A DNA stretch of 63,979 bases, counting the filler. It is 10 parts of 10 records of this genome, joined end to end, with 100 filler letters (N's around TTAATTAATTAA, not from the genome) between each part and the next. Parts side by side here need not be neighbours in the genome. Positions count along the whole stretch, not along the records: positions 48,630 to 60,847 come from SRR7504441_607; positions 60,948 to 63,979 come from SRR7504441_655; 8 more parts are not named here. One strand, written 5' to 3'. The position numbers and the translations under genes are program-made. Position 1 is the stretch's first letter; every line of letters begins with the position of its first letter. A model generated the notes under the pieces. It saw only the letters and a list, made by a program, of their open reading frames with translations. It had not been told where the DNA came from and ran no database searches. This document shows, piece by piece, positions 1-63,979 of the stretch.

Positions 1-1236
1 TTCTGCGAGCATCTTTTCTTGTCGTAATTCATCTATTGACTCTTGGAGTGACTCCAGCTGCCTTTTCAGGGCACTCATATCGTCATTATCATCTAAAGTC
101 ACGAGTTGCTCTACTTCATCATCACTGTCTTTTGACTTTGCTGCCTGTGAGTTTGCAGCTGCCTCTTTCTCCGCTGCTTTTCGCATTCTCACCATTTCTT
201 CCGCCGCCTTTTGTCGCTCAGCGGCTTCTGCAGCGATCGCTTCTTTTTCTGCAGCCTCTTGACGCTCCTCCTCCTGCTTTTCTAACCTATCGCTGATATC
301 CTTTTCTTCAGCAGCCCTGACCTTTGCATCCCACTCATCTTTGGCAGCCTTCTCTTTTGCAGCTTCTCTATCAGCCTCTGCCTTTTTCATCGCGGCCTCT
401 GCCAGCCTCGCGGCTTCGGCGTCTTCTTCTTCCTTCTTTCGACGCGCAGCTTCGGCTGCCTGCTTGCCTCTCAGCCGAGCTGCAGCAGCCTCCTCGCGCT
501 CTTTCTCCAGTCGGGCAGCTTCCTCCTCTGCCTGCAACCGAGCAGCTTCTGCCTGCAACCGAGCAGCTTCTGCCTCGGCCTGAGCTTTCGATCTGGCCTC
601 TTCTCTGGCCCTTGCTGCTTGAGCTGCCTCCTCTCTTTTCCGAGCCGCCTCCTCCGTCTGCTTTGCCTGCTCTTCAGCTGCTTGCTTGGTTGCCTGCTCG
701 GCTGCCTGCCTGGCCTGTTCCTCTTCAGCCTTGAATTTGGCCTCTTCTGCCGCCTTCACCCGCTTCCTCTCCTCTTCCTCTGCCTTCTCCCTCCTCCTCT
801 CCTCTTCTGCAGCACGTTTCCCCTCACGTATCGAGGCCCCTCGATTAAAGCTGGTTGATTCTCGCTCAGCCGCTCGTTCGGCCCTGCCAGCCCTTCCTGC
901 AACAGCAGCCCTCTCCGTAGCTGCCGGCTGTTCGGCAGCCGCTTCGGCTACGTCTGCCACTGTGGTGCCGCCGGCTGCCGCGACACTACTAGCTCCCTCT
1001 GTCGCCACCACGTCGACTTCACCCCCTGACGCGGCAGCAGGGTCACCAGTCGCTGTCGCGCCTGTAGCTGCCGCGCCAGTCGGCCTCTCCGACTCGCCGT
1101 CGTCCGCAGCTGCTGCTGTGCCTGCCAGGGCCTCCCCCTGGGCAGGCTGGCTGGCCGCTTGCTCGGGCTGCTGCTCTTCAGGAGGCTTGCTGGACTCTGT
1201 CGACAACGCTGCCTCCACAGGCAGATGCGTCGACAT
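1..1236 (-). CDS. Ala/Glu/Lys/Arg-rich low-complexity coiled-coil protein (3' end runs off the window)
   Basis: ATG at 1236 (MSTHLPVEAALSTESSKPPEEQQ...). The same frame is open at the window edge (...SALKRQLESLQESIDELRQEKMLAE). AEAARLQ-type coding repeats lie at ~517-580. Confidence 0.65.
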   Translation of the reverse strand, partial: MSTHLPVEAALSTESSKPPEEQQPEQAASQPAQGEALAGTAAAADDGESERPTGAAATGATATGDPAAASGGEVDVVATEGASSVAAAGGTTVADVAEAAAEQPAATERAAVAGRAGRAERAAERESTSFNRGASIREGKRAAEEERRREKAEEEERKRVKAAEEAKFKAEEEQARQAAEQATKQAAEEQAKQTEEAARKREEAAQAARAREEARSKAQAEAEAARLQAEAARLQAEEEAARLEKEREEAAAARLRGKQAAEAARRKKEEEDAEAARLAEAAMKKAEADREAAKEKAAKDEWDAKVRAAEEKDISDRLEKQEEERQEAAEKEAIAAEAAERQKAAEEMVRMRKAAEKEAAANSQAAKSKDSDDEVEQLVTLDDNDDMSALKRQLESLQESIDELRQEKMLAE

Positions 1237-1502
1237 GTGCTGCCCGGCCTGGACTCGGCAGCTCACATCTAGGCCGGCGCCTGGCGCCCAGTTGTGAGGC
1301 CCCAAATAGGTGCCAGTGAGATTTCCAGCGTTGTGGTGTCAAGTGAGGCAAGTTGGACCGATTTCTCATCACCGAGACACCAGATCCACGGGCGCCGGCC
1401 AGTGCGGCCGGACTCCCAGCGGAGAAGCGCGAGGCCTGGTCGAGTCCGAGGAGACGCTTCAGGCGCATGCGGCTGCCGCAGTGGTAGTGTGCAGGCGGTG
1501 TC

Positions 1503-4415
1503 ATGAGCCGGTACCCCCCATTCGGGTTGGTGGCCCTCGTCAGGCTGGTGTGCCGCTGTGGCAGGCTGTGGACTGTGGCCGCGCTCGCCCTAGGGGTTTG
1601 GACGCAGTGCGCTGCGAGCTCCGGTGGCCCTGCCCCGTGTGGCTGCAGCCGCTGACTCAGGGCGCAGGTGGGTTTGGTGCTCACATCGCAGTTGCACTGA
1701 ACAGCACCGGGTTGTCTGTGGCGAGCGCATCAGCCTCTTGGGGGGATAGTTTTGCCGTGGCCGGCTGGTTTGAAGACAACCTCACCGTGCGGTCGGTTAA
1801 CGTCACAAGCGCGGGTAACAAAGACGTGTGTATAGCAGCCTTCGAAGCTGGTGCGGCTTTGGGTCCTTTACCACTCTGATGCCACGGGCTGGCAGAGTCC
1901 GGGACCTTGCGTTGGCTCAGAGCTGTGGGTGGCCCGCTCGAGGAGAAGGGCCACGCAATGAGCCTCATGGGATCTGCACTGGTGGTTGCTGGGTTTTTTG
2001 ACAGCGCAACCATGAGCTTTGGGAATGGCGTGAATGTCTCACGCTCTGACGATGATACAGACTTGTTTGTTGCGGCTCTGGCTTCAGGTTTGCACGGCGT
2101 GCGGCGTGGCAGTAGTGTATGACAGTGGCGCGTGCTAGGTACAGGCCAAGCACAATGGGCAAAGGGCTTTAGCACCACACCCTATGACGCTTATCATCCG
2201 TTGGCATTGAGCTCCAACAGCACACATGCGGTTGTCGCCGGTTCGTTCCAGGGCAGCATTGTTTTCGGAGACACCACCTTACAAGCGGCTACGCTGTATG
2301 ATAGGAATGCATACGTCGTTCTTCTTGATGGTATGGCCCTGAGATGATATGCTTTGTTAGCCTCCTGGTTAGGTTCAGGGAATGTGGTATGGGCAAAGGG
2401 CTTCGGCGGTACTAAAGCTGACTATTCGGCCGGCGTGTGGCTTGCGGACTTCGGGATAATATTGACTGGCACATTTGCGTCGACGAGTCTATCTTTTGGC
2501 AGTTCAAGTGCCTCAAACAGAGGATCCAAAAACGTCTTTGTAGCCAAAGTTACTGGCAATGGGGACTGCGTCTGGCTCAAGTCACTCGGCGGATCGGTGT
2601 CTGACTATGCAAAGGCTGTGACCGCACGAAACGATAGCGTGTATCTGACTGGGTACTTCACGAGCAGTGTCCTGCACATTGGAAATATGACATTGTCGAA
2701 TCAAGGTGATTCAGATGTCTTTGCTGCCGCACTTTCCGGTTGTTCTTTCCCGCTTCGACTTTGCGTCCATTCCTATGGTGTCGACAGGAACCGCAGTGCT
2801 GGATAATGAAAGCTCATCCTCAACCGGCATTGATGGCTTGATAATTGTGCTTGCAGCGCTTGGGGCTGTTTTGATCTCACTGCTGCTTTATTGGAAGCGA
2901 ATTGCCATGTGTTGCAAAGCTCGCCCACCTGCAAGGCCTGGGAAGGTCCGTGTTCTGGCCAGGAAAGGAGGTTGCTCAGTATTTTCTCTCATTCCATCAC
3001 AGTGGATCTTTTTCACTCCCGGAAGGGATGTGGAGTATCTTGAGCAACAGTGCCAAGCGCAGTTAGCGCTTTCAGAAGTAGAGCGGATGGAATGCAAGCT
3101 AGGTAGCGCAGAGTATGTGATCTTGGAGGACGGCGAAGATGACGATGATGCTTTTGAACGGTGCAAATGTGCGTACTTTGAAAATAGGAACCAACAATTT
3201 GAGGTGCTGGTGTACGGCACCACAGACATTTGCGGGACTGTTAAGTATCTATGTACATGCAGTGATGCCTGCCAAAGTGCGGAAGAAGAGGAGGTCGATA
3301 GGGCTATCAAGGATGACTTAGAGCAAACCGCTTTGCTTCCGCCGGAACGATCAGAGGTGGGGAAGTTAATTCTTGACTGGGGCAGTGGAGTACTGCAACC
3401 TCGGCGCCAGCGGCTGGCCGACCAAGTATTTGATGCCTTCTCGGAGCGTTCTGGCAACGAGAGCGTTCTAGGTGCATCGCATGGTGCCCTAATCTTGTAA
3501 GCGTCGGTGTGGCAGAAATGCGGCCTGTGATGAAGCATATGAAAGAATCTGGGGGAAATGCTATCAAGGTGACTCTTTGGCTCTGGTTAGGGCAAAGCAA
3601 TGAGGGTGGTGGTGCAGGGTCTGCGCTCGTCCGACACACACCTCAACCGAAAAGAATTCCATAGTTGGGTCAATGATCACTTGGGGCTCATAACACTCAA
3701 ACAGTACGAAAATGTAATGAGTTATGTCCTTCTTTCGTTGTCGCCTTCGTCCCAAACGCCTGACAGGGAACTGCCGCCGCCGCCGTCCAGGGGTCCTGGT
3801 CGGGAAGCACAGGAGACCCGACCCATTCCGACCCCAGTGAGAAACTATACAAACCCATTAAGAGAAGCTGCAGGACCCGTTAGTCTAGAACTCAAGGAGA
3901 ATCCACACACTGCGATGGCAGATGATAAAGCGCACAGCACGTCCAAGGAACCAAATATGAAAGGGGCACGCCTGACTCCGCCTGCTCAAGAAAAATTGAG
4001 CAAACCAACAGGCGGCAGAGAGCAGCTGGCGGTGACAAAGGCAGAGGACAAACCGGCTAAGGTGGATGTGCCGAGTACGCGTAAAGAGGTTTCCAACACG
4101 CCTCCTGTCAGCGCACAGATCAAGAGTACGCCTGTTCATGGCACTGATGAGGCTGCGAAGAAGCTCTCAGTACCACAAGTCACCAGCAAAGATCAAACCA
4201 GCAAAGACGCTGCAAAGGAGAGAATCAAGTCCTTGAAAGCAGCTAGAAGAAGTGGCAAGGAGCCAGGTGTGCAGGCATCGACTGGGGTGCCGCCTACAAA
4301 TAGTGCACCAACGAATTCCTCTGCACGGTTGCAACCACCCAGGGAAAAGGAGGGGGCGAAGAAAGTTAAAAAGAAAAAGAAGCTTAAGCCCAAGACATAC
4401 TCTGACCTGTTGTAG
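1503..4415 (+). CDS. Multi-exon single-pass membrane protein: signal peptide, beta-propeller repeats (WAKGFGG..D..A.GV type), TM helix, cytosolic domain and Pro/Lys-rich tail
   Basis: The spliced N-terminus MSRLWTVAALALGVWTQCAASS looks like a signal peptide. Repeats WLRAVGG/WAKGFS/WAKGFGG/WLKSLGG are each followed by VAG.F or LTG.F. TM is GLIIVLAALGAVLISLLLYW. ORF pieces are joined by ~40-55 nt GT-AG introns. The link to the 3600-4415 ORF is inferred, so this could be two genes. Confidence 0.6.
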
Positions 4416-4513
4416 AGGTGATGGATTTGTTTTCCAATATCCACAATCAATTACATAAATCGGTTTAAAAATTAGGGTGACTACACGTATGGGACTCAGG
4501 TCTTTGCAAGAGT

Positions 4514-7500
4514 TTACTTACATGATTGTACTGTACTCGTAGCACTTGACAAATCACATGTAGACAGATCAAGAGCGTTGACGCCCAGTTGCTTCAGTCC
4601 CCATTGTTTCAATCTCGACACACCAAACTTGTTACTATCATGATCGGAACTTTGGTCACCACCAGCAGGCACCTCTCGCTTTGCCTCTCCAGTTTTCTTT
4701 TGACCAGAAACGGGTACTCCGCCAACTACCCATCTACAAGCACGCAGCGGTCAGGCGTGTTCACATCTAGGGCGCTGCAGCCTTCACATTAAGCTCTCAC
4801 CTGGAGTATTTTGTTGCTGACATCCTCGCTGGCGTGGCAGGTGTGAAAGGACTTGATGAAGGTGACGAACGGCCCTTGCGTACTCCGATGATTGGAGGAG
4901 ACGAGGCAGAAGGCGAGTCTGTTGCAACAAACGATATGCGTAAGGGAGAGGACTGCGTGTCACAGGTCTGAGGCTTTGGTAATTCCATAGCAATAGCAGC
5001 CGCTTCCTGAGCCTCGTCAAGCTGCAGACGCATCTCATTGATCAGCTCAGCTTTGGTCATGCCGTCTGCTTTTGCCTCAAAGAGTTGCTGTTCTAAGGAC
5101 TGTCGGTGGCCTTCAAGGCTGCCTATGTGCTTTCCCATCCGGCTAGCCTCACTTTGTGACTCTGCGAGCGTTGTCCTCGTCACAGTTGCTATCTTCTTTA
5201 CTCGATCAAGTGCAGCGAGCACCCCCTCTGGGACAACTTCTGCTTCGGGATCCAGGATGCCGAGCAACTCGACAACGTTGGACTGAAACGGTTCCAGAAT
5301 AAGCTTGGCTTCGCCCAGATCCTTCCGCAATTGCCGTTCGCGCGTCATCGCCTCTTGCGCTATTTCATGTGCATTGGTCTGAGCATTCTCCACTTGCTCA
5401 GTCAACTCTCTCTCCTGACATTCAAGGTCACAGCCTAAACGCATCGGAGCCTCACCACATTCCGCTTATCCCTCTCGTGGAGCTCTTTCAAACGAGTTGT
5501 CTCAGTCTGTTGAGCCTGCAGCATAGTCTCTGTCACCGCCATTAGCCTATCAATCTCCGCTTTGGCGTCCTGCTCCCGTGCTTCGCTGGTTTGCTTGGCA
5601 GCTTGGCACACAGCCAGTTGTTCTTGGTTGCTCTCCATCTCCTTTTGGGCATCTGCCTCCCATCGCTCTGTGTGTTTCTGCAGCCGTCGAGCATCAGCGG
5701 CCACTTGCTCGAGCAAACTCTGCAAATCGAAGAGAAACGGCGACTGAGCTCCGCAGTCTGATATCAGCCTGTCTACTACACTCTGCAGCAGCTTGTGCAG
5801 AGTGCTCTCCATTGCGCCCCAGGCTTGCCAGTGCCAGGCTCCGTCGCTGACATTATTCGGCTGTGCACTCAAATGAGTCTCTCCGTGCTCTTTCAGTAGC
5901 CCTACATCTCGCATCTGGACCCACAATCGCTCAAAGGACCCCAGCGCGACTATGACCTTTGCTTCGGAGCTCCTCTTGACACAGTCTCTCAGATGGGCCT
6001 TATCAGCCTCCACCTTCTCCTTGTCCTGCTTGGTTTGATTGTGCTGGTCCAGTAAAGTTTGGTGGTCGCGATTTTTGAGCTCAAGCTGCGACAGAAAGGC
6101 AGCTCAATCTGCAGCCACCCAGCGCACACACCTCCTGCTGCAGTGAGTCCGCCCTCCTCGTGGCATACTCAGCCTCCTCTTCCAAGCTCTTCATCCGCTT
6201 GACCATATCCGACACAACTGTGGCGAGCACATTCACTCGCTCTGGATCGGCTGGCGCGATGTCTTCCACTGTCAGGGCCGCGCCTTGCAGTATGGGCACA
6301 CCCATTTGCTGCTGCACTGATCTCACCCACGACTGGGTTGCGCTGGCTTTCTGCACCACTGCGAGTGTCCCGGCAATCTCGTCCGGTGGGCCCAGCTCTG
6401 CTTTGATGCTCGCGATTTCAGCTCGTGACTCGGCCAGCAGAGCCTCCGCCTGGTTGGCTTTAGCAACGGCACACTCGCGCTCCTCGTCGGTTCGAGCCTG
6501 CTGAGCCTGGATCAGCTCACCAGCTGCCACCGCCCCCTTGGCAGTCTCCTCCGCCGCCTGCAGCGCTGCGCTCTTCTGGGCGAGTTCCGTTAACGTCTTC
6601 TCGTGCTCGCTGCGCAGCACAGCCAGCTCCGCCTGTGCTGTCTCGACTGAAGCCCGGAGCATCCCGGAGTCGGCTTCCAGCTCAGTCTTCTCACTGAGCG
6701 CCTGGGCCAATTGCCCCCGGATAGCCGCCTCCATGTTGCTCTTCTCGGCCTCCCGTTTGGCCTCCACGTCGTGCAGCAGGCGCTGCATCTGCTCCACCTG
6801 ACACACCGACTCAGCACACGGCCGACCAGCTTGCCACCTGAACTTGCAGACTATCGCGCTGCTTGGTCAGCTGGGCCACCGCCGCACTGTCCGCCTTGCC
6901 CGACGGCACCCGTCGCGGGTTAGCCGCCCGCAGTTTTGCGTTGGCCGTCCGCCACATGTCTTCGGCCTCGCGATGCTCCTGCACTTCCATCTCCACAAGC
7001 CTAATTCGAGCGGAGTCCCGTTCCGCCGCCTGCACCAGCTCGGCATTCTCCCTGCCCCCCGGGTGAGCACTGTCAGGCCCAGCCAGCGCACCCTTCCAAT
7101 GCCCGGACTCGGGCCTGAAGAGCCTCCGCTCGCTCACCGTGCTCGTGGATCTGCTGCTGGGCCTGGGAGGCCGCCTCGTGAGCCACCGCTGCCGCCGCGT
7201 CGGTGGCCATCGCCGCCTCCTGCTTGAACTCCTGGCAGCTCGGGCACCGGCCGGGGCTCTTCTTGTGGGTCTCGGCCAGGAATTTGGAGAACTGCTCGAT
7301 CTTGCGCAGATGCCGCTCATTCAGCTGCTCGATCACCTCCTGCAGCTGGCCCTCGATCTCCGCCGCGGCCGCCGTCCGCTGAAGCAGCTCCCGCTCCACT
7401 TGGCGCAGACGGGTCACCTCGGCCTCCAGCGCGCCGGTGTCCGCTGCGGGCTTGGCCGGGGCCGGGCGGCGTGGCTGGTTGGCCGGTCGCTCGCTGAGCG

Positions 7501-7591
7501 CGGCGCGGCGCTTGGGGGGGGCGGGCTGCTTCTGGTCGGGCTGGTGGAGCGGCTTGAACCCCGCCGCGCAGTGCGAGTGCCGCCTGAGCAT
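4514..7591 (-). CDS. Long multi-exon coiled-coil protein
   Basis: ORFs 7073-7591, 6811-7320 (part), 6081-6806, 5435-6013 and 4797-5444 are linked by short GT-AG introns. Sequence is heptad-rich in E/Q/A/L/R. The 3' end is approximate. Confidence 0.7.
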
Positions 7592-7693
7592 CGCTCCTCA
7601 CGTCGCCTTCATCAGCCGCAGCATTTGGCCAAAACAAATCGAACTGAAGTTTGGGCCCAGCGGTTGCCCGGCGGCGGTACCCGGCACCTTGCC

Positions 7694-9340
7694 ATGATGA
7701 AGCGAGGGCTGCGGGAGGCGCTGGCGGCCCGGGCAGGGGTGGACCCGGAGGCCCTGGCCGAGCTCTCCGGCAACGCGCCCGACAAACGCCGCCGGGGCCC
7801 GAAGGAGGAGCCCGCGGCCGGGGAGGAGCCGGAGGATGAGGCGGTGCAGGTTCGGGTGACCGCGTCGCTGGTCGGCGAGCTGCGGGGCGCGTTCGAGGCC
7901 GGCCTGGCGCAGGCGTGCGAGAAGGGCGGGGCGATGCGGGGGTGGATGGCCGACGGGGAGCTGGTGCTGGACCGGGTGGAGCAGTGGGGGCTGGACGACG
8001 AGAACGACCTGTGCTGCCTGGGCGATCACTTTGGGTTCACTTTCCACACCCACCCAGTGCTGATAGAGAAGGGCCGGCTGAGCAACAACCCGATGCTCCC
8101 GTCAAATAGCGACTACACCGGGGTTTTAGAGTGCGGGGCGCTGCTGCACGGGTGGCTGGAGGCAAGGGCGATCAGCTGGCCAGAGTCGCCCAGGTGGAAG
8201 GTGCGACCAGTGGAGGTGCTGGAGAACCACCGGCAGTTCCACGCGGACCGAGCAGACAGCGACGAGACCGATTTGCCGGGCACGAGCACTTGGTTTGACC
8301 TGCTCTGTTCACCTATTGGATTGATAGTCTACCACGGCACGCGCGAGTCTATCTGCAAGTACAGGGCGCACATGGCACAGCGGGGGCGGGTACGGAACGA
8401 GTACGACAGAGTGATCAACCGGCAGGCGCCCCGGGTGCTCACCGGCTTTGATCGAGAATTCGGGACGCTGCTGCATGAGGAGAAGTGTCCCGAGGACAAG
8501 AGCACGCTGACCGGTCGGTGCAACCAGGCTGCTGCCGGGCTCGGGTACGGCTGCTGGGACCCTGCCACGCTGCCCATCGACGCACGGACGGCTGAAGCGT
8601 GCGCCGTGGCCATTGAGCGTGCAGCTGGCAAGGCGGCCGCGAAGGCTGTCCGATCAGCCATTGCCCTCAAAGGACCTTGCTATGCCTCACTCAGAGCAGC
8701 GCTCGTCGTCAAGGGGGCCGGCGCGGCTCTCGAGCGAGCGTTCCTCGAGCGTTACGACCGGCTGGCCGACGACTATGACAGTGGCAGGACTGTGCGGGTG
8801 TCTGTGGAGTTGCTGGTGCTTGGCTCTCTTGCAGGGGATGACTGCAGAGAGCAGCTGTTATTCTTGGTGCAAAACGCCCCGCTCGAAGTACACCGGGCCT
8901 GGTTTTGCTCCGACGAGTGCCTTGAGCACGACTGGGCCAGCGAGCCCCAGGTGGCGGGGTGGCAGAGCATGGTGCAAGCTTTCGGGCTCGGAGCGCGGCT
9001 ATTCAATTGGCGCGACCCGGCGGTTTGCTTCGAGCTGCCCTGCCCGGCTCCACTCCGGCCGCTGCTGGATTGGCACGCCTCGGGCGATTTGTTCTGGAAC
9101 GAGGTGCGATTGGCTCCGATTGTGCGGCGAGTGGGTGTGGCACCGCTCAAAAAGCTTGCCAAGGGCAAGCAAGAGGTGGTGACCGAGGGCAAGAGGGGCA
9201 GCGCGGTCGACCTTCCCGATAAGCACTGGGGGTACACACTCAAGCGAGCGCTGGCCGAGCGTCGCGCCCAGGCCGGTGGGTCGTGGAAGGCAATTGAGGA
9301 GCTTGAAACAGGCTATAGGCATAAATATGTCGAGCGTTAG
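7694..9340 (+). CDS. Intronless 548-aa protein with a JAB/MPN+ (JAMM)-like metal-binding motif
   Basis: ATG at 7694 (MMKRGLREAL). Motifs E(KGG)...FTFHTHP...PSNSD...LLCSPIGLIVY fit the E-HxH-S-xx-D pattern. Confidence 0.6.
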   Translation: MMKRGLREALAARAGVDPEALAELSGNAPDKRRRGPKEEPAAGEEPEDEAVQVRVTASLVGELRGAFEAGLAQACEKGGAMRGWMADGELVLDRVEQWGLDDENDLCCLGDHFGFTFHTHPVLIEKGRLSNNPMLPSNSDYTGVLECGALLHGWLEARAISWPESPRWKVRPVEVLENHRQFHADRADSDETDLPGTSTWFDLLCSPIGLIVYHGTRESICKYRAHMAQRGRVRNEYDRVINRQAPRVLTGFDREFGTLLHEEKCPEDKSTLTGRCNQAAAGLGYGCWDPATLPIDARTAEACAVAIERAAGKAAAKAVRSAIALKGPCYASLRAALVVKGAGAALERAFLERYDRLADDYDSGRTVRVSVELLVLGSLAGDDCREQLLFLVQNAPLEVHRAWFCSDECLEHDWASEPQVAGWQSMVQAFGLGARLFNWRDPAVCFELPCPAPLRPLLDWHASGDLFWNEVRLAPIVRRVGVAPLKKLAKGKQEVVTEGKRGSAVDLPDKHWGYTLKRALAERRAQAGGSWKAIEELETGYRHKYVER

Positions 9341-9762
9341 TTGAGCTGTTCACGCATAATTATATAGCTCTTCAGGCACTTCAATTCACTTCAATGCCCA
9401 AGGCTAGCACTGGCTCTTCGGAGAGCTTATGGAATAATGAAAGAAATGAATGAGCTAAGCTTTCTCGTTCCTCGTAGGTGGTACGTAGGTGGTCGATATG
9501 ATCATCGCTTGTGAAATGACTATGAAATGGCCATGTTGAGCTAATGTTATAGTTGAGCTAGCTACCGGTATACCCCACCCCAACCCCACCCATTAATTAC
9601 CGAGGAGTGTCGAGGAGGGCCGTTTCTACGTACTCGTAGATGTGCATGCAGTTCGGTCAGTTCTCAACACTGGCAAACGCTCAAACTGTGACTGATCCAG
9701 ATTCCAGAGCACCGCCACGCCGTGAACAGATGGGAGTAGCTTGCTCCCAGTTGGTTCGAGCA

Positions 9763-9862
9763 NNNNNNNNNNNNNNNNNNNNNNNNNNNNNNNNNNNNNN
9801 NNNNNNTTAATTAATTAANNNNNNNNNNNNNNNNNNNNNNNNNNNNNNNNNNNNNNNNNNNN
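9763..9862. other. Artificial contig linker N44-TTAATTAATTAA-N44 (also 15412-15511, 21008-21107, 27915-28014, 33806-33905, 37023-37122, 40248-40347, 48530-48629, 60848-60947)
   Basis: An identical 100-nt spacer with stops in all six frames occurs nine times, and genes are cut at these points. Confidence 0.99.
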
Positions 9863-10284
9863 GCTCGAGTACTGCTGCACAGTGGTGTTGAGAAACCGAG
9901 GTTTCCGAGGTTTTCGATCCCGCCCTGGGACACGAAGGGGTACGGGCAGTTTAAGCTGCTGGTGCAGTAGCCGTTGGTCTCGGCGGTGTACGGCGCAAAG
10001 TCGAGCGCGCCCGACTCGAGCAGCCCGAACTTGACGGTGCGCGGGTTATCGGGCAGCTCGAAGCTACGGGCGTTAGGATACCCAATCCGCTCCCGCAGCA
10101 GGATGGCCGCCAGCTCGCCTGGGAATTGAGAGTTGAGGTCGTATCTGATGTATCCGACAGTGATGTTGACTTGGCTGAACGCCGGCTGGATCTCTGAAGG
10201 CTCGAGGCACTGCCAGGCGGGCGAGAGCGACAAGGTGCCCGCCGCCGGCAGCACCAGCGTCGCGCAGACCAGCACCCAAAGCAT
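9863..10284 (-). CDS. Secreted or receptor protein, N-terminal fragment; possible solute-binding-protein-like ectodomain
   Basis: Signal peptide MLWVLVCATLVLPAAG, then ITVGYIRYD...LAAILLRERIGY...GALDF. Truncated by the linker. Confidence 0.55.
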
Positions 10285-12046
10285 GTTTCGTATCGGCAAG
10301 CAGCAGCCCCGGCAGCTCGACATGTCCGGGATGAGCCTGAGCCAGCTGCCCTCGTTTGTGGTCGACCAGCAGCCGCACAGCCTCACCGCGCTCAACCTGT
10401 CCAACAACGAGCTGTTGGAGCTGCCGGAGGCCATGTCTCGACTCAAGAGTCTCTCGCTGCTCAGTCTGAGGGGCAACAAGCTCACCGGGCTCCCCGGCTG
10501 GCTTCCGAGTCTGGCCAACCTCAGCGCGCTCCAGTGCTCGGACAACGCGCTGGCCGGGCCGCTGCTCGGGCCGCCGATCCGGGAGCTGGGCCGACTGACC
10601 AAACTCACCAGCTTGGATGTCTCGCGCAACCAGCTGACCGCGATAGACGTCCAGATCGAGCAGCTGGCCGGACTGACGGCGCTGGATGTGAGCAGCAACA
10701 TGCTGGCCGAGCTGCCGGGCTGCCTGGGCCGGATGAACCTCAAGTTGCTCGACGCCAGCCAGAATCCGATCGGGCAGCTGCCCGCCGGGCTGCAACCGGC
10801 TAGACTGGAGGTCTCAATCCCGTCGCGCGCTCCCAACCCGGCGCTGCCTGGGCGGCTGTACATTGGCAGTCTGCAGGCCGCCCAGAACTACAATGCACTG
10901 CTCCGGCTGGACATATCTCGGGTGCTCAGCCTCACCCGCCGCCGGGCAGATGGGCTTGGGCTCGAGCTGTTGAGTGAGATCGAGTACTGCCAGTGTGCAC
11001 TGGATGACCTGGAATCCGAAGAGCTGATGCCGGTGCTAGCCCGGTGCTTGGGCTTTCTGCGCACCAACCTGACCGCCGACCGGGCTGTGATGGTGCACTG
11101 CGATGCTGGCAAGAGCCGGTCGGCCGCTGTGCTTGTTGGCTGGCTGATGGCAAGCACCGGCTGCAGCTACCAAGCTGGGCTGGACAGGCTGCAAGCGGCC
11201 TACCCAGCTGCTGCACCCAACGCCGGATTCGAGCGCCAGCTAAAGCAGGAACTCAGCCGACAGAACCCGGGACTCCCAGCAGAGCTCAGCGCCGAACTTG
11301 AGTTGATTCACAAGCTGGTAGAACAGTCAGCCGACAGGGAACCCGAGCCAGACCCAGTGCCGGCTATGCTTGGGATCGACAGTCGGGCCAAACAGGCGTA
11401 CGCAAGAGTGGAGCAGATGTACAGCCGGATGGTCCTCCGTGTCTCGACCAAACTAGAGGCCGCGGTGCTGCCCCAACGGCCTGTCAGCAGGCGGCGAGTG
11501 ACTGTGCAGCCAAGCCGGCTGCTTGCTCTACCCCGGCCGCTGGTTGAGCTGGTGATCGGACAGGCTGGACCCAGTGGGCTGTGCTTGCTGGCGCAGACAT
11601 GCCGGGCGGGTGAGCAACTGACCGAGTCGGCTGCACGCACAGAGGCTCGACGGGTCAAGAGTGCAGTGCAGAGGCCACAGTTTTCTAGCTGGAAGCGCTG
11701 TCTGCATGACTGCCTGCAGTCGCCTAGCAGCGCATTGGGCTCGCTGTGCTTCAGCACCGAGCTGGAAATCAGTGGTGGTGTACTGGTCGAGGGGTCAAGC
11801 TCTCCCAGGTGCTTAGCAGATGGCTCACCTGAAGCTTATTCGCCTCTCAGTACGCCTGAGTATTCGCCACTTGCGTCGCCAGTGGGTGCTGCTGTCTGTG
11901 ATGAGCTGTTCGAGGAAGGGCCGCTGGCGATCAGCGTGGCGGCTGAAGTGAATGTGTTTGACGAGATCGACCTCTTGGCGAATAGGTCTGCAGCCAACGA
12001 GGATGGTTGCTCAGAGCTGGGACTTCTGAGAGCACGGTCGACATGA
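10283..12046 (+). CDS. Leucine-rich-repeat dual-specificity phosphatase (LRR-DSP) with an F-box-like C-terminal segment
   Basis: About 7 LRRs (LNLSNNELLELP, LSLRGNKLTGLP, LDVSRNQL...). DSP motifs LYIGS, VHCDAGKSRSA and PNAGFERQL. F-box-like LLALPRPLVELVI...LCLLAQTCR. Confidence 0.88.
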   Translation: MFRIGKQQPRQLDMSGMSLSQLPSFVVDQQPHSLTALNLSNNELLELPEAMSRLKSLSLLSLRGNKLTGLPGWLPSLANLSALQCSDNALAGPLLGPPIRELGRLTKLTSLDVSRNQLTAIDVQIEQLAGLTALDVSSNMLAELPGCLGRMNLKLLDASQNPIGQLPAGLQPARLEVSIPSRAPNPALPGRLYIGSLQAAQNYNALLRLDISRVLSLTRRRADGLGLELLSEIEYCQCALDDLESEELMPVLARCLGFLRTNLTADRAVMVHCDAGKSRSAAVLVGWLMASTGCSYQAGLDRLQAAYPAAAPNAGFERQLKQELSRQNPGLPAELSAELELIHKLVEQSADREPEPDPVPAMLGIDSRAKQAYARVEQMYSRMVLRVSTKLEAAVLPQRPVSRRRVTVQPSRLLALPRPLVELVIGQAGPSGLCLLAQTCRAGEQLTESAARTEARRVKSAVQRPQFSSWKRCLHDCLQSPSSALGSLCFSTELEISGGVLVEGSSSPRCLADGSPEAYSPLSTPEYSPLASPVGAAVCDELFEEGPLAISVAAEVNVFDEIDLLANRSAANEDGCSELGLLRARST

Positions 12047-12093
12047 TTGGGTGCATGCATGTGATTGTTAGATCAGTCATCCACGTCTGCAGA

Positions 12094-15000
12094 TCAGTCA
12101 TCCTCCTCGCAGACGATCTCCTCCTCCATCCCGTCCTCCTCCTCGGCCTCGGGCTCGAACACAGGTTCCATCCCGATGGCAAAGAAGTTGATCTTGTCTG
12201 TGTCGCCCGACTTGATCAGTGCCTTCATTGCCTTAAGCTTGTCCCCGGCCTGGGTGTACTTCTTGCAAGCCAGGTGGTACTGGCCCTGCATCTTGCAGCA
12301 CTTGGCCAGCTTGAACAGCAGGTCCAGCCGCTTGCTGTTGTGTGCCTCGGCCTCAGGCCCGCTGGCCTCGTCCTTCTCTAGCGTCATCATCTCGGCCATC
12401 TGCTCAGTCACCATGATGTTGTGCTGTAGGCACAGATCCATCCCAAGCGTTATCTCTCCTGACTTGATGTACAGCATCACCGCCTTGTCAAACTGCTGGT
12501 GCTCTAGGAAGAAGGAGGCGCACCGCGAGAGCAGCTGCGGCGAGAGTGAGCCGGCATTGGCGTCCATTTCTTCGACCAGCTGCGAGAGCGAAGAGAACAG
12601 TTGGGCTTCAAAGCACAGCTGGAGCGCCCGGGTGGTGTCACCGGCCCGTGAATACAGGTGGACCGCCTTTTCGAACTGCCGGTGCTCCTCAAAGTAGTTG
12701 GCTGCCTCGATCATCGCCTTGGGCTGTGTGGCGCTAGAGGCCAGCCCCATCAGCTCGCCGTCCGCCTCACCGCACCGGCGCGCCACCCTGATCGCGTGGC
12801 TGGCCGAGCCGGTCTTTGCGTACAGCTGGACCGCGTCCTTGAGCTCGCCAGCGGCCTCGAGCTGCTTGGCCAGGTGGTAGATGGCGGCCTTATCATCGGT
12901 GTCCTCGCACAGCTGGAGCGCGGCTGGGAACTCGGCCTCAAAGCACATGATCCGCACCTTGGCCAGGTTGTTGTGCGAGCGGGTGTACGCCTCGAGCGCC
13001 GGGCCAAACTGGCTGGTCGACTCGCAGTACTGGCCCCACCAGTTGTGCAGCTCTGGCTCATCCTTGCGCTGGATGTACTGCTCGAGCTGCTGGAGCATCC
13101 CACGCGAGTGCAGCATCCTAGGCACCTCCCTGCAGTGCGCCTGCGCCCGCTCGTACGCCTCTATCGCGGCTGGGATGTCCCCGGTGCTCTCTAGGTACTT
13201 GGCCTGGTTAAAATGCACCGTCTGCAGCGCAATCCGCTCGTGCTTTTGCACCAGCTCAATCGCTTGGTCCCACGCACCCTGCGCCTGCAGCAGCTCCGCC
13301 AGCAGGTCGTAACTGCCCCCGGCTCAGCTTGGCACGGCGCACGGCGCACCGCTTGCACTCCTGGAACAGCCGAGCCGCGTCGCTGTACATGCCCAAGTGG
13401 AGCGCCAACACCCCCACTTGCGCGTCCTGCTCTTTGTGCCGCTTGGCCAGCCGCAGCGCCTGCCGCCCGGTTCACTCGCTCGCACCGGCCGGCCCAGGTG
13501 CGCACCTTGGCGGTCTTGGCGTCGCCCATCTGGCCAACGCATATCTCGGCCACATCGAGCCGCTTGGTCTTGACGCACATGTGGGCCATGTTCTGCCAGA
13601 CCGCCGGCGAGCTGATCTGCTTGACCGCCTGGTACGCCGCGTCCATCTCGCCAATTGTGAGGAAGAATGAGAAGTCGAGCACTGCAGTCCGGCTCTCACG
13701 GTCGATATCCTCCATTCCCTTGAAGTCGCGCATCACCTGCTGGCAGAGCCGCGGCTCGTGCTGGCGGGCGGCCCCCTCCTCCTGCTGGCTGGTCCGTGAG
13801 GAGTAGTAGATCCACGGCACTGCAATCCCGAGCAGCTCGCATGACTTGTCCTCGAGCATAAACGAGTCCTGGAGCACCACAGAGTGCTCGCGCGTGCCCA
13901 CGAACACGCACAGTTCCTCTCGCTCGTCCAGCTCGAGCCCGTCCACCGCGGCCTCCTTCCGGGCGTTTGCGGCTAGGCTGGTCTGGACTGCGAGCAGCCT
14001 GGGCTCGTCCGAGTCCCACCACTGCTTGCTTGGGCAGCGCATCCCAAACTCATGGAACGTCCACTTGTCACCCTCCACATCCAGCACGTACAGCCGCGTG
14101 TCCGGCACAAACAGTCCGTTGGGAAGCTTCATCGACGAGATGACGCTCACCCGCTGGCCAGAGCTGTTTACTCTCACAGACACGACCTCGCCCTTGGGGG
14201 TGCCGGCGGCCGTCGGTGGCGGCGGGTCACCCCCGGGCCCCGCGATCTGCTGCCAGAGGATTTTGTCCCGGTTGAACTCGAACCCAGCCCCAATTGGCTT
14301 GGGCTCCCTCCGGCCCACGTTCCAGAGTCTTATGGTGCCGGTTCTTGAGGAGGCGACCAGGAAGTTCTTGTTGAGGTCGAGCTGACAGACTGCGCCTTGC
14401 TGCTCGGAGAAGCTGACCTGGCTCTTGACCGTCCCGGCCCAGTTGCAGCCCTTGATCACCAGCGGCTCGCCTCGCTCGACCATAAAGAAACCGTCCTCAG
14501 CTGCTGCAAGCGCTATCACGCGCGCCTCAAAGCTGTGGAGCTTGGCCAGCTGGCTGCTCTCACTGTCTGGCCGCTCGTACACCAGCACCTGCTTGCCGTC
14601 CCACAGCACGGTCTGCTTGCCGTTGGTCGACACCCCCTTGACACTGCACTCCGGCCTGAGCACGTCAGGCCTCCCGTGTGGGACAGCCTGCACCAGCAGC
14701 CAGTCTGCAGCCGCCTGCAGGCATGCAAGCCCGCTGCAGACCGCGCTGCACATGACCGACTCGTTCAGCACCGACACCGTCTCCTGGGTGCCCACTGCCA
14801 GCCCACCGCCGCTCCCCCAGGTCAGCTGTTTCACCCCTTCACTCAGTTGCAGCCCTGGCATCGCCTCCCAGTTCTCCGCACCAGCGCCTGCCGTGTCAAA
14901 GATCGCCGGCGCGTATTGCCAAATGAAGATCCGTCCGTCGCGCGAGCCCGCGGCCAGCCGGCCGGACCTGTTGTTGAACGCGGCGGCCACCGCCCTGTCG

Positions 15001-15411
15001 CCGTGCTGGTCAGCGCCCTGGGCCGACATATCAAGCTGGAGCACGTAGTTCTCGCCTTCGTTCAGCTCGTACACCCGGAGCAACGGCTCGTTGGTCACTA
15101 CAACCAGCAGTCCGCTCCCGGCCCAGGTGGCCCCGCTGATCGATCCGTCCAGCCCGATCGACAGCTTGGTCTTGAGTGTCTGCTCCCACCGATCACCTTC
15201 CATCCGCCACTTCCAGAGCATGTTGGCCTTGGTCAGCACTACCACCTCGTCCGCGCTGTCGTGGTACTCGAGCGCCGCCACCGGAGCCTCCACCCCGAAC
15301 GCATCCAGGCAGCCGCTCGAGTCGTTGGCGTACCCTATAGAGCCGGTCCGGCCACCCAGCAGGAACGAGGCGCCGCCGTTGGCCTCAGAATCGGGCAGCG
15401 ACCGGAAGACG
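12094..15411 (-). CDS. IFT140: Intraflagellar transport protein 140 (IFT-A), 5' truncated
   Basis: WD40 region followed by TPR-like region. Hallmarks: FSFFLTIGEMDAAYQAVKQI, WQNMAHMCVKTKRLDVAEIC, EVPRML, QGQYHLACKKYTQAGDKLKAMKALIKSGDTDKI. Introns at 13460-13505 and 13313-13349. Confidence 0.95.
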
Positions 15412-15620
15412 NNNNNNNNNNNNNNNNNNNNNNNNNNNNNNNNNNNNNNNNNNNNTTAATTAATTAANNNNNNNNNNNNNNNNNNNNNNNNNNNNNNNNN
15501 NNNNNNNNNNNCCAGCGCCTGGGTTCAGGGCGGGCCGAGGACGTACCAGCCGGCCCGGTTCGACCCCGCGGAGGCCTCGCCGGGCCACCGCTCGCTGCGC
15601 CTGACGGCCTCTCGCCAGCT

Positions 15621-18600
15621 ATGCCCGGAATCGATACTCTGGCCGCCTTGTGTCTGCGGGATGCTGCTGCGCCAGCCACGGAGAGTCCCCCGGAGGGCGG
15701 ATGGCGAGCGGATCAAGCCGGTTCCAGGCCAGCTTCGCTCACGGTGCCCAGAGCGAGGCGGCGCTCTTGCAAACTGATCTCCGGTTGTCAGCCGAGCCCG
15801 TCGGGAGCCTCCCCTGGAATCGGCAGGCCCCCGCCAGGTGGATGCTTGCCCGGTCCGGCTGACTTGCTCGTGACTGGGCAGGGATGAACTTGGGCTCGCT
15901 AGTGACTGCATGTGGGCACGTGGAGACCCAGTTCGTAGCTCCGAAGGGGACACCGAAGCGGACACCGAAGCGGAGCTGCGGCCCAACACCGGCAGCAGCA
16001 AGCCGGGCAGTAACACCGGCTGCCCACTCTGGCCCTCGGACCAGCGCCTCAGATCGCTACCAACCGAGCCCAGAGTTCATCCGGGCTGTGCTTGAGGTGA
16101 TTGCCCGCATCTGGCCGGGGCGGGTTGCTGAGCCAGGGGTGCAGCTGAAGTCTGGCGACGCGCACTTGCTCACCAGCATACCGTACTTTGTGAACGAGCC
16201 CACAAGCTGCAGCCTCACTGTGCTCCGGCTGCCCGGGTTCGACGGGCCTGGAGACTTTCTGATCGATCTCGCGCACGTGCTGAGGCTCTTGGTTAACGAT
16301 GAGCTCACTGACAGGGCGGTGAGAGCAGGTTGCCTGACCAGGCTTTGACGGGCATTCTTAGGTGAAGGAGAGAAACCCTGGCAGTGTGGCCAAGGCGCAC
16401 CTCCAGCACGCAGTTGAAGAATCGAGCGACTACCTCGCCGACTGCAGCGTCATCCAGCTAAAGCAGCATCAGCTGTTCCACCATTCCCCTGTGCTGACAC
16501 TGGTGGCTGCCAGCTATGCTGCTCGCGAGCTCAAAGTGGACGACTCTGTACCCGTCACGCCTGTGTCTAAAGGGCGCTTCGGCCAGCAGCCAGCGGTGGA
16601 GAAACGAGAGGGGGCAATATTTGGACAAACACAATTCCACAAGCTTGCCAAACAGGGTTGTTTCAAGCAATTCTGTTCACGTGCCTCGCAACTTGGGCAG
16701 CCGGTGCTGGTGACCCCGCAAACCGAGGAGCCCGTCTCGAGGATCGACAACACGCTCGCTCGGCCGGCTATGGGCGGTGAATTTTTCAGCATTGACCCTG
16801 CGCCCATGCCAGTGCACAGTAAGAAAAGTCTGTTCGAGGTGCCTCCCAACACCCTCATGTGGAATCGGCAGACGAAGGAATCATACGAGTTGCAGTGCGG
16901 CTTTGAGATGGCGTGCGACAAGCCGGCTGAAGTCAAGGTTGGCACGCGTCTGAGGGCAATAATCACATCTGAGTGCAAACGGGCTGCTACCAGGACGACC
17001 AAGCCAGGGCTCCCACTGAGGAATTCGGATGGCAAACCAGGAGCGCCCAGTACGGATACAGTGGTGGTGAGAAGCGTGCACTCGCGGGTTTGTCTGACGG
17101 GCACGGTTGGCAGGCATTCCTTCGCGAATCTGCATTGCGGCCCAGCTACCTGCGAGGGATAGCTGCGGACCTGGACCCCGCGGAGCAGCTCGCGCTGGTC
17201 ACACTCGAGGCGATCTGTGACGGCAATACAGCGCTGGAGGAGTTCGTCGGCACAGCACTCGAGCTCCAAGACGACTCGGCCGGGCAAGGCTGGGACCCGC
17301 TCGATGTGGTTGTTAAGATGCCCAACGGACTGGCGTTGCTTGAGAAAAAGCTCGCAGCTGAGGAGAACGTGGAGGTGCTCGGCGGGATCATCAAGCGAGT
17401 GGTCAAGCGGCACAAGCTCGGCCTGTGCGAAGCGTTTCACAATGTCAGGACCGCCTGTGGAATTACTGAGGAGCAATATGTTTCAAATATCTATCAGCAG
17501 TTGGGAGTGATTTTTGAACAATGCTTTGGCCACAAGGTGGCTCCGACGCTGTATGTGCTGCGAGCAGCCAAGAGAAAGAAAACAGATGCCATGCTTACCG
17601 ATCTGAAAGTCAGCGTGACCGTCGACCAACGACCTGCAGCCCAAGCCTCAAACTGCAAGGCTGCACCATCCTTTGTGACCACTGGGGCACACTCGCGCAT
17701 AATCACTGCGTTCAGGAGATTCTTGCGGGCGATCAAACCCGCGGATCTAATCGAAATGTTCAACCCTGGCAACGGCACAGTGGTGCTGGCGCGGTGCATC
17801 GACGCAAAACACCTCAGCAAGTGGAGCAGTGGAGGTTGGGAGGCAGGCGTATCCGCTGGATACAAGGTGATCAATTTCCACTACAAGGGCAGGCCGTTAG
17901 CCGACTGGCGCAGGGTCATATTTCCAACCACGGTAAGCTTCAACGACGACCACTACGCCAATCTGGTGGTCCACTACGTTGCCGACTACGATGAGGAGGC
18001 CGAGCTGGAGGGCCAAGCGGTGTACATTGAAGAGCTGGTGCCGGTCTGGGAGGCCCGCCTTGGGCCAGACAGCAATCGGGTTGGGGCCAAACCAGACTGG
18101 TGGGAGCGCGGCATGTTCAAGTTCCGGTTCGAAGATGTTCCAGATGGGGCCGCCCGGACCAACATCTCGACCTGCCTCCCGAATACGTCAAATGCACAAC
18201 TCTCCGCTGGGTACTATGATAAGAACCTTGCTGCGTTGCTTCCATGGCTCGAGATCCCAGCCTCCCGCACGTACGAAGATCAAGTGTTTGTTATCGACTC
18301 TTACAATGCCAGGGAGTGGACCAAAACCCGCGAGAGCAGGCTCAAGCATGCTGAGTCGCTCTGCATAGCATACTGGAAGAAGTTCAGATCCCAAAACGAG
18401 CAGGCCGCCCTGGATGCCGCGATCGACGTCTCGACCAGGGCATTCAAACACGAGGCTGAGTGTGATGCCATTGGCCAATCTCTGCAAGCATTGGCATCGT
18501 GGATGCAGGAGTGGAGGCGCAAGCATGGCCAGGCAGCGCTGCCTGATGGTCTCCCTCCCAAACTCGCCTGGTCAAACTCAAACCCAACCTTGTGCCTCTC

Positions 18601-20868
18601 TGCGCCAGATCAGGCCAGGGTGGCCCAGATGGTCAGCCGTTTGATATGGAGTGAACAACAGGACCATATCCAACGGCTGACTGCGAAAGCCTTGCGATAT
18701 GTCACTCTGCTTGGGCTTGCGGTAGATGCACATTCGAGTCGTGCTCATAGTTTGCTGGAGAGCTACTCGCCTGCAGAGCTGCAAGTGATCATTGGTGCCG
18801 CACAATCGGAAGTGCACGGCCAGCGGTGCAAGCTGTCGAAGCTGCACCATGAGTATGAAGGTGCGGCTGTTTTGTTGATTGACGCGGAACTAGATGAACA
18901 AGAAACGCTGACCGCTCGACTTCAAGGACTGAGCATTCATCTGGAGCAGGCTAGTGCTGAGCAGTACTTTCCGTTACTGGCTGAGCAGTACTTACTTGAG
19001 GGGCGACTGGCTGCTTCACAGCAAGAGCTCCAGCAACTACGCCAGGTGCATGCGCTATCTCAACCTACAGTTGCATACCACGGCGATGATTACACCACAG
19101 CGGCTCGAGGCTTTGTGGCTTGTGAGACCGCGCTGGCGGCGCTTCAGGATGCTGCCAAAGTGCATGCTGCTTCCGCGCATTCGAAAGCAGCTAAGCAGGA
19201 TATGGCACGGCGCAAAATCTTTGCACGGGACGAGGGTTTTGGCTCGATACCGACACAGCCGATCGCACAAAAGGGAGCCTGTCAAATCGGACCAGGAATC
19301 AAGCATCATGGTTGGCGGACAGAAGGCTCCAAGCTGGCAAAGACCAATCTTGTTGCCAAAGCACGCGACTGCCAGTCCGGTGGCCTTGACAGGAGTGTCC
19401 AGAATCTCAAAGATGCACTGCGGCACCGAGGCGTGAAAAGGCAAATCGACCCAGATTCGACTGCTTACTGCAAGCTCGGCGATGGTGACCTGAAAGTGAT
19501 TCAAGAGTCATTCGATTGGATCGATGCCGCATTCCCCTGTGTTTGGGACCGAGAGATATTTCGGACCATCTTTGGGCACAGCCGGCTCATGATCGACCGG
19601 CTGCACACTGACCGGGCTGATCTGTGCGGCCGGGAGTTCGACTTCATTGGCTGGTTCGACCTGATGTTGTTTGTAATTGTCTGGGGGAACCGCGCCGTGC
19701 CATCTCACATCCAGCTCGCAAAGCAGACAGGTCACTATATCGACCACTGGCGTAAGGTGCTCGCTGAGTCAGGACTTGGGCACTTGCCCATTCGTGTATT
19801 CTTTGAGTCGGTCTTCGACTCCGCGCCACTGTGCCATTAACACACTTCTGGTATGGTGGCGAGGAGCTTGGCAGTGGGTACAAGGTCGAGCTGCAATACA
19901 AATTGTCGCAAGCTCGCCTTCTAATCCGATTCAACATCCACGGATCCGTGCACCATCGTATTGTGATACCATTTGGGCTCATAGCTGCCCACCAGGCGAT
20001 ACGGAACGAGGAAGGCGCTGGAGCTCACAAGATCAGCCTCCGTGTGAGCAGCCCGCACGTCGAGGTGCAGGTATGGGAGTCTAGTACTCGAAACCATGTA
20101 CCAAAAGCCGCATTGCCAGGTGGCCGGCATCTGCAAGACTTCAAGGTCTATTCGTTTCAAACCAAGACACCAGTAGCGCAGAGCCAGCTACTCACGATCG
20201 AAGCACACCTGCAAGATGTGAATGCAACTTGCGACGCAAGTCCGGAGCTGGATGGATTAGATGCCCAGCGGTTCACTCAGACCGAACGTCAATGCGAGGC
20301 ACCGGCGGCCTCGTCGGACCGGAGTGTACAGTGTACAGAGATTCCAGTGATAACATGCAAGGAGCTAGTGCTGGCTCAGTTGCGGGAGATGCGACGAGCC
20401 CATGAGCAGTTTCGAACTGGATGTCAGCTCGACTCTCTTGTGAGGCACTTCCAGATGGTCCAGTGTGCAGGGAGAGCGGCGCTGCTGCGACTCGAGGGCA
20501 ACAGAGTGGCTGCCGAAGAGCTCGCTCACGAGGCTAAGACCATTGCAGCCAAGAAACTGCAGCTGGAGAGGCAGCAAAAGGTCCAGGCCAAAGCCCAAGC
20601 AGCGGCTGCGCAAAAGGTCGAGGAAGCATGGTTTGCGGCCTGTGTGCCACCTACGGAACTCAGAGCTCGTGCCTCGGATGTCGAGCTCGTGCAGGAATGG
20701 CGGGGGAAGTGGAGGAGGAAGCGGGCTGAACAAACACCCAAACTGAACTACGTACACCGACCAACAACATCAAACACAATCATGTACAATAATAAGTTGT
20801 CTAATCGTCTAATCATAGTTTTACAATGCCAACGTTTCAAAATAAATCTCGCGGGTTTCAATGACTAG
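15621..20868 (+). mobile_element. RAG1/Transib-like transposase gene, spliced, with a frameshift near 19823-19830
   Basis: Exons 15621-15837, 15882-16318, 16362-17066 and 17114-19840, joined by frame-consistent GT-AG introns of 44, 43 and 47 nt. Continues in the -1 frame to 20868. RAG1-like motifs occur in order: EEQY...GHKVAPTLYVLRAAK; TVVLARCID (D 17801); FPTTVSFNDDHYANL; FKFRFEDVPDG (D 18143); GPGIKHHGWR; LPIRVFFESVFDS (D 19817). Confidence 0.75.
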
Positions 20869-21107
20869 TGTGAACTAAGTACATTCCACGCATACATCTA
20901 AGTCCACGCAATAGCATGGCTACATAGTGGGCTAATACATAATGTTACGTCGGTACTCGTACCCACACTCAGCTACACAGTCGCGGTCCGCAGGTCCAAA
21001 TGGCACCNNNNNNNNNNNNNNNNNNNNNNNNNNNNNNNNNNNNNNNNNNNNTTAATTAATTAANNNNNNNNNNNNNNNNNNNNNNNNNNNNNNNNNNNNN
21101 NNNNNNN

Positions 21108-23942
21108 CAGCAGCAAGCTCGCCCTCGGCTTGCTGCGACGCTTGCGATTTGCCTAACGCCTCATCGCTGTTGACCCGATTCGACGGGTTGAGCTGTTCGA
21201 GCTCAGCCACCAGCAAGGCCGCTCTCTCCTCGGCCTGATCCAGCTGTGCCCTCGCCTCGTCTGCCGCCAATTTGTTCTCTTCCATCTCGAGAAAGTAAAG
21301 CGACTTCCAGCTCCGCTTCTGCTCATCAGCCTCCTGCAGCACCCACACTCACAAACGCGAATCCAACGCTACGAAGGTCTTCGACCCATGGCGGCAAGCA
21401 GCTCTTAGACACACCTGCTGGAACGTGGCTATCCAGCTCTCCTGGCTGTCGTTTTGCCTGTGGGCACAGCTAGTTGCATGTTCCACCAGCTCAGTGACAG
21501 TCTGAAGCAGATAGACGATCTCCCGCTCTCTCTGCTCGCTCTGTCGCGCCAATTGCTCTGTAGTCTCTGTAGCAACCTTCTCAAGGGCCTTGTACTCCAA
21601 AGCCTGCACTCACCAGTCAGCGCCGTGCCCAGACCCATCCTACCTGCTTGCTTGTCTTATCCACTAGCTCCTCGAGCTTCACAATCTCTTGCCGTTCTCT
21701 CTCCGCTTCAATCGCCTGCGCGTCCTTGAGCGAGGTCGCAATCTCCTCCTGGCACTGCTCCAGCAACGTCCTAAGCGACGCGTTCTCCTGGGCGGCCTTA
21801 GCGCTGGAGGCCCGCCACCCGGCGAGCTGCTCTTCCATGTCTTGTTTCTGCTCCTTCAGCGACTCAATCTCCGCAAGGTGTCGCTCTGCAGACTGTCCCG
21901 TCTCGTGCTGCAGGGAAACCAGCTGCTGCCGCAACTCTGACAAGTCCTGCCGGGAGGAGTAAGTGTGCAAGTCGCACCCCTGAGCCAGGATGATACAAAC
22001 AGAAGTTGGGCAGGACGGGGTGTTGCCTGCTCGGCTGTTTCATGCTCCCCTCTGAGAGTGGCCAGCTTGTCCTCGTTCACCTGCGACCCGGTCAGTCAGC
22101 ACCTGTGATATGTCCTGATCAAAAGATCGAACGCAACTAGCTAATGGCCGTGGACGAGTCGTCACCGTGACGCTAATGCGGTGAGCCTGTTCTAAATCCT
22201 CAAGTTGCTCTGCGCTCTCCCTGGCCTCTGCCCTGCTCCTTCCGGGTTAGCATGTGCAACGCCCTGCCGGCCACCTGCACTGCGCCACCTCGCTTCTCAG
22301 CTGCGCAATTGTATCTTCCTGCACACCCTGCCCACGACTCAGGGGACCACAACCGCAAACATAACAACACCTGCAGCGTTGTCTTGTTTTCAAGGCTCTC
22401 AGATAAATCATCAACCGCTCGCTCACTCCGCCCCAACTCCTCGACAAGCGCACCGTTCTGCGCCTCGAGCACGGCCCTGCCCAGGCCTCGCACCCAATCC
22501 AGCCCAAGCAGGCACCGGGACTTCTCCGCCTCTTGCAATGCCTCTGCTGTGCTGCTCCCCAGTCGTCTGCTTTGGCCGAGCTCCGCCTCAAGAGACTCAA
22601 CCTAAAAATAAAATCAGTTCAGGCCAACAGCTCGCCGAGCACTGCTCGTGTTAAGTCGGAGTGTGACCTGTTCGAGGAGTAGCAGCTGCTCGGTGGCTTG
22701 ATCGGTGACTATCTGACTCGCCTGGAGTGCCTGGTATTCGATCACTCAACTGACTAGCTCGCCGCCCACCTGCTGCAGCTGGCCCTTGTGTGCACCGTGC
22801 TCGTGCCGCCTTAACTGTACCTGCCTAATTAGGAACCTGCATAGTGTAACAGGGTGCCTCCTGCTGAGCCAGCATCTGCCCTGCCCGTTGGCATCCCTCT
22901 TCTAGCACCTGAAGCCCGACTCACACCCCCTGATAGCCCTGCCCACCTTCTCCCTCGCCTCCATCGCATGCACTTGCGACCGCAATGCCTCAACCTCCCC
23001 CATTCCCTAACCAACCCTCAGCCCCACCCCCTCGGCCGAACCTCACCGGCTCCTCCAGCTGCAGCCTGAGCTCATCTCTCTCCTTCTGCACCGCCCGCAC
23101 CTCCCGGCCCGCTCGCTCCGTTACCTCCTCCATTCTCTCCAACTCACACTCCAGTGACTGCACCTAACCGACAGCGTGGATCCTCGACCGACCCCTCGCA
23201 GCCACCTGACAGTCCAACCTGTCCAACAGCAGCACGTCCTCCGCCCCCAGCCCGGCCTCCCTCAGCAGCTCCAGCTCGGCCTCCTTCCGCTCCAAACGGG
23301 CCGTCAGCTCTGTCCGTTGGCTCTAGGCACGCCCGTCCGGGAGCCACCTGCTCTCTCAGCCTGCCGCCCGCGCTCCCACAGCTCGATCCGCTCAGCAACC
23401 TGCCACTCATCGCGCCGCGCTGCACAGTCGAGCGCACCTCCGCGGCCAGCCTGTCCAGCAGCTGGCACGCCGCTTCCTGCCGATCGGATCCGTCGAGCAG
23501 CTCCCGCAGCTCCGCGGCGCCCTCGCCAAGACAGCCCCTGCAGGCTTCTCCGACCCGCTCGGCACGCTGTGAGCGCCACAGCCCCGCCGCACCCACTGCC
23601 AGCCCACGCCCTGAGCCCCGGCCACCGCCCATGTACCTGGGCTGACGCAGACACTGTTTTCTGGGTCGGCCGTGCCCCGCTGCCCGGCTGCCGCTGGCTC
23701 TCCAGTCCGGACTTCTCTGTCGAAAGAGAGTACACGTGACCCTGGGGAGTCTGCCCGGCCGCACTGGGCGCAGGCCACGGCCCCGGGCGGGTTGGCCGCC
23801 CCGCAGTGCCCGCAGACGCTCCAGAGATCCATCCGGCCCGCCTGCAACCAGTCTGAGCGGGCAGTCGAGAGCGGCCGGCCACCTGCTCGGCCTGGAGCAG
23901 CAGCAGGTCCAGCCCGCGGCCCGGCGGCCCGGTCGATGCCAT
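21108..23942 (-). CDS. Multi-exon coiled-coil protein with an N-terminal RanBP2-type zinc finger (3' truncated)
   Basis: WSVCGHCGAANPPGAVACAQCG fits W-x-C-x2-C-x3-N-x6-C-x2-C. Downstream exons are E/Q/L-rich heptads with many short GT-AG introns. Confidence 0.6.
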
Positions 23943-24075
23943 AATCCCCGCCCCCCGGGCACACGGCGCGCGCGCACGACAAGCAGACGTGCACCTTCGC
24001 CTGGGGCTGCTGCTGCCAAACCCGAATCTCTGCAGTGTTTCTAACGGAACTCACTGTTCTGGCTGCTCCTCGACG

Positions 24076-25409
24076 ATGCGAGCCTTCGCCGTGGCCGGGC
24101 TGCTGGTGGGGCTGGCCTCTGGGCTGGACAACGGGGCCGCCCTGACGCCCCCGATGGCATGGTCCTCCTGGAACGCCTTCCACTGCGCGATCAACAGCTC
24201 GCTGCTCCTGCAGATAGCCGACGTCATGAACCGCTCCGGTATGCTCGCGGCCGGGTGCGCCCCAACTGCCGCCGGCTGTCTGACGGCAATGGAACAGCTA
24301 CGCGACCCTCAACATCGACGATTGCTGGCCTGCGCGCGCCCGTGATTCTGCCGGGCGAATCGTGCCAGATCCTTCAAAGTTCCCGGGTGGCATGGCCGAG
24401 TTCGGACGGGCGCTGCGGGCGCGGGGGGTGGGACTGGGGATCTACACCGCGCACGGGAACAAGACCTGCGCCGGGTTCCCGGGCTCTCTAGGGCACGAGT
24501 TGCAGACGCCGCGGCGTACAAGGCCTGGGGTGTTCAGTTTGTGAAGAACGACTGGTTTGACGGCTCAAACCGCCGCCGTTGAGGGCAGCGGTGCAGGTGC
24601 TGGCACCACGAGCCGGACCAGCGGGAGCACCTGGCTGCGTTCAATCGAATGCGCGACGCGCTCAACGGCACCGGTTCGAGCATGGTTCACTCGGTGCACT
24701 GGAACTATGAAGACACCCCAGGCCCAGGAGGCTGTGTCCGGTGTCACTCCACCCTGCGTGGAGCTTGGACTCACCGTAACGGTGCAGCGGCGATGACTGC
24801 CCGCTGCCGTTGACTGCCAACATGTGGCGAGTCGGGGGCGACATCGGGCCGAGCTGGGAGTCGGTGCTGCGGCTGCTGGACTTGAATGCGAAGCACAGCG
24901 CGGCGGCCGGCCCGGGCCAGTTTAACGACATGGACATGCTGGAGGTGGGCAACGGGATGACTGCGGCGCAGGATCGGGCCCACTTTAGCATATGGGCCAT
25001 CATGGCAAGTCCGTTGATCGCAGGGAACGATCTGAGATCGATGTCCGTGGCGACCGCCGCGATACTCACCAACAGACATGCCATTTCCGTTAACCAGGAC
25101 AGCCTGGCCCGGCAAGCCGTGCTCATCTGGCCGGCCGGCGCGGAGCCAAGTCCGCAGCAGGTCTGGGCGAAGCCGCTGAGCTCGCCTAGAAGCTCGTGGG
25201 CTTTGCTGTTGCTCAACAGAGTCAACCAGACAGGATCGATTAAGTTCCGGTTTGATCAGCTGCCCGGAGTTAACGGAAGCTCACGGTTTGATGTGCTGGA
25301 CCTGTGGCAAGAGGCCAAGGTTGTAGGGGCGGCGCGGCAAGCGGTGGAGGAGGCGGTGCCTGGGACTTCTGCGCAATTGTACAAGCTAGTTCCGAGTGAG
25401 TTAGAGTGA
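24076..25409 (+). CDS. Alpha-galactosidase / alpha-N-acetylgalactosaminidase, glycoside hydrolase family 27 (1-nt frameshift at ~24505)
   Basis: Signal peptide, then LDNGAALTPPMAWSSWNAF, LNIDDCW, PDPSKFPGG, TCAGFPGS, VKNDWC, ANMWRVGGDI, FNDMDMLEVGNG and HFSIWAIMASPLIAGNDL. Three GT-AG introns. Confidence 0.93.
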
Positions 25410-25607
25410 GTAGCAATTCATAAGGAATTCAAAACACTGCCGTCGATTATCGACGTGCGAGTGCAGAACGGGCTTTCAACCGAATCATGACATATTTGCA
25501 AAGTTACATACATCCAAAGCTTTATTGAGATCGCAGGACGAAACAGACAACACTGAGACATCGGACAACGCAGGGACAACGATAATGGTTTTAATCGGCT
25601 TTGAAGC

Positions 25608-26946
25608 TTAATTAAAACGCCTCGCCCTGACAAGGTACAGCGCCTCGTCCTGCGCGATGCCGTCCACCGCCGAGTCGTACAGCCATTGCTTGCTCACCAC
25701 AGGAATCCGACACGCCACCGCCGTCTCAAACTTGGCCCCGATCGCTTCCCTCGCTATCAGCTGGGTGACCCGTGTAGTCAGACTGGGTGAGAACGTGCCG
25801 CCGTGGCTCACCACCACCTGAGTCGACAGATTATTCCGTTATTCGGAAGGTAACACACCTTGCTCAGCATCTCGCGGGACATCCGGTCAAACCCCGTCAC
25901 ACACACCTTACACCCGAGGAGCGCGGGCGGCCTGTACTGCACTGCAGGCCTCCGCGCGCCGCTCCGGACAGCGTCCCACACCCAGGCGGCCGTCACCGGG
26001 GCGCACCGGAGCCGCCGCCCGACGTGGGACTTGCGCGAACAGTTGGAGCCGGTCACCAGGTGAGTGGCCCGGGCGTCAAGCCACGGATGGCAGGCTCCGC
26101 CCAGCGCCGTCAGCGCCGCGCTGATCTGTTTGGTCTCCTCTTTGCTGAACCTGCCCCGATGTTAACTGCTCACGCCTGCCAACATCTCTCGACCCACCCG
26201 GTGCAGCAGGCCACAACCCCACGGAACAGATGCCGGCGGGCCACCATTCCAGCCCGGACAGGCCCGGCGAACAGACCGCCCCCACTGGGGATCAAGTCCC
26301 GCCAGACAGCCTCCTGGCTCCCGAGCAGTTGAGCCAGTCCGTTGCAGGTCGCCCCGAGCGCCCGGAGGCCAGTGAGGCTCACCCCGTGACCGCAGATCCG
26401 GAGCACCAGCTCACCAGGGAGCGCGGCGAGCCCGCCGACCGGCCAGCGCGGGCCGCGGATCGGGCGGGGGGGGAGCTGGAGGCGGGTCCGCCGGGCCGGC
26501 TGTGGGCTGGCCGGCTGGGTGGGCGGCACCCGGAGCGTACTTCCCACTGGGCCGTGCCGATCCATTGGTCGTCAGGAGGTGCGGTGTTGGGCTGGCCGAT
26601 GTTTTCCGTTGGACCAGCGAAATGGGTGCCGTGAAGGGTACTGGCGGTGGGGGGGGTGGCTGGCTGACCGTGCGGGCAGCCGCGGGCTGGTGCTGCTCGA
26701 TCACCTCGGGCTTCTCGGTGGCGTTCCTGGTGCGGCCCGGCCCCAGCCCTGCCCCAGCCCTGGCGCAGGTCGTCCTCGGGCTCGCGTTGGCTGGTGGGAC
26801 TGACCTCCTGGGCGAGATCGACGGGAGCAAAGCCGACGCGGCCAGCCGGTGCTACTACGCCGCCGCGGTGCCCCCGGTCTGGCAGCCCGAGTCCGAGCCC
26901 CGGTCCAGGTGTACGCCGCGTTCTTTGGGCTTTCCGTGGTAGCCAT
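25608..26946 (-). CDS. F-box plus tandem BRCT domain protein (multi-exon)
   Basis: F-box LAALPGELVLRIC...LRALGATC...W. BRCT motifs PVTAAWVWDA, LLGCKVCVTGF, HGGTFSPSLTTRVTQLIA and IPVVSKQWLYDS. The 5' exon structure is uncertain. Confidence 0.65.
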
Positions 26947-27636
26947 ATTATTCGGCAGCGAGGATGCGTCGACCGTGCGCAAGCTGGAAATGTAACCAGG
27001 GCTCGGGGACGGCTGGGACGCCGGTGGGCTCGGATTGCGCGGTGAGGGGGGTGTCTGCTGGAGCGCGGGCGTCGGCGGGCGCAGGGATCGCTGGATGTGT
27101 TTCTTGATCTGGCGGTGAGGTCCGGCGCCAGGGATTGCCTAGTACTCCCGACAAAAGGAGTATGTGTTGCGCGGCTGTAAAGTGTACCGATCCTGAACTC
27201 TTAGCTTTCTGGGTTAAGTCAGGAATGCAACCACGGGAGTTTATACTTACGATATTTAAAAATACGACAATCGGATTACCGTACAAGATGAATTCGCCTT
27301 TACAGCTTCAATGTGTATGCTGCCTAGATCCGTCCCCCATCAAAGCCGTACTCTTAGATTGTCGTCAATTTGAGGTAGGCGTTAATTCGTTGCAAATTCA
27401 TTGAATAAGTACGAGGCATTTAATTTATTTACGATCATCATTTCAAGCGCGCGCATGGATGATCGATCCGCTCCTTCTCGAGGGCGATCCGCTCCTCCTA
27501 TCATGCGGTGAACCTCTTCTCCAAGGCCTTGTCGGAGGCTCCCTTGGTCACTTGTAACTTTGGGTCCTCATGATCAACTCCGCGTCGGTTGGACCTGCAA
27601 CGGCTTTACCGGCGCACCTCGGAGCTCGTCACAGCA

Positions 27637-27914
27637 ATGGGGCAGAGCTGCTCGACCACCTGCGGGCTGTACGGCTCGGACGAGCTGGACGAGCCGACCT
27701 TCGAGCCCGGGCCCGGCCGCGGCGAGCCGGCCATGACGCGGACAGTCTGCAAGACGGTCAATGGCCAGCGGTGCCTCCGCCGGCCAACCGGCATTAATGA
27801 AGCGGGGCAGCACGGTGACGGTCATCTCCTACAACCACGACGGCGAGATGATCTCGCGCACCACAACCGCCGAGCCGGTCCAGACAAACGCGGCCGGACG
27901 GGCCGCGGCCAGCC
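27637..27914 (+). CDS. Hypothetical protein, N-terminal fragment with MGxxCSxxC dual-acylation-like start
   Basis: MGQSCSTTCG..., host-like GC3 codon use, one ~40-nt intron, cut by the linker. Confidence 0.4.
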
Positions 27915-28014
27915 NNNNNNNNNNNNNNNNNNNNNNNNNNNNNNNNNNNNNNNNNNNNTTAATTAATTAANNNNNNNNNNNNNNNNNNNNNNNNNNNNNN
28001 NNNNNNNNNNNNNN

Positions 28015-28676
28015 GACCTTTCCCCTAGGCCTGGTGCCTCTGGTGTTGTAGTCCTCGTCCGAGTAGTCATCTTGCCCGAGCTCGTCGTCGCTGTAACCCT
28101 CGGGTGCCACGGTCTGCCGACACTAGCCTGGCACCCGGCCCGCGCGGCACCTTAACAGTCGGCCGTAGCGAGTGCCGGCCGCCCTGAATTCGCTCTCGTG
28201 TAACCAGCGGCTCCTGCGGACACGATCAGACCTGCGCCGTCTGCGGGCGCGCCGTCGGGAGGATCTGCGGGGGCGGGGGCAGCACAGGCTTCATCTGGCG
28301 ACCGGGCTGGCAGGGGCGGCGAGGGGGGGACTGACTGTGGTCAACTTCTTGGCCTCGCGGACCACCTCCCGCTTGAAGGTAATGAACTGGGCGCTGTCGT
28401 TCCTGTGGCTCACCTCGCTGCTGTTCCGGTCGGCCTGCCCCCCGAGCTGACCGGCGGGCGGTGGGGGCCTACCCCGTGCGAGATGCTGTCCGACTCCTCG
28501 TTGCTCGGGCTGCCGAGCTCCTGCTTGGCCCTCTGCAGCGCCTGGCCGACCGACTGGGCGGCCAGATGACAGGCCGGCCGCGCCTTGAGGTTGACCGTGA
28601 TGGTCGACTTGTCGTTCATGCCGAAACAATCCTCATCTCCCTTACGGCTGTGCTGCCGCCATAGTTTGAGAGCCAA
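28015..28676 (-). CDS. Hypothetical multi-exon protein (3' truncated)
   Basis: ORFs 28410-28676 and 28291-28629 can be joined by short GT-AG introns. No domain recognised. Confidence 0.4.
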
Positions 28677-28865
28677 CAGAAAGTTTCTGATCCGGCTGCG
28701 AGCTCAGGCGCGCTGCATGGCCATGGGTTCGTGCCTGGTAGTGCCTGGGTTATTTAAAGCGATCGATCGCGAATAGATCGCGAGGCGGTATGCACTACAA
28801 TACCTTGTAACGGACGGGCAGCATGCAGCTGCACGGATTACTCTAAGGTCTAGCGTCGCGGGTGC

Positions 28866-31453
28866 TTACGAAATTACACACTTGCACTCCGACGTATCCT
28901 TGTGGGTTCGTCCAGAGAATTCGAGCTCAGCGGGCTCCGTGTCATCTTGAAGCGAACGCTTTGCTAGCCTTGCCGGGGGCGGGGGGCTGGTCGATGTAAC
29001 CCTATCATCCACAACCCCGACCCCGTTTGCCATCGGCTTATCCGAGCCCTGTAGTCGACTGATCTGAGCGAGCAGCGCTGTTTCCCTTTGGGCGGCTTCA
29101 CTCCGGGTCTTCACAAGCTCTCTCCGTGTATCCGCCAGCGCCGCCACCTCCCGCTCCCCCGCTACTGCTCTGCCCATGCGGGCCGTCCGCGCTTCGGCGG
29201 CCTCTGCCCGGACCTGCTGCTCGACCGCGGACTCTGCTGCCGCAACAGCGTCCCGCTCGGCATCCTGGAGGAAGCCATGGACTTGCGCCAGCTCCTGCTC
29301 GGCCTCAGCAAGCTGCCGCTCGGCCCTGCCCTGCGCTATCTGCGCCTCGCGCAGCCGCTCGTCGGACTGCTCCGCCCGGGCCTCGGCCTCCGCAGTCGAC
29401 TGCCGGAGCTCGCCCACCGTGCTCCCGGCCGCGCTGGCTATCTGGGCCAGCTCTGCTTGCATCGTGTCGCCCTGCATGAGCGCATCGGTGAGCTGCGAGT
29501 TGTGCTCCTTGACCGAATCGAGCTCGGTACTCATCTGGCTTGATGCAGCCTCCAGCCGCTCCAGCTTGTCGCTGAGCTTCTTGGCCAGGCTCCGGTCTGT
29601 AGCAGCTCTCTCCTCGGCCATCTCAGCTTGTGCAGTCGCCGCATCCTTCGCCGCCGACTCGTGCCGTGCCGTCTCGGCGAGCCTGAGAGCCTGGCTCGCA
29701 TCCTCCGAGGCCCGGCTCAAGGCCTCGACAGCCCGCTCGGCCCTCAGCTGCTCGTCCTCGGCCATCTCTTCGGCGGCGTCGGCTCTTGCACGCTCCTCCG
29801 CCAGCCGAGTACGAGCCTCGACTGCTTGGCATTCGACTTCCAATAGCCGACTCCGCGACCTCACAGACTCTGTCCCTTCGGCTGACCTGCTCGCCACCAC
29901 GCGTGCTGCCAGCCTGGCCCGATCAGCCAGCGAGCGCTCGACTGCGACTAACTTCTTGGTGTCGGCCAGCTCTTCCTCTAGCTCGCGCCGTCGCTCGAGC
30001 GCGGCCTCCTGCCTGGCCCGGGCCTCGCGGGCCTGCTGCTTGGCGATCGCCAGGAGCGAGCTCAGCTCCGCCACCTCCGCTTGGTGCTGGGCGCTGTCCG
30101 GGTGGGTCTGGGGGGCCTGCTTGAGCTGGCTGGCCATCGCTGCCCGGTGCTGTTTGGCAACTTCCAGTTCCCTCTCAAGCGCAACGATCCTCGCACCGTG
30201 CTCGCGCTGCTCGGTCGCCATCTCGTGCCGTAGCCTGTGCACCTAGCCCGGCCGTCACGCCCCACTCTAGGCTCGCGCACCTCCGAGAGTAACTCGCGAG
30301 CGCTCAGCCGCCTCTCGGCCTGGCAGTAAGTCCTCTCGACAGCTTTGCACTGGTCGGCGAATTCGAGCGTATTCTGGGTGGCGTGGTACTGCATCCGGTG
30401 CGGCGAGCAGGTGACCAGCATAGTGGCCAAGCTGTTCCCCCCGAGCACGTCCCGGAGCACCCAGGTGAGTGTCGAGTCTGTCCAGCTGCCGTCAGCACCG
30501 CCCACAGCCTGGGCACCGCGGTACGGCGGGAGCATCTTGCCCTTTTTGTCCGAGAGCGCCTTGATCACCAGTCCAAGCGTCAACAGATCCATGTTGACCT
30601 GCAGACAGCTCACAGCCGCACTCGAGCCAGGCACCGCAGTGGTCTCATCAATTGCCCCTCCGGAGACCAGCGGCTCACTCCCCATTAAATCCACAAAGTA
30701 AAGCGCCGACTCGGACCTACTCGTGTCCTCGTATCGCCGTTGGAGCTTAAACACAATCACCGCGTGTGATCGCGAACTGACTGGATTCAGAGGCATCCAC
30801 GCGTACCTGCGCTTGTCCTGGCCCAGTCTGACCGCCTGGTGTGCCTCGGCCTCGCTCTCGACCACAACCTCCGCCATCATGCTCATGTGCCTGTTCTCCC
30901 GCCCGGCCAACTTGGGGCACTTGCCCTCGATGTCCGTGCTGAGCAAGTCGTAAACCTGGAATCTTACAACTCAGAGCTGAGCAAGCTGGCCGCCGACCTC
31001 GCCCTTGTAAACCTCGAAGAAGCACATGCTGCAACGGACCTGCTCCGCCGTCCCCTGCAGCGCCGCGAACAGATCGTGCAGCGCCCTGGGCACAATCCCG
31101 CGAAGATCCCCCTCCAACTCGCCCTCCTTACCGAACATGCTGTACGTCTTCCCGCCCCCGCTCTGCCCGTATGCGAACATCCCGGCGTTGAAGCCTCTGA
31201 GCACCTGTTTCACCAGCGGCCTGGCCGTCTGGTTGTAACAGCGCTCCTGGCTGGTGGCCTGGTCGAGCACCGTATTGAATCGGCGGTACACCTGCCCGCG
31301 CCGCCGGTCCTCGATTGCCTTCCCCCGGAGCTCGAAAGGAGCCATCCCCTGCGGCTCGTCCTGGTCGGTACTCTCCTCCAGTTCATTAAGCGGCCGGAAT
31401 CTCGCGACAACCGCCACCTCGCCCTCCAGCGCCGTCGGCTCCGAGTTGTCCAT
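28866..31453 (-). CDS. Kinesin (N-terminal motor, coiled-coil stalk, C-terminal CaaX box)
   Basis: VVARFRP, GFNAGMFAYGQSGGGKTYSM, FFEVY, NPVSSRSH, FVDLMGSE, PYRDSTLTWVLRDVLGGNS, TLEFA. Four short introns. Ends SECKCVIS*. Confidence 0.93.
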
Positions 31454-32005
31454 GGCTGAAGGCTGCTGTAGGCTGGCCGACAACCTTAACGGGCACAGCG
31501 AGATTTGCGTTCACGCCAGCCGGCTACTTGAATAGCGGTACAGCCTGCCGCAATACACTGTACGCGAATACGATTGTAGTCAAGAGTAGAACACCCGCCG
31601 AAGAAAAAAGAATACATGTAATCGCGAGTGTAATATGCTTTAGCCCCCGAAGCCGAGCGCGCTTGCAAGTGCATCTATATATGTACGTTCTTCATTGATA
31701 AGCCGCAACGCCGCAACGACTTCGTTGATTATTCCAGATAATCATCGGGTAATTATTTAAACAAACTCATTTCATTGCAAGTATGACATCGCATGCATAT
31801 GCGTGTATAACCATAGTCGTATTCCAACGGCTCTTGGTTTATCTCGCCGTACCGAGGTAGCCTCAGCGGCCCGAAGCGAGCGGGCGCCAAAACTAATGAC
31901 CGCCTCCATTCTCGCGGGTGCTCCACTCTCTACGGCGAGCTGCCCGGCCCTCCTCATGCCGGTCGGCCGCCACGCGCAAGATCGTTCGCCATCGCCAGAG
32001 TTAGG

Positions 32006-32521
32006 TCATCCGGATTCTGCCGCGGGTACGGTGAGCACACGGGCAGCTGGACTAGGGGCACGGTGATCGGGGCAGGCGGGGGCAGGGGGTCTCCGGCAAA
32101 GCAGTGGAGGCCGGGCTGAAGCAGGGGACCGGGTGTCAGTGGGACCAGTACTAAGCAGGGGCGCGGCCGAGGAGCGGCAGAGCCAACTGGCGGAGGTGTA
32201 CGTACCCGGGTGTTGCATTGAGTCCCGCGGGATCACGCCGAGATCACCCACCGCGACTATTGTGAACGTGGCAGTCTGGCCGTCCGGCCGCGTGGCGACG
32301 CAGCTGTCCCCAACCTCTATGTTCTGCTTAGGAAACCGGAGCATATGCTGCCCGTCCTGTGCGACCTCCACAGTTAGTCCGTTGATCGCGTAGGTCCCGG
32401 AGCTCAGGTGGCTATGTTCACAGCGGCCGTCATGGTGGAACCGGACCGTCATGACGTCCGGCACGCCCGCGATTTTGAAGCTGATGTACTTTCCACGCGC
32501 AGCGAGCTGAGTGTCCTCCAT
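32006..32521 (-). CDS. Hypothetical beta-rich protein (3' exon structure unresolved)
   Basis: ATG ORF with a globular-looking first ~105 aa, divergent from the 32585 gene. Confidence 0.4.
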   Translation of the reverse strand: MEDTQLAARGKYISFKIAGVPDVMTVRFHHDGRCEHSHLSSGTYAINGLTVEVAQDGQHMLRFPKQNIEVGDSCVATRPDGQTATFTIVAVGDLGVIPRDSMQHPGTYTSASWLCRSSAAPLLSTGPTDTRSPASARPPLLCRRPPAPACPDHRAPSPAARVLTVPAAESG

Positions 32522-32584
32522 TCCCGAATCCCGGCGGCAATCCTAACGGCTTTGGGTGCGACCCGCTGACGGGTGGAGGCGGGG

Positions 32585-33735
32585 ATGGGGGATCCCGCCC
32601 TGGCCCGTCAGCTGCACGCCGCCCTGACCGAGGCAAACGGGCGGCCGCCTCACTTTCAGGTGCCGCTTGGGCTGCTGGCCGCACTTTATACCCGGCAGTG
32701 CCTGGTGGCGTGGTGCCTGCGATTCGAGCCCGACGCACACCAGCGAGAAATCGAGGCGTGCAGCCCCGGCCCGTCGGGCCGTGACGGTTGGGACAGTCCA
32801 GCCTGTGCGCTGCGCTCGGTGCCTCCCGGACCGGCCGGCTGGCTGACGGTGGCGAGCCGCTTGGGCCGGCTGAGTTCGCGTGCTGGCTGGATGTTTTGCT
32901 GGGCGAGTGCGACCCGGCAGAGTTGCCGGGGCTGCTGGAACGGATGCGCCGCGCAGTCCACGACTCTGAGCCGCCTGGGTACCAGCCCCCGCCCGCGTAC
33001 GAGCTGGAAGGCTGCACCAAGCTACCGTCGGCCCCGCCACCGGAGCGGCCGGAGCAGCCGGCTGCGGGTGAGGGGCCACCCGACTACTGGGACGCTGTGG
33101 GGGCTGACGCCCCTTCGGCGCCCAGCTGGGAGCGGCTGCACGAGGGCGAGCACCAGCTGGAGGGCACGCCGGCGGAGGGGGCAAGTGAGCAAGTCAGTTC
33201 ACAGGAGTTTGAGCCGGGAGATGCGGCGCTATCGGCAGCAGCGGTAAGTGCACACGAGGCTGCGGCGCGGCTGCGCGCTATGGAGGATGAAGGAGCGGCC
33301 GGCGAGATGGAGGCGATGGCAGTTCAGCTTGAGGCAATGGCTGCAGCGGAGCAGCTGACGGGGCCGCTCGATGGCCAAGCGGTTGCGGCTGCCCGGATGC
33401 GGCATGCAGTGGTGTGCCGGCTTGTAGCATCGAGCTGAGTGCGGCGGTGTAGGCCGCGAACAACTCGCTATACAGGCGTAGGCGGGTTGACGAGATCGAA
33501 TCGCGCCACGAGTCTCATAAGGGCGAGTGGGTGGCGGGTGATCAGGCTGGTCGGGCTGATGTTGAGGCTTAGGGCAGGCAAGTTTGTGGCCGGCAAGGGC
33601 TGGGAATTCGGCGGGCCAAATGATCACTGGTCATGTTGCGGCAGTCGTGACTTTAGTAGCCAATGCCCAAAGGCGAATGAAACCGATCCCTCGTCTGGGT
33701 TCTTTGAACGCTTCGTGCAACATATTTTTGATTAA
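32585..33735 (+). CDS. Hypothetical multi-exon protein with a C-terminal HWSCCG (Btk-zinc-finger-like) motif
   Basis: ORFs at 32573, 32788 and 33439 can be joined by short introns. C-terminus reads GKFVAGKGWEFGGPNDHWSCCGS...C. Confidence 0.45.
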
Positions 33736-33964
33736 ATTGATGAGCCTACCGTGTGTGTGCATTCTCCAACTGGCATTTGACTTACAAACCGGTTCATTTG
33801 GCTACNNNNNNNNNNNNNNNNNNNNNNNNNNNNNNNNNNNNNNNNNNNNTTAATTAATTAANNNNNNNNNNNNNNNNNNNNNNNNNNNNNNNNNNNNNNN
33901 NNNNNATCATGGTTGTAGTGCTGAGATGTACAGTACTACTTGTATATAGTCGATGTGATCGGCG

Positions 33965-36237
33965 TCATAACTCTTGATCAGAGACTGAGGATTGGATTGT
34001 TCTTGTGCGGTTGTTTTCTTCCATCCTCTTAACACACTCCCGCTTTAGCTTCTTGGCCCATTCGATAGGCGCCTTGCAGGCAAAAGCATCGGTGATCCTA
34101 GTCGGGATCTTGCCCCCCACCACAGTCTGGTTCACCACCGTGACCTGCCCCCTGGCTCAGCTCCTCTAGTTTGCGCGGTCTGCACCCGGGTGTGGTTCCC
34201 GTCGCTCTCTAGTCGGTACCCGCCTATTATGGTCTTCAGCCGCACCCAGCCCGGGTCCTCCACAGCGGGACCATCCTCACACAAGATGGTGTACACCTCT
34301 GGCCCTTCCGGAGCCGGCTGTCTCACCCACCACCGCTGGCACAGGTCCCGCTGGCTCACTCCCCACTGCTTCTTGAGCTGGAAGTACACCAGCTGCCAGC
34401 TAGTCCCGGGCTCGTCCGGAACGCTCGGCCGCTGCTCGTCCACCGGCGGCGATACGAGCGCACACGGCAGCGCTCCAGTTGTTGATGAATCGCAATCACT
34501 GCTCCCGAGCATCGAGACGGCGGTAAACAGCGAGTCCCACTGAGCCCGTCGGTTGTGGTCGAGTAGCAGCTCCAGCACCAGACGGCACGGCGCTTGCACT
34601 TGCAGATCCGCGCGCACAAGCACCGACTCGGGACGCGGCTGGGCGAGCACGATCACCCCAGGCCGGTCCGATTTCAACTGCCAGCCGGAACCGGGCTGGA
34701 GCGGGTCGGCGGCGCAGAGGTCGGTCAGTTGTTCAAACCCGCTCTGCCAGTCGGAGGCAGGGCTGGGCTCCGGTGGGGCTGGTGCCAGAGGCTGGCCTAG
34801 TTCGAGCTCCTCGAGCACGGCGAGAGCGAGCCCGAGCTGGAGCTCGTCGATGGGCAGCCGCTGCTGCTGGATGGCAACTGCCCGGCTTGCCATCTGTCTG
34901 CCCTGCCCGGCAAGGGCTGGCACTTTGGTCATCACCGAGGCAAGCGAGCTGAGTGCAGAGCAGAGCTCATCAAGCAGATCTGGCTCGCACTGCCGCTGCA
35001 GCTGGTCCGACCTGCCGCCTTTGAGCTGCTGCCTGACCGGCCGGCACCTCAACCGGACGGCGTGCAAGTACACGTCGGCGCTCTTGGCAAACTCACCTGC
35101 TCCGAGACTAGAGCGGGGGAGGCCTGGCGGGGCACCTATCGCCTGCAGCGCGCTCGCTTTGAGAAGAAGCGAGCGGACGGGATCATGTAGCCACCAGAGC
35201 TTCCGCCACCATCCCTCGGGGCCCCACTCCCGCAGCCAGCCCAACGGCAGCCACTCCTCCCGCTCGGCCTGCAGCTGCTCAGCTAGCGCCGGCTCAAGCA
35301 GCAGCACAGCACGCGCATACTCCCCACGGTCGAACCGGCCCTGGGCCAACAGCAGGCACGCCAGGCTAGCAAACCCACGCGGGCCGTCCTTAGACGCCCG
35401 GATCGGCTCCAGCCGGCTCGAGCAGTCGTGGCCCCGCCCTAGGTGAGTCTGCATGGCTGCAGTGACCAATTGAAGCACACACCAGCCCGGCTCGAGCGGC
35501 TCAGGCACCGCACGCAGCCGGTCAGCGTACAACAGGCACTGGTAGGCCGGCTCAAACTGGTGCGAAAGGCACAGCCGGATCGCGTGCCGGGTCAGAGCTC
35601 TCTCGGTCGGCTCATCTGCGGGTAGGTGCGCCACCACCGGATGCCGCTGGTCGCCCGCAGCCGCAAACAGGTCTGCACGTGCGGCAAGCATCGGCTCGAG
35701 CAACTGGTGCTGCCCGGCCGCCACCGCCAGCCATAGCGGGCTCTGCCCTCCGTGTGCCGGCAGGTTGACGTCGGCCGCCGCCTGCAGGAGCGCCCGCACT
35801 GCTTCGGGCTGGTGGGCGGCCACCGCGTGGCTGATTGCGGCCCAACCGTCCTCGTCGCGGGCGTCTGGGTCCGACCTGGGCAGCAGCAGCCGGACTGCGC
35901 CCAGCTGGCCATTCCGGGCGGCCAGCATCAGCGCACTAAAGCCCTCGCTGGTCTGCAGGGCTGGGTCGCAGCTGCCCGTCTGGCCGAGCAGCAGCCCAAG
36001 CACCTCTTCGAACCCCTCCGCCGCCGCGAAGTGCACCGCGGCCCAGCCCTGCCGGTCCACCGCGTTCAGCTCGACCGCGCGCAGCCGGGGCTCCCGCGGG
36101 TGGTTCATCCCCACCAGCGCCCGGACCGCGCGCAGGTCGTTCGCCTTGGCCGCCGCGATCAAATCGCCCCCGGCCCGGTCCTGGTGCCGGGCCGAGGTCC
36201 GCTGCAGGTCCACCAGCGATCCGACCCAGCCTGCCAT
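33965..36237 (-). CDS. Ankyrin-repeat + TPR-like + START lipid-binding domain protein
   Basis: Ankyrin repeats (DRQGWAAVHFAAAEG, GFSALMLAARNG). START motifs GWQLKSDRPGV, RAQWD and WGVSQRDLC. The last exon VTVVNQTVVGGKIPT...* is spliced from ~34144. Confidence 0.8.
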
Positions 36238-36350
36238 TCAGCGAGGCTGTCAGCCGACCCGCACTGCAGTCTGTTTCTGGCGCCTCCCGGCAAAGCTGAC
36301 GGAGTCCGTTGCAGCTCGGCCGGCAACCCTCTCGCTCACCGCGCCCCACA

Positions 36351-37022
36351 ATGTCGGAGGAAGAGCGGCAGCGGATCACCAAGCTGGCGGATTATGTGGC
36401 GAAGAACGGCCCGCAAGTGCACACCCGCCCGGTGGGCGGCCGGCTCAGGCCGGGGTGGGGGCTCTCAGATGGAGGACATGGTCAAGCAGAAGAACGCCGG
36501 CAACCCGGACTTCGCATTCCTGTTCGGCGGCCCCGGCGCCGAGCTGTATGAGCAGACCAAGCGCCAACTCTCGCAGCCCCAGGGTGCCACAAGACGGCCG
36601 GGGTTGGCTGAGCGGCCTGCAGCTCCGCCGGGCGTAGACTACGGACCTCCCGGTGTGCCGGGCGGAGACTACGGTCCGCCCGGGGTGCCCGCCCCGCCGG
36701 CCCAGGACTACGGCCCACCTGGCGTCCCGGGCGCACCGGTGCCGCCGAGCTATCCTCCGCAGGGTGCCCGCCGCTTGCGCCACTGTCGACTTGCGCTCAG
36801 GGGACTACAATAACTCGAGCTACGGGGGCAACTACGGCGGCGGCAGCTACGGTGGAGGTGGCGGCCCGGCCGGCGCCCGCGCACACCTGTCGAATAGGCG
36901 GCGGCTATGGTGGCGGCGGCTACGGCGGCGGCGGCGACAACTATGGTGGAGGAGGCAACTACGGCGGCAGCGGCGGCGGCTATGGCGGCGGTGGCTACGG
37001 CGGCGGCGGCGGTGGCTACGGC
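36351..37022 (+). CDS. SURP (SWAP) domain protein with Pro-rich and Gly/Tyr-rich low-complexity tail (3' truncated)
   Basis: ITKLADYVAKNGPQ|MEDMVKQKNAGNPDFAFLFGG, followed by DYGPPGVP repeats and GGGGYG repeats. Confidence 0.8.
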
Positions 37023-37122
37023 NNNNNNNNNNNNNNNNNNNNNNNNNNNNNNNNNNNNNNNNNNNNTTAATTAATTAANNNNNNNNNNNNNNNNNNNNNN
37101 NNNNNNNNNNNNNNNNNNNNNN

Positions 37123-37476
37123 GGCTGTTCCGGCGGATCCTGCGGCTTCACCGGTGGAAGCTCCCGGCCGAGATGCGCGAGCTGGGCGACCGCTACGTCA
37201 AGGCCGAATTCCGGCTGCACCGGACCGCCAACGCGGCCCAGGCACCGGCCGCACCGGGCTGGCAGAGCGGGGGCAGGTGCAAAGCTTCATGGCCGAGTGG
37301 AGCCAGTACGCCGCCCAGCTCGAAACCCAGGCCGGCGACTTTGGCCAAAGCATGTCCCCGGAGCAGGTGCCGCCCCAGCCCGGCGAGGGCCGAGCCCGCG
37401 GCAGTTGGACGGTCTGACCGGCGAACAGAGGGCGCAGCTAGACAAGCTGCGTGGGAATACCGGGCAGGAGGGCTGA
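37123..37476 (+). CDS. SDHAF3: Succinate dehydrogenase assembly factor 3 (ACN9/Sdh7, LYR family), 5' truncated
   Basis: [32 protein letters not shown]...[12 protein letters not shown]...[12 protein letters not shown]. Introns at 37242-37276 (GC-AG) and 37367-37404. Confidence 0.9.
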
Positions 37477-37554
37477 GCGCCCAGCTGGACGGGCTAGAGC
37501 CGAGCGGCGATTGGGGATGCGGATTGATTGAAACGAGTCGGGTTTATTGCTAGT

Positions 37555-38515
37555 TTAGTTGGGCGCCTCTCGCTCCCACCGGTGCCCGCACTGCTTACAG
37601 ACTACCTGCGCTATGGGTGCCGGTCGGTCCTGCTCGCAGTTGCCCCAAACCTGCCCCCACGACCGTCAACAGTCTGGTCCAACTCGGATTGGGCGACATA
37701 CAATATTACGTACTCGTACTCTCGTACTCTCGTACGTACTAAGCAAATCACGGAAGCAACAACGAAACAGTGCTCAAGTGGGATGTGCAGGCGGGCTACC
37801 TCAGCCTTGCGAGATGTGAGCACGTCCCCCACGACCAGATACTCTGCCCCCCCGGCTGAGCAGACTAGCGTGATGAAATCCAAGGGCAGTCACTGGTCTC
37901 CTTGGAGTGACACTCGCCACAGATGAATCTGCCCAGCCTGAGCCCGGGCAGCCCAGCCCGTCACAAGTCCGTGTCGTTCATCCGGACCGTGCTGTCCGCC
38001 AGCTGGCAGTTATTCAGGCTGTTGAGCCGCAGCTGTTCCTGCTTGCTCCGAGTCTCCTCATCAGCCAGCGCCTGCACCAACCTCACGGTGGCCAGCCCCC
38101 CTGCCCAACACCTCGCTGGTGGCTGCGACCGCCTCTGCCGACGAGGTCTGCCCGAGCAGCAGTCCGAGCGCCAGCTCAGAGCTCTTTCTGAGGTTGAACG
38201 CGAGTGATTTGCACTTGGCTTTGTACTCGTTCCAGCCCAGCCGACCGAACGCCTCTGCCCCCGCTGCTGCCCCCGGCCGGCCGTGCAGCCACCCTGCTCC
38301 AGCTTATCCGCCACCGCCTCCATTTCCTCCTCCTCGAACCCGAAGGCGCCTGCGGCCAGCTCGGGCATTCCAGCCGGCCGGTCACTCTCTGAGCCGGCCA
38401 TGCTCCGGGCCAGCAGCTTGACTGCGTTGGCACGAGTGGCGGTCACCCGCTCGGCCGTCGGGGGAGGCTCGGCCGACGCCTTGCGCTTCCGCCCCCGCGC
38501 CCCGGGCCGCTGCAT
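37555..38515 (-). CDS. TFIIS-like protein (central domain plus C-terminal zinc ribbon) lacking the ADEP acidic hairpin
   Basis: The spliced product reads YKAKCKSLAFNLRK (TFIIS domain II) ... FICGECHSKETKYLVVGDVLTSRKAE|VWGNCEQDRPAPIAQVVCKQCGHRWE. Confidence 0.75.
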
Positions 38516-38595
38516 CGCAGCGCCCGCTGCGCTGCAGGTCAGCACGGCGTGCAGCTGCAGCTCACGAGTTTTTATATTCGCGATTCAGTGTGGGG

Positions 38596-39501
38596 ATGCA
38601 GCCCCAAGCCGGCCGGGTGGCGCAGGTGCGGGTGGGTCTAGACCGCCTGCCGCAGCAGCTCCGCACCCGGGTGCGATTGGCCCTCCAGCGGTGCGGCGAT
38701 CAACAGCAGCCCAGCCCACTCCGCGCCCGGCTGGACAGCACAGTGAGCCCTGCGCTCAGGCGGCGCGTCAGGAGGGGGTTTCTCGCCAAATCACGCCCGG
38801 CCGGGCAGGATGCGCAATGTGCCAGTTGCAGCTACGCCAGATGCAGCTACGCCTGGCGCAAGTGGCTGCAAGCCCGTAGGCTCGGGGCGAATCGGCTGCT
38901 GCTGGCCAGGGTGGGTGGGGAGCACTGGAGACGTGTCGAGTTGCGAACCGGGCTGGGCTGCTGGAGGACCAGTGCGGAGAGGCGCTCAGTGGCAGCGCGG
39001 TTGGGTGCATTTAAAGCGGCATACAGAGCTATGGACCGATGGCGGGGCGTTGCCGCGGTCGGGTATGAGCAGCGTTGGCTGCTGGGCTCTGCCGGTGGCG
39101 CCTTTGGTAGCAGAACGATGCGAAAGGCGCTCATGTGTTGGATGGGGAGTGCGGCCGTGCTTACAACGCAGGAAGGTTTGGTTCTGATGGCAGTCTCGCG
39201 GCGAATGCTACAGCTCGCACAGAGATGCCTCCAGTACTGGAGAAGTGGGAGCATGCTCAGCTCGGAGCGGCGGTCGCTGTTGGAGGCGAGAAATAAGCAC
39301 AGTTTACTCAAGAGAAACTTTAAGGCTTGGAACAGTTTTGCGCGGCATGTACGCTCTCGATCTCGGCTGGGGCATTCCGCAGCGCTACAAGTCAAAAAGA
39401 TCCGGGAGACTCGTTTGCGTATGCACCGATGGATTGTCCAGTCAGCGAGACGACGGCGGCTCAATAAGGCGTTCTCCGCGTGGCGAGAGCGGATGGCTTG
39501 A
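38596..39501 (+). CDS. Sfi1-like repeat (centrin-binding) protein
   Basis: Arg-rich helical ORF with periodic Trp: AWRKW, GLGCWR, AMDRWR, ALMCW, CLQYWR, NFKAW, AFSAWR. Confidence 0.6.
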   Translation: MQPQAGRVAQVRVGLDRLPQQLRTRVRLALQRCGDQQQPSPLRARLDSTVSPALRRRVRRGFLAKSRPAGQDAQCASCSYARCSYAWRKWLQARRLGANRLLLARVGGEHWRRVELRTGLGCWRTSAERRSVAARLGAFKAAYRAMDRWRGVAAVGYEQRWLLGSAGGAFGSRTMRKALMCWMGSAAVLTTQEGLVLMAVSRRMLQLAQRCLQYWRSGSMLSSERRSLLEARNKHSLLKRNFKAWNSFARHVRSRSRLGHSAALQVKKIRETRLRMHRWIVQSARRRRLNKAFSAWRERMA

Positions 39502-39724
39502 CACATCTTCTAACTACTGACTTTTAGTCAATTAATTAATGCGATACTGAGTTATTGTACCAACCGCGTACAATTCATGGTACCGTAGCTGCAACCGCGT
39601 ACAACACTAAGCAGTATTACTTTTGTGTACCTTTTATGCATGCGTACTAAGCATAGCAAGCGGAGCATGCGCCTGTTAGCTCTCGCGCCAGTCGGTGTGC
39701 TCAACGCCACATTTCATTGATAAC

Positions 39725-40247
39725 TCATTGAATTGCCTTATGAACATGTTCCATCATCCCTTCAGGAGTGGCCGGCCCGTTATACGACACCGAGGTCTCG
39801 CCTCCTTGCTGCACATAAAACGGCCCCTGCTTGCTCTCCGGGTCTGCAAAGTAGTCAGGAGTGTTATCAAACAGCATAAGGGTGCCATTGTTCTGTTTGA
39901 CTAACTCGCTAAGATACGGCAGCGCGTCTATGGACATCTGTTGCTTGAGCCTGGCATTCTCCACAAGGTCGCCGTCCTTGCAGTCGGGGTGGGTCTGCAC
40001 CAACCGGCCCTTCCGCTTGCCCCGGCCGATCTGCCGTGTCACCAGTACCTCCGGCACCACGAATGTCGCCATTGCTGAGACCTCGTACCCAGCTGCCACA
40101 GCGTCGTCAATCACTGACTTGTATTTTTTTGTCATGTGGGCTTCTTTGGTGATGCCCATCACAACGTCCTTCTTGGCGGCCAGAGCCTCGCTAGCAAACC
40201 GGTCCTTGTACTCGCCAGAGTTGTTGTAGCACCAGTGCTCCGAGTCC
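39725..40247 (-). CDS. Zeta-toxin-like P-loop kinase, C-terminal part
   Basis: AAGYEVSAMATFVVPEVLVTRQIGRGKRKGRLV...LMLFDNT matches the zeta-toxin lid/C-terminal pattern. The Walker A region would lie beyond the linker. Confidence 0.55.
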
Positions 40248-40347
40248 NNNNNNNNNNNNNNNNNNNNNNNNNNNNNNNNNNNNNNNNNNNNTTAATTAAT
40301 TAANNNNNNNNNNNNNNNNNNNNNNNNNNNNNNNNNNNNNNNNNNNN

Positions 40348-41331
40348 GCGCTGTTTCTGGCGTTCCAGGCGCTGATCGAGCCGGGCGACCAGGTGGTGGT
40401 CATCGAGCCGGCGTTCGACCTGTACCGGGCTCAGATCCTGATGGCCGGCGGCGAGTGCGTGGCGGTGCCGCTCAGGAGCCCCGAGGGAGCGAGCAGCTCA
40501 GCCGAGTTCTACCTGGACATGGACGAGCTCCGGGCCGCGCTCGGGCCCCGGACCCGGATGATGTTGATCAACTCTCCACATAACCCAACAGGGAAAGTGT
40601 TCAGCCGAGAGGAGTTGCTCGCAGTCGCGGAGCTGCTGCGCGAGTTCCCGCGGTGCCTTGTGCTCACCGATGAAGTGTACGATAACTTGGTGTTCGACGA
40701 CCAGCCGTTTTGCCACTTCGCCACCCTGCCGCATATGTGGGACCGCACACTCACGCTGAGCAGCGCCGGCAAAACATTCTCAGTGACCGGGTGGAAAGTG
40801 GGCTGGGCGTGCGGCCCAGCCGAGCTGGTGCACCAGCTGGCGGTGGCCCAGCAGTGGGTGGTGTTCTCCGTGGCCACCCCGCTCCAGCAGGCGATCGCGA
40901 TGGCACTGGAGGTGGCTGATGAGCCATACAACGGCCACGAAAGCTTCTACCACTGGCTGCGGGCCCAGTACGCCCGAAAGCGCGAGATCCTAGTGCAAGG
41001 GCTGCGCACTGCCGGGCTTAAGCCGATCGTGCCCCAGGGAGCGTTTTACGTGATGGCGAGCACAGCGCATTTGAAGGTTCCGGATCCTCAGACACTCGCT
41101 GGCAGGGTGCAGGCCAAAGGGATCCAGATCGACCCGAGCACAGCTGAGCTGCGCGACTACAACGTGTGCCGGTGGCTCTCGCTGGAGGTTGGGGTTACTG
41201 CGATCCCTCCGAGTGCGTTCATGGGCCCGGAGAGTAAGCAGCTGATGGCCGGGATGGTCCGGTTCGCTTTCTGCAAAGAGGACGCGGTGGTCCAGCAAGC
41301 CGTGCAGAAACTGATCGCCGGGCTGCGATAG
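40348..41331 (+). CDS. Class I PLP aminotransferase, kynurenine/glutamine transaminase type (5' truncated)
   Basis: INSPHNPTGKVFSREEL, TDEVYD, SAGKTFSVTGWKVGW (PLP lysine), GVTAIPPSAF, VRFAFCK. Confidence 0.93.
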   Translation, partial: ALFLAFQALIEPGDQVVVIEPAFDLYRAQILMAGGECVAVPLRSPEGASSSAEFYLDMDELRAALGPRTRMMLINSPHNPTGKVFSREELLAVAELLREFPRCLVLTDEVYDNLVFDDQPFCHFATLPHMWDRTLTLSSAGKTFSVTGWKVGWACGPAELVHQLAVAQQWVVFSVATPLQQAIAMALEVADEPYNGHESFYHWLRAQYARKREILVQGLRTAGLKPIVPQGAFYVMASTAHLKVPDPQTLAGRVQAKGIQIDPSTAELRDYNVCRWLSLEVGVTAIPPSAFMGPESKQLMAGMVRFAFCKEDAVVQQAVQKLIAGLR

Positions 41332-41473
41332 CCGGACGGCAATCCCCTACGGCGCTTCGTGGTTGCAGATTTGGCGCATGGCCCCGCACTACGAGTATAG
41401 CTAAGCATCGCCATCGCATGTCTTGACTGAAATATTTAATTTTAATCTGATCAAAAGCGGCATATGTAAGTCA

Positions 41474-42217
41474 CTACACTGCATGGTGGTCCGGCGTAGG
41501 CTTTCCTCGGCAGGCCCATCTCGCGTTGCGGTAGTCGCCCAGGTGGGGCAACATCCACAACAGCCCCCCTGCTCGCGGGCCTAGCACAGACTTCCAATTA
41601 TGATACCAGCCCCCGCTCGGGGCGAGCTCGCCAGTCCCTAACCAGTGGCCGGCCAGCTGCATCATCGTCTGGCCGGTCAGGATCAAATAAAGGTGCACGC
41701 CGGCGTACAACGCGCACCCGATCCCCACCGAACAGCACAGCACGCAACAGACCACCGTCCGCCGGGCGTGCTGGGTCTGGCACAGCTCGACTCGCGGCTG
41801 GCCCAGGCAGCGGGCGGCCAGTCGAGCGGTGAAGCCCAGCCCGATCGCGCTGCCGAGCACCAGCCAGCTGAGCAGGCTGAAGAACTGGGCTCGGTTGTGC
41901 CTTCCTACACAGTTGGCGATCCAGGGGCAGTGATGGTCGAATCCGGGCACGCACGTGCCGCAGACACGGCAATGCTGGGACGAGGCCGGCCTGGTGGCCT
42001 GGCATGCTGCGCAGTACTCGTCCCCAGGCCCGGCGGGCTCCGGGCAGGCGGCCACGCAGGCCAAGAAGAACCAAAGGATGCTCCCGAACACCCAGAGCTC
42101 GAGCAGCCCCAGGCTGGCCCGGTCCACCGCCACCTGCGCGAACAGCCGGGCCGCCAGCCCGACCACCCCCACGAAGCACGCCACCAGCGCCCACCCGGCC
42201 GCACGGAGCACCTGCAT
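41474..42217 (-). CDS. DHHC palmitoyltransferase
   Basis: CAAC...RPASSQHCRVCGTCVPGFDHHCPWIANCVGRHN, with four hydrophobic segments. Confidence 0.93.
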   Translation of the reverse strand: MQVLRAAGWALVACFVGVVGLAARLFAQVAVDRASLGLLELWVFGSILWFFLACVAACPEPAGPGDEYCAACQATRPASSQHCRVCGTCVPGFDHHCPWIANCVGRHNRAQFFSLLSWLVLGSAIGLGFTARLAARCLGQPRVELCQTQHARRTVVCCVLCCSVGIGCALYAGVHLYLILTGQTMMQLAGHWLGTGELAPSGGWYHNWKSVLGPRAGGLLWMLPHLGDYRNARWACRGKPTPDHHAV

Positions 42218-42409
42218 CTGGGACTCACTGCCGTTATCCCGACGTTTATCGAGTTTATTCATCGTTGCAATCATATACATGTAGCAACCTTGATATTTCG
42301 GCGTGTTGTTTACATCGTAGTATAGTTCTCGAGCACGTGCTCTTAGTTCTACGAAGTAATCGCACTTACGTAACCAATGACATTTTAAATCAAGTGCAAA
42401 ATTTCTTTT

Positions 42410-43192
42410 TTACATGTACTGAACCGGCCCACGCAATAGCCACACATCCACCTCCGCTTTGTCCTCAAACCCGCGGCGCGGGTCACCCGGCGACACAGTC
42501 TCAGCCTGCGCGAACCAGGTCGGGACCGCCCGACCCCACCGGCTGTAAGCCTCCGTGCGTCCTATCGCGGTATCGAAACAAACCAATGCAGTGCCATCTG
42601 GGCAAGTCGCCTCATGAATCGACCGGAGGAGTGGCTCTACCAGCAGCGGGTCGTACACCGTGTCCGCGCTCACCACAAGCGGCACCGGGCCCGACAGGGG
42701 CAGAGGGTCCCCCCATCTGTATGGCCGCACCGACACCATTTCGCGCTGGGCTGCGGTCAGATTGGCCGCAAGGTTTGCCTGGCAGCCCGGCAGGACGGCC
42801 GGCAGGTCCGTGAGCAGCACGCTGTGCCCACTGAGCGCGAGCACCAGCCCGGGCACCGCCCCCACCCCGCAGCCGAGCTCGAGCGCCGAAGCCCCGGGCT
42901 CCGGGGCCAGCCAGTGGGCGTTGTGAGCAATAAACCTGGCCGCCACCACCGCGCCGTCCCAGACCACCGCCCCAGTGGTCGAGCTGGCCTCAGTGGGCCC
43001 CGGGGCGCCATCGCACCCTGTGCCGCGGAGTGTAATCTGCTGAGTCAGCCTGAGTGTCCAGCCAGCTACCGTGAGCTCCAGCTGGCCGGCCGACCGCTCA
43101 ACCAGCGTCTCCGGGGCGAAGATCGGCTCGATCGCGCAGTCGTCGCTGCTGCTGGCCCCGTCCTGATCCTCGAGCGCGCTGCCCTGCTTCAT
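42410..43192 (-). CDS. METTL21/Methyltransf_16-family protein lysine methyltransferase
   Basis: TGAVVWDGAVV, ALELGCGVG, LTDLP, YRWG, SADTVYD. Confidence 0.9.
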   Translation of the reverse strand: MKQGSALEDQDGASSSDDCAIEPIFAPETLVERSAGQLELTVAGWTLRLTQQITLRGTGCDGAPGPTEASSTTGAVVWDGAVVAARFIAHNAHWLAPEPGASALELGCGVGAVPGLVLALSGHSVLLTDLPAVLPGCQANLAANLTAAQREMVSVRPYRWGDPLPLSGPVPLVVSADTVYDPLLVEPLLRSIHEATCPDGTALVCFDTAIGRTEAYSRWGRAVPTWFAQAETVSPGDPRRGFEDKAEVDVWLLRGPVQYM

Positions 43193-43304
43193 CCTAGCTG
43201 CTTCACCGCATAGAGGGCCGACCGCAGCTGCCGTTAGAAAGCCGAGGCCGCACTGAACTGAAAGAGCATCCGGCGGCTTGTGGCCAACCCAAGCACTTGG
43301 TCCG

Positions 43305-44534
43305 ATGCTCGCGGCGGGGGAGGCGGAGCTGCGGGTGCGGCAGCTTGAGCACGAGAATGCCGAACTGACCGAGAAGCTGGCCGGGCTGCGGTGTGAGCAG
43401 AGCGCCTGGGATCGTCAACTGCACGCGATGCTGGCCGAGCGGTCCGAGTGGGAGCGCGAGCTGCACCAGCTGCTCGACGGCCAGAGGCAGCGGGCCGAGG
43501 CGCTCGAGCAGCAGCTGAGCCAGGCGAGCGCGGCCAGCGAGCGAAGCCAGGCGGAGACCGGACAGCTGCGCTCGGAGCTGGAGGAGTGGACAGCCACCCG
43601 TCAGTCGCTCGAGCTTGAAGTGGTCTGTCTGAAGTCGGCCTTGGCCAAGAGCATGGCCCGGGAGGCCGAGACCGAGGCAGGGAGCCTCGACCGGCAGGCG
43701 AGCCAGGCGCTCGAGACCGAAGTCGAGCTGGCCAAGTCGGCGCTCAAGGCGGCGCTCAGCGAGCGGCAGACCCCCGACCCGTCCCAGCTTGCCCCGCTGC
43801 GAGCCGAGCTGGCCAGCACGCAGCGGCAGGCTGAGGAGCTCCGGGAGCAGTTGGCTGAGCACAGCGCCGGCCGGCATTCGCTGGCTCTCGAGAGGGACTG
43901 GCTGAAGGCGGCGCTTGACCGGACGCAAGCGGAGATGGAGGACCTTGAGCGCGAGAGAGACGAGCTGAGCCAAGCCCGGACAGAGGCAGTGACGCTGACG
44001 GACCACCAGGCGCTGCAGGAGCAACTGGAGCGTAGAGAGGCGGAGTCCGGTAGCTGGCGGGATCGAGTGCAGATGCTTGAACAGAGTGCGGCCGAAGCTG
44101 ACAGGGAGAGGCAGGCACTGGTCGGCCAGACCGGCCAGCTCCAAGCCGAGCTAGCCGCGCTGGCTGAGGCGCGAGACCAGCGACTGGCTGAGCTGGAGCT
44201 CAAGCTGGCGCACGCGGAGGAACGGCATCTCGCAGCAGCTGGCCAGCTCTCATTGATGGTCGAGCAGTGCGAGGGGAGCTTGTTGCTGGAGGGTAGTACG
44301 GAGAAGCATCTGGAGCCGGCCGGGCCCAGCAGGGCAGCCAGCGCAGCGGTGCAAGCAGCCACCAGACAGGGCCAGCAAGACCTACGCAAGGCGGGACCTA
44401 CAGATCCAGCTCGAGGCGGTTTGTGCGCCACCCCTGCACTCAGTTTGTTTGCGGTACTGAGCTTCCTCGTAATGGCGTTGGTCTTGCTAACGCCTGATTC
44501 GTATTTGAGGACGCTGTCGTCAATACTATCGTAA
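43305..44534 (+). CDS. Coiled-coil protein with a C-terminal transmembrane anchor
   Basis: About 340 aa of heptads followed by LSLFAVLSFLVMALVLL near the C-terminus. Confidence 0.7.
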   Translation: MLAAGEAELRVRQLEHENAELTEKLAGLRCEQSAWDRQLHAMLAERSEWERELHQLLDGQRQRAEALEQQLSQASAASERSQAETGQLRSELEEWTATRQSLELEVVCLKSALAKSMAREAETEAGSLDRQASQALETEVELAKSALKAALSERQTPDPSQLAPLRAELASTQRQAEELREQLAEHSAGRHSLALERDWLKAALDRTQAEMEDLERERDELSQARTEAVTLTDHQALQEQLERREAESGSWRDRVQMLEQSAAEADRERQALVGQTGQLQAELAALAEARDQRLAELELKLAHAEERHLAAAGQLSLMVEQCEGSLLLEGSTEKHLEPAGPSRAASAAVQAATRQGQQDLRKAGPTDPARGGLCATPALSLFAVLSFLVMALVLLTPDSYLRTLSSILS

Positions 44535-44773
44535 CCACCGACGCACTTTTGTGCTCGTCCTGATCATTCAATTCATCCAGGGCCTCGGGAAATGTCATAG
44601 GATTGCCATAATAAAAGCAACGAAAACACAATGCATACATATGCGGTACAATACTTTAACATGTCGTTCTGCTCGAGAGACGTGCGTGCACATACTGTGT
44701 ACGTAGATCTACAGCTCGACAGCTGCAGTACAATACGGACTGTGTCAAAACGTGGAGTCACGATACGATTTGG

Positions 44774-46416
44774 ATGGTGGCTTTGGAGGGCAGTGCGCCT
44801 GGCCCGCGGACGCTGCGGTTGGCCGACCACTTTATCGGGGACCAGGGTGCACTGGAGGTGGCCCGCTGCCTCCGCCACGGCGGCGATTACGATGAGCTCG
44901 ACCTGTCGGGCAACGCACTCACGGCGGGCTCGGCGGTGGCGCTGTTCGAAGCGCTCGCTGGGAGCAGCATCCGGAGCGTGAGCCTGCAGTGGAACGCAGT
45001 GGGCTACAGCGACACCGCGATCGAGAGCCTGGCCGCCACGCTTGAATCCAATTGCACCATCAGCTCGCTGGATCTTCGCAACAATCACATTGGCCCGGTG
45101 GGTGGGGCCGCGCTGGCCGAGGTGCTGGCCCACCGCAACAGCACGCTCACTGTGCTAGACCTGCGCTGGAACAATCTCGGTGTGCGGCTCGTGTAGTTGC
45201 ATTGAGAGCCGGGCCGGGCAGGGGTGGACGGAGCCGAGCCGTTTGTTCGAGCCCTTGAGAACAACACAACCCTGCAGGAGCTGCGGCTGGAGGGCAACCA
45301 GGCCTCTTGGGACCAGATCCAGGAGCTCGAGCAGTGCACCCGGCGCAACCGCGAGCAGGCCAACACAGGTCCCCGGCCTTTCGTGCTGCCTTCACGCGCT
45401 GTGCGGCAGAGGCGAGCGCGGCTGCAATGAGAGGACACGAGCGGGTATCTGCTGAGCTGCAGCAGGCCCGGGCAAATCTAGCGGCCGCCGAGCAAGAAAC
45501 CGCCGGGCTCCGGGCTCAGCTAAATCTTGCAGCCGAGCGGGTGCGCTGCCGGCCAGCTCGGGATTGAAGGGGCTGCACAGTCGGAGGCCGAGAGAGCTGC
45601 AGCCGAGGCTCGATGCGCCAAGCTGCAACAGGATATGCTCGGCCAGTCTTCCCGGCTGGAGCATCTCATGGGCTCGCTCCAGTCTGAGCTAGAGCAGCGC
45701 CGAGGCGCAGCCGGGCGCGAGCTCGAGCTAGCGAGCAGCATCGAGCAGCTGACCCGACAGGTGCGACCCAACCGGCCCAGCTGAGCCTGCGGCTGACAGC
45801 GGCAGAGTGCGGAGGAGCAGGCGAGTCGGGCCAGACAGCTCGAGCAAGAACGGGCGCAGGCTGCAGCACAAGCCGGTCGACTGCAGGCTGACAATGCCAA
45901 TGCGGTGGCAGCAGCCAAGGCGGCGGGCGAGGAGCGGGCTGCGGCAGAGCGGCAGCTCGCGGGGATGCAGGAGCAGCTCGGGCAACTGGGGGGCGCAATG
46001 CAGCAGGCGGCGGCGGCGGCGGCCCAGTCGGCGGAGGAAGCCCGGCAGGCTGAGGAGTGGCACAGGGAGGAGATGAGCAAGGAGCGAGCCGAACACGCTC
46101 AGCTGCAGCGCGAACAGCAGACCGAGCTGGCACAGTTGCGCGCGGAGGTGATTGCGCTCAGGGAGGCGCATGCGCGGCAGCTGAGCACGCTTGAGGATCG
46201 GGTCCGGCTGCAGGTGGGAGCAGCATGCTAGTTGAGGGCTGAGTTAGTGCTGGGCAGTTCACCAGGTTACATCACGATGGCGAGAGCGGAGGCGGGGCGA
46301 CGGGCGAGGAGTCATTGACGTCGCTTACTGGAATGCTGAAGGAGGCAATAGAGATCGGAGAGAATTTGCCAGGCGTGAGCAGCTCACAAAAGCTTTCGAG
46401 TATGCCATCACCATGA
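44774..46416 (+). CDS. RI-type LRR plus coiled-coil protein (LRRC45-like), multi-exon
   Basis: LDLSGNAL, SLQWNAVG, LDLRNNHIG, LDLRWNNLG and LRLEGN, then coiled coil. Exons are joined by short GT-AG introns. Confidence 0.7.
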
Positions 46417-46640
46417 TTGAAGCTGATCGAGAGTTGATCTGACCGACCAACCGACTACCACTGACCACCCATTGAACCGGCTTTAATATTATATCTTGGT
46501 TAATTAAATTATCAATGACGTAAATGATACATCGCTGAAGTCGAGTAGTCAATCAACCGTCTGGTCTCTCACGGTTTCATAGCTTCTGCATGTTCTCATA
46601 GGCAACGTCCGTTCTTAGTACGTTCTTAGTCTAGATATGC

Positions 46641-48353
46641 TTAGTCCGCGCTGTCATGCTCCAAGGGCGGATCTAAGCTAGAACTCTGTGACGTATCGGA
46701 ATCACAACATCTCCAAGACGCACAGATGCACGCTTCGGCAAGATCTAGACGCAAGAAATGCCATAAGAGCTTCCGGCGGCACGGGGCGGACGGCTCAAAT
46801 AGATTGACCGACACTGCGTAATGGTCTGCCTGGCTGGTCACTTGATGGTACCACCCCGCAGGAACGTAGATTGCTTCGCCTGGCCGGACATCTATAGTGA
46901 TTTCATCCGCCCTTACAGCCGCTAGGCCACTCGAGCCGGAAGAGCTGCATCCATCACCAACCGCCGGGCCGTCCATTGCCAGCCGGGAGAAGCTTGGGCC
47001 GGGGCCTGCCTGCGCGTACCAAGGAACTAGCTGTACGCTGTGGTGAGGAGGCAGCAGCCGCCATTGCTTTCGGCCTCGCAGCTGAAAATGCACATTGCTG
47101 TAGCCGTCGTAGTGGAGCTGCTCGGTGTGCCCCGACGGGCCCCACCACAGGCACAGCTTGCTAGCCTGGCCTCCGCTGGCCCAGCCCCCCAGCTGTGGCG
47201 CTGCCTCCTCGGCAAGCCCAAGCTTCACCAGATTACGCAGCTGGCTCTGCAGCCGGGCTACCTGAGCAGAGTCCACATGATCCACCGGATCGTCCCCCGA
47301 GAACATGGCCCAGTAGAGCCCCCGCCGGGCGGCCTCCCCGTTGTGTATTGCCTTCAGGAACTCTGCTGAGCTAAACAAGTGCTCGTTCAGCGGCCGGTCG
47401 ACCTGGCTGCTCGCGGCCCGCTGCTCTCTGCTGTCGCCGTACTCTCGGCACCAGTGCGACCAGCCGGCGAGCAGCTCGAGCATCGCCGTGTCGCACTCGT
47501 TGTCGTCATCGGGCAGTCTCCCGAACCCACTGAGCAGCGCAGGCTTCTCCGAACCGTGCAGCCAGCGGCGGATCGGCGGGCAGCAGATCAGGCATCCAGC
47601 CACAGGAGCGCAAAGACAGGTGAGCAGCCGCGCGCAGACAGCACTGCAGCACTGGGATGGCACCGTGGGTGCTTCAGCCGGCCCATTCGCGACGAGCCCC
47701 GCAGCTGGGCTCGGGGCTGTCTGCTGTGAATCAACCCGCAGCTCTGCAGGACTGCCATCGCTGAGGACCACCACCGCACACTCGGCAGTGGCTAGCATGT
47801 ATTGCCGCATGAGCTCGTCCTTCAACGACGGCCGCACCACAATCAGCACCCGGTATTGCCGGCCCGGCCTCATCACGCACCGCCCAGCCGCCGGCTCGAG
47901 CCCCTGCGCCCTCCGAAGCTCCAACGGGCCGATCTCGTCGATGATCACCCAGCCCCCGCCCTCTGCCCGCTCGAGCTCCTCCCGTGCCCATCCGAAGACC
48001 TCTGCACTGAACCTGAAGGGCCCGGCCGCCAGCACACCGCTCTCCAGTTCGGCAGCGAGCCTGCATTCCTCCGCTGGGGCTTCACCCCCGACCAGCGCCC
48101 GGCGTTCGGCCTGGGCGCGCCGCTGCCTGTGGCGCTGCTGGTCGTCAGTTAGCTGGTTGAGCTGGTGCCGTCGACACTCTCCGGTGGACAGCCGAGTGAG
48201 GCAGCGGAAGCCGCTCTCATCGGTCGGCCCGAGTACACCAGTGACTGGGCTGGGCAATGAAGGTAGTATGCCACTCAGCCAGGTCGTCTTGCCGCTCCCC
48301 GGCTCGCCCACCAGCAGCACCGTCCTCACTGAATCTGGTAGCCCGTCAAGCAT
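46641..48353 (-). CDS. Fusion of an NTPase_1/THEP1-like P-loop NTPase and a JmjC (cupin-like) 2OG-Fe(II) oxygenase
   Basis: N-terminus has LVGEPGSGKTT and WVIIDEIGPLEL. C-terminus has LWWGP...QLHYDGYSNVHFQLRGRKQWRL and PGEAIYVPAGWYHQV. Single uninterrupted 570-aa ORF. Confidence 0.82.
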   Translation of the reverse strand: MLDGLPDSVRTVLLVGEPGSGKTTWLSGILPSLPSPVTGVLGPTDESGFRCLTRLSTGECRRHQLNQLTDDQQRHRQRRAQAERRALVGGEAPAEECRLAAELESGVLAAGPFRFSAEVFGWAREELERAEGGGWVIIDEIGPLELRRAQGLEPAAGRCVMRPGRQYRVLIVVRPSLKDELMRQYMLATAECAVVVLSDGSPAELRVDSQQTAPSPAAGLVANGPAEAPTVPSQCCSAVCARLLTCLCAPVAGCLICCPPIRRWLHGSEKPALLSGFGRLPDDDNECDTAMLELLAGWSHWCREYGDSREQRAASSQVDRPLNEHLFSSAEFLKAIHNGEAARRGLYWAMFSGDDPVDHVDSAQVARLQSQLRNLVKLGLAEEAAPQLGGWASGGQASKLCLWWGPSGHTEQLHYDGYSNVHFQLRGRKQWRLLPPHHSVQLVPWYAQAGPGPSFSRLAMDGPAVGDGCSSSGSSGLAAVRADEITIDVRPGEAIYVPAGWYHQVTSQADHYAVSVNLFEPSAPCRRKLLWHFLRLDLAEACICASWRCCDSDTSQSSSLDPPLEHDSAD

Positions 48354-48845
48354 CTCCTCCTTCCACCCCTCTGCCCCCTGTACAGTCGTACTCGGCCGTT
48401 AGTGTCCGTTGGAGATCACGGCACAAGGGCCACAGCATGGCTGACCTGCTGGCACAACTGAATGAGCACATCCTCGGTGCATGCGTCCGCCGGCTGCCAG
48501 TGCACCCCAGGCCCTTCGCCACCACCGCCNNNNNNNNNNNNNNNNNNNNNNNNNNNNNNNNNNNNNNNNNNNNTTAATTAATTAANNNNNNNNNNNNNNN
48601 NNNNNNNNNNNNNNNNNNNNNNNNNNNNNCGCCCACATGGAGCCCTCCCGCCCAAAGCAATATAGGAGCCTCAATACCAATGAGCCATGAATGTGGGGAA
48701 CAGTTGACACGCGTGGCGCACCAGCCGTGCGTGGGCCACCATGCCTACCGGGTGGTCATGAATGAGTGAATGGTTTATCGTTTCCTCCCCATTGAAGTGT
48801 GTAAGATCACGTTGCAATTATAACGACTTCTGTGACCCCGGGCAG

Positions 48846-49874
48846 ATGCTGCCTTCCAGGACCTGGCTCCTGGTTGTGGCAGCAGCGTGCTTCGAGCGTT
48901 CACCGCAGTGCGGCCAGCCAGGCCAACAATGCGAAGACCAGCCGGACCTCATCCTCCGCGCAGAAACAATTGACGAGGATGCAAGCCGGCGCGAGCTGCT
49001 CCACGGATCCACTGACAGTGGCAAGGCTCTCCTTGAATCAATCGTTGCTGGTCGGCCATACCGACCTGGAGCTGGGCCGCCAACGCACAGCCCAGCCTGC
49101 CAGGAGTCTATCAGGTCCCGCTGGCACAAGCTCCGCCGAGCTCACCCCGGGGGCGTCGTGACTGGCGGCTGTGCTGATGCGAGAATACTGCTACGGGTAT
49201 GGCGGATGATAAGTTCAAACGCTAAAACCGTGGTAGAGGTCGGGGCGGGGAAGGGTGATTTCATGGCCCGCGTGCTCAACTCGTGGGGCAACTTAGTCTA
49301 CCTTCTGATGAAGGAAAAGCTTGGGCTGCCCCGAGGAGCAATGTGCGAGGATGAAGGGCACGAGCCTCTGGTGTATGCCTTCGAGGTTCACCGCCATGCA
49401 GCGCTAAGCAGAGCAGTGGAGCGGCTGCCAACCAAGCTACGCGAGAGGGTGAGCATCGAGAACAGGTTTGCTGCTCACACAGTAGGGACCTTGTTTACAA
49501 TAGATGGAAATAGCAGTTCCAAGCGCACAGTGGAATCCACAACTGTGGACCACTACCTCGCAGAGCGGGGAATAGACCATGTCGACATGCTTAGGATTGC
49601 TCATCAGGGCAATTTCGACGTCTGGGCACTCGCAGGTGCAGCCAAAACAATCGCAGCTAGAAAAGTGAGGTTGATAGATGTTGAATACTCTGCTTCTGGA
49701 CGGCTGTGGAAGCATGTGGATATGCGACTGCTGGTGAATTGGATGACTGCGAATTCAGCCAGGCTGCGGCGATCGGGGCTGGCATTCAGGGCAGCGGCCG
49801 GTCGGTCCCACTGGGTGTGTTCCACGGCAGTGAGCTGGCGGCGATGCAGACGGCCATGTCCGTGGCCGATCTAG
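48846..49874 (+). CDS. FkbM-like SAM-dependent methyltransferase with N-terminal signal or anchor (3' end unclear)
   Basis: VVEVGAGKG, VYAFEV, TTVDHYLAERGIDHVDMLRI. After ~49755 the coding signal appears to switch frame and continue to ~50189, possibly a chimeric join. Confidence 0.6.
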   Translation: MLPSRTWLLVVAAACFERSPQCGQPGQQCEDQPDLILRAETIDEDASRRELLHGSTDSGKALLESIVAGRPYRPGAGPPTHSPACQESIRSRWHKLRRAHPGGVVTGGCADARILLRVWRMISSNAKTVVEVGAGKGDFMARVLNSWGNLVYLLMKEKLGLPRGAMCEDEGHEPLVYAFEVHRHAALSRAVERLPTKLRERVSIENRFAAHTVGTLFTIDGNSSSKRTVESTTVDHYLAERGIDHVDMLRIAHQGNFDVWALAGAAKTIAARKVRLIDVEYSASGRLWKHVDMRLLVNWMTANSARLRRSGLAFRAAAGRSHWVCSTAVSWRRCRRPCPWPI

Positions 49875-50279
49875 TTCCCGCGAGCGGCCGAGACTGCCCG
49901 CCGGCCTGCATGGGGGTGGGTACCTGCCGCCGGGGTCCCTGACAAGCGGCAGGCCGAGTGGCTGGACGAGGAGGAGGCTGGGCCGATCGACTTGCAGGCG
50001 GCAATTAACGTGCCAATTGCGGCCTGTTGCGCCAACCAGATCGTGCTGGGCCGGCTAGCAGTCGCGCTCTTGGGGCAGGAGCACGCGGCGGATGCCCTCG
50101 GCGAGCTCATTGTAGGGAGCTGTTTGCTTGTTGTGCGGGGAAAGTCCAACGCGGTGTGGCGGGTCGAGTGTCGCATACCGACCGAGTAGACCGCATAAAG
50201 ACCCATTCGTTTAGCGCTAGTTTGGCGCATAATTATAAACCGATCCCATGCATCGCACGGTTGCACCAATCACGCAAGC

Positions 50280-52260
50280 TCACAGCGGGTCAGTGGCTTC
50301 TTTGAGCCAGTTAGCTGTTGCCGGATCATTCGCTAGCTCCGGCAGCACCGCGCCCCGCACCCGGGCGTGGTAGGCGTCCAGCCAGTCCCGCTCCTCCTTG
50401 CTGAGCATCCCTGTCTCAATCAACTCCCGCGCCATCGGCACTGTGGTGAGGTACTCAAACTTGAGCCAGGCCCGGCTGCCTGTCTTGAACTCGGTGTCGG
50501 CCGGCACAGTAACCAGGTCGCTCTCTATTCGAATCCCGAACTCACCAGCCTTGTAAAACCCTGGCTCGTCCGATACTACCTGTCCGCCCGTTGGGTCTCG
50601 GGATGAGGGTTAGGCGCACCATGCCTGCCTCGAATCCACAGAGGTACACCCGCTGCATCCTTGGGTTTGACTGAATGGCCTCGCCTGCGCGCTAGGGCTC
50701 AGCCAGGCACACAGTTGCAGAGCTTCCCTTGACGGAGCCGCCGCCGATCCCTATGGGGCCCTCATGCACGTTCAGATAGGCACCAATCCCGTGTCCTGTC
50801 CCGTGCCCATAGTCGAGCCCGAGCCGCCAGAGTGGTCCCCGGGCGAGCAGGTCAAGCTGGAGCCCGGTAGTGCCCTCCGGGAACACCGCCCGAGCCAGCG
50901 CTATGTGCCCCTGCAGCACTGCAGTGTAGCATCGCCGCTCTTCTTCGGTCGCTTTCCCGAAATGCACAGTGCGGGTAACGTCGGTGGTGCCTTCAGCATA
51001 CTGGCCGCCGGTGTCGCATAGATATATGTGGTCGGGCGAGATTGCACTGCACGCGTCGGCCTCAGCATGGTAGTGCACAATAGCAGCGTTGGCCCCACTC
51101 GACGATATTGTCGGGAAGCTGTCACCCAGGCAGCCTGGCTGCGCCCGCCGGCGTCTAGACATGGCCTCTGCCGCCGCGTGCTCGGTCACCCCCGCCGGCA
51201 CGGCCGATTTGAGCCAGCAAAGCTGCTGGCAAAGCGTCACCGAGTCCTTCAGAGCGGCGGACCTCATTCCGGCGATCTCTTCGGCGTTCTTACAAGCCTT
51301 GAACTGCTCGATAGGAGAGACTCTAACAGTCAGCAGCGAGCTGGCGGGCAGCGCGCATTCTATGGCGACTGAGCAGCTGGCTTCTTCCACCATGACCTTG
51401 CCGCCCTGCTCGAGCAGAGGAGCGAGCGTCGGCTGCAAGTTGGACCAGAAGTCGCTGTACGCACGAAGCTCGACCAGCCCCCCGAGATGCTCCCGCACGG
51501 CCTGCAGCGAGCCGTGCGAGCCGCTGTCCTCCTCGACCAGCTGCGAGTAGAGCACAGCGGTCTCGGGCGTGACGATCATGAACGCGAAGAACACTGGGCT
51601 GCACTCGATATCGGACCCACGCAGGTTCGTCAGCCAGGCCACCTGATCCAGCGCACTCACCACCAGCGCGCACGCCGACTGCTGCTTCAGCGCCTCCCGG
51701 GTCCGCTCCAGTTTGGTCAGCACCGACGCGCCGGCCACCTCGACCGGATGCGGGATCACCGGCCGGGCCGGGCGGGCCGGCCGGGCTTCGGCCCAGACCC
51801 GGTCGATCAAGTTGGCCTGGACCGGGACGAACTTGACCCCGGCCGGCTCCCATTTGAGCATCCAGTGCCGCAGCTTGCTCGCGGGGAGCACGGTCGGATC
51901 GCAGCCGACCGCCTGGCCCGAGAGCTCCGAGGCGACCCAATCCTCGAGCAGGGGGACGCCGGGCTGGTGCTGCTTCATCAACTGCCATCCGGGCCCGAGC
52001 TGGCTCTCGGCGGTCAGAAAGTACCGCGAGTCTGTCCAGAGCAGCGCCAGCTGCTGGGTGATGAGCGCCAGCCCGGCGCTGCCTGTGAACCCGCTGATGT
52101 GGGCCCGCCGCTCGTCGGCCTTGGCAACGTACTCGGAGCTGTGCGCGTCCTCTGACGGCACCAGGTACGCGTCGATCTGCTCCACCGCCATCAGCGACCG
52201 CAGCGCAGCCAGCCGCTCAGCCGGCGCGCCGGTGTCCTCGGCGTGCTTCCTCTTCGTCAT
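50280..52260 (-). CDS. XPNPEP1: Xaa-Pro aminopeptidase P (M24B)
   Basis: PSEDAHSSEY, ISGFTGSAG, WTDSRYF, AWLTNLRGSD, DTGGQYAEGTTDVTRT, GHGTGHGIGAYLNVHEGP, SDEPGFYKAGEFGIRIE, WLDAYH. Confidence 0.93.
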
Positions 52261-52307
52261 TTTCGAGCGTTCACGAGGTTTAACCGACGTTGCACGCGAT
52301 CTCCAGG

Positions 52308-53980
52308 ATGGAAGTGGTGCTCCAGGATTCCCCTTCAAAGCAGGAGGCCGGGCCGGAGCAGGTCAGCCTGACGCTCAACCGGGCCTCCACGAACTTCACC
52401 AGCGCAGCCTTCTCACGCGGCTACCAGGAGGAGCCGGTGCTGGCTGCTCACGACGACAACGAGCCTCGGATCGTGGTGAACGGCCAGAGCTCGTCCGGCC
52501 GGCGGCTGGCAGTCGAATGCCCGGCCAGCGCCACGGTGCTCTCGCTGCGCCGGCTGTTGGCCGAGGCGGCCGGGCTGCCCCCACTGCAGCTCAGCTTCGC
52601 GGGGGTCGACTGTGAGGACTGGCAGACGCTGGAGCAGATCGGGGTTCTCAGCGAGGCTTGCGTCCTGTTCGGGCCAGTCCCCCAGTTTGCTAACGACGGG
52701 ACTGACATATCGGACCTTGCGGCGGTTCCATCGGCAGCTTCTCCCGAGTACAGGCCGTTTTACGTCGAAGAGGACCCCGGCGCATACTATGAGGATAGGG
52801 CACTGCAGCGCCCCCGGCCTGTGCCCCCGGCAACGGAGCACACGGTGGTGTGGGGCCAGATCTACGAGCCGTCCCTGGGTGGAGTGCTTCCAAACATGCA
52901 CGACGCCCCCGCCGACGTGCGAAACCTCAAGTGGCCCGGCGCGGTGCTGCGCACTCCGGCTGGGTACTTGGCGATCGCAGGCATCATCACCCACAACGAG
53001 TGGCTCAGCAAATACCAGTATGCCGAACTGGGTTCACAGCGTGAGTCGATTTATGAAGTGTTCTTCCGGTCTGGTTTGAACCGAGGCAAGTGGGGCAAGA
53101 AGACCGAACTGGCAGTCGTCTCACTGCAGCAGAGCGATCAGCTCAGATCCGCCGTTGTGCTCGCATCGAGAGCTGATGAATTCGAAAGGTGTGGCGAAGC
53201 TGGGACTAGTTGGAGCCCTGTGCTCGAGCTCAGCTGGATTACGGACGCACGCCAGTTGGAGTGGGGTGTCTCGACGGGGTTCAGCGAGAGCTGCGTCAGT
53301 GTGCTGTTTGATCGAGCTCAGGCCGAACCTATGATTGAGCACAACATCACTGACGGGATGAGGACCTGGTACTCGGTGCCTCACGACTCGAGATCCTTTG
53401 AGCTGGTGTTCATGTGTGAGTCCGCCGATGCCGCGCAGGAATTTGTGCTCATGCTGAGGCAAAAGTGCGGGGGTGGACTTTCTGAGAATGCTGGCTCGTT
53501 CGCTGTGCTTCCGGACGCCCCTTTCTCATGCAAGGAGGCCTGTGAGGCGGCCAAGGAGGCCGGTTGGCACACGCTGTTGGCTCTTGGGGCTGTGCTCGTC
53601 ACGCTGGTAATCATCGTTAGTTTCGCTGGTTGCCACGCTTGACTTTGGGCTGATGTACAGGGCGGCGGAGCGGGTATTTTGTATGTCGGTTTAGCGTCCT
53701 TGGACAACCACCTTGCACGTTCATCTGATGCCCTGGCGAGCATTGTGCTTGGAGGTAGCGACTAATGAGCGGTTGGTTGTGATGCGTGCTTGGGATTGTC
53801 TTAGGTTTCCTTCTACTTTGTTCTCCAGTTGCCATCTTGTGGCTCATCTTTGTCGGGGTAACTGGCTGGGGTTCCCTCTTACTGCGCATGATTGGATGGT
53901 ACGTGTGTGGGCTGTGCTTTTGCCCAAAGCTTTTCAACTGCATTTGCCCATCGCCCTTCTTTGGAGTCATCAGCAGTTAA
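52308..53980 (+). CDS. Ubiquitin-like-domain membrane protein with C-terminal TM helices
   Basis: Ubl pattern TVLSLRRLLAEAAGLPPLQLSFAG..CEDWQTLEQIGV. Two short introns extend the ORF to hydrophobic exons ending at 53980. Confidence 0.6.
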
Positions 53981-54401
53981 TCAGCAGTGGCATCGATCAT
54001 CAATTTTGAGCTGCTCCGTGAGTGCATCAAGCTGTTCCTCAAGTGGATTAATAACATGTATTATTATCACTGTGATATTCTATACAGCCCCTAGGTGTCC
54101 TTACTAGAAGCGTTGTGTACTTGTACAGTATTAACTTGGTTTCAGCCCGGCATCCCGACACTCGACTCACGAGCCAGACGAGCGTGCGAGCGCCTGAAAT
54201 CAGGCTCAGGCTCACTGGCTGTGACCGGCTTAACGTCAACGACGCAGATCTCGCGTGCCAGCGAGGAAGCGGCGAATACGGCGCACTGTCCAGCGGTCCA
54301 ATCGGCTGGGTAGATCGGAGCATCCGGTGAGCCCGCCAACCGCCGACCGGGGCGCCGACCGGCCGGGGCAGATTCGGGGGCTCCGGGGTCGGTTTTTGTC
54401 A

Positions 54402-55589
54402 ATGCTTAGTGCGCAGCGCGTGGCGGAGCGTGCCACTGCCCTATACAACTATAGCGCGCCAGCCTGCTGCGTGCGAAGGGTCGCGCCTGGGCTGCATGTG
54501 GACCCCGAGTGCGACGACTCAATCAAGCAGGCTGCCCTCCAAATCGCCGGCAGCTGGCTGGGCCATCAGCAGGACACAGAACTCGTGGTCACCAGGATTA
54601 AGGTTGGCAACAGCAACTGGCTAAGGCGGGTCAGCCATGCTGGCCGGTCAGTACTGGTGCGAGTCTTTGGCCCAAACGACGGGCTAGACAGGGAGGCTGA
54701 AACGGCCACTGTCGAGGCGCTAAGCCGGCACGTAGGCAGGCCAGCGTACCTGGGGAGCTTTGAGAACGGTCGCGTCGAGGAATGGCTTGATGGCTACCGG
54801 CCGCTTGAACGCGCTGAGGTGTCGGAGCCGGCGATGACTGCGAGGATCGCCACTCGGCTCGCTTTGCTGCACACCTTTGAGCTCCCGCCAGCGCTATCGG
54901 CCCATCACAGTGGGCTGGCGATCTGGGAGAGGCTACGGGACTGGATCGATGAGGGCTGTAACAGCCCCGCTCCAATGCAAGCTGAGTTGATCCGCACAAA
55001 TGATCGCCTGTTCGATGGGGAGACTCTGACAAAGATGGCAGCTCTGTTAGAGGCGGAGGTAGAAGGCTGGCCGAGCTCCAATTTGACTCGGCTTGTGTTT
55101 GCGCACAATGATCTGACCGCAACGAACATCATGTTCTGTCCAGACAGACTAGACGTGGTTCTGATCGACTTTGAGTACAGCACTCCAAATTATGCTGCGT
55201 TTGATATTGCAAACTACTTCTGTGAGTGCTCTGCTGACGAAGAAGAAGAAGTTCACAACGAGCTGCCGGATATTGCACAGCAAAGGTGGTTTGCGGAGTG
55301 TTATCTGAGAGAACGGGCTGGACTGGAGGGCAGCGAGGCGCGTGCGCCAACGGAGGCTCAGGTCAATGAATTGCTAGCACAGGTGGAAGTGTTCCTGGTC
55401 GTGGCGGATTTGACCTGGGGTATGTGGGGCCTGATCCGGGCCCTCAAGTTGGTCAACTCAGACACCGGCACCATGTATCTTGCATATGCCAAATCCAGGC
55501 TCGAACGTGCATTCGCATCAAGAATTCTTTGCCGCGTTGGCCAACACGTGGGAACAAAATCCGTGACAAATGTTCACGAACTCGATTAG
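54402..55589 (+). CDS. Choline/ethanolamine kinase
   Basis: VLVRVFG, FENGRVEEWL, Brenner motif VFAHNDLTATNIM, LIDFEYS, FDIANYFCE. Confidence 0.92.
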   Translation: MLSAQRVAERATALYNYSAPACCVRRVAPGLHVDPECDDSIKQAALQIAGSWLGHQQDTELVVTRIKVGNSNWLRRVSHAGRSVLVRVFGPNDGLDREAETATVEALSRHVGRPAYLGSFENGRVEEWLDGYRPLERAEVSEPAMTARIATRLALLHTFELPPALSAHHSGLAIWERLRDWIDEGCNSPAPMQAELIRTNDRLFDGETLTKMAALLEAEVEGWPSSNLTRLVFAHNDLTATNIMFCPDRLDVVLIDFEYSTPNYAAFDIANYFCECSADEEEEVHNELPDIAQQRWFAECYLRERAGLEGSEARAPTEAQVNELLAQVEVFLVVADLTWGMWGLIRALKLVNSDTGTMYLAYAKSRLERAFASRILCRVGQHVGTKSVTNVHELD

Positions 55590-55769
55590 TCTCGGGTAGT
55601 GTTTCGAGCTAACATTATCTGAAATTAAAGGCATATCGATGTAATCTAGAAGAAGGCTACAGGTGTACCGGTTTCATTGCGGCCAAGCCGATCTAAAGCA
55701 GATCATCAGCATGCACCATTTCAACCCGGCCGGTTGAATGCCGTTGTGTGGACCGTTCGGATTCGATTC

Positions 55770-56066
55770 ATGGAGGTGCGGCTTCTTACGCCCGGCGGGC
55801 CGGTGCATCTGGACAGCGAGAGCGCCACTGTGGGCGAGCTCCGGGCGGCGATTTGCGGCACTCTGCTCAGGCTGGACACCGGCGAGGCCCCGGACCCGGA
55901 CGAGTTCGTGATTTGCTCCGGCAGCTCGGTGCTCGACGACGAGTCGGCCGCGCTCCGGGACGCTGCGCCCACCCTCGACTTCATGGGGCTTAACCTGCGC
56001 TGGGCGCCGGAGCGTGCGCCGACGGTGCACGTGGTGTATGGGCTACAGGCCCGCGGCCGGGCCTGA
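55770..56066 (+). CDS. Small ubiquitin-like-fold protein (3' end unresolved)
   Basis: MEVRLLTPGG...ATVGELRAAI...SGSSVLDDESAALRD. Confidence 0.4.
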   Translation: MEVRLLTPGGPVHLDSESATVGELRAAICGTLLRLDTGEAPDPDEFVICSGSSVLDDESAALRDAAPTLDFMGLNLRWAPERAPTVHVVYGLQARGRA

Positions 56067-56754
56067 TCACGCCGATCTGAGCTATTGGTTGAGACGGATC
56101 AGCGATTGCACAGTCGCGGCGGTTAAATGCCTTCATAGCATGTCTGCCAGCCTCGCTATAGCACGATACTAAACGGAGCAGCTTAGCCATAGCACATTCC
56201 CCAGCGCGCCCGCTGTCGCCCTGCCCTTGCCCTTCGCACATTGTCTAGTTGTCGTTTAGCGGATTGAGCGGGCCATGCTTGCTCTTCCCATTTGTAACTG
56301 ACAACCCGACCGGTGGGCATCACACCCGGACAGAGGCTCGGATTGTCAGCGAGCAAGGTTAACCGCAAGCATAACCGCATTGACCGCGAGCAGGTCGGGC
56401 ATGCCAGTGCCGCTGAATTTATGAGTGGAGTGCGGGTCATATATACAATGCCGGGCTCGACGGTCATGCTTCAAAAACTATAACAGGTACCGAGTACAAA
56501 TACATGCAACCCTACACAATCATGCCTTGTACTGGCCATCAAACTCAAACTTAGCGTGGCTACTGTGCACGTAGCCCTCCGCCAAGAACGCGAGAGCGGC
56601 TCCACCAGCTCCTCCAACCGCGCCCGTAACGTGCTGTTGTGCACCACCGTGCACCACCGGGTGGTGCGGTGCTTCCCGCGCGATCGGCGCAAAGTACCGC
56701 CCGCGTATCTGTTGGCTCTCCATTTACTTGAGGATCGGCGTGTGGGCTAAGCGT

Positions 56755-57369
56755 TTAGGTAAGCTCGTAGCGACACAGCGGGCAGCTCCGGTGCCTGCGA
56801 GCCCATCAGGCCATCGCTACAGCCGGGCGGCGCACCGCTCGAGCCAGCGCTTCAGGCATTCTTCATGGAACTGTTGGTGCCCACACGGCAATCCCAGCCG
56901 GACCTCCAGCGCCAGCGGGGCCTGGCAAATCGCGCAACTCTCCGCACTCGGACCCGACAGCCGCGGCAGCCGCGCCACCAGATCTGGCGCGGCCGGCGGT
57001 GGCCCACTCCGGTCGATCTGACTGAGTAGCAGCTGGATTTCGGTGTCGTCTGTCGCGAACCGGTGCGCGGCCGCCCTGAGCATGGCTTGCAACGCCGTGT
57101 GGGCCGCTGGGGGAGCTTCACCCCCGAACAACGGGTCTAGCGGTGCCTCTAGGACGGTCAGCAGCGCCTCCAGTCCGCGCTCGTGCTCCTGCCCAGCTGT
57201 CCAGCCAGCCGAGCGCGCAGGGCACCCTCGTATCCAGCCCGGCCCTCGCCGCCTCGACGGCCTCCTGCAAGATATGCCCGAGCAGCCGGGAGGAGCCGCG
57301 CGCGATGGTCTGGCTCCGCCCGGGGGAAGGGCCTGCGGGCTCGGCCGGGGGCTGGTGGCCGTGCGTCAT
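56755..57369 (-). CDS. RING-H2 finger protein
   Basis: CAICQ...LPCGHQQFHEECLKRWLER|HRSCPLCRYELT* after removing a 41-nt GT-AG intron. Confidence 0.85.
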
Positions 57370-57646
57370 GAGCAGGAGCACCCTGGTGACTAGACTGTAC
57401 ACCGGGCTCGCGGACGGCGCTGGGCGAGGATGGGAGGTGGGTGGCAGCGGCGGGCCTCGCGAATCAGTGGTGTTGGCGACCGGGCGGGCCCGCCGATCGG
57501 ACCGGTACTTGGCTGGGAAGCCCCGCGGCGGCCCCTGCCTGCCAGCCATACGCCAGATCAATAAAATAACGGACGCGAGCAACTGCATCGACTCGACGGC
57601 TGGCCACAGACTGGCCGGGGAACAGCGCTACTACGGTAGTACGTAC

Positions 57647-59295
57647 ATGAGCGCGCGGCAAGTACAGCGCAGCGCGGAGCTCGAAGAGGTAGCAATGATC
57701 ATGAACCCTGGCTCCGAGGACATGGACGACCAACTGGGGCTCGTCCCGTCCGAAGCCCCAAAGCCGCACCAGGAGCCGCCCAAGGCCTCCTGGTGGGCCA
57801 TGTCCTGGCTCCTGCTCTCCGGTGCGGGCTCGGCGCCCCCGAGGAGCTCACCCTGTGTGCCCGGCAGATGTGGTAGGCAGCTCGGTGCTCTCGTTCTCGG
57901 GGGTGACTGCCACCCTGGGCTGGGTCATGTCGATCGGCTTCATGGTCCTGTTCTGCTATCTCTCTTACTACAGCGCCGTGCTCATGTCTCAGACTCGGAC
58001 CATCCTGGCCGACGTCTGCGGTGCCGGCTCCCGTTGCCGCCCTGAGCGCGATGCAGGCGTGTCCCCGGGATCGATGGGCGAGACCGCGCGGGCCGTGCTC
58101 GGGGACCGGGCGGCGGCGTGGACTTACCTGGTGGTGTACGGCATATTCGCGTTCATGGGCAACGCTTCGTACCTGCTGGTCCTGGGCACTTCGCTGGCCG
58201 ACATTTTCGATTATTTCAACCTGGGCAGCTGCCAGATTACTTCGAGCCTGTATGCGGTATTCCTGGTGCTGCCACTGGCCGCGACCACCCGCCGGCTGCG
58301 GAACGCCTCGGCGCTCTGCTTCGGCAACTTGTTCCTGATCCTGGCCGTGCTCGGGCTTTGCCTGTACCAACTGCTGGCACACCCTCCGGTCGAAAACCCC
58401 AAGACATACTTGGTCGATCCGGACTTGACAATTCTCAGCTTCTGCCAGGCCCCCAGCCGCCCGGGCCACGGCTGACAGACGGCCAGGCGATGGCCAATAT
58501 CCTGTACGCATACGCCGGGCATTGGATGTATTTTGAGATCATGGCAGAGATGAGCCACCCTCAGCACTTCCCCAAGGCCAGTCCTCCCGCCCGCCCACGC
58601 TCACGCCTGCCGCAGGTGTTTTACATCAACGCGCCTCTTCAGCTCGGCATGTACATGACCGTCGCTGTCGTCGGTGGGCCGCTGCGCTGCCCCGCGTGTC
58701 CAGCCGGCTGGCAGGGTACGCTGTGCTCGGGAGCTCGGGGGAGCACTACCTACCGGACAACCTGCCCAAAGGTTCGCTGGTCCGACTGCTGGTCCAGATC
58801 CTGCTATTCTTGCACATCGCCATTGCCATCCTGATCAAGAACGTCGCGCTCGCCCGCTTCCTGTGTGGCTCGATCTGGCCGTCTGCAGTGGACGGTCCGA
58901 GCTTTAAGGATAAACTCAGGTTTGCGGTGTGCGTGGTGATGATACTGGCAGCTGGCTGGGTGGTGTGCAATGCGATGCCGGTGTTTTACGATTTAGTCGG
59001 GCTGATAGGAGCCCTGCTCTGTGGCCCGATATCGTTCGTGCTCCCGATCTTGTTCTACTTGTTGGCCCAGATGCACTCGAATCTGCTTCACGACCCGGAG
59101 GCCAATCTGACGGTCCGAGTCAGCATGGATAGCTTCATTTCGTATGTGCGGAAGAACGTGCCCCTGCACCAGCTGGCATTCATGGGCACACTGGTGGCGT
59201 TCATTGCACTGATCATGGTAACCGGCAGCATCAGCGCAATCGAGGATATTGTGCGGCAAGCCATGGCAGGTAAAGCTTCCGTATTTCATTGCTGA
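57647..59295 (+). CDS. Amino acid/auxin permease (AAAP, Aa_trans) family transporter
   Basis: SWWAMSWLLLS|DVVGSSVLSF, ANILYAYAGHWMYFEIMAEMSHPQHFPK, MPVFYDLVGLIGALLCGPISFVLP. Five introns, two of them GC-AG (58449-58486, 58577-58615). Confidence 0.9.
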
Positions 59296-59629
59296 CAGCG
59301 CCATATGCGATGGGGACAGTGCATCCGGTTTGTCAATCGACTAAATCAAAATGTTTGAATACTATAAAGCTTAAAGACGAGTACGTACGGTGATTTCAAT
59401 AAAGCAAAACGTATGTGGTCTTTATAATAATCTAATAAGCGGCGGTTTCCCCGTCAGCTTTGCGCTGCATCGGCCGATGAGAGTGTGTTGAAGAATAGAG
59501 CAAATGCTTTCAACATGATTGATTAATTACGTGAGGATATTTCGCATTCGCATTCATTGTGCGCGCGGCGCGCAACGTTGATCCCGCAGTACCGCCTACC
59601 CACACGCTGTCGATCGTGCCACAGCACCG

Positions 59630-60150
59630 TTATCTCCCCGCACTGTCTCGTTCCGCCCCACCAGCGGCCGGCTGGCCCGCCACCCCGTCCTCCTCTTTGT
59701 TCTTCAACAGCGGGGTGAGGCCCCCAGACGGCTTGCCCTCGCTCGGGGGCTCCGGCGGCGACCCGTGCTCTGAGGCAGGTGTCGCACATTCAGCAACGGA
59801 CGGCAGTCCACTCGGCAAGTCCTCGTGCGCAGGGATGGCGCCCACGCCACACTCCATCGACTCGAGGATCGGCAGGAAGAGCGGCCTGTGCGGGACCGCG
59901 GCCTTGACCCGCATGTCGTGGAGATAGCTCTCGTGGTCGGCCACCAGCCCGCTCCCACCCACGCTTCGGGCGGAGGCGCTGCTCCCCGCAGTGGACGAGG
60001 TGACGCAGATCATCTGCCACCACACATCATGCCTGAATGGGCTCAGGTTTGCCGTTACTAGTTGCAGGCTCGAGAGCCGTCACGGTGGCAACTGAAATCG
60101 TGTGCGTATGATCCGGAGCTGGAGGTAAGCTCTTCGTCCTGATCTCCATC
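59630..60150 (-). CDS. Hypothetical protein, exon structure uncertain
   Basis: GC3-rich 3' exon YLHDMRVKAAVPHRPLFLPILES.... Upstream exons are only tentatively joinable. Confidence 0.3.
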
Positions 60151-60443
60151 AGGCGATCGGTACCTCGAGCGGTGTTTAGATAATATACATTGTACAATAT
60201 GGATGAGAAGACTTAAGTGATGAATTTGGCGGACAATAATGAATTAAACGCCCGTAACTTGTTAGAACAAAGCATCAGTCCCTAGAACCGATGGGGTGGC
60301 AATAGTCATTGTGAGCCAGGAACAGCGCCACGAGCCCGGCACCCCCGCAGCTCCATCGATACGCCACGCTCTATCCTGGCTATAAATGCGAGCGGCCAGC
60401 CTTCCGGAGCTGCATCGCCGGAGGGCCGGCGAGCGGGCCGCAG

Positions 60444-60663
60444 CTACAACTGCTTGGCGCGCATCTTCTCCAGGTCGGCCACCAGCTGGCTCTTCGGCTG
60501 CTTGATGAACGTATCCCGCACAAACAACAGGAACCAGAACCCCTGGCCCGCCGCTCAGCCCGTCGCCGGCCGCCTGCCGCACGAAGGCGAGTGCGTGCAG
60601 CCCGATGATCCCCATCAGGGCCATGAAGCCCATCCCATACTCCCCCGTGTGGGGCTGCACCAT
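60444..60663 (-). CDS. Small (59-aa) single-pass membrane protein
   Basis: MVQPHTGEYGMGFMALMGIIGLHALAF|GFWFLLFVRDTFIKQPKSQLVADLEKMRAKQL*, with one 40-nt GT-AG intron. Confidence 0.55.
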
Positions 60664-60996
60664 CGCTGCCCCCAACCGCTCAGCCCGTCAGCACCCAGCA
60701 CCCACCCGGTCGTGCCCGCCGCTGCAGTGGAAAGCTCAACGGAAAGTCTCCAGGGCGGTGCACGACCCAGTGTGCCGGCGCCTGCGAAAGCGGACGCGAA
60801 AGCGGCGGGGGAACCCGCGAGCATGCCCATCCGGCCGTGGCCGACTCNNNNNNNNNNNNNNNNNNNNNNNNNNNNNNNNNNNNNNNNNNNNTTAATTAAT
60901 TAANNNNNNNNNNNNNNNNNNNNNNNNNNNNNNNNNNNNNNNNNNNNCCACAGATTCTAGGGCTCGGCCGCTCTCAGCCACAGATTGTGTGCGCAC

Positions 60997-63966
60997 CGCG
61001 GCGGTGAGGTGGTGAGACATCCTCTCGCAAGCTTCTAGCACCAAAGGAAGCGAGTCGTCGTCGTATTTGGCAATCACTTGAAACGGCCCGAACACCTTAC
61101 CACGCAATCACGCCCGGAGAGAGCGACGCTGGGGCGGACCTCTGTACAGCAGGTGCTGAAATGCTCTTCGGACAGGAGCTGGTCTATAGGCACGAGCACT
61201 GCTGTCGGCTCTATGATGCCGTACTGGGGCGGGACGGTGTGCTCGCCTCCTGCAGCCAGCCTGCTCAGGCAGCACACGCCGGCGGTGCTAGCCACTGTAT
61301 AATTATAAAGTCTATACCCTGTAGCAGTACTATATAGTCTATACCCTGTAGCAGCACTATACAGTCTCTATACACTTTAGCAGCACTATACAGTCTCTAT
61401 ACCCTGTAGCAGCACTATTATATATAATCTACTAGTGACCCACCATTCCACTCTTTCCCTCCAAAAAGCAACTCAGCCCCTGGAATAGCCAGCAGACGCT
61501 CCGTATGTGCCAGCATCTCCTCTGTCGTATGTGACAGCACCGGCCCAATCGTGAGGTCCTCCAACTGCACAATCAAACAGTCAGCGCGACTCGCTTCAGT
61601 CCGTTAAAACCTGCCGCCGGCCAGCCAGCTGTTCAAGCCGAGGAATCAGCCCGGCGTTGTCCCAGTTCTCGTGCATAAACCTAAAAATAGCACAGCGATG
61701 GTCACAATCGCACATAATTGATCAATAAATCGGCACATGATCGACTGGGCCGAGCACTTTTGACCGGAACAGGCGTACGCGTCCTGGTCGCTCACCTGTA
61801 TTCCCTAATCAGGCAGCTGTGACGGCCACTATTCCCTAATCGGGCAGATGTGACGGCCATTATTCCCTAATCAGGCAGCTGTGACAGCCATTATGCCCTA
61901 ATAAGGCAGGCGTGACGGCCATTATTCCCTAATAAGGCAGGTGTGACTGACCCAAGCCACGTAGTCGACATCAGCCACATCAGGACCGAGGATTTTCCAG
62001 TCAAAACCAGCGTCCTCCACTCGCACCTGCCGCCGGCCGCTCTCAGCCACAAATCACGAGCCGCCGAGCGCTCTCAGGCCACAGATCACCTTGCCGTGCG
62101 TGTTGACCGCAAGCATCTCGGCCACCTCCGAGCTGCCAGTGAATTGAATCACCTGTCAGTTAATGTCCGTTAGTGTTAACTCTTGATTAATTAATAATTA
62201 ATCAGATGAGGCACCCTGTAATCTGCTCGCTCTATCACTGAGCTTGTAACAGCTCCTGTCGCGTTGAGCACCTGCAGCAGGTTGAAATTAATTAATAAAT
62301 AAATATTAATCGGGGCACGTCCATGTCGGAGCTCGGCATCCCGCAGTGGATAAGAAGCCGCACCTGCGCCACGCGAAATATGTTAACACGCTTGCCTTAT
62401 TCGGACGCGCTGTTAAGATACCAGCTGCTCCATCACGACAGTCACGTTGATCGCACTCTTGAGCATCGGCTTGTTTCCCATCATAAGCGCGCCGAGCAGC
62501 TGAGCATATGTTAACACGCTTGCCTTATTAGGCAGCGCTGTTAACATACCTGGAGTGTCGGGATTTCAAGGGGGAAGTTGAAAGGCGACACTATGGCAAC
62601 TGGCCCGAAGGGCCACCTGTCGCATTGAGTGATCACTCCCGCAACGGAAATCTATTTTTAGGATGGCATTACATAGGAGCTACTACTACTACTGCTATAA
62701 TGAGTGTTAATTAGTATATACTATCAAGTAGTTAGTCTATATAGTGTTATTACCTGTAGTTTGTGGCCATCTGACCGGCGTGATCTCCAGGCACGTTCGC
62801 TCCACCGGCGTTGAACCTGCTCCATCTAGTCAGCTGTGCCGTTACAGACACTCCTAGCGCACGCTGCTGTGCATCAACGGCAGTATTAATCATATAAATA
62901 TGATTCTATAAATAACATCGTGACTTGCCTCGGGTTGTCTCCACCGAAATTTTTCAGAAAATCCGCTGTCACCTGAACAAATCAAATCAGATCGCACCGC
63001 ACACTGCAGCCAGTTGCCGGTTAACGGATTTCCGTTGGGATAACGGTAACGGACTAATCGGGCGGTGCACGCACCTTGGTCTCGTACCAGGCTTGAAAGT
63101 AGCTCTTGGGCATCACCTGAGTCGATTCGAATTCAAATCCGACGGTTGGCCGGGCCAGCCACCCGCGCAATCAGGCAGGCGAAGAAGTCCATCACCTGTC
63201 AGTTGGGCTTAACTCTATTTTAATTCAATTCATCTCGCCTCGGGCTTGGCGAGCTCGTTCCCAGCTGCGTGGCAAATCTCGCCGTATGTGACGTACCTTC
63301 AACGGACAAATTAACGGCAAATCGGCTCACACCAGAGCAGTCAGTTACACTCATCCGCCAGCCGAGCGCCACAGCAGCCGACTATTCAAATTCAATTCGA
63401 ATTCAAATCAAATTCACAACACCAGCACTCACCGCTCCGGCTTGTACAGCGGGTTGTGCATACCGTACTTGGGCACGGCCTGGCCGTTAACTTCCGTTGG
63501 ATTTAACGGAATCCAACGGCACCTGCGCCGACCGGACGAAAGCGTCCAGTTCGTCGCCTCTGGTGTCGGGGACCAGGCAAAACTCCTCCCCTGGCCAACC
63601 TCGGCGGCTGGGGCCAACGGCAATACCGTTGAGCGGATCCAACACGCGGAACTGCTGCGCCGTGTCGGTCCAGCGACCATCCACCAGGTTGAGCACCTGT
63701 TGGTTGCTCAACGGACTTCCAACGGCAGCCGAGCCCCCTCAGGCCGGCCAACAGGCAACCGGCCCCCACCCCCCTTAGATGGCACCTTGTGCGGAGAACC
63801 GGCCGACATTTCCGTTGGATTGACTGTTGCCCAGCTCGGGGTGGCCACCTGCCGCCCGATCAGGCAACTGTGACGTCCCGGGCCCGACCGTTGCGGGGAA
63901 GCCGTCGCCCGGTGCCGCCCGTCGGCTGAAGGCTCGGGCGCCGCGGAGAGGAGCGGCGCGCCACAT
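60997..63966 (-). CDS. ALDH12: ALDH12-type delta-1-pyrroline-5-carboxylate (glutamate semialdehyde) dehydrogenase, mitochondrial; 21 exons, 3' truncated
   Basis: Manual splicing of 21 exons (33-121 nt, 1410 nt total) gives one open frame. It reads transit peptide MWRAAPLRGARAFSR, then LDPLNGE, HNPLYKPERY, RWPFGPVAIVSPFNFPLEIP, FTGSS, VEDAGFDWKILGPD, DQDAYACSGQKCSAQS (catalytic Cys), EVFGPFQ and ERMSHHLTAA. Confidence 0.95.
61310..61420. repeat. Tandem repeat, 27-29 nt unit x4 (TCTATACCCTGTAGCAGCACTATACAG), inside ALDH12 intron 19
   Basis: Read directly from the sequence. Confidence 0.9.
61799..61947. repeat. Tandem repeat, 31-nt unit x~5 (TATTCCCTAATCAGGCAGCTGTGACGGCCAT), filling ALDH12 intron 16
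   Basis: Read directly from the sequence. The array makes up nearly the whole 156-nt intron (61796-61951). Confidence 0.92.
62364..62549 (-). repeat. Pair of near-identical palindromic introns (62500-62549 and 62364-62421), introner-like
   Basis: 40 of the first 44 nt from the GT donor are identical. Intron 11 has a 10-bp terminal inverted repeat TATGTTAACA...TGTTAACATA. Confidence 0.85.
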
Positions 63967-63979
63967 TTCCGTTAGCTGC

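Follow-up and report, generated by a model that had tools for sequence, protein, structure and literature searches.

We found that the ALDH12 gene (P5CDH, proline breakdown) of a marine protist bin is split by 21 introns, about 15 introns per kb of coding sequence, and that about half of these introns have modules that recur in at least one other of the gene's introns. We suggest, with a probability of roughly one half, that this structure arose when introner-like mini-introns copied themselves in a local burst of intron gain, in the bin's protist or a very close relative of it. The window, that is, the whole stretch of DNA analyzed (63,979 nt), consists of 10 contigs with N44-ttaattaattaa-N44 spacers between them. 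The gene under study lies on contig 10 (60948-63979).

Structure and identity of the ALDH12 gene

We obtained the gene model with a protein-to-genome spliced aligner, using as references the ALDH12 proteins P0003, P0005, and P0014. No long ORF was found on contig 10 (60948-63979), and the gene became apparent as a spliced structure on the minus strand (Table 1). Nineteen internal introns were identical with all three references. The total of 21 is completed by I21, which is cut by the contig end, and by the 5' intron I01 (40 nt), which has no reference-protein support and was accepted on the grounds that excising it brings the ATG exon into frame with the next. Starting at the ATG (63966), the spliced CDS comprises 1407 nt and 469 codons with no stops; the contig ends before the gene does, and about 70 codons at the 3' end, with them the C-terminus, are absent. 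The 21 exons measure 33-121 nt (mean 67.0) and the 20 complete introns 36-197 nt (median 57). Splice sites are GT-AG in 19 introns and GC-AG in two. The acceptor of I19 is a CAGGAG tandem, and use of the upstream CAG (3 nt) would give an intron of 194 instead of 197 nt. If retained, 19 of the 20 complete introns introduce a frameshift or a stop; only I03 is in frame and stop-free, and homologues have no residues at its place. Of the complete introns, I03 is the most doubtful. The first-pass annotation had described a contig nearly free of ORFs that yet splices into ALDH12, with 21 introns in 1.41 kb of CDS and exons averaging 67 nt, and the structure is confirmed here at the sequence level in all these respects. 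It had also given an intron range of 36-194 nt; the lower bound stands, and the upper one corresponds to the alternative acceptor of I19, for which we chose 197 nt.

Table 1. Coordinates of the ALDH12 gene, its first exon, and its introns in the window
Feature	Position	Strand	Length (nt)	Characteristics	Support
ALDH12 gene	60948..63966	-		21 exons from ATG at 63966	Spliced alignments and stop-free CDS
Exon 1	63889..63966	-	78	N-terminus MWRAAPLRGARAFSRRAAPGDGFPAT, Arg/Ala-rich	Translation
I01	63849..63888	-	40	GC 0.72; 18/20 module in common with I16 tandem unit	
I02	63697..63785	-	89	Phase 0	Spliced alignment
I03	63591..63626	-	36	Phase 1	Spliced alignment
I04	63480..63522	-	43	Near-perfect hairpin of CCGTTGG/CCAACGG words	MFE -20.0, z -4.7
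I05	63297..63432	-	136	11-nt tandem array; 15-mer common to I07	Spliced alignment
I06	63196..63238	-	43	GC-AG; GC 0.37	Spliced alignment
I07	63117..63162	-	46		Spliced alignment
I08	62973..63074	-	102		Spliced alignment
I09	62817..62928	-	112	GC-AG (GCAAGT)	Spliced alignment
I10	62617..62753	-	137	GC 0.35	Spliced alignment
I11	62500..62549	-	50	Palindromic hairpin (z -6.6); paralogue of I12	91% over 44 nt
I12	62364..62421	-	58	Paralogue of I11	78 nt from I11, across a conserved exon
I13	62272..62318	-	47	GC 0.32	Spliced alignment
I14	62153..62214	-	62	GC 0.32	Spliced alignment
I15	62027..62089	-	63	About two copies (under two) of 31-nt unit, also in I21	
I16	61796..61951	-	156	4.8 copies of 31-nt unit related to I01, I11, and I12 modules	
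I17	61681..61736	-	56		Spliced alignment
I18	61565..61610	-	46		Spliced alignment
I19	61247..61443	-	197 (or 194)	3.8 copies of 29-nt unit	Spliced alignment
I20	61096..61139	-	44	GC 0.68	Spliced alignment
I21	60948..60996	-	Cut by contig end	Repeats of I15 unit	Reference-protein homology stops after HLTAA

The spliced protein is identical to its closest full-length homologue, P0005, at 315 of 445 aligned positions (71%). Membership in an ALDH family is assigned by the AGNC rule at >40% identity to established members, according to PMC3280228, and the identity to P0005 thus places the protein in ALDH12. P0005 itself matches PDB 6d97 ("Aldehyde dehydrogenase 12") over its whole length (E 1.5e-220), the sole PDB match at E <= 1e-30, and 6d97 is also the sole PDB match (E <= 0.01) of exon 19 taken by itself (E 5e-8). 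Among 10 short exon ORFs, one matched the Pfam aldehyde dehydrogenase domain PF00171 (E 6e-4; 18.9 bits, under the 23-bit cut-off), and the domain is present in 29 of the 31 homologues retrieved with exon 19. The spliced translation includes the segments GQKCSAQS, EDAGFDWK, and QFTGSS (FTGSS), which align with the equivalent segments of relatives and which we take to be those of the catalytic Cys and Glu and of NAD binding. The full-length match of P0005, the match of exon 19, and these conserved segments constitute the likeness to maize ALDH12 (6d97), a plant-type P5C dehydrogenase. The gene architecture differs, with 21 introns here versus 0-3 in 80 related environmental loci and one in a diatom gene. 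The Arg/Ala-rich N-terminus encoded by exon 1 is a putative mitochondrial presequence, and the enzyme may accordingly be mitochondrial.

Sequences from other samples provide further views of the gene. A search of sequencing runs listed no RNA run and only two DNA runs, with 5-6% of the words. In run X1, a marine metagenome, a variant contig with 95% identity still has I18 as well as the 5' portion of I19, and all seven of its listed differences in exon 19 are synonymous third-position changes. Strain variants of the gene therefore exist. In run X2, contigs of relatives join exons 16-17-18 without I16 and I17, one of them breaking exactly at 61680/61681, with the exons flanking I17 joined, and I20 is present with small indels in an X2 contig. 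The introns common to three references, the identity to P0005, the stop-free CDS, the damage that retained introns would do to the ORF, and the X1 variant indicate a genuine gene that is maintained by selection.

Contig 10 and the rest of the bin

Genes on the other nine contigs have 0-3 introns per kb. IFT140 on contig 2 contains two introns in about 3.2 kb, agreed by all four references, and several bin genes are uninterrupted ORFs of 1.2-2.1 kb. When 36 short ORFs located upstream of the bin's alpha-galactosidase ORF were scanned with Pfam, only one further exon was recovered. Eight introns of the bin measure 37-59 nt with GC 0.57-0.78, as against GC 0.32-0.72 for contig-10 introns, whose overall GC is 0.50 versus 0.60 for the exons; most of them are AT-richer than the exons, and six are GC-rich. 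Our counts therefore agree with the first-pass annotation on the two introns of IFT140, on the absence of introns from several genes, and on the introns of contig 10 being longer and often AT-richer than those elsewhere.

The GC content of contig 10 (0.544) is the lowest of the ten, the others ranging from 0.575 to 0.679, and in tetranucleotide profile the contig as a whole is an outlier (r = 0.62-0.70, versus 0.75-0.97 among the other contigs). Such a profile, together with introns longer and AT-richer than the eight found elsewhere in the window, would be expected if the contig were mis-binned and came from another eukaryote with uniformly intron-dense genes; the contig is only 3 kb long, and binning is least reliable at short contig sizes such as this. 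The exons tell otherwise. Their tetranucleotide correlation with the bin (r = 0.84) equals the mean of random 1.4-kb bin pieces, with introns alone at 0.29, and their codon usage (RSCU, r = 0.841 to bin genes) falls mid-range among the leave-one-out values of the bin genes (0.744-0.925). Control ALDH12 coding sequences from other organisms reach r of at most 0.66 in 53 of 54 cases. The exception, the unrelated L016, fits the bin no worse than contig 10 (r = 0.857), so codon usage is no unique fingerprint, and a match is possible without shared origin. The introns themselves have features of the bin: GTGC-type 5' splice sites and sizes of ~40 nt are common to both sets, GC-rich introns of 36-46 nt in bin style occur on contig 10 (I01, I03, I20), and AACGG/CCGTT words occur at 11.2 per kb in the introns of contig 10 and at 8.3 in those of the bin, compared with 0.8-2.8 in coding sequence. 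The tetranucleotide comparison that the first-pass annotation had proposed as a check thus gave a divided answer, foreign-looking for the whole contig and bin-like for its exons. An origin from a different organism is disfavored, the coding composition being that of the bin and only the introns odd, and we consider mis-binning quite unlikely. The contig could still come from a close relative of matching composition.

As for the identity of the bin, its Xaa-Pro aminopeptidase has a best match of 57% and then at most 53% among 120 matches listed, where the named ones belong to Symbiodinium, fungi, and pelagophytes. No green alga is among these 120 matches listed, and we rejected assignment of the bin to Mamiellales. 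An Rfam search of the window gave no matches, and hence no snRNA or rRNA from which to place the organism or read U1.

Modules, sequence context, and positions of the introns

We compared the introns in 210 pairs, each in both orientations (420 comparisons), with 100 shuffles. Scores of at least 22 were reached in 12 of the 420. I11 and I12 resemble each other (z 23.6), with 35 of 38 core bases identical, and likeness was also found for I15~I21 (10.4), I11~I16 (10.0), I01~I16 (9.2), I12~I16 (7.7), I08~I10 (6.4), and I05~I07 (6.4). For each of these seven pairs, none of the 100 shuffles matched the observed score, and similar pairs all run in gene orientation. Tandem units of 29-31 nt occur in three to four introns, I15 having under two copies, and four tandem arrays lie within the 3 kb of the contig. 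Hairpin folding better than that of shuffles (z < -2) was observed for four of the 21 introns versus two of 20 exon controls, and we therefore rejected the idea that all introns adopt a hairpin fold; I04 and I11 do form hairpins from end to end. Intron gain via tandem duplication of exon sequence was likewise rejected, with no intron-versus-CDS comparison above background (best local scores 12-24). Inspection by eye revealed no consistent target-site duplication; the intron borders show direct repeats of just 3-6 nt, which overlap the AG|GT consensus. None of six intron modules was found in the remaining 61 kb of the window, which holds at least a dozen other genes, a point against the introner-like burst that leaves a genome-wide introner family hypothetical.

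The introns lie in a particular sequence context. A G precedes the intron in 18 of 20 cases, and the sequence following it begins with GT in 15 of 20 and with GTG in 12 of 20. Seen from the mRNA, 7 of 8 AGGT sites and 11 of 17 GGTG sites hold an intron, occupancies with P of about 3e-13 and 2e-18, respectively, under random placement; no intron occupies any of the 29 AGGT and 92 GGTG sites counted in six uninterrupted bin ORFs. GTG follows only one of the eight introns that form the bin comparison set, three of them with uncertain exact borders, which differs from contig 10 with Fisher P = 0.038 (P = 0.09 for the GT contrast).

We compared intron positions with 80 related environmental loci. 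At least one intron was called in 16 of the loci, and 14 of these were judged credible. They yield eight distinct credible positions, none of which coincides exactly with the 21 of contig 10; the near misses are 151/0 in relatives versus 153/0 on contig 10, and 294/0 versus 292/0. The 80 loci test ancestry weakly, because they are intron-poor and many are probably transcripts. By blastn, they showed only short conserved-exon matches to the window, of at most 86%, and none is from the same organism. Plant ALDH12 genes are multi-exon, and the two near-miss positions, within two codons of relatives' introns, could also be taken to mean that the introns are ancestral, ALDH12 having kept an old intron-rich structure and the rest of the genome having lost its introns. 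We regard this as very unlikely: I11 and I12 cannot be ancient at their level of identity, because unconstrained intron sequence decays fast; relatives join exons 16-18 directly; and nearly saturated AGGT sites are unexpected under simple retention. Of the mostly ancestral positions that the first-pass annotation had named as contrary evidence, the 80 loci gave no exact instance. As to known gene structures, a diatom ALDH12 gene has one intron, and the intron-exon organization is known for Arabidopsis (PMC10888605).

A candidate origin and its closest known parallels

Among the explanations offered at first pass, the local burst of intron gain is favored by the paralogous introns, the protosplice sites, and the unshared positions, and the contig from a different organism is disfavored by exon codon usage, tetranucleotides, and intron style. 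Under the burst, most of the 21 short spliceosomal introns would be young, and the host would be the marine protist of the bin or a very close relative. Further protosplice sites of the form (A)G|GT(G) in the same gene would have received copies of intron modules of about 30-50 nt, some carrying hairpin ends and some later growing into the 29-31-nt tandem arrays. The copying step may have been insertion of a MITE-like DNA element, as for introners, or an excised intron may have reverse-spliced into the transcript it came from, with reverse transcription and recombination as the later steps. All introns would be taken out by the spliceosome, which restores the conserved reading frame. A narrower proposal, which we put forward only tentatively and think unlikely as it stands, is that mini-introns of 40-60 nt were copied in cis into nearly every AG|GT of their own gene or transcript, for example by reverse splicing and cDNA recombination.

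The origin of new spliceosomal introns is a long-standing question, and the present locus would display that origin within a single gene, with 15 introns per kb versus 0-3 in the genome, sister introns 78 nt apart, and seven of eight AGGT sites filled. In practical terms, intron-dense genes escape ORF-based annotation of eukaryotic MAGs and give their contig a foreign-looking composition.

One parallel is BOC1, a region of the big outlier chromosome of Mamiellales, whose genes are described as "split by many small (40 to 65 bp) AT-rich introns" and whose intron content is tenfold above that of the rest of the genome (PMC3491373). By this precedent, contig 10 could belong to a distinct chromosome region with small AT-rich introns in all genes, the density being regional. 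Both cases appear to concern an otherwise intron-poor, GC-rich protist genome with a lower-GC stretch (contig 10 being the lowest of the ten) and a gene split by small introns, mostly AT-richer than exons (six here being GC-rich) and mostly of 36-63 nt (13 of 20 here). The differences are several. The host is not of the Mamiellales by the best protein matches listed for Xaa-Pro aminopeptidase; exon composition is unshifted from that of the bin, whereas coding GC is also lowered in BOC1; and about half of the introns have repeated modules, whereas those of BOC1 are reported as devoid of conserved motifs (PMC3491373). Contig 10 shows a single gene, in which a regional effect would not be visible either way. 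We think such a compartment unlikely.

The other parallel, and the one closest to the local burst that we favor, is with introners. Known introners are genome-wide families of transposon-like elements. They are described as repeat introns of Micromonas pusilla, Aureococcus, dinoflagellates, fungi, and others (PMC3879977, PMC9860276, PMC11282704). The ALDH12 introns resemble them in being similar in sequence at differing positions (I11~I12, I15~I21, I01~I16, I05~I07), in positions unshared with orthologues within the 80 loci compared, in what may be inverted-repeat (hairpin) ends of some copies as in MITEs, in splice signals at or adjoining the insertion site, in the shared gene orientation of similar pairs, and in an aquatic host. 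They differ in that the copies seen here are confined to one gene, with none in the remaining 61 kb of the window, modules are tiny (15-44 nt in common between introns of 40-60 nt), target-site duplications are not consistent by eye, and intron density is as high as 15 per kb, most AGGT sites being filled. If the copies are indeed confined to the ALDH12 gene or its region, this would suggest copying in cis with the protosplice site as target, and such near-saturating self-colonization, a prospect we hold to be doubtful, would set this gene apart from the genome-wide, transposon-driven spread of introners.

Gene model and DNA support

Artificial spacers join the ten contigs, and the ALDH12 gene takes up nearly all of contig 10. 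The first-pass annotation had described a contig nearly free of ORFs that nevertheless spliced into ALDH12 through 21 introns, with exons averaging 67 nt, and all three claims held. A six-frame search of contig 10 gave no ORF of note, yet many of its minus-strand fragments read as aldehyde dehydrogenase-like. With one exon ORF (P0001) as query, we obtained 31 homologues from 60 candidates; the majority of these homologues were complete proteins (510-610 aa). A custom protein-to-genome spliced aligner, which permitted GT/GC-AG introns in all three phases, placed the identical 19 introns from each of three reference homologues (P0003, P0005, P0014). The alignment with P0005 had 315 identities over 445 aligned positions; because it overran into the last, cut intron, identity over the true exons is slightly higher. 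Two further introns, one of 40 nt after exon 1 and one cut by the contig end, complete the 21 (I01 to I21, numbered 5' to 3'), 15 of them in phase 0. Read from the ATG, the joined exons give a stop-free frame of 1407 nt (469 codons), with a mean exon of 67.0 nt and complete introns of 36-197 nt (median 57). Retention would disrupt the frame or introduce a stop for 19 of the 20 complete introns, the exception being I03 (36 nt). The sole strong match of P0005 among solved structures was maize ALDH12 (6d97, E = 1.5e-220), which exon 19 by itself also matches (E = 5e-8).

Small parts of contig 10 are present in two public runs from two studies; the runs listed included none of RNA. An exact match of 162 nt spans exon 20 and both its intron borders, and a 245-nt piece from the other run takes in I20, which shows small indels, together with exon 20 and some of I19. 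A 263-nt run contig, ~95% identical, reaches from within I19 through exon 19 and I18 into exon 18. The seven differences listed for its exon 19 all fall at third codon positions and are synonymous in the frame of the gene model, which shows that purifying selection acts on this exon in the modelled frame. A diverged lineage retains the introns seen in this variant. The ALDH12 of contig 10 is a real, selected, intron-saturated gene with the coding composition of the bin, and its introns are presumably removed by the spliceosome.

The bin and its introns

A Pfam scan of long ORFs on the other contigs found ordinary eukaryotic genes: an IFT140 TPR domain (409-aa ORF), choline kinase (451 aa), Xaa-Pro aminopeptidase (556 aa), kinesin, DSPc-LRR, ankyrin and JmjC/cupin proteins, DHHC, lysine methyltransferase, an amino-acid transporter and alpha-galactosidase. 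Contig 1 had no Pfam match, despite ORFs up to 757 aa. For IFT140, four of four references agreed on two introns (46 and 37 nt) in ~3.2 kb, the number first annotated. Two introns of ~40-43 nt, with exact borders that vary with the reference, interrupt the aminopeptidase towards its 3' end, and alpha-galactosidase has three of 42-59 nt, the third with uncertain borders and with one frame break remaining. The kinesin motor has a single 42-nt in-frame intron containing a stop, so that no unusual genetic code is needed. The contrast of ~15 introns per kb in ALDH12 with few elsewhere was thus confirmed (15 versus 0-3 in bin genes).

Positions of features along the joined contigs
Feature	Contig	Strand	Position	Observation
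Contig with ALDH12 gene	10	minus	60948-63979	3032 nt; ATG at 63966
Short contigs of other organisms, runs X1/X2	10		61657-61791	87-90% match to catalytic-cysteine exon, then straight into neighbouring exons
Kinesin motor frame	5	minus	~30950-30995	crosses in-frame stop (30971-30973), spanned by GT-AG intron (GTCGGC...TTCCAG)
Alpha-galactosidase frame shift	4	plus	24478-24490	frame moves one base between ...GSLGHE and DAAAYKAWGVQFVKNDW
Alpha-galactosidase third intron	4		~24734-24787	drawn borders fail to restore frame
Lysine-methyltransferase and DHHC palmitoyltransferase ORFs	8	minus	41477-43414	same frame; divided by single stop codon (42410-42412)
Gly/Tyr-rich coding-type tandem repeat	6		36897-37016	GGCGGCGGCTACGGC units, periods 15-39, up to contig end
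Strong strand asymmetry	1		1-1000	GC skew -0.31, AT skew -0.52
Tandem repeats	1		338-810	15-30 nt

No plausible intron was found at the alpha-galactosidase frame shift, for which an indel from assembly, a pseudogene, or a tiny intron that escaped recognition are candidate explanations. The ORF pair of contig 8 reflects either very tight gene spacing or one fused transcript unit.

The tetranucleotide comparison proposed at first pass gave a divided answer. Contig 10 as a whole is an outlier (r = 0.62-0.70, versus 0.75-0.97 among the other contigs), which would suit a mis-binned relative, but the deviation comes from the introns only: these correlate at 0.29, under the lowest of 200 random bin pieces, whereas the exons reach 0.84, the mean of random 1.4-kb bin pieces. 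Codon usage of the exons also fits the bin genes (r = 0.841; leave-one-out range 0.744-0.925); of the 54 ALDH12 sequences of other organisms used as controls, all but one were at or below 0.66. The introns share the dialect of the bin, with GTGC-type 5' splice sites (7/21 on contig 10, 3/8 in bin introns), a common size of ~40 nt, and AACGG/CCGTT at 11.2 per kb in contig-10 introns and 8.3 in bin introns versus 0.8-2.8 in coding sequence. Mis-binning is therefore unlikely, as is the foreign organism entertained at first pass, and from these compositional signals we conclude that the gene comes from the same organism as the bin or a very close relative.

The remaining control, the 2629-nt metagenome locus L016, carries an intronless ALDH12 with bin-like codon usage (r = 0.857) that is merely 55% identical to the contig-10 protein; its source may be a GC-rich protist that is related, or the lineage itself may carry it as a second ALDH12. 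Across contigs 2, 4, 5, 9 and 10, 5' sites are often GTGCGC or GTGCC, not the usual GTAAGT or GTGAGT, and AACGG/CCGTT words are about tenfold commoner in introns than in coding sequence. U1 snRNA and branch-site recognition of the host may be unusual; a search for snRNAs within the window found none. The best match of the bin aminopeptidase among 120 listed was 57% identical, and named matches at 44-50% were Symbiodinium, pelagophytes, fungi and animals. No green alga was among the 120, so that assignment to Mamiellales fails on taxonomy.

Insertion sites, intron copies and positions in relatives

A G precedes 18 of 20 intron sites, GT follows 15/20 and GTG 12/20; the frequency of GTG after a position across the whole coding sequence is 0.025. 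Exon junctions occur at 7/8 AGGT and 11/17 GGTG sites of the spliced mRNA (random placement, P ~3e-13 and ~2e-18), and the protosplice sites of ALDH12 are near saturation. Six uninterrupted bin ORFs hold 29 AGGT and 92 GGTG sites, all without an intron, and GTG follows one of eight bin introns (Fisher P = 0.038 versus contig 10, in a small sample).

The introns are also paralogous within the gene. After six bases were trimmed from each end, 12 of 420 comparisons (210 pairs in both orientations) scored at least 22, and for eight pairs the observed score was met by none of 100 shuffles: I11/I12 (35/38 core bases identical, z 23.6), I15/I21 (10.4), I11/I16 (10.0), I01/I16 (18/20 bases, 9.2), I12/I16 (7.7), I08/I10 (6.4), I05/I07 (6.4) and I02/I15 (5.3). 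The 78-nt exon between I11 and I12 codes for a segment conserved in all homologues, and thus the pair represents two copies of a single intron, rather than a piece of the gene duplicated. Tandem arrays occupy I16 (31-nt unit), I19 (29 nt), I15 (31 nt) and I05 (11 nt), and I04 and I11 form end-to-end hairpins (z -4.7 and -6.6); since only 4/21 introns fold at z < -2 (exon controls 2/20), folding is not a general intron feature. Six intron modules, sought with 2-6 mismatches allowed, did not occur in the other 61 kb of the window, and no similarity of introns to ALDH12 exons was detected.

Ancestral retention would predict positions shared with relatives. Scanning the JGI metagenomes with P0005 gave 577 confirmed stretches of contigs, and we aligned the best 80 of these (49-68% identity) to the spliced protein. 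At least one intron was called in 16 loci, two of them doubtful, with a maximum of three per locus. None of the eight credible positions (contig-10 residue/phase 38/1, 60/1, 119/0, 151/0, 161/1, 172/0, 229/0 and 294/0) exactly matches a contig-10 intron; 151 and 294 miss its introns at 153 and 292 by two codons each. This comparison, called for at first pass, thus shows no exact sharing, and it is a weak test of ancestry because many of the 80 are probably transcripts and the genomic loci are intron-poor. In run X2, contigs from relatives pass straight from exon 16 through exon 17 to exon 18 and break exactly at the I17 border, and the X1/X2 relatives lack I16 and I17. For a diatom ALDH12 gene, section 2.3 of PMC10888605 reports one intron. 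We consider ancestral retention improbable.

Origin of the introns and known analogues

The local burst of intron gain suggested at first pass fits the paralogous introns, the near-saturated protosplice sites and the unshared positions; its copying step stays conjectural, and we give about even odds (roughly 0.5) that most ALDH12 introns arose in this way. Most of the introns would have been gained through the copying of short modules, possibly by MITE-like DNA insertion, as PMC9860276 and PMC11282704 describe for introners, or else by introns that reverse-spliced into the transcript of the gene itself, which according to PMC3879977 was once proposed for Micromonas. That copies are confined to one gene within the sequence at hand favours a cis or regional process. 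Introns that are repeats of one another have been described before, as have compartments dense in introns. ALDH12 stands out by scale and location: it packs mini-introns (40-60 nt) at a density of 15 per kb, sister copies are separated by 78 nt, and introns fill most AGGT sites of this one gene while the genome is otherwise intron-poor, as seen in a 3-kb context. A compartment like BOC1, the intron-dense region of the big outlier chromosome in Mamiellales (PMC3491373), would be compatible with burst-like gain, and we regard it as rather unlikely. By analogy, BOC1 remains the closest published counterpart, as an intron-dense part within an intron-poor genome, although the bin, by its aminopeptidase matches, is not a member of the Mamiellales.

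Follow-up and report, generated by a model that had tools for sequence, protein, structure and literature searches.

A pair of near-identical short introns in one ALDH12-type gene suggests local copying of a whole intron

The origin of new spliceosomal introns is still debated, and clear cases in which precisely one intron has been copied are valuable for revealing the nature of the copied unit. The locus described here poses that question in a compact form: two consecutive introns of a single gene are copies of each other, and the issue is what was copied and by which route. The more source-like copy is an almost pure hairpin that starts inside the donor, and its host gene is exceptionally rich in introns, others of which share modules and hairpins. 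The window, that is the whole stretch of DNA analysed, amounts to ∼64 kb in ten joined contigs, and the contig of interest stands alone between linkers. The features at the centre of the analysis are as follows.

60948..63979, minus strand: host contig, carrying an incomplete ALDH12-type (delta-1-pyrroline-5-carboxylate dehydrogenase-like) gene that extends past both contig ends; 19 exons mapped, 18 introns complete.
62550..62616, minus strand: exon upstream of copy A, ending at the Q of a PLEIPxLQ motif (tblastn, gene model).
62500..62549, minus strand: intron copy A, 50 nt, GT-AG, phase 0, 44% GC (sequence, gene model, folding).
62422..62499, minus strand: exon between the copies, 78 nt or 26 codons, a conserved, non-duplicated ALDH12 segment (tblastn with P0001 and P0005, gene model).
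62364..62421, minus strand: intron copy B, 58 nt, GT-AG, phase 0, 50% GC (sequence, alignment, gene model, folding).
62319..62363, minus strand: exon downstream of copy B (tblastn, gene model).

The identity of the host gene is well defined. Its 18 introns, all GT-AG or GC-AG, interrupt only 1269 coding bases, and once all of them are taken out the spliced frame stays open for 423 codons. The product is 68% identical to the homologue P0003 over 358 residues with two gaps, and P0003 in turn matches PDB entry 6D97, 'Aldehyde dehydrogenase 12', with an E-value of 6e-188. The exon upstream of copy A by itself gives a weak Aldedh match (E 0.0013) that falls under the curated cut-off. In the gene model, removal of copies A and B restores an open ALDH12 frame and, given their GT-AG ends and the homology of the frame that results, both introns are probably spliced out in vivo. 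Counted from the first homologue-aligned exon they are introns 9 and 10, which correspond to introns 11 and 12 of an earlier, sequence-only reading of this DNA.

That reading had described the two introns as minus-strand copies identical at 40 of 44 positions and set between unrelated exons, and both points are borne out. In a MAFFT alignment the first 44 columns contain 40 identities; an 8-nt indel follows, after which five of the last six positions agree, so that 45 of the 50 positions of copy A are invariant in copy B. Relative to A, copy B thus differs by four substitutions, all in the 5′ arm, by 8 extra nt ahead of the tail and by one substitution within the tail. The differences within the shared core are unevenly spread: the 3′ 24 nt are identical and all four substitutions lie within the 5′ 20 nt. 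The alignment spans intron positions 1–50 of A, extends by one base (G at −1) beyond the 5′ border and ends at the 3′ border, so the exon flanks are dissimilar bar that one base. In ALDH12 homologues these flanks correspond to distinct segments that follow one another, and the host positions are therefore not paralogous regions of the gene. The two copies are 128 nt apart and are separated by 78 coding bases. Similarity that reaches both exon–intron borders without continuing past them is the signature by which introners are called (Gozashti et al. 2022, PMC9860276), and the A/B pair displays it with the exception of the one upstream base; the flanking exons are not duplicated, as in the transposition subtype of same-gene intron duplication. 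Judged from the alignment, copies A and B have a common origin and their similarity covers the whole intron.

The second distinctive property is the fold of copy A, whose outer stem consists of two arms.

62539..62548, minus strand: copy A, perfect outer stem, left arm (10 bp); its first base is the second of the GT donor.
62507..62516, minus strand: copy A, outer stem, right arm (10 bp), including TTAAC.

Intron positions 2–11 pair perfectly with positions 34–43, which delimits a perfect hairpin at 62507–62548 with a stem of 10 and a loop of 22, and inner stems are present besides. Taken together, a near-perfect hairpin runs over intron positions 1–44, and the last 6 nt form a tail with the acceptor at its end. 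The predicted RNA fold has a minimum free energy of −24.0 kcal/mol (z −6.0; none of 200 shuffles as good), and as DNA the z-score is −6.2 for the minus strand and −6.05 for the plus strand. The stem-loop with a 10-bp terminal inverted repeat (TIR) beginning within the donor, together with an inner stem, had been noticed in the sequence-only reading and stands. The perfect 10-bp arms are inverted repeats of the sort that characterizes MITEs and TIR DNA transposons. The TTAAC of the right arm may possibly represent the branch site. Copy B is different: its fold is not significant (−13.7 kcal/mol, z −0.35; equalled by 64 of 200 shuffles) and its longest perfect stem is 6 bp. All four substitutions in its core strike paired bases of the 5′ arm, which accounts for the loss of the hairpin and is as expected for the decay of a palindromic ancestor.

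A TA dinucleotide lies on either side of the palindrome in both copies; it is indistinguishable from an extension of the palindrome, and the copies have no longer direct repeat in common. Thus no clear target-site duplication (TSD) is visible at A or B, as had been remarked before. Three of the four perfect stems of at least 10 bp in the window lie in introns of the 3-kb ALDH12 contig. An Rfam search of this contig at E-values up to 1 returned no match. In mirtrons, small RNAs are made from a hairpin that fills the intron; by this comparison the copy A hairpin occupies all of the intron but its 6-nt 3′ tail.

The distribution of the element within the available sequence was surveyed in several ways. 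In a self-BLAST of the window at E<1e-3 the A/B pair (E 1.7e-10) is the sole dispersed repeat, the two remaining rows being tandem arrays. A degenerate 39-nt pattern finds exactly two sites in the window, copies A and B, a number reached in none of 100 dinucleotide shuffles. The best local alignments of A and B in the other 60.8 kb disclosed no third copy above chance: shuffled queries scored as well outside in 60 of 100 cases for copy A and in 96 of 100 for copy B. A 14/15 match at 22819–22833 was rejected as a third copy, since even the best alignment outside the ALDH contig scores at this shuffled-query level. Near-identical introns are accordingly confined to one gene within all the sequence searched, although the word 'local' rests on a small sample, as the window comprises only ∼64 kb in ten contigs. 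A TIR-based pattern that fits both copies had no match in viral contigs, nor in metagenome contigs, a collection that also lacks the window's own locus and whose blank result therefore says nothing on copy number. The core pattern was likewise absent from 80 fetched ALDH12-related loci, the best 80 of 454. A transposase had been proposed as something to look for; no such domain was detected in the 49 long open reading frames (ORFs) of the ∼64-kb window scanned against Pfam.

The same 80 loci bear on the age of the two intron positions. They represent the best of 454 confirmed matches under a ranking that favours uninterrupted matches, and close relatives are absent from the set: the highest agreement is 162 of 243 compared residues, an underestimate in that two of the nine exon pieces used were mis-framed. 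As 76 of the 80 are uninterrupted, they say little about close relatives; the other four have an intron elsewhere in the gene. An intron at the position of either A or B occurs in none of the 80, all of them distant. Two metagenome contigs pass directly from the upstream exon into sequence resembling the next exon, with no intron between. The sequence-only reading had regarded great age of both positions, combined with a copy number of only two, as an argument against an introner; such an age finds no support in these relatives, distant as they are. An intron found in L048/L049 and L067 was considered as a shared position and rejected, since it lies two codons upstream of intron 6. P0004 and P0006 yielded no information on intron positions.

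Other introns of the gene show fainter traces of shared sequence, for which two further features are relevant.

61796..61951, minus strand: intron 14, with a 31-nt unit repeated in tandem 4.8 times.
63859..63875, minus strand: 16/17 match to the 31-nt unit of intron 14, in the 5′ region of the gene; weak (E 0.017).

The 31-nt unit of intron 14 matches the core of copy A at 17 of 18 positions in inverted orientation (score 31, reached by none of 200 shuffles; pair z 8.2). Module matches between introns of the gene amount to 18/18, 15/15 and 17/18, for eight of the 12 short introns the match to the rest of the contig is equalled by at most three of 200 shuffles, and nine of 153 intron pairs have a z of at least 4; the module, pair and window-alignment shuffles preserve base content only, so some of the weaker module matches are inflated by low-complexity runs and shared splice signals. 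The similarity of adjacent introns is equalled in 72 of 5000 permutations with the A/B pair and in 604 of 5000 without it: neighbouring introns resemble each other significantly only through this pair.

How, then, did one intron become two? Copies A and B are best read, from their sequences, as paralogous introns that stem from a small local intron duplication, a mobile intron family not being demonstrated. The explanation preferred here, with a probability of roughly one half, is that a whole short intron was copied within the gene at the DNA level by an introner-like hairpin element acting locally. One short intron would have given rise to a copy at a new site, 78 coding bases distant, and the copied unit would be the intron itself, from the first G to the acceptor, without flanking exon. 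The ancestral form would be a hairpin with its 5′ arm beginning inside the donor, which A keeps and which has decayed in B. Most likely a small foldback or TIR element endowed with its own splice signals would re-insert near its origin. The limits of the copied unit and the hairpin can be read directly from the sequence; the DNA-level route, the identity of the source copy and the small or local nature of the family are what these observations suggest. Excision of the palindrome would leave 10 nt in A and 18 nt in B, against 36–37 nt for the shortest introns seen here, which rules out that the element inserted into introns already present. Beyond its inverted repeat the copied unit comprises a 3′ tail, and a plain TIR transposon would carry no such tail.

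Several other explanations have been weighed. It is rather unlikely that A and B are members of an introner family dispersed throughout the genome, tiny MITE-like elements with 10-bp TIRs that are mobilized by a transposase encoded elsewhere and form an intron wherever an exon is hit, their adjacency here being due to chance. Such families are known mostly from aquatic protists, have median lengths down to 30 nt and number from 5 to >2000 copies (PMC9860276), and the whole-intron similarity ending at the borders, the perfect inverted repeats of A, the extreme intron density of the host gene and the empty positions in the relatives examined would all agree with this origin. However, no further copy turns up in the remaining 60.8 kb from this assembly, a spacing of 128 nt in one gene would be rare under random dispersal, neither a TSD nor a transposase among the 49 ORFs is in evidence, and the other genes of the window are intron-poor, as exemplified by an IFT140 stretch with two short GC-rich introns. 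The published minimum is four introns per family in the genome (PMC9860276), of which the 64-kb window shows two. What persists of the introner interpretation first put forward is hence the common origin, the similarity over the whole intron and the TIRs of copy A; the notion of a family, with two copies in 64 kb and no clear TSD, does not receive support. A genome-wide introner family keeps a low probability.

An RNA route would start with reverse splicing of the excised intron at another site of its own transcript, followed by reverse transcription and by recombination of the cDNA back into the gene. This is one of the explanations proposed for same-gene intron duplicates in fungi (PMC3609843), and it would fit a copied unit that runs exactly from donor to acceptor with the tail included, as well as two phase 0 sites in one transcript. 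Recombination with a cDNA should have removed neighbouring introns, yet the second site is adjoined by introns 78 nt upstream and 45 nt downstream; their persistence implies that the recombined tract was tiny or derived from unspliced RNA. Moreover, this route gives no reason for a near-perfect palindrome as the source, nor for unrelated hairpin introns in the same gene, and it is judged improbable, even if two copies alone do not allow DNA and RNA routes to be separated. Less probable still is that both positions are old and that the two sequences were homogenized afterwards, either through gene conversion or through repair of a break with the neighbouring intron as template. The sites are only 128 nt apart, and the confinement of all four substitutions to the 5′ 20 nt of the core (chance ∼0.04, hypergeometric, calculated by hand) is compatible with a recent short tract, but constraint on a branch region located in the 3′ half would account for the uneven pattern equally well. 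Conversion also requires some starting similarity, which two unrelated 50-nt introns between unrelated exons do not offer, and the tract would have to stop exactly at both intron borders. The lack of an intron at either position in the 80 loci (best 80 of 454), and the two metagenome contigs that are continuous from exon to exon, argue further against old positions.

A more speculative and unlikely extension is that ultra-short (36–63 nt) hairpin introns spawn copies and fragments nearby in the same gene, which would constitute an undescribed route of intron gain. Such spawning would have raised the intron density of this gene to roughly one per 70 coding bases, with the neighbouring genes remaining intron-poor. 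The hairpin would pair the donor with the presumed branch region and could serve both copying and splicing, or might yield a mirtron-like small RNA.

Local copying of a whole intron, the preferred reading, has parallels in several described systems. In fungi, same-gene intron duplications without exon duplication occur (van der Burgt/Collemare; Collemare et al. 2013, PMC3609843): about half of the cases lack a duplicated flanking exon and are interpreted as transposition of an intron inside one transcript, with few per genome. The ALDH12-type gene resembles these in that, within the sequence searched, near-identical introns are seen in one gene only and in that the exons are not duplicated. 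The fungal introns are of ordinary length and the sections of that paper dealing with them stress no hairpin, whereas here a 50-nt intron that is almost entirely one hairpin is found in a GC-rich marine protist, in a gene with 18 introns per 1269 coding bases. Introner families typically inhabit marine protists, and many have TIRs and many have TSDs (PMC3879977, PMC9860276). With the introners of aquatic protists such as Micromonas and Aureococcus the A/B pair shares whole-intron similarity, TIRs (in copy A), short length and a marine protist host; in contrast to families of 5 to thousands of copies in unrelated genes (PMC9860276), two copies are seen in one gene and no clear TSD is visible.

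The introner elements of Amoebophrya possess inverted repeats of 8–20 nt that pair the 5′ end with the 3′ part of the intron, and short direct repeats overlap their borders (Farhat et al. 2021, PMC7789003). Their hairpin is predicted to draw the two exon ends close to each other, and few of the elements were assignable to MITE families in that account. Copy A, with its 10-nt repeat between the 5′ and 3′ parts, is likewise a hairpin intron with an inverted repeat; unlike the Amoebophrya elements, which have mostly non-canonical splice sites and average 120–240 nt, A and B are GT-AG introns of 50 and 58 nt. Proliferating, internally symmetrical (stw)introns of Hypoxylaceae are described as having terminal inverted repeats, no flanking duplications and seamless insertion at new positions, and their symmetry is suspected to take part in copying (PMC8469720). 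Inverted repeats are common to both systems, and no clear flanking duplication is visible at A or B, but the fungal repeats measure 45–55 nt, belong to a nested twin intron and exist in scores of copies. Finally, the BOC1 introns of Mamiellales are reported as singletons of <75 nt and <43% GC with no common fold (Verhelst et al. 2013, PMC3879977; PMC3491373). The present gene is similar in having many very short, mostly GT-AG introns in one housekeeping gene, in a lower-GC stretch of a GC-rich genome. Copies A and B fit in length, but at 44% and 50% GC they exceed the BOC1 limit and, unlike BOC1 introns, they are copies of each other.

If the full genome harboured more copies, A and B would be among the smallest TIR-bearing introners; if it did not, they would constitute a clean within-gene intron duplication outside fungi and nematodes. 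The gain would be limited in both cases, as both kinds of event have already been described.

A few minor observations concern the window as a whole. A protein search with IFT140 gave two matches of 63–66% identity, and a protein atlas search returned only broad aminopeptidase clusters; an initial idea that the gene lies on a Mamiellales outlier chromosome was dropped in view of these results. Two metagenome runs, with small shares, do not cover copies A and B. One metagenome contig of 161 nt is identical to positions 61119–61279 and may derive from the sample behind the window assembly.

Two adjacent introns of an ALDH12-type gene, at 62549-62500 and 62421-62364 on the minus strand, carry the sequences quoted for them in the sequence-only reading, and its figure of 40 identities in 44 is reproduced by alignment over the first 44 columns. 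Beyond an 8-nt indel, 5 of the final 6 columns agree, so that 45 positions of the 50-nt intron are invariant. The alignment extends 1 base past the 5' border and none past the 3' border.

62549-62500, minus strand: copy A, intron 9 (50 nt), phase 0, GT-AG
62421-62364, minus strand: copy B, intron 10 (58 nt), phase 0, GT-AG

When the whole window is compared with itself (E<1e-3), the pair is the sole dispersed repeat (E 1.7e-10), the remaining two rows being tandem arrays. A degenerate pattern has two sites in the window, copies A and B only, a count reached by no shuffle. The resemblance is real and well outside chance. Copies A and B are paralogous introns, and what has been copied within the host gene is one whole intron.

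The window is composed of ten stretches joined by nine identical linkers, each consisting of two 44-N runs flanking a 12-base spacer with stops in all frames. As the contigs were joined artificially, features on separate stretches are without physical linkage.

9763-9862: linker
15412-15511: linker
21008-21107: linker
27915-28014: linker
33806-33905: linker
37023-37122: linker
40248-40347: linker
48530-48629: linker
60848-60947: linker

Copies A and B, separated by a 78-nt exon, sit on the last stretch (60948-63979), which carries part of one gene on the minus strand. A 42-residue exon used as query identified four homologues, which align piecewise along this stretch and cross the junctions of both copies without a break. 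The gene model, its exon borders read from the sequence, has 19 exons, separated by 18 complete introns. The spliced frame of 423 codons contains no stops and is 68% identical over 358 residues, with two gaps, to the homologue P0003, itself a match (E 6e-188) to 'Aldehyde dehydrogenase 12' (PDB 6D97). Since stops are present inside both copies and their lengths are not divisible by three, both must be removed, presumably by splicing.

The 10-bp inverted repeat claimed for copy A proves to be a perfect outer stem, in which intron positions 2-11 pair with 34-43, with inner stems beyond. The RNA fold reaches -24.0 kcal/mol (z -6.0, equalled by none of 200 shuffles) and the DNA folds of the two strands give z -6.2 and -6.05. 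For copy B the fold energy is -13.7 kcal/mol (z -0.35). The four substitutions of this copy (intron positions 5, 16, 17 and 20) all fall on bases that are paired in the 5' arm of copy A; the ancestor is thus palindromic and copy B is the decayed one. Taking out the palindrome would leave 10 and 18 nt of the two introns, against a minimum of 36-37 nt for introns in the assembly sequence examined, so the element was not inserted into older introns: intron and hairpin element are one and the same thing.

Neither intron is present in any relative examined, all of them distant. A metagenome scan, whose ranking favours uninterrupted genes, supplied 80 loci encoding relatives, the best of 454 confirmed matches. 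None of the 80 is close and 76 are uninterrupted; the four intron-bearing loci (L014, L048, which equals L049, and L067) have their introns elsewhere and none at either position. Two metagenome contigs (run X1) align to the last part of the upstream exon and then continue directly into sequence resembling the next exon.

The favoured route of copying is a DNA-level, introner-like foldback element that would have re-inserted nearby, because the palindrome is the dominant feature of the unit, is equally strong as DNA and as RNA, and hairpin introns recur in the gene. Against this route stand the copying of the 3' tail, which is external to the inverted repeat, and the lack of a clear target-site duplication at either copy, on which the sequence-only reading was right; no transposase was seen either, the 49 long ORFs of the window that were scanned containing no transposase domain. 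Reverse splicing within the transcript would account for the exact donor-to-acceptor unit, but is hard to reconcile with the introns that stand intact at distances of 78 and 45 nt, and leaves the palindrome unexplained. Conversion between two old introns would require prior similarity, and is supported by none of the relatives.

Local alignment of either intron to the other 60.8 kb of the window revealed no further copies above chance, with best scores of 23 (shuffle mean 23.1) and 22 (shuffle mean 24.3). A candidate third copy at 22819-22833 (14/15 match) was rejected as within shuffle noise. The pattern fitting both copies has no matches in viral contigs or in metagenome contigs, the blank in the latter indicating only that the collection lacks this locus, and the host contig matches no Rfam family. 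An introner family beyond two copies is not shown, the few tests possible being negative; a family is defined as at least four similar introns (PMC9860276).

The pair is a new example of an already known kind of event. In fungi, duplicate introns within one gene have been described whose exons are not duplicated (PMC3609843), and introner families are common in aquatic protists, down to 30 nt and many with terminal inverted repeats (PMC9860276). Hairpin introners occur in Amoebophrya (PMC7789003) and proliferating symmetrical introns in Hypoxylaceae (PMC8469720). BOC1 introns of Mamiellales are comparable in the intron load of the host gene, but the literature presents them as singletons with a GC content under 43% (PMC3879977, PMC3491373).

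Copies A and B are the extreme case of a broader pattern in the gene. Intron 2 (63522-63480, minus strand, 43 nt) is a very strong hairpin unrelated to the pair (z -4.7 to -5.5), and three of the four perfect stems of at least 10 bp in the window lie inside introns of the host contig. Intron 13 shares an 18/18 module with the last, truncated intron, the match lying in their tandem units. Introns 3 and 5 have a 15/15 module in common, and the core of copy A matches, at 17/18 and in inverted orientation, the 31-nt unit that is tandemly repeated in intron 14. For 8 of 12 short introns the match to the rest of the contig was beaten or equalled by at most 3 of 200 shuffles, and z is at least 4 for 9 of the 153 intron pairs, headed by copies A and B (z 22.4); these shuffles preserve base content only, so the weaker module matches are inflated by splice signals and AT-rich runs. 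Without the pair, the likeness of adjacent introns is not significant (604 of 5000 permutations).

The intron 2 hairpin is built on a CCGTTGG/CCAACGG repeat, and CCGTT/AACGG words are seemingly frequent in the introns and 5' region of the gene. They also occur in the arms of the sole perfect 10-bp hairpin off the host contig (18632-18681), within a 955-codon open frame without a Pfam match. Tandem repeats with a period of about 29-31 nt, several units of which start with GT, are present in four introns, and the contig ends within a repeat of this kind.

62027-62089, minus strand: tandem-repeat intron
61796-61951, minus strand: tandem-repeat intron
61311-61418, minus strand: tandem-repeat intron
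60948-60996, minus strand: tandem-repeat intron

Introns 4 and 7 (63196-63238 and 62817-62928, minus strand) have GC-AG ends. After 14 of the 18 introns (60997-63696, minus strand) the downstream exon begins with GT, often GTG (valine), even where homologues have other residues, and many borders read AG|GT...AG|GT. Such exon starts may point either to a favoured insertion site or to duplication of the target. An IFT140 gene at 12940-15410 (minus strand), whose presence indicates that the organism, or at least the bin, is flagellated, is intron-poor in comparison with the intron-dense ALDH12 gene, with long exons and, in the part that aligns, only two introns, which are GC-rich and short at about 37-43 nt.
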